Source: Candidatus Woesearchaeota archaeon (GTDB lineage Archaea; Nanobdellota; Nanobdellia; Woesearchaeales; DSVV01). Taken from it: a DNA stretch of 10,437 nucleotides. The position numbers and the translations under genes were made by a program. The notes beneath the pieces are model-generated. The model saw only the letters and a program-made list of their open reading frames with translations. It did not search any database and was not told the DNA's origin. Below are positions 1-10,437 of this stretch, piece after piece. The DNA is taken from contig JBDRKY010000082.1 of assembly GCA_043813525.1 (NCBI GenBank), positions 1 to 10,437 on the forward strand. Reading direction: 5' to 3'. Numbering within the stretch: the first letter of the stretch is position 1; every line of letters starts with the position of its first letter.

Positions 1-149
1 TGTTGTTTTTGAGTATATAAATAATTAATTATTATATTAATCAGGTAACTACAATTAAAAAAGTAAAAGAAACATGAACTTTTCTCGTCGGAAAAATTTG
101 AATAATTACAGAAAATTAGCTGAACTGTTCAATGTGAGTTACATACGAG

Positions 150-194
150 AACTACCAATAAATTTATAAAACTAAGAAATAATATTACTAAATC
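150..194 (+). promoter_or_regulatory. Putative archaeal promoter (TATA-like TTTATAAA at 164-171) for the MscS-like gene; the transcript would be essentially leaderless
   Basis: An AT-rich box sits about 25-30 nt upstream of ATG 195 and there is no SD-like GGTG between them. It resembles the ATTTATAAAT boxes at 5355 and 5379. Confidence 0.3.
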
Positions 195-797
195 ATGATA
201 AGTCCAGAAACAACAGAACTACTAAACCAGAGTTTGCTGACAGCAACAGACAGAACAGCTTACTTATCTTCAAAGATAAAACCAATCTTCAAAGATGTTG
301 TAATAGCAGTAATAATACTTCTCATTGGCTTGATAATTGGAAAGATTGTTGGCAGGATCATTCAAAAATTGCTAAATAGCCTAGAATTAAATATGTTGAT
401 CAGAAAAACAACAGGGATAAGAATAAGGATTGAAGAGTTTTTAGGTAAAGCCACAGAATATATCATATTTTTCATTGCTATAATAATGGCATTAGATGTA
501 TTAAACCTAACATCATCCATAGCTTATATTATATCATTGATAATATTGATGATAATAACAATATCTGTCTTTGTCAGCATAAAAGATTTTTTCCCAAATA
601 TTATTTCAGGCATATATCTGTTAAAGAAAAACCAATTCAAAGAAGGTGACATAATAAAGGTAGACACAATAGAAGGGAAAATCATACAGATAAACCTGAC
701 AGACATAAAAATTGAAACAAAAAAAGGAGATATAATATTCATCCCCTGCTCTTTATTCACTAAAAAAGAATTTATAGTAAAAAGCAAAAAGAAATGA
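195..797 (+). CDS. Small MscS-family mechanosensitive channel-like protein (mini-MscS, 200 aa)
   Basis: It has three hydrophobic helices followed by the MscS hallmark beta-domain pattern, FFPNIISGIYLL...FKEGDIIKVD.IEGKIIQINL..IKIETKKGDIIFIPCSLF, which matches the PF(R)VGD.I...G..G.V..I.LR.T.IRT.DG..V.IPNS motif. The protein ends shortly after this motif, so the C-terminal alpha/beta domain of canonical MscS is absent. The ATG start is at 195. Confidence 0.6.
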   Translation: MISPETTELLNQSLLTATDRTAYLSSKIKPIFKDVVIAVIILLIGLIIGKIVGRIIQKLLNSLELNMLIRKTTGIRIRIEEFLGKATEYIIFFIAIIMALDVLNLTSSIAYIISLIILMIITISVFVSIKDFFPNIISGIYLLKKNQFKEGDIIKVDTIEGKIIQINLTDIKIETKKGDIIFIPCSLFTKKEFIVKSKKK

Positions 798-801
798 AAA
801 A

Positions 802-1047
802 CTAAAGCATCTCTAAGGCACTGACCAGATTCCATATCTGCGATCTGGTGTAAGGTTCAATGTTATTATCATCTCCAACTTCGTCAAGTTCGTCTAATGC
901 TTTGTTTACCCTTATGTTCAAATCTGTCTTTTCCTTCAAAGAATTCATAGCATTCTCTATCTTAAGCTTAACATTTTTTGGAACTGCAGAATCATCAAGC
1001 AATTCATTCATCACATTGATTATACTTTCAACTTTTTCTTCGCTCAT
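802..1047 (-). CDS. UPF0147-family small archaeal protein, about 81 aa, starting at ATG 1047 (MSEEK...); the ORF track extends it to a TTG at 1062
   Basis: The 86-aa ORF has the pattern helix-VP.N(V/I)+..IE.A...L...-IR...AL..LDE...D.N...Y.R..IWN..S.LE, which I recall as typical of archaeal UPF0147 proteins. The conserved neighbourhood next to prefoldin beta supports the call. The assignment is made from memory of the family and is not searched. Confidence 0.45.
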   Translation of the reverse strand: MSEEKVESIINVMNELLDDSAVPKNVKLKIENAMNSLKEKTDLNIRVNKALDELDEVGDDNNIEPYTRSQIWNLVSALEML

Positions 1048-1076
1048 TTTCAATGCTCTCAATTAATTTCAAAAAA

Positions 1077-1403
1077 TTACTTCTTCTTATCTTTCTTTTC
1101 CATATCAGACATGACTTCTTTCCTGATAGATTCTGCCTTTTGTTTAAGCTGAGTCTCCTGCTTCTCTATACTTTTCATCCTTAACTCAGTCCTTTCTTTC
1201 TTTTCATTAAGCTCCTTATCAAGATCCTCTTTAGACATCTTAACCATGACATTGCCAACAATCTTATAGGCATCCTCTGTTTTTCCAAGCTCTTCTAAAG
1301 CTGAATCAATCTCAACCATCTGACCTTGGAACTGCTGTTTTTGTGCAAGAACTTGCTGTAGATTCTGTTCAATCATCTGTAACTGATTTATTTTTTCAGA
1401 CAT
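1077..1403 (-). CDS. pfdB: Prefoldin beta subunit, about 108 aa from ATG 1403 (MSEKINQ...)
   Basis: The protein shows coiled-coil, beta-hairpin, coiled-coil organisation: QLQMIEQNLQQVLAQKQQFQ...ALEELGKTEDAYKIVGNVMVKMSKEDL...EKQE. The central (A)LEEL ... Y K.VG.V.VK motif is the prefoldin-beta signature. The first listed codon at 1418 is TTG. Confidence 0.75.
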   Translation of the reverse strand: MSEKINQLQMIEQNLQQVLAQKQQFQGQMVEIDSALEELGKTEDAYKIVGNVMVKMSKEDLDKELNEKKERTELRMKSIEKQETQLKQKAESIRKEVMSDMEKKDKKK

Positions 1404-1425
1404 ATAACTCACCAACAATTAATTT

Positions 1426-1674
1426 TTATTTATTCATTTTTTCATATACAGTCAATAATTTTGTAATATTATTCAATGACGCCCTCAAAGCAACTGAATC
1501 TGCAGCAACAATACATATCCTTATCTTATCCTTAAGCTTATCAACAAATAATTCACTCCTATCTCTCTTTTCTTGATTAAGCTCTGGAAAAAGTGCCTGA
1601 TAAAGATTTTCAGCCTCTTTATTCTTATCAGACATCCTTCCAAAATTGATTATGATTTCACCCTTATAGTCCAT
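1426..1674 (-). CDS. pcc1: KEOPS complex subunit Pcc1-like protein (82 aa)
   Basis: It is an approximately 80-aa protein with a KGEIIINF...A...YQALFPE...IRICIVAADSVALRASLNNITKLL pattern that resembles the Pcc1 A.DssALRa.vNs.LR core. It lies inside the conserved archaeal L37ae-RpoP-Pcc1-PfdB gene string. The start is an ATG at 1674. Confidence 0.5.
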   Translation of the reverse strand: MDYKGEIIINFGRMSDKNKEAENLYQALFPELNQEKRDRSELFVDKLKDKIRICIVAADSVALRASLNNITKLLTVYEKMNK

Positions 1675-1697
1675 TTTAATGTTTCTATAAACAATGT

Positions 1698-1844
1698 TTA
1701 TCTTGCATTGACTTTTGTCAATGAAGACCTTGGCTTAAATAAAATCTTACTACCGCAATAAGGGCATCTAATCTTTTTTCTAAGATAATCCTGTGAAACA
1801 ACTTTATTGCATTCAAAACATTTGTATTCAGTCATTTTCTTCAT
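1698..1844 (-). CDS. rpoP: DNA-directed RNA polymerase subunit P (Rpo12/RpoP, zinc ribbon), 48 aa. It is not in the supplied ORF track because it is under 60 aa.
   Basis: Manual translation of the minus strand from ATG 1844 gives MKKMTEYKCFECNKVVSQDYLRKKIRCPYCGSKILFKPRSSLTKVNAR*. This matches the RpoP consensus Y.C..C.......L.....RCPYCG.KIL.K.R, with two CxxC pairs. It sits between L37ae and Pcc1, exactly as in the archaeal superoperon. It overlaps the 3' end of the L37ae ORF by 17 nt. The stop is at 1698-1700. Confidence 0.7.
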   Translation of the reverse strand: MKKMTEYKCFECNKVVSQDYLRKKIRCPYCGSKILFKPRSSLTKVNAR

Positions 1845-2211
1845 ATAAATCATTCAATGATTTTTTTTTAGGTTCTTCTGATTTTTTCTCAGAATACCTA
1901 AAAGTCTCTTCATCTGATTCTTCAGATTCATCCTCTTGCTCATCTAATTCTTCTACTGATTCTTCTTTTGATTCTGATTCAACAGCAGATCTTTTCTTCT
2001 TTGCTAAAGTATAAGCCTTGCCAGTAAACTTATTTTCACATTTACTGCATTGCCATATTCCTACAGCAATCCTCTTAACTTTAATCTGGTTACAAAAAGG
2101 ACATTTATGAAGTTTTCTCTGTTCTTTCTCAATCTCACCAAACCTAAGTTTAGGTGTCCTACCATATCTTGTTCCAAACCTTTTTATTGAACCTGTATTT
2201 ATTTTAGCCAT
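1828..2211 (-). CDS. rpl37ae: Ribosomal protein eL43 (L37ae), 127 aa, with an unusual roughly 55-aa acidic/Ser-rich C-terminal extension
   Basis: MAKINTGSIKRFGTRYGRTPKLRF....HKCPFCNQIKVKRIAVGIWQCSKCENKFTGKAYT is the canonical L37ae C4 zinc ribbon. The start is ATG 2211, with a TTAAATAAATA box about 20 nt upstream and no SD, so it is probably leaderless. The tail SAVESESKEESVEELDEQEDESEESDEE...LYEEND has no counterpart in typical eL43 proteins of about 90 aa. Confidence 0.85.
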   Translation of the reverse strand: MAKINTGSIKRFGTRYGRTPKLRFGEIEKEQRKLHKCPFCNQIKVKRIAVGIWQCSKCENKFTGKAYTLAKKKRSAVESESKEESVEELDEQEDESEESDEETFRYSEKKSEEPKKKSLNDLYEEND

Positions 2212-2243
2212 ATTTAATCACTTTGTATTTATTTAATCGAAAT

Positions 2244-2432
2244 GGGGCTGCCCAGACTTTCATAAAGTGATAAATTGTAAGCTGTATATAGTAGAATTCC
2301 TACCACTTACCACTAATTACTTACCACTCTTTTTGAACTGGGGTCCGCTGGTTTTTTATAAGGTTTGCTTAAACAATCTCAAGTAAAACCTGCCCAAACC
2401 AGCAAGGATAGACCAAACTACCCCACAGCCCC
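2244..2432. ncRNA. Candidate structured non-coding element or foreign GC-rich insertion of about 190 nt; class unknown
   Basis: Local GC is far above the window background. There is no ORF of 60 aa or more. Terminal GGGGCTG (2244-2250) is the exact reverse complement of CAGCCCC (2426-2432). Internal complementary pairs include GCTGG 2347-2351 with CCAGC 2399-2403, and GGGG 2340-2343 with CCCC 2421-2424. It also contains the TACCACT heptamer array at 2301-2328. Strand is undetermined. Confidence 0.25.
2301..2328. repeat. Tandem heptamer array TACCACT-TACCACT-AATTACT-TACCACT
   Basis: The array is read directly from the sequence: three perfect copies and one variant copy of a 7-mer in direct tandem, lying inside the GC-rich non-coding island. 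Confidence 0.6.
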
Positions 2433-2523
2433 AAATAAGCTGAACCATTTTAAGTATTATTGATTAAATAAGAGATTTAGAATTGCTTTATAAATGTTTT
2501 GGATGAAGCATATGAAATATGGT

Positions 2524-3417
2524 TTATTTCGTTAAAATAACAATTTCATCATCTATAAGCAAAGTATGCTCATGCTGAGACACCATACCATCACTAACTT
2601 CAGGCAATGGCGAATATTCATGTAAATTCTTATTCAATATGAGCTGCCTCAAAGCAAGCTTAACCCTGTTTTCAGGGAATTTCTTAATAAGATCCCTTGT
2701 TGAAAAGGGAAGCTTATTAAAACCTTTTATTTCCTCAAAAACTTTTCTGGCAAACATATCTCTTATGGGCTTATCATTAACCTGCATAAAAATATTAGGA
2801 TGGCTGCCTTCCTTGATCCTGCCGCCGCCTGTGGTTGCAAACGGCTCAATAGCAACAATCATGCCTTTCTCAAGCTTTGTTGTATCACCATTATTATAAT
2901 TAGGGATTGTTGGAGCAGTATGAACCATAAACAGATCTAAACCATGACCTGAAAGATTTCTTATAGGATTAAACCCATAACCTGTGATTGTCTCACTTAT
3001 AACTTTACCAATTTCACCAAGTGTCACACCTGCTTTTATAATCTTCAAAGCATTATCTACTGCAACCCTGCTTGCCTCAACCAGCTTATCATATTTTCCA
3101 GACAGATCAAAGGTATAAGCAGTATCACCTATCGCACCATTATAACACACGCCAATATCTACTTTAAGCAGTTGCTCTTTCAATATTGTCTGATCATCAG
3201 GAGATGGAGTATAATGAGCTGCAAAATTATCTGAACTAAGATTGACAGGAAATCCAGGCTGCGCTCCAAAAGCACGTATCTTATCCTCAATCTGTTCTGC
3301 CACATCTAACAATTTAGCACCTGGCTTGATTATTGTCTTAGAAAATTCCCTAACATCAGAAGCAATCTTACCTGCTTTTATCCAATCTGCATATTTTTTT
3401 TCAAGTTCTTTGTTCAT
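2524..3417 (-). CDS. map: Methionine aminopeptidase, type 2 (archaeal MAP2), about 297 aa from ATG 3417 (MNKELEKKY...)
   Basis: The protein aligns along its whole length with archaeal MAP2, including FPVNLS.N..AAHYTP, KVD.GV...G.I.DTA.T, NLSGH, and AIEPFAT.G.G plus QHEHT metal-binding motifs. A GGTG SD lies 6 nt upstream of ATG 3417. The longer ORF-track start at 3468 would overlap the upstream gene. Confidence 0.9.
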   Translation of the reverse strand: MNKELEKKYADWIKAGKIASDVREFSKTIIKPGAKLLDVAEQIEDKIRAFGAQPGFPVNLSSDNFAAHYTPSPDDQTILKEQLLKVDIGVCYNGAIGDTAYTFDLSGKYDKLVEASRVAVDNALKIIKAGVTLGEIGKVISETITGYGFNPIRNLSGHGLDLFMVHTAPTIPNYNNGDTTKLEKGMIVAIEPFATTGGGRIKEGSHPNIFMQVNDKPIRDMFARKVFEEIKGFNKLPFSTRDLIKKFPENRVKLALRQLILNKNLHEYSPLPEVSDGMVSQHEHTLLIDDEIVILTK

Positions 3418-3436
3418 GTATAACACCTTTATTAAA

Positions 3437-5332
3437 TCATTTCTTCTCCGCAAGATCAATAACACCATCTAATTTTTTTATCTCATTTATAATATCTTTC
3501 AATGCAATCGTATTATTCATCTCAACACTCAATGTGGTAACAACACTATCTTTCTTAGGTTTGGTGGTCACATTTTTAATATTAAGCCCGTAAGTAGCAA
3601 TAAGATTGAGAACATTTGCAAGAATACCTATCTTATCTTCAAGACTCAGATTTAATTTAATCACTGGAGATGTTCTCTGCTCTATCCATAAGACAGGCAC
3701 TTCTTTGTTCTTATCAAGAGAATATATATTTGGACAGTCTTTCTTATGCACTGTGATTTTTTTATCTTTTGTGTAAAAACCAATGATAGGATCCAATAGT
3801 TTAGGATTGCAGCATTTAGATATCTTTAACGGCGCTTTCTTGCCTACAATCTGGATACGCCTTGATAAATCAACAGGTAATTCTGATAAATCTTTCTTCT
3901 GCTGATCTATATCCATATTCAATATAGATTTTATCTTGCTTCTTGCCTTGTTGGTCTTTACAAATTTTAACCATTGACGGGAAGGCGTTGCATTCTTATT
4001 CACAATAATCTCTATGATATCTCCAGAATCAACAGCAGTCTCCAGAGGGACAATCTTATTATTGACAAGAGCCTTAGAACAATGATTGCCAATATTTGTA
4101 TGAACCATGTAAGCAAAATCAACAGGAGTAGAACCACCAGGCAAAGTAATAGGATCACCTTTTGGGGTAAAAACAACAATCTCATCCTCGAAAAGATCAA
4201 TCTTCAAAGTTTCAATGAATTCTGAAGAATTGCTTGCTAAATTTCTCCATTCCAACATCTGTTTCAGCCATGATATCTTCTTATCAAACAGTTTATCACG
4301 TTCAGTGCCATGATAACGCCAATGCGCTGCAACACCATCCTCAGCAATATGATGCATCTGCTCTGTCCTTATCTGAAATTCCAAAATCTTGCCTGAATCA
4401 GTAATCACAGTAGTATGCAAACTCTGATAACCATTTGATTTTGGCACAGAGATATAATCCTTGAACCTATGTGGAATTGGCTTATTATGGTCATGTATCA
4501 GACCTAAAGCAGCATAACAATCAGGAATAGTCTTTGTGATTATCCTAATAGCAATAAGATCATAAATCTCATTAAAGCCAACATTCTTCTTTTTCATCTT
4601 TTTATAGATACTATAGAAGTATTTTGCACGGCCAGACACATCAGCAGATATATTTTTATCATTAAGGCTTTTTTTTATTGATCTAATAAGATCTTGAGTA
4701 TGTTTTTCACGCTCATTTCTCTTTTCAGCAATCTTGCTTGCTAAAAACCTATAAACATCAGGCTCAATATACCTAAGGGATAAATCTTCCAACTCACCTT
4801 TTACCCTCCACATGCCAAGCTTATGAGCGATAGGAGCATAAATCTCTAAAGTTTCCTTTGACACGCGTTTCTGCTTATCCTTAAGCAATACTTTCAAAGT
4901 TCTCATGTTATGAAGCCTGTCAGCAAGCTTGATCAGCATAACCCTTATATCCCTTGCTGTTGCGATGAGAATCTTCCTTAAATTTTCTGAAGTATAATCT
5001 TCTTTATTATCAAAATGCACCTTGTCAATCTTTGTGACACCTTCAACAAGACCTGCTATCTCACTGCCAAAAATACTGTTGATCTTTTCAATGCTGATAG
5101 AAGTGTCCTCAACAATGTCATGAAGCAAAGCAGCACATATTGTAGCTGAATCTGCTTTCAGATCAAGAAGGATATTGGCAACTTCAATAGGATGTGAAAA
5201 ATACTCTTCACCACCAACTCTCTTCTGGCCTTTGTGAGCTTTTTCTGCCAAGACATATGCTTTCTTGATTAAAGCGACATCTGCTTTTGGATTATATCTT
5301 AATATTGTTTTAATAAGTTCAGATAATCTCAT
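3437..5332 (-). CDS. Long bifunctional RelA/SpoT homologue (Rel-type (p)ppGpp synthetase/hydrolase) of about 631 aa, with HD hydrolase, synthetase, TGS, CC and ACT domains
   Basis: The N-terminal HD domain carries HP...LLHDIVEDT. The synthetase domain has GRAKYFYSIYKKMKKK, EIYDLIAIRII, YQSLHTTV and EFQIRTEQMHHIAE. The TGS region reads VFTPKGD...LPGGSTPVDFAY.VHT.IG, there is a KCCNP Cys motif, and the C-terminus is ACT-like. The probable start is ATG 5332 (MRLSELIKT...); the listed 5338 codon is TTG. The TGA stop at 3437-3439 lies 17 nt upstream of the MAP2 ATG. Confidence 0.9.
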   Translation of the reverse strand: MRLSELIKTILRYNPKADVALIKKAYVLAEKAHKGQKRVGGEEYFSHPIEVANILLDLKADSATICAALLHDIVEDTSISIEKINSIFGSEIAGLVEGVTKIDKVHFDNKEDYTSENLRKILIATARDIRVMLIKLADRLHNMRTLKVLLKDKQKRVSKETLEIYAPIAHKLGMWRVKGELEDLSLRYIEPDVYRFLASKIAEKRNEREKHTQDLIRSIKKSLNDKNISADVSGRAKYFYSIYKKMKKKNVGFNEIYDLIAIRIITKTIPDCYAALGLIHDHNKPIPHRFKDYISVPKSNGYQSLHTTVITDSGKILEFQIRTEQMHHIAEDGVAAHWRYHGTERDKLFDKKISWLKQMLEWRNLASNSSEFIETLKIDLFEDEIVVFTPKGDPITLPGGSTPVDFAYMVHTNIGNHCSKALVNNKIVPLETAVDSGDIIEIIVNKNATPSRQWLKFVKTNKARSKIKSILNMDIDQQKKDLSELPVDLSRRIQIVGKKAPLKISKCCNPKLLDPIIGFYTKDKKITVHKKDCPNIYSLDKNKEVPVLWIEQRTSPVIKLNLSLEDKIGILANVLNLIATYGLNIKNVTTKPKKDSVVTTLSVEMNNTIALKDIINEIKKLDGVIDLAEKK

Positions 5333-5338
5333 CAACAA

Positions 5339-5469
5339 TAAGTATAGATAAGAGATTTATAAATCTTTTCTCCGAAAAATTTATAAATGAATGTTGACAG
5401 GATAAAATCAGTAATTAATCAACCATTAAAATTAAATAAGCTTAAATTGCAAAAAAAGAGGTGTTTAGT
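5339..5469. promoter_or_regulatory. Divergent intergenic or promoter region with two copies of the palindromic TATA-like box ATTTATAAAT (5355-5364, extended to GATTTATAAATC at 5354-5365, and 5379-5388)
   Basis: The region lies between the minus-strand RSH gene (start 5332) and plus-strand gene A (start 5470). The first box is 23-32 nt upstream of the RSH ATG, consistent with a leaderless mRNA. The second box could serve the plus-strand operon. The SD AGAGGTG sits at 5457-5463. Confidence 0.35.
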
Positions 5470-6048
5470 ATGAGATTTTCAAAGAATGCATCGCTGAACC
5501 TATCAGTAAATGCGATAGTTGTGTTTGTACTTGCGTTTTCTATGCTTGGTGTAGGATTGTATGTCACAAACCTTATCAGAGAGAATGTCGGTAGCGGAAT
5601 CACATCTGTTGTAAATATCCAAGACCTTAAAAGCCCGCCTTCTGCAGAAGACCCAATCACTGTTTCCAGAGAAATCACCTTGAAAAAAGGCAAAGAGATT
5701 AAGATTGATATTGGTTATTATAACAAAAACACAGAAGAAGCAACAAATGCAAAGATTGGAATTGGAGATTGTATAAAACCTGATGGCGAACAACTGATAC
5801 TTGAAGGTGGTGGTACCTCAGATGATGCATTGTTAGTAGTTTCTCCATTTGCAAAATCAGTAGGAGCAAGCGAAGGAAAAGGATACAAAGTAAAAATTGT
5901 AGATAACTCTAAAAATACAGGTGATCCATTGACAACAGGAAGTTATGTATGTACAATGATTGTATTTGACCCTGCATTAGGAACAGGATGGGGATCATAT
6001 GATGAACCATATGAATCAAAACAATTCTTCCTGAATCTAGTATCATAA
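5470..6048 (+). CDS. Secreted or surface protein A (192 aa) with a pilin-like (class III / type IV prepilin-like) N-terminus; function unknown
   Basis: The SD AGAGGTG is followed by 6 nt and then ATG 5470; the listed GTG 5461 lies inside the SD. The N-terminus MRFSKNA-SLNLSVNAIVVFVLAFSMLGVGLYV is short and basic and then runs into a hydrophobic helix of about 24 aa. It is followed by a Gly/Thr/Ser-rich, probably beta-rich domain with two Cys. No recognisable catalytic motif is present. Confidence 0.5.
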   Translation: MRFSKNASLNLSVNAIVVFVLAFSMLGVGLYVTNLIRENVGSGITSVVNIQDLKSPPSAEDPITVSREITLKKGKEIKIDIGYYNKNTEEATNAKIGIGDCIKPDGEQLILEGGGTSDDALLVVSPFAKSVGASEGKGYKVKIVDNSKNTGDPLTTGSYVCTMIVFDPALGTGWGSYDEPYESKQFFLNLVS

Positions 6049-6076
6049 ATTAATTTATCAAAAAGAGGTGATGATT

Positions 6077-6328
6077 ATGGCAAAAACAAAAAAATCAAAT
6101 GAAAGCAAAGCAGGAAAGAAAAAACTAACTGAAGACCAGGAATTTGAGATTATGAAATTAGTATTAGACAAATTTCTGTGGCTGGGATTTGCAATAATGG
6201 GTGTTGGATTCTTTGTTGCAGTATCTGGCGGATCTTTGTTCAACGCTGTATCTTACTTAGTAGCAGGAGCAGTTGTGCTAGTATTGTTTATGATCCTGAT
6301 TGTGAGAGAATACGAAATAATAAAATAG
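6077..6328 (+). CDS. Small two-TM membrane protein B (83 aa) with a Lys-rich cytoplasmic N-terminus
   Basis: It uses the same SD geometry: AGAGGTG at 6064-6070, then 6 nt, then ATG 6077. It has two hydrophobic helices, FLWLGFAIMGVGFFVAVSGG and AVSYLVAGAVVLVLFMILIV, and shares the GVGFF motif with genes A and D. It lies 28 nt downstream of gene A. Confidence 0.5.
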   Translation: MAKTKKSNESKAGKKKLTEDQEFEIMKLVLDKFLWLGFAIMGVGFFVAVSGGSLFNAVSYLVAGAVVLVLFMILIVREYEIIK

Positions 6329-6364
6329 GTGCTTTAGTGTTAGGGTTAGGTGCTAAGAGTTAAT

Positions 6365-6390
6365 AGTTTGTACTCAAACTTTTTGTTCTT
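6365..6390 (+). terminator. Hairpin plus T-tract, AGTTTG-TACT-CAAACT-TTTTGTTCTT, probably a terminator after genes A and B
   Basis: A perfect 6-bp stem with a 4-nt loop is immediately followed by a T-rich run. It is preceded by two copies of TAGGTGCT (6326-6333 and 6347-6354). Confidence 0.35.
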
Positions 6391-6435
6391 AACATCCAGC
6401 ATCTAAAAGCTAACACCTGATTAAAGGTGATAATA

Positions 6436-7233
6436 GTGAAGAAAAAAGTTTTTATATTTTTTAGTATCATAATTCTTTGTATGGCTCTACTGATAATTGC
6501 AGGTTGCGGAGGAGAAAAGGAGTGCAGGGAAAACTCAGACTGTTCTGCAGGCAGCTGCTTTGATGTGAAATGTGAAGATAATAAATGTATAAAGACAGCA
6601 CAGCCAGACTGCTGCGGCAACCTGATGTGCGAATCTGAAGCTGGAGAAAATTCATGCAATTGCAAAAGTGACTGCAAAAAACCAAAATGTGAAGGTAAAT
6701 TTGTAGTAAAAGAAAGGGGAAGCAAAAAATATTATGGAGAATATCTTGAATATATGTGCAAAGATGATAAATGCATGCTCACATTCGATGAAAAATCAGT
6801 CAAGAAAATTCCACTCCTTAGTGAAAAAACAATAAATAATGTTAATCTGGAATTAGGTGTCACATTCAACAAGCCATTTGATATGACTAACGATAAAGTG
6901 ATGATTGCATTAACACTTAAAGATTATGATCAAAATAAGGCAAAGATGCCATTCACTGTCAAAAGCATCAAGATAATGGATGGTGACCTGCTCTATGGAC
7001 AGACTAACACAAATAAAGAGCTTGTACAGATTGGCGCTGGGATAAAAGAATCTGTTCCTTTAACTTTAGATCCAGAATCAAAAGAAGAAGAAAAATCATT
7101 GACATTGAAAGTTGATTATGAAATGACAAAGATTAATTCCAAAGGAGAAGAAGAGCTAATAAGAGATAGTTTTGTTGAAAAGTTCTCACAAAAAATATTT
7201 TTGATTGTGACAGGTGAGGCTGATTTAGAGTGA
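6436..7233 (+). CDS. Cysteine-rich secreted lipoprotein C (about 265 aa from GTG 6436; the ORF track starts at GTG 6427)
   Basis: The SD AAGGTG at 6424-6429 is followed by 6 nt and then GTG 6436, giving MKKKVFIFFSIIILCMALLIIAGC. That is a basic n-region, a hydrophobic h-region and a lipobox-like IAGC. The following approximately 65 aa contain about 16 Cys (CGGEKECRENSDCSAGSC...CCGNLMCESEAG.NSCNCKSDCKKPKCEGK). After that comes a beta-rich domain of about 170 aa with no recognisable motif. Confidence 0.5.
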   Translation: MKKKVFIFFSIIILCMALLIIAGCGGEKECRENSDCSAGSCFDVKCEDNKCIKTAQPDCCGNLMCESEAGENSCNCKSDCKKPKCEGKFVVKERGSKKYYGEYLEYMCKDDKCMLTFDEKSVKKIPLLSEKTINNVNLELGVTFNKPFDMTNDKVMIALTLKDYDQNKAKMPFTVKSIKIMDGDLLYGQTNTNKELVQIGAGIKESVPLTLDPESKEEEKSLTLKVDYEMTKINSKGEEELIRDSFVEKFSQKIFLIVTGEADLE

Positions 7234-7868
7234 GAAAGGGAAAAAAGAACAGGATAAGAAAAAATAAAAAAGGATTTGAACTAAGCATCAATTTCATAGT
7301 TATGATGATACTTGCTTTAGTAACATTAGGTGTTGGCTTCTTCTTTGCAAAGAACATATTCAGCCATACTATAGATATAGGGGAGCAGCTTGATGCACAG
7401 ACAAAGACACAGATAGAATCTAAATTAAGGGATCCAGCATCTTTAGTAGCAGTTGGCCTTAACAGAAAGGTAATAACTAGAGGAGATCATGATACATTTG
7501 GTATTGGTGTTGCAAACAGGAACAGTAAAAAAGGATATTTCTATCTCGAAGTTTCATGCAAACTTGGTAATTTTAAAAATAAAGAAGGTGTAAATGAAGA
7601 TCTTCCTGTCTTATGCCAAGAAGAAGAGACATGCTGTAGCAAATGGATACAGGCAGAAAAAAAAGGAGAAAACTTATTCAGGATTGATGTAGGTGAACTT
7701 AATCCTACTGGATTTGATGTTGGAACATTATTCTTTAACATAGACAAGAAAGCCAAACCAGGATTGTATGTTTATGATGTACAAGCAAAGAGAACTGATG
7801 CAAAGATGGGTGAACAGGGAAAACAAAGCTATGATTCTGTAAAGAAGATATATGTTGAAGTTCCTTAA
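7230..7868 (+). CDS. Class III signal peptide (archaeal type IV pilin-like) protein D, 212 aa
   Basis: The GTG start overlaps the gene C stop as GTGA (7230-7233), which implies translational coupling. The N-terminus MRKGKKNRIRKNKKG|FELSINFIVMMILALVTLGVGFFFA has the KKG-then-hydrophobic-helix architecture of archaeal prepilin peptidase substrates. The extracellular domain has 4 Cys. An oligo-T tract follows the stop. Confidence 0.5.
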   Translation: MRKGKKNRIRKNKKGFELSINFIVMMILALVTLGVGFFFAKNIFSHTIDIGEQLDAQTKTQIESKLRDPASLVAVGLNRKVITRGDHDTFGIGVANRNSKKGYFYLEVSCKLGNFKNKEGVNEDLPVLCQEEETCCSKWIQAEKKGENLFRIDVGELNPTGFDVGTLFFNIDKKAKPGLYVYDVQAKRTDAKMGEQGKQSYDSVKKIYVEVP

Positions 7869-7950
7869 ATTACCTTTAATTTTTCTTTTGATCTTACACA
7901 GATAAATAAACAATAATATTCTATTAAAATAAAAAAAATAAAAAAAAGCA
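7869..7950. terminator. Bidirectional oligo-T terminator region between convergent genes
   Basis: On the + strand TTTAATTTTTCTTTTGATCTT follows gene D. On the - strand the complement of the A-runs at 7921-7946 gives TTTTTTTTATTTTTTTTATTTT immediately after the 4-TM gene stop at 7951. These are archaeal-style T-tract terminators. Confidence 0.45.
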
Positions 7951-8331
7951 TTAAAACAACAGTAGAAGTGGTGTTAATAGTAAACCCAACACAATAGTCA
8001 ATAATATCCCTACAATGATAGACAATACTGCCCATACTAACCATGTCAGAATTCCAGTTTTCCAATCATAGTTATACTTTGTTTTTACCAACCAAATACC
8101 TACAATCAAACCCAGAAAACCAGAGAGAGGAATTGCAATCCCAAATGCACCTAACAGACTAAGTACAAATCCAATAGCAACTACAATCAAATTTACATTA
8201 AATGCGGTTTTCCATGAAGTATCTGCTCCCTTCATAATCTTAACAGCCCATGTCAGCAGATATGCCCCTAAAAAAAGCATTATCACACTTGAAACAATGG
8301 TTGTTACCAATGCTGCTAAAACAAATGCCAT
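7951..8331 (-). CDS. Hypothetical integral membrane protein, 126 aa, with about four TM helices
   Basis: The start is ATG 8331, with SD AGAGGTG followed by 7 nt upstream. There are four hydrophobic segments separated by short loops (KIMKGADTSWKTAF and KTKYNYDWKTG). No recognisable family. Confidence 0.55.
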   Translation of the reverse strand: MAFVLAALVTTIVSSVIMLFLGAYLLTWAVKIMKGADTSWKTAFNVNLIVVAIGFVLSLLGAFGIAIPLSGFLGLIVGIWLVKTKYNYDWKTGILTWLVWAVLSIIVGILLTIVLGLLLTPLLLLF

Positions 8332-8457
8332 ATTTTTTCACCTCTTTTATTAAATAGTTTATTTAATGAAGTTAAAAGTTTATTAGTATAAATAATTTGT
8401 GGTATGCTTTTTATATAAACTTTAAAGATTAAGATTATTTAGAGTTCTTGATTATCT

Positions 8458-8628
8458 GTATGTAAAAAGTCTCCTAATAAGGAATATTATTACAGCCAGT
8501 TTTCATCATGGAAATCTTACAATTAAAATCATAAAGGAGCTCCATACCTTAATGTCTCACGACCTGTATTGTGATAAAAACAAACATAAGGCAGCAATAA
8601 TATTCTAAAAAGGAGACTTTTTACATAC
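8458..8628. mobile_element. MITE-like non-autonomous element, 171 bp, with 18-bp perfect terminal inverted repeats flanked by an 8-bp direct repeat (target-site duplication GATTATCT)
   Basis: GTATGTAAAAAGTCTCCT at 8458-8475 is the exact reverse complement of AGGAGACTTTTTACATAC at 8611-8628. The inverted repeat continues imperfectly for about another 20 bp (..GAATATTATTaCaGCC against ..AATATTATTgCtGCC). GATTATCT occurs in direct orientation at 8450-8457 and 8629-8636. There is a central GGAGCTCC palindrome at 8536-8543. The element has no ORF of its own. The right end lies inside the last 8 codons of tpiA. Confidence 0.55.
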
Positions 8629-9390
8629 GATTATCTCAATGAACTGAGTAGGATCCAAACCAGCACCACCTACAAGAAAACCATTGATATTCTTCTGCTT
8701 AATCAGTTCTGATGCATTATTTGGCTTTACACTGCCGCCATAAAGAATCCTTAACTGCATAGCTGTTGTCTGAGAATACATGTCTGTGAGCTGTTCACGT
8801 ATGAATGCATGAACCTCTTCTGCCTGTTCTGGTGTCGCTGTCTTGCCTGTGCCAATTGCCCAGACCGGTTCATATGCAATGACTAAAGCCTTGACCTGAT
8901 TTTCAGAAACATTCTTTAAACATGCTTTCAATTGTGTCAAAAGAACATCATTTGTCTTTTTCTTTTTCCTCTCTTCTTCTGTCTCACCAATGCAAAGTAT
9001 TGGATTAAAACCATGATTAAAAGCAGAGATTACTTTTTTATTTATCAGCTGATTCGGTTCTTTGAATATGTGCCGCCTCTCTGAATGACCTAAAATTACA
9101 TATTCACATAACTCCTTTAACATAATAGGAGATATTTCTCCAGTAAACGCTCCGCTGTCTTCACAATACATGTTCTGTGCACCTAATTTTATCTTTTCAT
9201 TCTTTATCTTTGATATTTCACTTAATGAGATGAATGATGGACAGATTAAAATTTCGTTTCCATCATTATCACCACTAAAAAAACCATCTTTAACTAATTC
9301 ATCAATTTTACCATTAAATTCATTAAAAAAATCAACAGCTTCCTTCACAGTCTTGTTCATCTTCCAGTTTGCCGCAATCAGATTATTCAT
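8605..9390 (-). CDS. tpiA: Triosephosphate isomerase, bacterial-type, about 261 aa from ATG 9390 (MNNLIAANWKMN...)
   Basis: The protein carries AANWKMN, GAQN, ILGHSERR, LCIGE, IAYEPVWAIGTGKTAT and YGGSV..N motifs. These are those of the bacterial/eukaryotic TIM type, not the short archaeal type with INYK and about 220 aa. GGTG lies 5 nt before ATG 9390. The ORF-track start at 9465 adds 25 non-homologous residues. The last 7 codons and the TAG stop (8605-8607) lie within the MITE-like element. Confidence 0.9.
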   Translation of the reverse strand: MNNLIAANWKMNKTVKEAVDFFNEFNGKIDELVKDGFFSGDNDGNEILICPSFISLSEISKIKNEKIKLGAQNMYCEDSGAFTGEISPIMLKELCEYVILGHSERRHIFKEPNQLINKKVISAFNHGFNPILCIGETEEERKKKKTNDVLLTQLKACLKNVSENQVKALVIAYEPVWAIGTGKTATPEQAEEVHAFIREQLTDMYSQTTAMQLRILYGGSVKPNNASELIKQKNINGFLVGGAGLDPTQFIEIIVCKKSPF

Positions 9391-9526
9391 ATTATCACCC
9401 TCATTAGTTTTAAATATAATATATTTGCTGAACATATTATGATATAAATAATTAATGGAAAACAAAATTTTTATATACTAAAGGAATATGCAATATATTA
9501 AACATATAAACATTTGAGGTGTAAAA
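9391..9526. promoter_or_regulatory. Divergent promoter region between tpiA (-) and the stomatin gene (+)
   Basis: The intergenic stretch is AT-rich with TATA-like TTTTATATACT at 9467-9477 and ATATTATATTTA on the minus strand about 30 nt upstream of the tpiA start. The SD GAGGTG at 9516-9521 sits 5 nt before ATG 9527. Confidence 0.3.
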
Positions 9527-10285
9527 ATGGCATTAGGTGGAATTTTAGGATTGATTGTATTCTTTGTTTTAGTATTGATATCAAGTATGAAAATAGTAAA
9601 TGAATATGAAAGAGGTGTCAGGTTCACGTTAGGAAAATATTCTGGGATTATGATGCCAGGATTAAGAATAATTATTCCACTTCTGCAGTCATGGCAAAAG
9701 GTTGATATGAGAATCAAGGCTGTTGATGTTCCAGATCAGGAAAGCATAACTAAAGATAACATAACTGTTGGCATAAATGCAGTCATCTATTATAAGGTCA
9801 TGGATGCTGCAAAAGTAATCATCGAGGTTGAACATTATAATTATGCAATATCTCAGCTTGCACAAACTACAATGAGAAATATTGTCGGTGAAGTAGAGTT
9901 AGATGAATTATTGAGCAAGAGAGATCAGGTAAGCGATAAGATACAGGTAATAGTAGATAAAGCAACTGATCCATGGGGCATCAAGGTAGATACAGTTGAA
10001 CTTAAAGATATCACCTTGCCAGCTGACATGAAACGAGTGATTGGAAAGCAGGCAGAAGCTGAAAGAGAGAAAAGAGCTGTCATCATAAAAGCTGAAGGTG
10101 AAGTGATTGCAGCAGCTAATATGGCAAAAGCAGCAAATACATTATCTAAATCATCTGGTGCATTACATCTGAGGACATTGCAGACACTGAATGACTTATC
10201 AAGCGACCAAAGCAACACAGTCATATTTGCAGTCCCATTAGAGATTTTGAGAGCATTCGAAGGTTTTGGAAAGAGAAAAAAATGA
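9527..10285 (+). CDS. Stomatin/prohibitin-family (SPFH, band 7) membrane protein, 252 aa
   Basis: An N-terminal TM helix is followed by MKIVNEYERGVRFTLGKY, RIKAVDVPDQESITKDNITVGINAVIYYKV.D, a NIVGEVELDELLSKRD..S, ATDPWGIKVDTVELKDI.LP and a coiled-coil AEAEREKRA.IIKAEGE. This is the classic SPFH domain. There is a T5 tract after the stop. Confidence 0.9.
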   Translation: MALGGILGLIVFFVLVLISSMKIVNEYERGVRFTLGKYSGIMMPGLRIIIPLLQSWQKVDMRIKAVDVPDQESITKDNITVGINAVIYYKVMDAAKVIIEVEHYNYAISQLAQTTMRNIVGEVELDELLSKRDQVSDKIQVIVDKATDPWGIKVDTVELKDITLPADMKRVIGKQAEAEREKRAVIIKAEGEVIAAANMAKAANTLSKSSGALHLRTLQTLNDLSSDQSNTVIFAVPLEILRAFEGFGKRKK

Positions 10286-10437
10286 TTTTTGTAAAGAAAC
10301 GGCTTTGCGTATAAATTCAGAATGATGCCATATTGAAATAGCTTATTTTTCTTCGATTGTTATGTATAATTCTTGCTAAAACTTGTGTAAATATTGTGTC
10401 ATCTAACCTTTTTGTTACAATCCCAAATATTCTTTTA

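Follow-up and report, generated by a model that had tools for sequence, protein, structure and literature searches.

The 10,437-bp contig analyzed here (hereafter called the window) is placed by its Map protein in Woesearchaeota (DPANN), with the best relatives of this protein showing 71-75% amino acid identity. On the minus strand of the window, the genes for an M24 methionine aminopeptidase (map, 2524-3468) and for ribosomal protein L37ae (rpl37ae, 1828-2211) flank a segment in which no ORF of 60 amino acids or longer was found between 2212 and 2523. The initial annotation had described an ORF-free, GC-rich island between map and rpl37ae, and our examination agrees with it on the location as well as on the absence of ORFs. 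In terms of base composition, the description holds in part: the segment (41.6% GC) is indeed richer in GC than the window (33.2%), but this enrichment is not uniform, and a mosaic of exons and introns had been missed; namely, three exon blocks with 57%, 57%, and 71% GC are separated by two intron blocks with 27.5% and 30.7% GC. In composition windows of 200 nt, the GC content reached only 0.345-0.35.

Within this segment, the region 2243-2432 on the minus strand very probably represents a functional tRNA-Pro(UGG) gene, which is modeled as three exons and two protein-spliced archaeal introns; in silico splicing, syntenic orthologues, and the predicted fold all point to this reading. The complete gene corresponds to a precursor body of 190 nt, where nucleotide 1 is located at 2432 and the discriminator A73 at 2243, and the CCA sequence is not encoded. 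When 2353-2392 (intron 1) and 2257-2331 (intron 2) were removed, the 75-nt product was called by ARAGORN as tRNA-Pro(tgg) with the full cloverleaf; also, upon removal of intron 2 alone, intron 1 was detected unaided by the same program as an anticodon-loop intron. The spliced cloverleaf is composed of a 7-bp acceptor stem, a D-arm, a 5-bp anticodon stem with the 7-nt loop UUUGGGA, and a 5-bp T-stem with the 7-nt loop UUCAAAU. We also tried a brute-force deletion of two segments over wide ranges, which was discarded as too permissive: 1,622 of the 5,376 products were called as some tRNA.

The first exon (nucleotides 1-37; 2432-2393 on the minus strand, 57.5% GC) reads GGGGCUG-UG-GGGU-AGUUUGGUCUA-UCCU-U-GCUGG-UUUGGG and thus contains the 5' strand of the acceptor stem (GGGGCUG), the D-arm, whose 11-nt D-loop includes G18G19, and the 5' strand of the anticodon stem (GCUGG), which is followed by U32, U33, U34, G35, G36, and G37. 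The second exon (nucleotides 38-59; 2332-2352, minus strand), A-CCAGC-GGAC-CCCAG-UUCAAA, supplies A38, the 3' strand of the anticodon stem (CCAGC), a 4-nt variable loop (GGAC), and the 5' strand of the T-stem (CCCAG) together with U54, U55, C56, A57, A58, and A59. The third exon (nucleotides 60-73; 2243-2256, minus strand, 71% GC), U-CUGGG-CAGCCCC-A, completes the molecule with U60, the 3' strands of the T-stem (CUGGG) and the acceptor stem (CAGCCCC), and the discriminator A73. Direct reading of the spliced sequence finds all of the conserved nucleotides, namely U8, A14, G15:C48, G18G19, U33, and G37, as well as G53:C61, U54, U55, C56, and A58 in the T-arm. Archaeal ProRS recognizes G35, G36, G37, G1:C72, and A73 as the proline identity elements, and all of these are found in the spliced sequence. 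The D-stem is formed by two G-C pairs with a G10-U25 pair and a U13-U22 mismatch, and the latter two features count against the reading as tRNA-Pro.

Most of the sequence features that had first drawn attention to this segment find their places in the tRNA. The termini noted as exact reverse complements, GGGGCTG (2244-2250) and CAGCCCC (2426-2432), are so indeed and can be extended to 8 nt (2243-2250 and 2426-2433); they correspond to the acceptor stem. Similarly, the internal complementary blocks GCTGG (2347-2351) and CCAGC (2399-2403) are real, extend to GCTGGTTT and AAACCAGC, and form the anticodon stem. The pairing proposed between GGGG (2340-2343) and CCCC (2421-2424) is, however, spurious; these bases correspond to C48-C51 and G9-G12 in the tRNA, and the true partner of the strand 2338-2342 is 2251-2255 in the T-stem. 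The repeat of CTGCCCA at 2248-2254 and 2390-2396 is present and extends to a match of nine out of ten nucleotides, but we found no structural role for it, and chance alone would give about 0.7 such matches in 216 nt, as estimated from pair counts. An inverted repeat of 7 nt is also expected about once by chance in 190 nt, and the significance of the feature rests on the full cloverleaf and on the orthologues. The strand, the identity of the tRNA, and the introns are additions to what had been described for this segment.

Relatives of the locus were reached by similarity of Map (L001), by similarity of L37ae (L047-L052), and by a DNA pattern of exon 1 (L042-L045); the loci obtained via Map or L37ae were found independently of the tRNA sequence. 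Twelve Woesearchaeota loci gave seven distinct tRNA-Pro(UGG) sequences, all of which are located directly upstream of rpl37ae. In L048 and L051, furthermore, the gene order is the same as that of the window (RelA/SpoT - map - tRNA-Pro - L37ae - Pcc1), and that in L051 continues to prefoldin. The exons in the relatives are 95-96% identical to those in the window; the first 29 nt of exon 1 are completely identical in all relatives, and exon 3 is unchanged across all of them. Among the five distinct spliced sequences, only the positions 27:43 and 28:42 are variable in the stems, and both changes are compensatory (G-C to U-A and C-G to U-A) in a helix that spans intron 1. In the stem covariation analysis, 95% of the cells were paired as compared with 34-62% in slid controls. 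The orthologues (L001, L042-L045, and L047-L052) thus share with the window the same gene at the same place, an anticodon-loop intron inserted at the same position, and an upstream AACATTTATAAA box but have no intron in the T-loop, and their anticodon-loop intron of 29-32 nt is unrelated to that of the window (40 nt); the identity of about 50% between them is near noise.

The precursor was also examined by folding. On the minus strand, the 190-nt precursor has an MFE of -74.9 kcal/mol (z = -5.71), none of 200 shuffled sequences folded as well, and the acceptor, anticodon, and T stems are all retained in the unconstrained MFE structure. The check by folding and covariation that had been suggested in the initial annotation therefore came out in favor of a structured RNA, with a z of -5.71 and with the pairing kept in the relatives, where two of the two variable stem pairs are compensatory. 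As a BHB motif, we considered a 4-bp helix with a 3-nt bulge at either end, the bulges being on opposite strands and containing the splice sites (PMC4090602, PMC5829648). Such a motif can be formed at each of the exon-intron boundaries, and its predicted form is relaxed at intron 1 but almost strict at intron 2; a scan of the precursor for BHB geometry over all pairs returned both of the predicted cut pairs together with three weaker ones.

Intron 1 (2353-2392, minus strand; 40 nt, 27.5% GC) interrupts the canonical 37/38 site. In its relaxed BHB motif, the central helix is formed between U32-G35 (2398-2395) and UAAA (2358-2355), and the inner helix is AGGUUU/AAACCU. The 3' splice site is in the bulge AA|A (2354-2352), while the 5' splice site, GG|C (2394-2392), is in a 3x2 internal loop. 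In canonical introns, the anticodon nucleotides 34 and 35 sit in the central helix (PMC4090602), and the geometry of intron 1 matches that described for canonical archaeal introns (PMC4090602). The all-pairs scan gave (40,80) as the cut pair of this intron, and the junction called by ARAGORN is 1 nt further 3' than that placed here. When the intron was shuffled, a helix in register with an inner helix of 4 bp appeared in 0.6% of 100,000 trials. Counting against the model, the central helix (UUUG/UAAA) consists of three A-U pairs plus a single G-U pair, and RNAfold favors a slightly different pairing at this intron. A terminator-like match at 2406-2389, which came from a scan for sigma-70 promoters and terminators not applicable to archaea, is the junction between the anticodon stem and intron 1.

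Intron 2 (2257-2331, minus strand; 75 nt, 30.7% GC) is inserted in the T-loop at 59/60 and has an hBHBh' motif. Its outer helix (h) is the T-stem itself, and the central helix (H) is formed between U54-A57 (2337-2334) and UGAA (2262-2259); the bulges AA|A (2333-2331) and AG|U (2258-2256) on both sides give the 3-4-3 arrangement, and the inner helix (h') has 12 bp. In the unconstrained MFE structure, both cuts fall between the second and third nucleotides of the bulges. The sole irregularity of this motif, which also counts against the model, is an additional A left unpaired across from the 5' bulge. When intron 2 was shuffled in 100,000 trials, only 0.2% gave H together with h' of at least 4 bp. 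Independently of folding, furthermore, the junction is fixed at 59/60, because the T-loop is uninterrupted in the relatives: a contiguous T-loop, TTC[AG]AATCTGGG, is present in seven out of the seven distinct relative sequences.

These features bear on whether the locus would be a pseudogene of tRNA-Pro, which carries an unspliceable insertion of 75 nt in the T-loop while another copy of the gene supplies tRNA-Pro(UGG). Indeed, the T-loop insert is unique to the genome of the window when compared with the seven distinct relative sequences, and none of the other 59/60 introns that we have seen is as long. Nonetheless, the insert possesses an in-register 3-4-3 BHB with an h' of 12 bp, while even a 4-bp h' is reached in just 0.2% of the shuffles; also, the exons are not decayed, as evident from their 95-96% identity to the orthologues and from the compensatory nature of all differences in the stems, and DPANN tRNAs can demonstrably be spliced at 59/60 (PMC3239211). 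We hence consider a pseudogene to be quite improbable and regard the locus as a functional tRNA-Pro(UGG) gene.

Given that the T-loop intron is absent from all of the seven distinct relative sequences, its presence in the window would most simply be explained by a gain in the lineage of the window. We searched for relatives of either intron by blastn-short against 371 kb comprising the window and 52 related loci, by a pattern search of the window, and by a scan of viral contigs, but no second copy was found in any of these. This result is also relevant to the proposal in the initial annotation that the segment might be a small MITE-like insertion, and to the broader reading in which either the whole 190 nt or its 75-nt core is a mobile element with terminal inverted repeats. 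The exact inverted repeats of 7-8 nt at the termini would be expected of such an element, and the 75-nt core is specific to the lineage and has an internal duplication of 10 nt (ACTTACCACT on the plus strand at 2305-2314 and 2319-2328). The terminal repeats are, however, the acceptor stem of the tRNA and are kept in every orthologue; a target-site duplication is not evident at either boundary when the junctions are read directly, and no further copies of the introns exist in the 371 kb or in the viral collection. Even if intron 2 had moved as a BHB intron, moreover, that would be a transposition of an intron but not of a MITE. A MITE-like insertion is thus given almost no probability, and the two interruptions are best regarded as introns of the tRNA-Pro(UGG) gene.

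As to the origin of intron 2, it might have been acquired recently by transposition from another tRNA gene in the same genome; we put this forward only tentatively and regard it as rather unlikely. The 59/60 position would be a hot spot of such events, since the universal T-loop sequence UUCA already provides half of the central helix, and any insert that ends in UGAA-NN would automatically create a cleavable BHB at this position. If the transposition were true, the locus would capture the gain of introns in Woesearchaeota while it is still under way, and the large-scale transposition of introns of the type seen in Thermoproteales would extend to DPANN archaea.

The tRNA gene was invisible to the standard tools. 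ARAGORN detected no tRNA in the raw window with or without its intron mode, and cmscan against Rfam gave no match at the gathering thresholds in the whole window and only noise at E<=10 in 2150-2550, where hveRNA (16.5 bits) and Entero_OriR (13.7 bits) were dismissed. These scans are blind to the gene, because its three exons are split by two AT-rich introns. As a control, the orthologues with a single intron, which are called by ARAGORN, were also missed by Rfam; a missing match in Rfam therefore does not argue against a tRNA with introns. The search of Rfam had been proposed as a check, and it was run with no match, but discarding the feature on that ground, which had been named among the refuting conditions, would wrongly remove the gene. 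Among the structured RNAs suggested in the initial annotation, an intron-containing tRNA was the correct option, while SRP RNA and RNase P RNA were not. Another structured non-coding RNA (SRP RNA, RNase P RNA, or a novel sRNA) might be invoked from the strong fold predicted on both strands, with the plus strand giving a z of -3.5. Archaeal SRP and RNase P RNAs are, however, longer than 190 nt, no Rfam family was matched at gathering or at E<=10 except for the two noise matches, and all of the GC-rich blocks are explained as exons of the tRNA. We therefore regard such an RNA as exceedingly improbable and retain the assignment of the segment as tRNA-Pro(UGG). A C/D sRNA nested in an intron, as in the archaeal tRNA-Trp intron, was also considered; given that neither a C box (RUGAUGA) nor a D box (CUGA) was found in either intron by direct reading, a nested C/D sRNA is unlikely.

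Split tRNAs are common among the DPANN loci that we fetched. In L018, an initiator-like tRNA-Met(CAU) (5010-5148) and tRNA-Ser(GCU) (5243-5387) are both interrupted at 37/38, by introns of 47 nt and 31 nt, respectively; a second intron occupies 53/54 in the former (25 nt) and 59/60 in the latter (30 nt). The orthologue of the former in L002 has a different set of inserts, and that of the latter is located at 6227-6403 in L002. Inserts at 59/60 were also found in a tRNA-Phe-like gene in L025 (21 nt) and in tRNA-Arg(UCU) in L034 (13 nt), the latter locus belonging to Micrarchaeota. ARAGORN called the genes in L018, L025, and L034 correctly only after the T-loop insert, and for L018 also the 37/38 intron, had been removed; the tRNA-Ser orthologue in L002, which has further inserts, was still miscalled as tRNA-Ala. 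At the 3' end of all true 59/60 introns, the last two nucleotides are preceded by a 4-mer (UGAA, CGAA, or GGAA) capable of pairing with U54-A57 when G-U pairs are allowed. The same scan for T-loop inserts also gave matches in bacterial loci, which were spurious. With its 75 nt, intron 2 in the window far exceeds the other 59/60 introns among the fetched loci (13-30 nt). The intron content varies even among close relatives; namely, tRNA-Pro has one intron in the relatives and two in the window, and L002 and L018 have different sets in tRNA-iMet and tRNA-Ser. These differences indicate active turnover of introns.

The feature is hence real, and its identity is solved as an ordinary two-intron archaeal tRNA gene. 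Genes of this kind are already known: 59/60 is listed as a site of non-canonical introns (PMC4090602), tRNA genes with multiple introns are documented, and the lengths reported for archaeal tRNA introns range from 11 to 129 nt (PMC4090602, PMC4033280). The locus is a further case in Woesearchaeota, adding an example from this group to the known link of DPANN with highly disrupted tRNA genes, and the known mechanism of splicing remains unchanged by our findings. In DPANN, EndAs with the L3 loop accompany increased disruption of tRNA genes, and alpha4-type EndAs with this loop are known (PMC5829648); in that study, Kaneta et al. analyzed a genome of Woesearchaeota among others. The closest precedent within the same superphylum is ARMAN-2, in which the 59/60 intron of pre-tRNA-Cys was cleaved in vitro by the epsilon2 endonuclease, and tRNA-Pro(GGG) has introns at 53/54 and 59/60 with the strict hBHBh' motif (PMC3239211). 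The insertion in the T-loop at 59/60 and the use of T-loop nucleotides as half of the central BHB helix are common to ARMAN-2 and the window (PMC3239211). The intron in ARMAN-2 is, however, 13 nt long as compared with 75 nt in the window, and its partner is at 53/54 instead of the canonical 37/38. Also, ARMAN-2 uses the epsilon2 endonuclease, whereas the host of the window is a member of Woesearchaeota known here from a contig of 10,437 bp in which no EndA gene was found. The other precedent is in Thermoproteales, where tRNA-Pro(UGG) of Pyrobaculum islandicum has three introns at 25/26, 37/38, and 56/57 (PMC4090602, PMC4033280). It resembles the gene in the window in that the same isoacceptor is interrupted by several BHB introns including one in the T-arm, that the genes are missed by standard tRNA finders, and that the gain of introns is specific to lineages. 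Thermoproteales belong, nonetheless, to Crenarchaeota (TACK) but not to DPANN, and the positions as well as the number of introns (three versus two) are different; furthermore, their hosts are GC-rich hyperthermophiles with the (alpha-beta)2 EndA, and their intron transposition was demonstrated by similarity between introns.

In terms of annotation, an essential tRNA gene that would decode the proline codons CCA and CCG is invisible to ARAGORN and to cmscan with Rfam in this contig, and at least five other split tRNAs are likewise invisible in the related DPANN loci fetched. Inferences on the completeness and the codon usage of DPANN MAGs from default tRNA finders would therefore under-count tRNAs.

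Given the gene structure, the cloverleaf, the conservation, the covariation, and the BHB motifs described above, the steps of maturation may be inferred from the established archaeal tRNA pathway. An upstream promoter of the TATA type would drive the synthesis of a precursor at least about 190 nt long, in which the tRNA splicing endonuclease EndA would cut each bulge between the second and third nucleotides, and an RtcB-type ligase would join the three exons. Both ends would then be trimmed, CCA would be added post-transcriptionally, and G37 would presumably be methylated in the course of base modification. With U54-A57 locked in the central BHB helix, the elbow between the T-loop and the D-loop would be blocked until intron 2 is removed, and splicing would hence be obligatory for the function of this tRNA. 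On the 3' side of the gene, only TTT but no clear oligo-T terminator was found. On the 5' side, TTTATAAA (2487-2494, minus strand) precedes the mature 5' end by 55-62 nt and lies within a AACATTTATAAA box that does not vary when six upstream regions are aligned; this box is a candidate for the archaeal TATA element of either the tRNA gene or a unit composed of the tRNA and rpl37ae. In the relatives, a second TTTATAAA box stands out at about -25 to -18, but it is degenerate in the window, where the alignment suggests ATAATACTTAAAAT (2447-2460, minus strand) as its probable counterpart.

The 59/60 position of the T-loop, which is occupied by intron 2 in the tRNA-Pro(UGG) gene of the window, was also found to be interrupted in four other tRNA genes of DPANN archaea: namely, tRNA-Ser(GCU) in two related loci (L018, 5243-5387, with a 30-nt intron, and L002, 6227-6403, with a 29-nt intron), a tRNA-Phe-like gene on the minus strand of L025 (5113-5218, 21 nt), and tRNA-Arg(UCU) in L034 of Micrarchaeota (7551-7637, 13 nt). 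The 59/60 position seems to be a site of repeated insertion in both Woesearchaeota and Micrarchaeota. None of these four genes was found by ARAGORN in the unspliced DNA. Also, the tRNA genes with a single intron of 29-32 nt in the anticodon loop (L045, L047, L048, and L051) gave no gathering-level match to the Rfam tRNA model, and Rfam cmscan is therefore unusable for excluding intron-containing archaeal tRNAs.

An initiator-like tRNA-Met(CAU) gene is located immediately downstream of map, the methionine aminopeptidase gene, in L018 (5010-5148), and its orthologue takes the same place in L002 (about 5249-5420). While the L018 gene has introns of 47 nt at 37/38 and 25 nt at 53/54, the L002 gene has a different set of inserts, in the D-loop and anticodon-stem regions, and lacks the T-arm intron; for the latter gene, ARAGORN wrongly predicted a tRNA-Ser containing an intron of 96 nt. 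Within intron 2 of tRNA-Pro, furthermore, ACTTACCACT occurs twice as an exact 10-nt duplication, 14 nt apart (window 2305-2328, plus strand); two matches with at most one mismatch were nonetheless reached in 21 of 200 shuffles of the window, and the duplication is hence only weakly unusual.

In an alignment of the regions upstream of tRNA-Pro from six genomes, two TATA-like boxes were recognized (window 2487-2494 and 2447-2460). Counted from the 5' end of the mature tRNA, the distal box, AACATTTATAAA, lies at -55 to -62 and is invariant in all six, and the proximal box, TTTATAAA, is degenerate in the window; in the relatives, it is located around -25 to -18. The spacing of the proximal box is similar to the one reported in Nanoarchaeum equitans for the transcription of tRNAs without a leader.

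As for the locus layout, map and tRNA-Pro are direct neighbours in the window and also in L048 and L051, unlike in L001, where an insertion of ~2.2 kb with several small ORFs (4928-7243) separates them. The methionine aminopeptidase of the window (2524-3468, minus) has its closest non-DPANN relatives in the genome collection among Chlamydiae and Verrucomicrobia MAGs (41-47% identity), which hints that it may be a bacterial-type enzyme or a product of inter-domain transfer. Adjoining map is a RelA/SpoT homologue (window 3437-5338, minus), a full-length, bacterial-type protein of 632-633 residues with HD, RelA_SpoT, TGS, and ACT domains, which is shared by several Woesearchaeota; homologues were found in L001 (1957-3855), L002 (1953-3854), L018 (1871-3772), and L051. 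RSH enzymes of the long type are, as far as is known, uncommon among archaea.

On the other side of tRNA-Pro, L37ae (window 1828-2211, minus; 127 residues) carries an acidic, E/D/S-rich C-terminal tail extending ~45 residues past the Pfam domain. Such tails are also present in its closest relatives (126-176 residues); most other L37ae proteins of Woesearchaeota have ~100 residues. Three consecutive plus-strand ORFs of 195, 268, and 212 residues (window 5461-6048, 6427-7233, and 7230-7868, respectively) had no Pfam match, and a minus-strand ORF (8605-9465) encodes a triosephosphate isomerase of 286 residues, longer than the short archaeal form of this enzyme.

Follow-up and report, generated by a model that had tools for sequence, protein, structure and literature searches.

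A resident Woesearchaeal Rel without the AH domain of canonical long RSHs, probably of ancient bacterial origin

What is a bacterial-type gene for a long RelA/SpoT homologue (RSH) doing among the core genes of an archaeon? Signalling by (p)ppGpp is regarded as bacterial and plastidial. No archaeal long RSH turned up in the classic survey of RSH proteins (PMC3153485), and a review of archaeal second messengers regards (p)ppGpp as undescribed in archaea and probably without an important role there (PMC10249747). We analysed the whole stretch of 10,437 nucleotides that carries the gene (hereafter the window), in which a preliminary description made from the sequence had recognized a full-length long RSH. 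Our reading, to which we give a probability of about 0.8, is that the gene is resident in Woesearchaeota (DPANN), inherited vertically and anciently acquired from bacteria, and that it encodes a bifunctional Rel without an AH domain. The coordinates of the features discussed below are collected in Table 1.

Table 1. Features of the rsh locus, with positions numbered along the window
Feature	Positions	Strand	Remarks
TATA-box-like element TTTATAAAT	5355..5363	(-)	centre 27 nt upstream of ATG; read by eye
Long RSH (Rel-type) CDS	3437..5332	(-)	631 aa + TGA stop (3439-3437)
HD (p)ppGpp hydrolase domain	4808..5260	(-)	aa 25-175; Pfam HD_4, E 2e-49
SYNTH (p)ppGpp synthetase domain	4307..4633	(-)	aa 234-342; Pfam RelA_SpoT, E 1e-40
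TGS domain	4004..4180	(-)	aa 385-443, H411; Pfam TGS, E 3.5e-19
Linker helix 1 (aa ~448-471) and short variable disordered linker (aa ~472-492)	3857..3991	(-)	stands where the AH/Helical domain would
RIS/ZFD (conserved-cysteine zinc finger)	3683..3856	(-)	aa ~493-550; C507, C508, H529, C533
ACT/RRM domain	3455..3658	(-)	aa 559-626; Pfam ACT_4 (E 2e-11), ACT, ACT_AHAS_ss
MAP2, type II methionine aminopeptidase	2524..3417	(-)	TIGR00501, 312 bits

The open reading frame starting from TTG extends to position 5338 (3437..5338, minus strand), and its ATG at 5332 gives a protein whose limits and length match exactly those first assigned to it; this exact protein (P0001) already carries an NCBI annotation. 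Woesearchaeal Rel, as we call it here, passes the family threshold of the NCBIfam model TIGR00691 (spoT_relA) with 707.4 bits for a cutoff of 499.2, and reaches the cutoff of neither the SpoT equivalog (NF008303; 567 versus 947) nor the RelA equivalog (NF008124; 436 versus 728). It is 49-50% identical to Bacillus subtilis Rel (PDB entry 6yxa) over residues 12-473, and the top fold matches of its AF2 model (pLDDT 80.2) are RelA, Rel and SpoT.

Both catalytic centres had been described as intact, and this is borne out at the level of single residues. Mapping onto B. subtilis Rel as the reference (numbering offset -6 in the HD domain) places the full hydrolase set in Woesearchaeal Rel (R38, H47, H71, D72, E75, D76, D138 and N142) together with that of the synthetase (R235, K237, S241, K245, D258, R263, K298, Y302, H306, E318, Q320 and R322), and the alignment reveals no catalytic-residue substitution. 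All of the motifs quoted in the preliminary description (HDIVEDT, SGRAKYFYSIYKKM, YQSLHTTV and EFQIRTEQMH) are found in the translation. Among 116 homologues of the clade, with identities of 54-78%, the hydrolase residues are invariant except for conservative variation at D76 (D in 88, E in 28), and so are the synthetase residues, K291 and D292 included, except for R289, where R (90) or K (20) is found in 110 of the 116 members, H in five and T in one. A charge motif in SYNTH, RXKD or EXDD, tells bifunctional Rel from monofunctional RelA; in Woesearchaeal Rel it is the RXKD form, R289-F-K291-D292. Judged by its sequence, the protein is most likely a bifunctional Rel-type (p)ppGpp synthetase/hydrolase.

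The regions downstream of the catalytic half that had been reported as intact (TGS, Cys-rich and ACT) are all present. H411 of the TGS domain aligns with H420 of B. subtilis and H432 of Escherichia coli, which stacks on the CCA end of tRNA, and it is invariant in the 116 members; conservation in the clade is highest in the TGS domain (0.77) and in the helix that follows it (linker helix 1, 0.80). The RIS/ZFD aligns to residues 661-790 of mycobacterial Rel (PDB entry 8fr8), its model PF28438 (RelA_RIS) is precomputed for Woesearchaeal Rel and its homologues, and C507, C508, H529 and C533 are likewise invariant in the 116 members. ACT_4 scores 44.8 bits (cutoff 27), and residues 557-630 of the AF2 model adopt a beta-alpha-beta-beta-alpha-beta fold.

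The difference lies between the TGS domain and the zinc finger. In the six-domain scheme (Loveland 2016, Takada 2021) this place, residues 485-580 of E. coli RelA, is occupied by the AH domain, also called Helical or HEL. Neither the alignments nor the AF2 model contain it in Woesearchaeal Rel, where linker helix 1 alone is kept, and the phmmer alignment to mycobacterial Rel jumps over residues 546-661 of the latter. The 86 residues 500-585 of E. coli RelA correspond to 9 residues here, and the equivalent segment measures 7-16 residues in 48 of 48 archaeal sequences, compared with 68-102 residues in standard-length bacterial homologues (703-782 residues); the protein can therefore not be called full-length. 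The linker itself is poorly conserved (0.37), residues 475-487 of the AF2 model have a pLDDT below 50 and the L471-C507 segment that holds the linker varies from 34 to 48 residues across the clade. The clade thus has the architecture HD-SYNTH-TGS-(short linker)-ZFD/RIS-ACT and has lost the AH domain of canonical long RSHs. The statement that all five domains are present holds under the five-domain scheme of 2011 only; under the six-domain scheme one is absent. We found no description of this AH-less long RSH architecture in the literature, while the presence of the gene in the group was already known.

How could such an enzyme work? It would make pppGpp or ppGpp from ATP and GTP or GDP and would hydrolyse them with Mn2+, the C-terminal domains presumably setting the balance between synthesis and hydrolysis. 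[quoted passage not shown] The targets of the alarmone would be conserved GTPases and purine-salvage enzymes, not RNA polymerase. A (p)ppGpp-based stringent response in the Woesearchaeal host, as raised at the outset, is plausible. We hold only tentatively the more specific proposal that the AH-less Rel of Woesearchaeota and related DPANN archaea is a working stringent factor, which would engage archaeal ribosomes through RIS and ACT, read uncharged tRNA with H411 of TGS and make (p)ppGpp. If it is true, this would be the first bona fide archaeal (p)ppGpp alarmone response, and the AH domain would have been lost as the protein adapted to an environment of archaeal ribosomes and tRNA. In B. subtilis Rel a TGS-Helical fragment binds tRNA stably and TGS alone does not (PMC7797070), so the loss of the AH domain could also abolish the classical route of activation.

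A rival reading, which we consider less likely, is a ribosome-independent, hydrolase-biased enzyme resembling SpoT, which would be mainly compact and act chiefly as a hydrolase, or else as a weak synthetase under the control of metabolites or partner proteins and not of stalled ribosomes. Tamman et al. (PMC9974481) link shorter flexible regions with hydrolase specialization and find the compact tau-state to be incompatible with ribosome binding, and the requirement of the isolated bacterial CTD fragment for AH in stable tRNA binding (PMC7797070) points the same way. Compact full-length SpoT (PDB entry 7qpr) is also a better superposition target for the AF2 model, with a TMq of 0.50-0.52 and an rmsd of about 15, than RelA in its ribosome-bound form (PDB entry 5iqr), with a TMq of 0.43 and an rmsd of 36. 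However, HEL supports the tau-state in SpoT (PMC9974481), so that losing it would not necessarily promote that state. Moreover, D258, E318, Y302, H306 and the G-loop are invariant, in contrast to hydrolase-only SpoT, the TGS domain as a whole, with the tRNA sensor H411, is among the best-conserved parts of the protein, and the ribosome-docking RIS and ACT domains are kept in every member of the clade.

It is very unlikely that the product is something other than (p)ppGpp, such as (pp)pApp, or that the enzyme transfers pyrophosphate to tRNA in the manner of certain toxic small alarmone synthetases. RSH synthetase domains have reportedly diversified in substrate, as a bioRxiv preprint of 2021 is said to describe, but Woesearchaeal Rel falls among the long RSHs and not in the toxSAS families, shares 49-50% identity with B. 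subtilis Rel over its NTD and TGS domain, has the Rel-type RXKD motif, the G-loop and the guanine-stacking tyrosine, and carries an intact HD hydrolase in the same chain.

We may then ask where the gene comes from. Its homologues form more than 100 clusters at 90% identity, which are 55-78% identical to the query and, wherever a cluster bears an organism name, belong to Woesearchaeota or Nanoarchaeia, whereas the closest bacterial matches, from Clostridia and Actinobacteria, are at 49-53%. We built two neighbour-joining (NJ) trees, one of 81 sequences and one of 221, the latter with unbiased representatives of 50%-identity clusters. The archaeal clade is monophyletic in both (182 of 200 and 77 of 100 bootstraps, respectively) and is made up solely of AH-less sequences, AH-less representatives being counted as archaeal by their position in the larger tree; one of ten such representatives bears an organism name, that of a Nanoarchaeota archaeon. 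Two members (L015 and L038) were called archaeal from record annotation and tree position, as Pfam scans of their flanks returned nothing pointing to a domain of life. The short-AH outlier P0152 is bacterial by its gene context (secDF-apt-rel-dtd), so that shortening of the AH domain is not exclusive to archaea. CPR bacteria are sister to the archaeal clade in 133 of 200 bootstraps of the 81-sequence tree, and the 221-sequence tree has another sister with a support of 6 of 100; this gives a weak hint at a CPR/Patescibacteria donor.

The monophyly of the archaeal clade (NJ bootstrap 77-91%) indicates that the transfer is ancient: an ancestor of the clade would have taken the gene from bacteria. 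Horizontal acquisition, as first proposed, thus stands as regards the bacterial derivation of the gene, but not as a local event in this genome, the acquisition being ancient and clade-wide. A recent, lineage-specific transfer from a bacterium to one archaeon, for which the bacterial matches of up to 49-53% might speak, is most improbable: more than 100 clusters of the archaeal clade are nearer than any bacterium, the clade is monophyletic, all of its members have the AH deletion in common, and the GC content of the gene is fully ameliorated, following that of its flanks with r=0.994 over 17 loci at 25-53% GC. Nor can a long RSH be considered rare in this lineage. Besides the clusters counted above, Li et al. 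(2021; mSystems, PMC8407392) report RelA/SpoT, predicted to have a bacterial origin, in 41.7% of Woesearchaeota, in 69% of Diapherotrites, in 21.3% of Pacearchaeota and in 19% of Nanoarchaeota. Archaeal terms do not occur in the supplements of Jimmy et al., who distinguish 13 long-RSH subfamilies.

The neighbours of the gene are those of an archaeal chromosome. Pfam and NCBIfam bear out the archaeal hallmark genes recognized at first sight (type II Met aminopeptidase, L37ae, RpoP, Pcc1, prefoldin beta and, in addition, UPF0147), and the triosephosphate isomerase (TIM) gene at 8605-9465 was rightly taken for a bacterial-type tpiA, the archaeal model NF003302 giving 33 bits, far below its cutoff of 132. 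The TATA-box-like element hints at a promoter of archaeal type and a transcript without a leader, and rsh would come first, leaderless, in an operon that includes MAP2. The likely start of MAP2 is the ATG at 3417, 19 nt past the RSH stop and preceded at 6 nt by GGTG (3427-3424), and the two genes are probably co-transcribed; their adjacency is retained in four further loci (L001-L004), and in another (L081) an M24 peptidase lies two genes from the RSH. ARAGORN and Rfam scans of the 10,437-nt window found no RNA. As a separate observation, an intron-bearing tRNA is present in the window despite these empty scans.

Assemblies obtained independently in other studies carry the gene order SPFH-TIM-four ORFs-RSH-MAP2-L37ae-RpoP-Pcc1-PfdB-UPF0147-MscS on contigs that are 75.9 kb and 215 kb long, and parts of it are found on two more, of 21 kb and 45.9 kb. 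A 60%-identical homologue lies on the 856-kb archaeal contig Ga0373628_0000002 amid L21e, Rpb4, S6e, Kae1 and NOG1. Within the window, the GC3 (0.31) and RSCU correlation (0.785) of the RSH are inside the range of its neighbours, and the tetranucleotide correlation stays at 0.89-0.95 throughout; neither codon usage nor tetranucleotide composition shows a break, and the archaeal setting of the gene stands. A bacterial relA/spoT fragment fused to archaeal DNA by assembly or binning, which a short 10.4-kb MAG contig with a bacterial-type RSH and TIM could bring to mind, is for practical purposes refuted by the synteny on four independent longer contigs (21-215 kb), by this match in composition, and by the archaeal-style TATA box upstream of the RSH and the gap of just 19 nt to MAP2.

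The invariance of the two active sites and of the tRNA sensor throughout a large archaeal clade argues that the alarmone may be used in these archaea. The consistent loss of the AH domain would serve as a natural experiment on the coupling of long RSHs to ribosomes and tRNA in a host whose translation apparatus is archaeal. That DPANN genomes have the gene, and that it is of bacterial origin, had been published (PMC8407392) and annotated before, so that the finding as first noted is not new; our addition is confined to the variant architecture and the evidence on single residues.

Finally, Woesearchaeal Rel can be compared with known systems. The DPANN RelA/SpoT proteins of Li et al. (2021; PMC8407392) are the same phenomenon, also with a predicted bacterial origin, and in its available part that survey treats presence/absence and origin, without domain architecture or residue analysis. 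C-terminal reduction recurs in bacterial truncated or short-AH long RSHs (L036, L043, L060 and L067 of CPR/Parcubacteria, L056 of Spirochaetaceae, and P0152). The CPR forms, however, lose other parts (the ACT domain, or AH and RIS, or everything after TGS), and the full-length short-AH proteins L056 and P0152 fall outside the archaeal clade in the 221-sequence NJ tree. E. coli RelA and SpoT (PDB entries 5IQR and 5KPX) are of the same family, with TGS, RIS/ZFD and ACT domains that align, but, unlike in RelA, the HD site of the Woesearchaeal protein is intact and its charge motif is RXKD instead of EXDD. SpoT of Acinetobacter baumannii in its compact tau-state (PDB entry 7QPR) is the structure on which the AF2 model superposes best globally, and it has the same domain order, HEL aside; it is a hydrolase-only enzyme with a degenerate SYNTH domain and HEL present, whereas Woesearchaeal Rel has all of the SYNTH residues and no HEL. 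There is also a close likeness to the bifunctional Rel proteins of Firmicutes (B. subtilis, PDB entries 6YXA, 6HTQ and 8ACU; RelSeq of Streptococcus equisimilis, PDB entry 1VJ7), with 49-50% identity over HD-SYNTH-TGS, the same residues in the hydrolase (R44, H53, H77, D78, E81, D82, D144 and N148 in Rel numbering) and in the synthetase (R241, K243, K251, D264, R269, RXKD, K304, Y308, H312, E323/324, Q and R), and the TGS histidine (H420), zinc-finger Cys/His residues and ACT/RRM domain in common. Yet Woesearchaeal Rel is about 100 residues shorter, has a variable linker of ~20 residues, predicted to be disordered, in place of a Helical/AH domain of about 85-100 residues, and belongs to a host whose ribosome and RNA polymerase are archaeal.

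The RSH (RelA/SpoT homologue) encoded in this AT-rich window (GC about 28–39%) conserves the Rel-type features, namely both catalytic centres, the tRNA-CCA sensor, the zinc finger and the ACT domain, and lacks the AH domain (also called Helical or HEL), the α-helical domain between the TGS and the RIS/ZFD zinc finger of canonical long RSHs. It scores 707 bits against NCBIfam TIGR00691 (cutoff 499) and falls below the cutoffs of the gammaproteobacterial SpoT and RelA equivalogs; the ORF, the Pfam domains and the TIGR00691 score bear out the sequence and coordinates of the preliminary description. Residues 12–473 align to B. subtilis Rel (PDB entry 6YXA; E 1e-154 by phmmer on PDB sequences, 49% identity by Foldseek), the RSH numbering being that of B. 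subtilis Rel minus 6. In 116 database relatives (54–78% identity), the hydrolase, synthetase, H411 and zinc-finger positions are invariant except for D76 (D 88, E 28) and R289 (R 90, K 20, H 5, T 1). This invariance indicates clade-wide purifying selection on both active sites and the tRNA sensor.

Features of the window and of its RSH (conservation is the mean majority-residue frequency in the clade)
Feature	Position	Strand	Remarks	Conservation
RSH ORF	3437..5338	-	ATG at 5332, 631 aa; stop TGA 3439-3437	
HD_4 domain of RSH	aa 25-175	-	Pfam	
RelA_SpoT domain of RSH	aa 234-342	-	Pfam	
Linker helix 1				0.80
TGS domain of RSH	aa 385-443	-	Pfam	0.77
Replacement linker				0.37
RIS/ZFD				0.64
ACT domain of RSH (ACT/RRM)	aa 559-626	-	Pfam	0.44
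RSH hydrolase set	R38, H47, H71, D72, E75, D76, D138, N142		all present; B. subtilis Rel alignment	
RSH synthetase set	R235, K237, K245, D258, R263, R289-x-K291-D292, K298, Y302, H306, E318, Q320, R322		all present	
RSH TGS histidine	H411 (B. subtilis H420)		present	
RSH zinc finger	C507, C508, H529, C533		all present	
tRNA-Pro(UGG), two introns	2243-2432	-	MAP2/L37ae gap; conserved with orthologous gap in L004	
TIM, bacterial-type	8605-9465	-	NCBIfam	
Four consecutive ORFs, 195/86/268/212 aa	5461-7868	+	order conserved in L001-L004	
L37ae ORF	1828-2211	-	Pfam L37ae domain residues 5-82	

Standard bacterial long RSHs exceed the window RSH by about 100 aa: lengths are 631–650 aa in 15 archaeal loci and 703–782 aa in bacteria. 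In an alignment that adds about 45 bacterial homologues to E. coli RelA and SpoT, the window RSH has nine residues opposite RelA 500–585, which comprises the AH core and linker helix 2; this counterpart measures 7–16 residues in all 48 archaeal-clade sequences, compared with 68–102 in bacterial ones of standard length. The phmmer alignment to mycobacterial Rel (PDB entry 8FR8) skips from 546 to 661. An AlphaFold2 model built from the clade alignment (pLDDT 80.2, pTM 0.69), with RelA, Rel and SpoT as top structural matches (Foldseek), places a helix (452–470) after the TGS, then a disordered stretch (475–487) and the RIS/ZFD and ACT folds. The segment L471–C507, which contains the replacement linker, spans 34–48 aa across the clade. 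On the alignments and the model, the earlier claim of a full-length protein with all domains needs correcting. The clade-wide absence of AH constitutes a variant of the long-RSH architecture; we found no description of it, or of the biochemistry of these proteins, in open-access papers and preprints.

We propose that the RSH synthesises and hydrolyses (p)ppGpp, with a probability of about 0.8. Uncharged tRNA on the ribosome would trigger synthesis, a tentative proposal that we place somewhat below even odds: it is favoured by the strongly conserved TGS and H411 and by the retained RIS and ACT, and disfavoured by the loss of AH and a foreign ribosome. In B. subtilis Rel, a TGS–Helical fragment binds tRNA stably in an H420-dependent manner, whereas the TGS alone does not (PMC7797070). 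The main rival is a SpoT-like RSH that is hydrolase-biased and ribosome-independent, which we consider unlikely; in SpoT, the compact hydrolase-active state is supported by the HEL domain (PMC9974481).

The gene is genuine and intact, and it resides in an archaeal genome. On the same strand, 3' of it, lie type II methionine aminopeptidase (MAP2), L37ae, RpoP, Pcc1, prefoldin beta and UPF0147 (Pfam/NCBIfam), every product being archaeal or eukaryotic-type. The probable MAP2 start is at 3417, 19 nt past the RSH stop and preceded by GGTG, and the two genes probably form one operon. The motif TTTATAAAT at 5363–5355 (minus strand), centred 27 nt 5' of the RSH ATG as read from the sequence, has the geometry expected of an archaeal TATA box with a leaderless mRNA. 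The four closest relatives, at 74–78% identity, come from independent studies (two Saanich Inlet bins, a groundwater MAG and a Rifle MAG), and their contigs measure 75.9, 21, 45.9 and 215 kb. Those of 75.9 and 215 kb preserve the window's entire gene order, and the other two preserve parts of it. A 60%-identical homologue sits on an 856,582 bp contig, where its neighbourhood includes Kae1, S6e, Rpb4, L21e, NOG1 and ArgRS and, at a distance of two genes, an M24 peptidase. The window RSH has a GC3 of 0.31 (neighbours 0.20–0.41), its RSCU correlation is 0.785 against 0.75–0.86 for comparable genes, and no tetranucleotide break was found in the window; over 17 archaeal loci (GC 25–53%), RSH GC follows flank GC with r = 0.994. 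The codon-usage, GC3 and tetranucleotide checks suggested in the preliminary description thus reveal no break at the RSH, and a chimeric contig is rejected on the synteny in independent assemblies, the homologue on the 856,582 bp contig, the uniform composition and the GC tracking.

The RSH of a GC-rich subclade (about 50% GC) divergently adjoins Kae1/TsaD (loci L081, 8953–11893, and L005, 6915–9902), with upstream neighbours that differ from those of the window. L081 still has an M24 peptidase close by, a hint of a loosely kept association between RSH and translation-related genes.

Long RSHs were not found in archaea by Atkinson et al. (2011; PMC3153485). That Woesearchaeota have RelA/SpoT, and that it came from bacteria, is already in the literature and in annotation: Li et al. 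(2021; PMC8407392) give 69.0% for Diapherotrites, 41.7% for Woesearchaeota, 21.3% for Pacearchaeota and 19.0% for Nanoarchaeota and predict a bacterial origin for DPANN RelA/SpoT, and NCBI lists the window RSH as 'bifunctional (p)ppGpp synthetase/guanosine-3',5'-bis(diphosphate) 3'-pyrophosphohydrolase'. In a word-indexed search, the best 120 of 8000 matches are all 55–78% identical and nearly all 614–693 aa long, and those named by organism are Woesearchaeota or Nanoarchaeia; the top bacterial homologues are about 49–53% identical. Neighbour-joining trees group the archaeal RSHs, all AH-less, in one clade (182/200 bootstraps with 81 sequences; 77/100 with 221, including unbiased 50%-cluster representatives), of which the sister is CPR bacteria in the former (133/200) and a different group in the latter (6/100). 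AH shortening is also sporadic in bacteria (P0152, in a secDF-apt-rel-dtd context, and Spirochaetaceae L056), and CPR bacteria show C-terminal truncations of other kinds. The simplest history would be one ancient transfer from a bacterium to an archaeon, with AH lost no later than the base of the archaeal clade and vertical descent thereafter. The earlier interpretation therefore holds for bacterial origin and archaeal residency but not for domain completeness or rarity, RSH being common in this lineage by both the published percentages and the best 120 matches. Four loci with clade-type AH-less RSHs (L005, L007, L009 and L012) are titled 'uncultured Methanosarcinales archaeon', and L013 is a 2.4 kb contig titled 'bacterium' in which the RSH match ends at the contig end. 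The former nest within the Woesearchaeota/Nanoarchaeota RSH clade (NJ tree) and the latter is 69% identical to the window RSH, so the taxonomy given in these records is probably incorrect.

Elsewhere in the window, the tRNA-Pro(UGG), missed by ARAGORN (intron options included) and Rfam, carries introns of about 41 nt in the anticodon loop and 75 nt in the T-loop, the latter lacking in its L004 counterpart. Spliced in silico, it gives 75 nt with a perfect cloverleaf fold; a TATA-like TTTATAAAG about 55 nt 5' of it is conserved in L004. The triosephosphate isomerase (TIM) scores 183–304 bits against bacterial models compared with 33 bits against archaeal NF003302 (cutoff 132), and its gene is kept by related loci L001, L003 and L004; by these matches it is a second bacterial-derived resident gene in this lineage, and its true start is likely to be the internal MNNLIAANWK (about 261 aa). 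The four ORFs divergent from the RSH, none with a Pfam match, may make up a surface or pilus-like cluster: two have N-termini resembling archaeal class III (type IV pilin-like) signal peptides (e.g. ...KKGFELSINFIVMMILALVTLGVGFFF) and the third is Cys-rich. L37ae extends about 45 aa C-terminally beyond its Pfam domain in a highly acidic, serine-rich tail (...ESESKEESVEELDEQEDESEESDEE...), and aligns with L001 and L004 over its first 82–95 residues only.

(p)ppGpp was undetected in Haloferax and Sulfolobus (PMC8646023), and a 2023 review held it undescribed and unimportant in archaea (PMC10249747). The AH-less RSH makes whether and how an archaeal (p)ppGpp response operates directly testable with recombinant protein. 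If the analogy with Firmicutes holds, the archaeal alarmone would act on GTPases and purine-salvage enzymes rather than RNA polymerase.

Follow-up and report, generated by a model that had tools for sequence, protein, structure and literature searches.

Our analysis indicates that a compact gene module of Candidatus Woesearchaeota is a conserved, uncharacterised envelope operon of Woesearchaeota-type DPANN archaea, and that two of its products, A and D, belong, as judged from their sequences, to one large unnamed family of type-IV-pilin-like proteins. We give about even chances to the best explanation, namely that A and D are pilin-like surface subunits with a dedicated membrane partner, any assembly machinery being encoded elsewhere. 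Attachment to other cells is the presumed way of life of DPANN archaea, and to our knowledge their surface proteins are almost entirely unknown. New here are the definition of a three-gene core module and of the large protein family, which at 50% identity falls into about 2,700 clusters. If A and D are prepilin-peptidase substrates, they would form a new family of archaeal pilins whose obligatory two-TM partner would be without precedent; if they are not, the module would represent a new kind of membrane-anchored surface complex. The module is a target for Woesearchaeota enrichment work, for structure prediction of the complex and for new annotation family models.

Gene layout

The window analysed here (10,437 nucleotides) is the whole contig of a Candidatus Woesearchaeota MAG. 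The four co-directional ORFs A-D that a sequence-only reading had proposed are real and lie where that reading placed them, as listed here with the features around them.

5347-5393, no strand assigned: AT-rich palindromic region of the TTTATAAA type, between the divergent relA/spoT-like gene and A, with inverted repeats I3 and I4
5453-5463, plus strand: Shine-Dalgarno-like box AAAAAGAGGTG, 6 nt 5' of the A start codon, direct repeat family D1
5470-6048, plus strand: gene A, ATG start, 192 aa, pilin-like (locus tag ABIG89_05370)
6060-6070, plus strand: Shine-Dalgarno-like box AAAAAGAGGTG, 5' of B, direct repeat family D1
6077-6328, plus strand: gene B, ATG start, 83 aa, two-TM hairpin
6329-6435, plus strand: B-C spacer, stem-loop at 6365-6380 and then a T-run at 6380-6384, with an AGGTGAT SD before C
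6436-7233, plus strand: gene C, GTG start, 265 aa, predicted lipobox lipoprotein, lineage-specific accessory component
7230-7868, plus strand: gene D, GTG start, 212 aa, pilin-like paralogue of A (locus tag ABIG89_05385)

The start codon of D overlaps the stop codon of C (GTGA), and through this overlap D is predicted to be translationally coupled to C. The region 5347-5393 is a candidate archaeal TATA/BRE promoter region. A sigma-70 promoter scan of the window, irrelevant to an archaeon, stayed at shuffle level. The RNA fold of the B-C spacer has an energy of -30.4 kcal/mol (z -2.7) and its sequence is not conserved among relatives; the stem-loop and T-run could possibly act as a partial terminator or attenuator. 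The "repeated sequence motifs" reported earlier before A and B turned out to be simply the Shine-Dalgarno-like boxes, and the other direct and inverted repeats in 5300-8400 were rejected as meaningful elements, being short and at chance level. Rfam and tRNA scans of the window gave no matches. Systematic start-codon errors in public annotations hide these signal sequences of the module; the public record of C, for example, begins at an internal ATG instead of the GTG start.

Conservation and neighbourhood of the module

Dozens of independent contigs, with more than 50 related metagenomic loci, show the same gene order, and orthologues of each of A-D were found at E 1e-30 to 1e-160, which is more than chance would produce. 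Of the 62 complete loci, 51 have the core order A-B-D, with 1-3 copies of A and 1-2 copies of D, and this order is kept across A identities down to about 29%; one further locus, at a contig end, has four A copies before B. The position is syntenic as well, beside TIM and RelA/SpoT or ribosomal protein L10e/L16, in lineages with 30-80% identity. The neighbourhoods are of the housekeeping kind, the module usually occurring once per locus and mostly beside the TIM gene. Since the order holds across this divergence and TIM adjacency is the usual arrangement, an important envelope function is suggested. The "four-gene module" of the sequence-only reading survives as a conserved unit in related genomes, but its invariant core consists of the three genes A-B-D, with C as a lineage-specific fourth gene.

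Two observations concern the wider surroundings. Large sequon-rich, C-terminally anchored surface proteins are encoded just past the adjacent TIM gene in 8 loci. In one related contig (L006) a transposase lies a few kb from the module.

A mobile, viral or defence-related cassette that merely happens to encode membrane proteins is hardly credible as an account of the module, and we rejected it. Such a cassette would agree with four small proteins of unassigned function and with the transposase in L006, but nothing significant was found in PADLOC (no matches), in PHROGs (sub-threshold matches only) or by phage tblastn with A, the sole protein of the four searched in this way (no match). The syntenic position among housekeeping genes and a GC content resembling that of the rest of the contig also speak against it.

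The N-termini and folds of A and D

Common to A and D are a basic leader of few residues, the [KR]-[G/A] motif and a hydrophobic helix of ~25 residues with a buried Asn. In A the leader MRFSKNA is followed by a predicted processing-type site (A7|S8) and the invariant helix SLNLSVNAIVVFVLAFSMLGVGLYV. In D the leader is MRKGKKNRIRKNKKG, the predicted site G15|F16 and the helix FELSINFIVMMILALVTLGVGFFF, and the globular domain carries 4 Cys. Each protein has one strongly hydrophobic N-terminal segment in Kyte-Doolittle plots with 19-aa windows, at residues 15-33 in A and 22-40 in D, with peaks of 2.3-2.6.

The signal was examined in 179 members of the A/D family against the published criteria for archaeal class III signals, for which processing sites such as KGQ, KAIS, RALS and RAVS are known (PMC4371748); the criteria were applied as that paper summarises them. 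Position -1 is G, A or S in all 179 proteins (A7 in A and G15 in D of the window), and position -2 is K or R in 167 of them (93%), including K14 of D. Leaders measure 7 aa in the median, and the first charged residue comes 25-38 aa after the site. At +1 the family has S (105 members), D (28), A (21) or F (8), and a conserved Asn, rarely Glu, follows at about +6/+7; Asn occupies the polar helix position in 146/167 members. By this comparison the A/D N-termini match the published prepilin signal rules, the exception being the window's own A, where N6 stands at -2 and K at -3 (K-N-A|S), as in 11 other family members. The -2 position has been described as critical for archaeal prepilin peptidases. 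The class-III-signal-like N-terminus claimed earlier for both proteins is thus borne out at the family level; A itself has the small residue at -1 but no basic residue at -2.

The conservation is concentrated in the helix. The helix region of A is 82% identical against 33% for the remainder, and 64% against 24% in a broad set. LSVNAIV, C101 and C161 are invariant in the A alignment. A has 39 homologues, which come exclusively from Woesearchaeota or Nanoarchaeota. The AF2 model of A (pLDDT 87) consists of a helix at 11-44 (34 residues) and 9 strands forming a beta-sandwich with Cys101 and Cys161. Confidence falls between the two parts, to pLDDT 64-72 at residues 31-50, so that the model does not establish whether the helix packs on the sandwich as it does in real pilins.

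These data also bear on whether A and D might be Sec-secreted soluble proteins, with a class I signal peptide cut by signal peptidase I and the proteins freed to the medium or S-layer space. Sec signals, too, begin with a basic N-region and continue with a hydrophobic stretch, but here the hydrophobic segment has 25 or more residues, roughly twice the typical Sec h-region, and AF2 gives a single continuous helix in A. Besides, the segment is the most conserved part of the protein, which is not expected of a disposable signal peptide. We consider such secretion very unlikely.

A and D are distant paralogues: their families align with each other over the first ~90 residues (hhalign probability 97%, E 7e-11), the homology of D to A extending through the first strands. 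The A/D family as a whole comprises 2,723 clusters at 50% identity, 881 of them at E<=1e-10.

The two-TM protein B and the optional protein C

B is composed of a Lys-rich cytoplasmic tail, an invariant amphipathic juxtamembrane stretch QEFEIMKLVLDKFLWLG and a two-TM hairpin, its two hydrophobic segments being evident from hydropathy, as the sequence-only reading had held. It is highly conserved, with invariant columns in the TM and juxtamembrane parts of the 36 aligned orthologues, and it is located between A and D in every ordered locus. It is an invariant, obligatory partner of A and D. B has no match in Pfam, PDB, PADLOC or PHROGs. Two readings of B, a Flp-type pilin and a PilC fragment, were considered and rejected, as B lacks a G/xxxxEY motif, has two TM segments and is far too small for a platform protein.

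C is predicted to be an optional archaeal lipoprotein. It has a single hydrophobic segment ending in IAGC, with the signal at residues 1-23 and the lipobox I21-A22-G23-C24, in agreement with the definition [L/V/I] at -3, [A/S/T/V/I] at -2, [G/A/S] at -1 and C at +1 (PMC12462473). The lipobox-like signal noticed earlier is a canonical lipobox, which closes a Sec-type signal in 19/19 full-length orthologues. Both AliA and predicted lipoproteins are, by one report, prevalent among DPANN (PMC12462473). A Cys-rich region (residues 30-113, 14 Cys) and a beta-sandwich (residues ~127-255) follow the signal. The earlier count of about 16 Cys in about 65 aa is right in its total but slightly overstated in density, as one Cys lies in the signal, one in the lipobox, 12 in residues 30-85 and two at residues 108 and 113. 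The model of C is unreliable in the Cys-rich part (pLDDT <50), and we claim no fold for it. The best match of C in the PDB sequence profile search, Crov539 (E 0.013), was dismissed as a repeat-like artefact. About 40% of the 51 ordered loci contain C; the others have a bPH-like membrane protein in its place or nothing.

Searches for known families and pilus machinery

None of A-D reaches a family threshold in Pfam or NCBIfam, where only sub-threshold noise was seen (PA14, DUF728, Nodulin_late, DUF6693, thiS), and the earlier claim that known domains are absent therefore holds. The Pfam/NCBIfam models Class_IIIsignal, Pilin_N, Arch_flagellin and arch_flag_Nterm do not match A or D at E<=10, and known pilin and archaellin families have no match in 120 relatives at E<=0.01. 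Sequence profile searches of the PDB with A, B, C and D gave nothing significant. Pilin likeness did not emerge from the fold searches, which retrieved no pilins and returned generic Ig-like folds only.

No pilus ATPase, platform protein or prepilin peptidase was found within about 10 kb of the module in 117 loci (about 1.2 Mb of flanks). The flanks of all 117 loci were scanned by regular expressions for the secretion-ATPase Walker A and GxGD peptidase motifs; the Walker A matches were rejected as pilus ATPases, being ABC/UvrA-type P-loops only, and no ORF of the GxGD type turned up. The T2SSE, T2SSF and A24 families are absent from five Pfam-annotated contexts spanning the whole module. A literature search on Woesearchaeota pili or PilB found nothing specific.

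Pilin-like subunits or a static complex

Several lines of evidence favour the interpretation of A and D as pilin-like subunits: the universal G/A/S at -1 and the 93% K/R at -2, matching the published criteria (PMC4371748); the combination of a conserved helix and a variable globular part with the A/D homology and the helix-then-sandwich model of A; the tandem expansion of A and D, which is typical of pilin loci; and the preserved A-B-D order in a large family. It is weakened by the missing homology to known pilin or archaellin families, by the lack of ATPase and peptidase motifs in the flanks of the 117 loci, by the Asn at -2 in the window's A, by the lower model confidence between helix and sandwich in A, and by the obligatory two-TM partner, which pilin operons are not known to have.

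The strongest alternative is a static envelope complex, formed with neither processing nor a filament, which we regard as possible but less likely. A and D would then be uncleaved, signal-anchored (type II) membrane proteins whose helices bundle with the B hairpin into a fixed heteromeric scaffold in the pseudo-periplasm, with a role like that of FlaF/FlaG and with C as a lipid-anchored accessory. A buried Asn is a classic driver of TM helix association, and both the A and D helices have one. The obligatory B with its invariant TM and juxtamembrane residues, the housekeeping neighbourhoods with usually one module each, the lack of nearby pilus machinery, the sequon-rich surface proteins of the 8 loci and the missing K/R in the window's A would all suit such a scaffold. 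However, a plain anchor needs no universal G/A/S and 93% K/R directly before the helix, and tandem A/D copies with fast-evolving globular parts suit pilin loci more than a fixed stoichiometry. There is also no sequence match to the FlaF/FlaG or archaellin Pfam models.

A more radical possibility, which we think unlikely, is that A-B-D makes up a complete surface organelle of its own, specific to DPANN and independent of a type IV pilus ATPase. The Asn-bearing helices of A and D and the B hairpin would form a dedicated membrane structure, and the Ig-like heads, with C or other lineage-specific inserts, would contact host cells. This would be a hitherto unrecognised, pilin-derived attachment or bridge apparatus that works differently and is core to Woesearchaeota-like symbionts. 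A role of the module in host attachment, as the sequence-only reading allowed, is speculation.

Under the preferred pilin-like interpretation, A and D would enter the membrane by way of Sec, N-terminus inside and C-terminus outside, and their leaders would be cut off by a PibD-type prepilin peptidase encoded elsewhere. The conserved A and D helices might then pack together and with the B hairpin through Asn-mediated and small-residue helix contacts. The resulting A-B-D complex could form, within the membrane, the base of a short pilus or of a pseudopilus-like fibre, which a type IV filament machine with genes elsewhere would build; alternatively it could remain a heteromeric membrane complex. 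In either form the Ig-like domains, plus C if present, would be displayed on the cell surface for binding.

Comparison with known systems

The minor pilins and pseudopilins of bacterial type IV pili and type II secretion (GspH-K, FimU-PilVWX) come from small operons, share an N-terminal helix and are thought to form a fixed heteromeric complex instead of the bulk fibre. As judged by motif comparison, the module resembles them in being a small conserved operon whose pilin-like paralogues have an N-terminal helix in common, but it differs in its archaeal host, its only two paralogue types, its two-TM partner and the lack of homology.

The FlaF/FlaG (ArlF/ArlG) pair binds the S-layer. Like A and D, it is a paralogous monotopic pair in which a hydrophobic helix at the N-terminus precedes a beta-sandwich ectodomain (modelled in A), encoded by genes close together. 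The two proteins act, according to one report, as an envelope-anchoring complex of the archaellum (PMC4425475). Unlike FlaF/FlaG, the module is not in an archaellum operon: genes for RelA/SpoT, TIM, ribosomal proteins and the like surround it, and no archaellin, ArlH, ArlI or ArlJ is nearby. Furthermore, A and D have no Pfam match, and B and C have no archaellum counterparts.

C resembles the archaeal lipobox lipoproteins of the AliA/AliB pathway in having a lipobox that ends a Sec-type signal in every orthologue, its lipidation being a prediction. Its mature part, a Cys-rich region and an LEA-2/Ig-like sandwich, in contrast matches no described lipoprotein family.

The archaeal type IV pilins (H. 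volcanii PilA1-6, Sulfolobus AapA/B and UpsA/B, Methanococcus Epd) differ from A and D in that no sequence or specific fold relationship between them is detectable, and in that A and D are always paired with a two-TM protein and have no linked machinery. The EppA substrates (Epd-type pilins) carry Gln at +1 and an acidic residue (Glu) at +5, where A and D have S/D/A/F at +1 and Asn at about +6/+7. On the other hand, A and D share with the archaeal pilins a short charged leader with G/A/S at -1 and, in 93% of the family though not in the window's A, K/R at -2, a long conserved hydrophobic H-domain, which known pilins keep in the mature protein, a variable globular part (a beta-sandwich as modelled in A) and tandem paralogues. 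Type IV filament systems have been reported in some DPANN (bioRxiv 10.64898/2026.04.22.720090), and characterised archaeal pilin genes sharing the H-domain, e.g. H. volcanii pilA1-6, can sit away from pilB/pilC (PMC4371748).

Organization of the module and its flanking genes

The four open reading frames that a sequence-only reading had placed in one co-directional surface module were confirmed in the window at the following coordinates.

Genes of the module in the window
5470-6048 (+), A (ABIG89_05370), pilin-like protein, 192 aa
6077-6328 (+), B, two-TM protein, 83 aa
6436-7233 (+), C (ABIG89_05380), putative lipoprotein, GTG start, 265 aa
7230-7868 (+), D (ABIG89_05385), pilin-like protein, GTG start overlapping the stop codon of C, 212 aa

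The same Shine-Dalgarno-like box, AAAAAGAGGTG, precedes A and B, and C and D are translationally coupled. By hydropathy, A, C and D each have a single hydrophobic segment, at the N-terminus, and B has two. As the first reading had expected, no Pfam or NCBIfam model reaches its threshold for any of the four proteins. The 107-nt spacer between B and C (window 6329-6435) folds better than its shuffles (-30.4 kcal/mol, z -2.7) and has a small hairpin (6365-6380) with TTTTT just after it, a possible partial terminator dividing A-B from C-D; the spacer sequence shows no conservation among relatives. No RNA genes were found in the window.

The window, an entire contig of 10,437 bp from a MAG named Candidatus Woesearchaeota archaeon, also encodes archaeal housekeeping genes (L37ae, Pcc1, prefoldin beta, RpoP and methionine aminopeptidase), a bacterial-type long RelA/SpoT, TIM, an MscS-like channel and a band-7 protein. 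The full-length RelA/SpoT homologue (3437-5338, minus strand; HD_4, RelA_SpoT, TGS and ACT) lies directly upstream of the module and divergent from it on a contig that is archaeal in its other genes. It keeps this syntenic position in 10 related loci, including L001 (6126-8024), L004 (1089-2990) and L005 (7957-9867), which suggests a stable (p)ppGpp enzyme, probably horizontally acquired, in this Woesearchaeota lineage. Between D and TIM, on the strand opposite D (7951-8331, minus), is a strongly hydrophobic 126-aa membrane protein with a sub-threshold DUF7473 match (23.8 bits, cutoff 27); several relatives lack it at the corresponding position.

Conservation of the module in DPANN archaea

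Exact-protein look-ups recovered this four-gene set on contigs where A shares just 38-51% identity with its counterpart in the window; there it is flanked by RelA/SpoT or ribosomal protein L10e/L16 on one side and by a convergent TIM gene on the other. Scanning the GTDB species genomes with the A alignment yielded 30 loci, every one in DPANN, and 79 more came from metagenomes scanned with a more distant subfamily. Using HMMs for A, B, C and D made in this analysis, we counted the architectures of the 62 loci in which no contig end cuts the module.

Module architectures among the 62 uncut loci
ABD: 16 loci
ABCD: 12 loci
AAB-x-D: 6 loci
ABDD: 4 loci
AB-x-D: 4 loci
AABD: 4 loci
ABCDD: 3 loci

A, B and D occur in that order in 51 of these loci. 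A-B-D is a conserved operon with a core of A (1-3 copies), B and D (1-2 copies); the proposed four-gene unit holds for these members, but C is limited to some lineages. The synteny, together with the negative searches for a viral or defence link by PHROGs, PADLOC and phage tblastn (the last for A only), makes it hardly credible that the module is a mobile cassette. Two loci show further expansion: L072, cut by a contig end, has four A-like genes ahead of B, and in L016 (1124-5215) the module is followed by extra copies (A-B-C-D-A-B-A-A).

B is the best conserved member, with K14, E22, I25, V29, L30, K32-W35, G37, I40, M41, G44, G64, L68, F71 and E78 invariant in 17 diverse sequences, and searches of Pfam, PDB, PADLOC and PHROGs returned no match for it. 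The C protein of the window contains 16 Cys, with 14 located beyond its signal peptide. Wherever C is present it has a lipobox, and each copy has 13-19 Cys; in L029 (9908-11488) two C units are fused into one protein of double length (527 aa, 26 Cys). It fits the archaeal lipobox definition of PMC12462473, according to which lipoproteins and AliA are prevalent in DPANN. The slot of C is filled in another DPANN subgroup by x, a conserved two-TM protein of ~190 aa with a weak, below-threshold match to bPH_2, a bacterial-PH-like domain (E 0.003), as in L057 (11320-11889), L054 (10743-11312), L063 (1555-2127), L089 (1805-2386) and L070 (4259-4840).

Several other features of these loci were observed. 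Just past TIM, L006 (13560-18044) and likewise L013, L016, L023, L024, L032, L036 and L037 encode a cluster of large C-terminally anchored surface proteins measuring ~640 aa (with many N-x-S/T sequons), ~250 aa and ~630 aa (DUF11 match), possibly glycoproteins of the S-layer or envelope. Two related Woesearchaeota contigs encode, at a distance of a few kb from the module, proteins with the bacterial sigma-70 regions r1_2, r2, r3 and r4, surprising in archaea (L001 16542-18179, 545 aa; L005 19070-20482, 470 aa). Several module-bearing MAGs (L015, L016, L018, L020, L023, L024, L026, L029, L033, L034 and L037) carry the TPA titles 'uncultured Methanosarcinales archaeon' or 'Candidatus Saccharibacteria bacterium'; these names are probably wrong, since the genes present resemble those of Woesearchaeota or Nanoarchaeota.

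A and D belong to one large family

A and D are paralogues within one large family. BLASTP aligns their N-termini (E 2e-5), and profile-profile comparison of their orthologue alignments matches the first ~90 residues (97% probability, E 7e-11). Word-index searches gave 9 homologues of D and 39 of A, the latter all from Woesearchaeota, Nanoarchaeota or Nanobdellota MAGs; LSVNAIV, A22, C101, Y159 and C161 are invariant in the A alignment at a mean column identity of 35%. Searching 1.84 billion representatives with a profile of the N-terminal ~97 residues common to both, we obtained 2,723 clusters at E<=1e-3 (881 at E<=1e-10), and every one of the best 150 of the 2,723 is 88-225 aa long. A Pfam scan of 120 members matched no family except for four isolated weak Ig-like matches; given this and the cluster count, we consider the family large and unnamed. 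The AF2 model of A (36 sequences, pLDDT 87) has a helix at residues 11-44 followed by a nine-strand beta-sandwich, with confidence falling to 64-72 at residues 31-50. The ectodomain of A is Ig-like with two invariant Cys.

A class-III-type motif at the N-termini

A and D carry a class-III-type motif and a helix that is retained, highly conserved and contains a buried Asn. Among 179 A/D-family proteins the residue before the conserved helix (-1) is always G, A or S, and -2 is K/R in 167 (93%). The leader has a median length of 7 residues, the first charged residue comes 25-38 residues after the processing site, and the polar position within the helix is Asn in 146/167 (otherwise Q/T/E/S/G/D). 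Processing is predicted at G15|F16 for D (KKG|FELSINFIV) and at A7|S8 for A (KNA|SLNLSVNAIV). The prepilin-type N-termini proposed earlier are supported across the family, but the A of the window deviates, with Asn at -2 and Lys at -3, as do 11 other members. The motif resembles the sites KGQ, KAIS, RALS and RAVS of characterised archaeal pilins (PMC4371748).

Mean pairwise identity in the helix region against the rest is 0.82 vs 0.33 in A, 0.57 vs 0.39 in D and 0.64 vs 0.24 in the broad set. A helix much better conserved than the remainder is the pattern of pilins. Since the hydrophobic segment is long and the most conserved portion of the protein, it is improbable that A and D are soluble proteins released by Sec cleavage.

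The leader is often missed by gene callers. Public or automatic models begin at internal codons for C (window 6436-6480; NCBI, 250 aa) and for the D orthologues of L005 (11735-11776) and L007 (11578-11619); such calls strip the signal or leader, so that a lipobox or class III context would escape annotation pipelines. In L007 the leader (MKGASLQLS...) of a second tandem D copy (12143-12667) is out of frame with the remainder of the gene, which reflects either a frameshift in a pseudogene or misassembly.

Pilin-like proteins or a static membrane complex

The pilin-like reading of A and D ranks first, with about an even chance of being right. Three features favour it: -1 is invariably G/A/S with K/R at -2, conservation is asymmetric between the helix and the rest, and A and D have expanded in tandem. 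The leaders would be processed by a prepilin peptidase, the helices of A and D could pack with B, and the proteins may be displayed at the surface, possibly forming a filament. Attachment to a host, raised in the first reading, is a speculative role for them. The main rival, clearly less probable though a serious contender, is a static, unprocessed membrane complex like the archaellum pair FlaF/FlaG, favoured by the obligatory two-TM partner, the housekeeping gene context, the atypical -2 residue of the A in the window and the lack of machinery nearby. In ~1.2 Mb of DNA around 117 loci, no ORF has the secretion-ATPase Walker A motif G.[TS]GSGK[TS]T or GxGD[..][KR], and none besides A and D has their N-terminal motif; T2SSE, T2SSF and Peptidase_A24 were absent from five Pfam-annotated neighbourhoods spanning the whole module. 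This absence is weak evidence, since type IV filament systems (system 1, Aap-like, 4A) are reported in some DPANN (2026 preprint, bioRxiv 10.64898/2026.04.22.720090) and the characterised pilin genes pilA1-6 of H. volcanii, which share a common H-domain, are located away from pilB/pilC (PMC4371748).

This is a real module, both widespread and conserved, and it is uncharacterised. The class-III-type motif, the paralogy and the conserved operon uphold the first interpretation in part, but sequence comparison assigned A and D to no known pilin family. By motif and architecture the closest system is that of archaeal type IV pilin-like proteins; given this likeness and the lack of sequence membership, we set A and D apart as a new pilin-like family outside any named one. 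Its module supplies a fixed two-TM partner, which is unprecedented, along with lineage-specific accessory genes.

Follow-up and report, generated by a model that had tools for sequence, protein, structure and literature searches.

The window, by which we mean the whole stretch of DNA analysed, is a complete contig of 10,437 bp. On its minus strand lies tpiA, the gene for a bacterial-type triosephosphate isomerase (TPI), and the 3′ end of this gene overlaps a 171-bp element that is bounded by TIRs and flanked on both sides by a short target-site duplication (TSD). The features of the element and of its host gene, in order of position, are the following.

8435-8449, minus strand: displaced native tail of tpiA, AAG AAC TCT AAA TAA (KNSK*), intact and no longer translated
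8450-8457: left copy of the target-site duplication, GATTATCT, 8 bp, direct-repeat family D1
8458-8628: the whole element, non-autonomous, with TIRs, MITE-like, 171 bp, non-coding
8458-8475, plus strand: left TIR, GTATGTAAAAAGTCTCCT, a perfect 18-nt complement of 8611-8628
8482-8497: left arm of a sub-terminal imperfect inverted repeat, 16 nt, pairing with 8590-8605 (88% complementary)
8536-8543: palindrome, GGAGCTCC, near the midpoint of the element (8543)
8590-8605: right arm of the sub-terminal imperfect inverted repeat, pairing with 8482-8497
8605-8610, minus strand: codon F261 (8610-8608) and the TAG stop (8607-8605), encoded by the 6 nt that adjoin the right TIR on its inner side
8605-9390, minus strand: tpiA coding sequence, bacterial-type TPI, 261 aa, residues 1-254 native and residues 255-261 element-encoded
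8611-8628, minus strand: right TIR, AGGAGACTTTTTACATAC, 18 nt, read in the tpiA sense as V255-C-K-K-S-P260
8629-8636: right copy of the target-site duplication, GATTATCT, 8 bp

Several other genes share the window with tpiA. A full-length long RelA/SpoT homologue (RSH) of 633 aa (HD_4, RelA_SpoT, TGS, ACT) occupies 3437-5338 on the minus strand and has a syntenic counterpart of 632 aa in a related 166-kb contig; since long RSH enzymes are typically bacterial, the gene is probably an old horizontal acquisition. The plus strand between 5461 and 7868 carries a run of genes whose products, of 195, 268 and 212 aa, are small and either secreted or membrane-anchored; an 86-aa ORF may belong to the run as well, and the N-terminal segments are hydrophobic. 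Cysteines are abundant in the 268-aa protein, no Pfam family was found for the run of 195-, 268- and 212-aa proteins, and the order of the 268-aa and 212-aa proteins is conserved in the orthologous loci L015 and L016 (62% and 52% identity). Between tpiA and the 212-aa gene, on the minus strand (7951-8331), lies a gene for a 126-aa four-helix membrane protein, whose resemblance to DUF7473 is weak and sub-threshold (23.8 bits, with a cutoff of 27). This gene is absent from the syntenic loci L015, L016 and L019, where the gap between tpiA and the homologue of the 212-aa gene measures 9-63 bp, and the segment 7869-8434 (~570 bp) is a second lineage-specific gain, which adjoins the MITE-like element and lies outside its target-site duplication. 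The TATA-like TTTATATA of the 126-aa gene (~8411-8418), which is downstream of tpiA, lies outside the element and has apparently been kept.

The architecture of the element is that of two long arms around an unpaired centre. The two 18-nt TIRs are spaced 135 nt apart. When the right arm is reverse-complemented and aligned with the left one, the matches run 18/18, 26/30 and 34/42, with decay beyond, and the central ~90 nt has no arm-to-arm pairing. A preliminary description of this DNA had proposed a 171-bp element with perfect 18-bp TIRs and an 8-bp duplication, and we recovered the same coordinates and sequences; its inverted repeats extending imperfectly to ~40 bp agree with the 34 matches in 42. 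The palindrome that it placed at the centre exists close to the midpoint, but is not exactly centred. The GC content is 0.30 in the element, 0.33 in the window and 0.17 in the native intergenic DNA alongside. The element folds into a long hairpin, whose energy is -25.2 kcal/mol (z -5.8) for the DNA and -58.1 kcal/mol (z -7.6) for the RNA read in the tpiA sense. Six-frame translation of the element reveals no gene, the longest open stretch being 49 codons, and neither an Rfam search of 8300-8700 (E up to 1) nor a tRNA and tmRNA scan of the element gave a match.

Four calculations bear on whether such a structure could arise by chance. The TIR pattern, with three mismatches or fewer, is expected 0.01 times per window, and two matches were obtained in 0 of 200 shuffles. 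An inverted repeat of at least 18 nt appeared in none of 300 Markov-shuffled windows, and an inverted repeat of at least 12 nt combined with a TSD of at least 6 nt occurred at 0.003 per Markov-shuffled window (300 shuffles). In addition, the probability that the two 8-nt flanks are identical is 3.6e-5. A chance origin of the TIR and TSD structure is excluded, and a simple TIR+TSD detector returned the 171-bp element as the sole structure of its kind in the 10,437-bp window.

The host gene encodes a protein that is 100% identical to P0001 (NCBI MFH1439978.1), annotated as belonging to a Candidatus Woesearchaeota MAG. The Pfam TIM profile (PF00121) scores 311.8 bits over residues 4-254 of the 261, corresponding to profile positions 2-242 of 245, and the best solved relative, the TPI of Thermotoga maritima (1b9b, E 1.5e-74), is aligned to residue 253. 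The alignment of 16-17 TPI orthologues contains many invariant columns, with no frameshift or internal stop; its last conserved column is F250, and the tails of the orthologues past residue ~253 vary. We note that this is a bacterial-type TPI of ~250 aa, for which the next-best homologues beyond Woesearchaeota come from Elusimicrobia, Aquificota-like bacteria (Desulfurobacteriaceae) and Omnitrophica; the comparison suggests a bacterial ancestry for tpiA in this archaeal lineage.

The insertion point falls exactly between codons 254 and 255 of tpiA. Read in the tpiA sense, the junction is ...TTC ATT GAG ATA ATC / GTA TGT AAA AAG TCT CCT TTT TAG, where the slash marks the native end and the first element-encoded codon. 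The right copy of the duplication, on the minus strand, comprises the last 2 nt of codon E252 together with codons I253 and I254, and is followed by the right TIR (8628-8611), which supplies six codons (VCKKSP). The preliminary description had credited the right TIR with seven codons and the TAG stop; six of these codons do come from it, whereas the phenylalanine and the stop are provided by the 6 nt just inside. In all, the element overlaps the coding sequence by 24 bp, and four native residues (KNSK) are exchanged for seven (VCKKSPF). On the profile and orthologue alignments, the TPI barrel is untouched by the insertion, and since only the variable tail past the last barrel helix is changed, the effect on the enzyme would be nearly neutral. 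Because the two TIRs are identical, VCKKSP would be added to the host protein in either orientation of the element; an element turned the other way round would be read for 22 codons (VCKKSPNKEYYYSQFSSWKSYN*) before a stop, as compared with 7.

Removal of 8458-8628 together with one copy of GATTATCT joins ...GAGATAATC straight to AAGAAC..., and yields GAG ATA ATC AAG AAC TCT AAA TAA, which translates as EIIKNSK*. The closest orthologues end in IIKNSK (P0002 and P0004), IIVNSN (P0003) and IIKKSKK (P0005). At the nucleotide level, each codon of the restored end has its homologue in locus L019 (gaa ata att aag aat agt aaa taa) and in locus L021 (gga ata atc aaa aat agt aag tag). The element is absent from all five orthologous loci compared (L015, L016, L017, L019 and L021). 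L015 and L016 have the same order of neighbouring genes as the window, as far as their contigs reach, and on the short contig of L019 homologues of the window's Band_7 gene and of its 212-aa gene flank tpiA. The preliminary description had held that the insertion replaced the native C-terminus of TPI, and had pointed to the tpiA 3′ ends of relatives as the place to look; the restored EIIKNSK*, which matches P0002 and P0004, bears out the replacement, and the relatives agree with it, five of five lacking the element and the frame being restored with a single copy of the target. Because excision restores the orthologous end and five loci lack the element, it is, on the sequence comparison, a genuine insertion and not a conserved hairpin. 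The insertion event was probably recent, since no decay is seen in the TIRs, in the duplication or in the displaced tail and its stop codon over ~50 nt, a length that makes a weak clock.

The search for relatives of the element covered the contig and several large collections. There is no second copy in the 10.4-kb contig. The exact 18-mer of the TIR has 4 isolated matches in the GTDB representative genomes (596 Gb) and 10 in the JGI metagenomes, neither of which includes the source MAG, and a 16-mer of the TIR has 10 isolated matches in IMG/VR; none of these belongs to a copy of the element. The matches are single sites of only 16-22 nt, mostly in unrelated bacteria or viruses, and were set aside as chance. 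Within 6 kb of the TIR matches in GTDB, JGI and IMG/VR, no partner TIR was found with up to 4-5 mismatches allowed, and neither a cognate transposase nor an autonomous IS with matching ends was found at the TIR-match loci of the searched collections. A 17-mer and a 20-mer from the interior of the element have no match in IMG/VR, and blastn of the element against plasmids and phages returned nothing significant (E 0.2-0.5).

Three individual candidates were also rejected. The single archaeal hit of the blastn searches, on Thermococcus barophilus pTBMP1, falls on the AT-rich promoter of abiEi, upstream of the gene, and has no second repeat to pair with. A 16-nt inverted repeat in L010, around a chance match to the 18-mer, lies inside a 630-aa ORF on an unrelated contig. 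Within the window, the direct repeat D6 (7896-7923 versus 8580-8607, 79%), considered as a decayed copy, is an AT-rich 28-mer only, has no TIR, and was attributed to chance. These scans for copies and for a parent required exact TIR matches in collections that lie outside the other contigs of the source MAG. Of the prokaryotic MITE clusters surveyed, 97.4% are genus-specific (PMC11602168), so that a lack of copies in other taxa is to be expected and carries little weight. A survey of archaeal IS elements (PMC13343696) offered no DPANN-specific IS family information usable for assigning a parent.

The structural definition of a prokaryotic MITE calls for a length of 50-800 bp, TIRs of at least 10-15 bp and a TSD of 2-10 bp (PMC11602168). 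The element falls within this definition because of its size, its TIRs, its duplication, its lack of coding capacity, with no transposase, and its reconstructable empty site. We consider it very likely to be a MITE-type non-autonomous DNA transposon, known from a single copy. The name MITE further implies a family of many copies served by a transposase in trans, of which the element is at most a candidate member. The transposase, of the DDE type and encoded at another place in the genome, would bind the TIRs and mobilise the element; it would cut the AT-rich target with an 8-bp stagger, and repair of the cut would yield the duplication. Several families of IS make duplications of 8 bp, among them IS6, IS256, IS1595, IS66 and ISL3, and the length thus assigns the element to no family in particular.

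A different history, which we regard as unlikely, would begin with an autonomous IS that inserted into tpiA, generated the 8-bp duplication and subsequently lost its transposase gene in situ, leaving a single-copy solo remnant. The unpaired central ~90 nt is what would be expected from two IS ends joined together, and only one copy is detectable in the searched collections, although this last argument says little, as the searches were made outside the source genome. Against such a deletion derivative stand the undecayed TIRs, duplication and displaced tail, which fit poorly with a long two-step history, and the combination of a 171-bp length with extended sub-terminal pairing, which is typical of propagating MITEs.

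If the element is a mobile MITE-type transposon, its arrival may also have altered the tpiA transcript. Oligo-T tracts are archaeal termination signals, and in the tpiA sense T5 runs are present at 8611-8607, overlapping the new stop, and at 8580-8576. Judged from the letters of the DNA, the message may have gained oligo-T tracts and a 3′ hairpin of great stability from the element. That the host has gone on to co-opt them, with the hairpin and T5 tracts serving as a tpiA 3′ module (for termination, or for stability or processing) and with the VCKKSPF tail, more hydrophobic than the native one and Cys-containing, changing the behaviour of TPI, seems to us very improbable; were it true, a DPANN archaeon would have domesticated a MITE at one of the core genes of glycolysis.

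Metagenome assembly could in principle have manufactured the structure, for example by a fold-back or a mis-joined repeat, and the contig does come from a MAG. However, fold-backs occur at contig ends, and the element lies within the contig, with 1.8 kb between it and the nearest end; fold-backs give no clean 8-bp duplication, and removal of a fold-back would not restore an orthologous reading frame, which leaves an artefact or chimera with a very slight probability indeed. Scarcely credible is a native, conserved structural or regulatory hairpin of the tpiA 3′ end (a terminator or a small RNA), which would suit the very stable fold and the T5 runs after the stop codon, but which is missing from five of five orthologous loci, has no Rfam match, would not have 8-bp direct-repeat flanks, and is at odds with a KNSK* that stands intact beyond the left duplication and with a deletion that restores the orthologous frame exactly.

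As a MITE-type transposon, the element joins a populous class. A census of archaeal MITEs made in 2024 with MITE-Tracker counted 18,091 across 8,220 genomes, with 88.9% placed between genes and ~11% within them, and a Woesearchaeal genome, with 105 MITEs per Mb, has one of the highest archaeal densities (PMC11602168). The preliminary description had called MITEs of this kind rarely catalogued in small-genome archaea, a claim that fails because MITEs are abundant in archaea and the Woesearchaeal genome is among the densest (PMC11602168). The element is like the MITEs of that census in its size, TIRs, duplication, lack of a transposase, hairpin and GC content near that of the host (MITE GC tracks host GC, PMC11602168). 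It is unlike them in being a single known copy with no sequence relative in the collections searched, and the likeness is one of structural definition. What the element adds is one uncatalogued member of a class whose abundance in Woesearchaeota was already established.

The Sulfolobus SM-type and the Haloquadratum/Halobacterium MITEs are archaeal non-autonomous TIR elements that are moved in trans by resident IS transposases, and their parent IS families are known. These MITEs, listed in PMC10969869, have no sequence similarity to the element described here. Parallels for the position at the end of a gene come from bacteria. In Coxiella burnetii, every functional gene affected by QMITE1 or QMITE2 has the element at its 3′ end, the two overlapping by 1-50 bp (PMC5896051). 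Like the element in tpiA, with its overlap of 24 bp, the QMITEs run into functional housekeeping genes at their 3′ ends, provide the last codons and/or the stop with little change in protein size, and place a stable stem in the 3′ end of the mRNA (PMC5896051); unlike the archaeal element, they are bacterial, unrelated in sequence and documented as multi-copy families. It is called "not unusual" for a MITE to be fused in frame to a gene, and the Rickettsia RPEs are the example that goes furthest (PMC10969869). The RPEs are likewise palindromic elements (~150 bp) found in frame in metabolic genes whose protein folds tolerate them (PMC10969869), but they are usually read through as internal peptides, whereas the element in tpiA is read for 7 codons and then stops, so that it replaces the tail.

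In a reduced DPANN genome, the locus would present a clean case of a transposon that has inserted recently, with the "before" state (the intact displaced tail and its stop) and the "after" state legible in one and the same sequence. For annotation, it means that the deposited TPI protein carries seven residues of transposon origin. For the enzyme, it suggests that the C-terminal tail of a core glycolytic protein tolerates replacement, and for the organism, that this Woesearchaeote has been subject to active DNA transposition.
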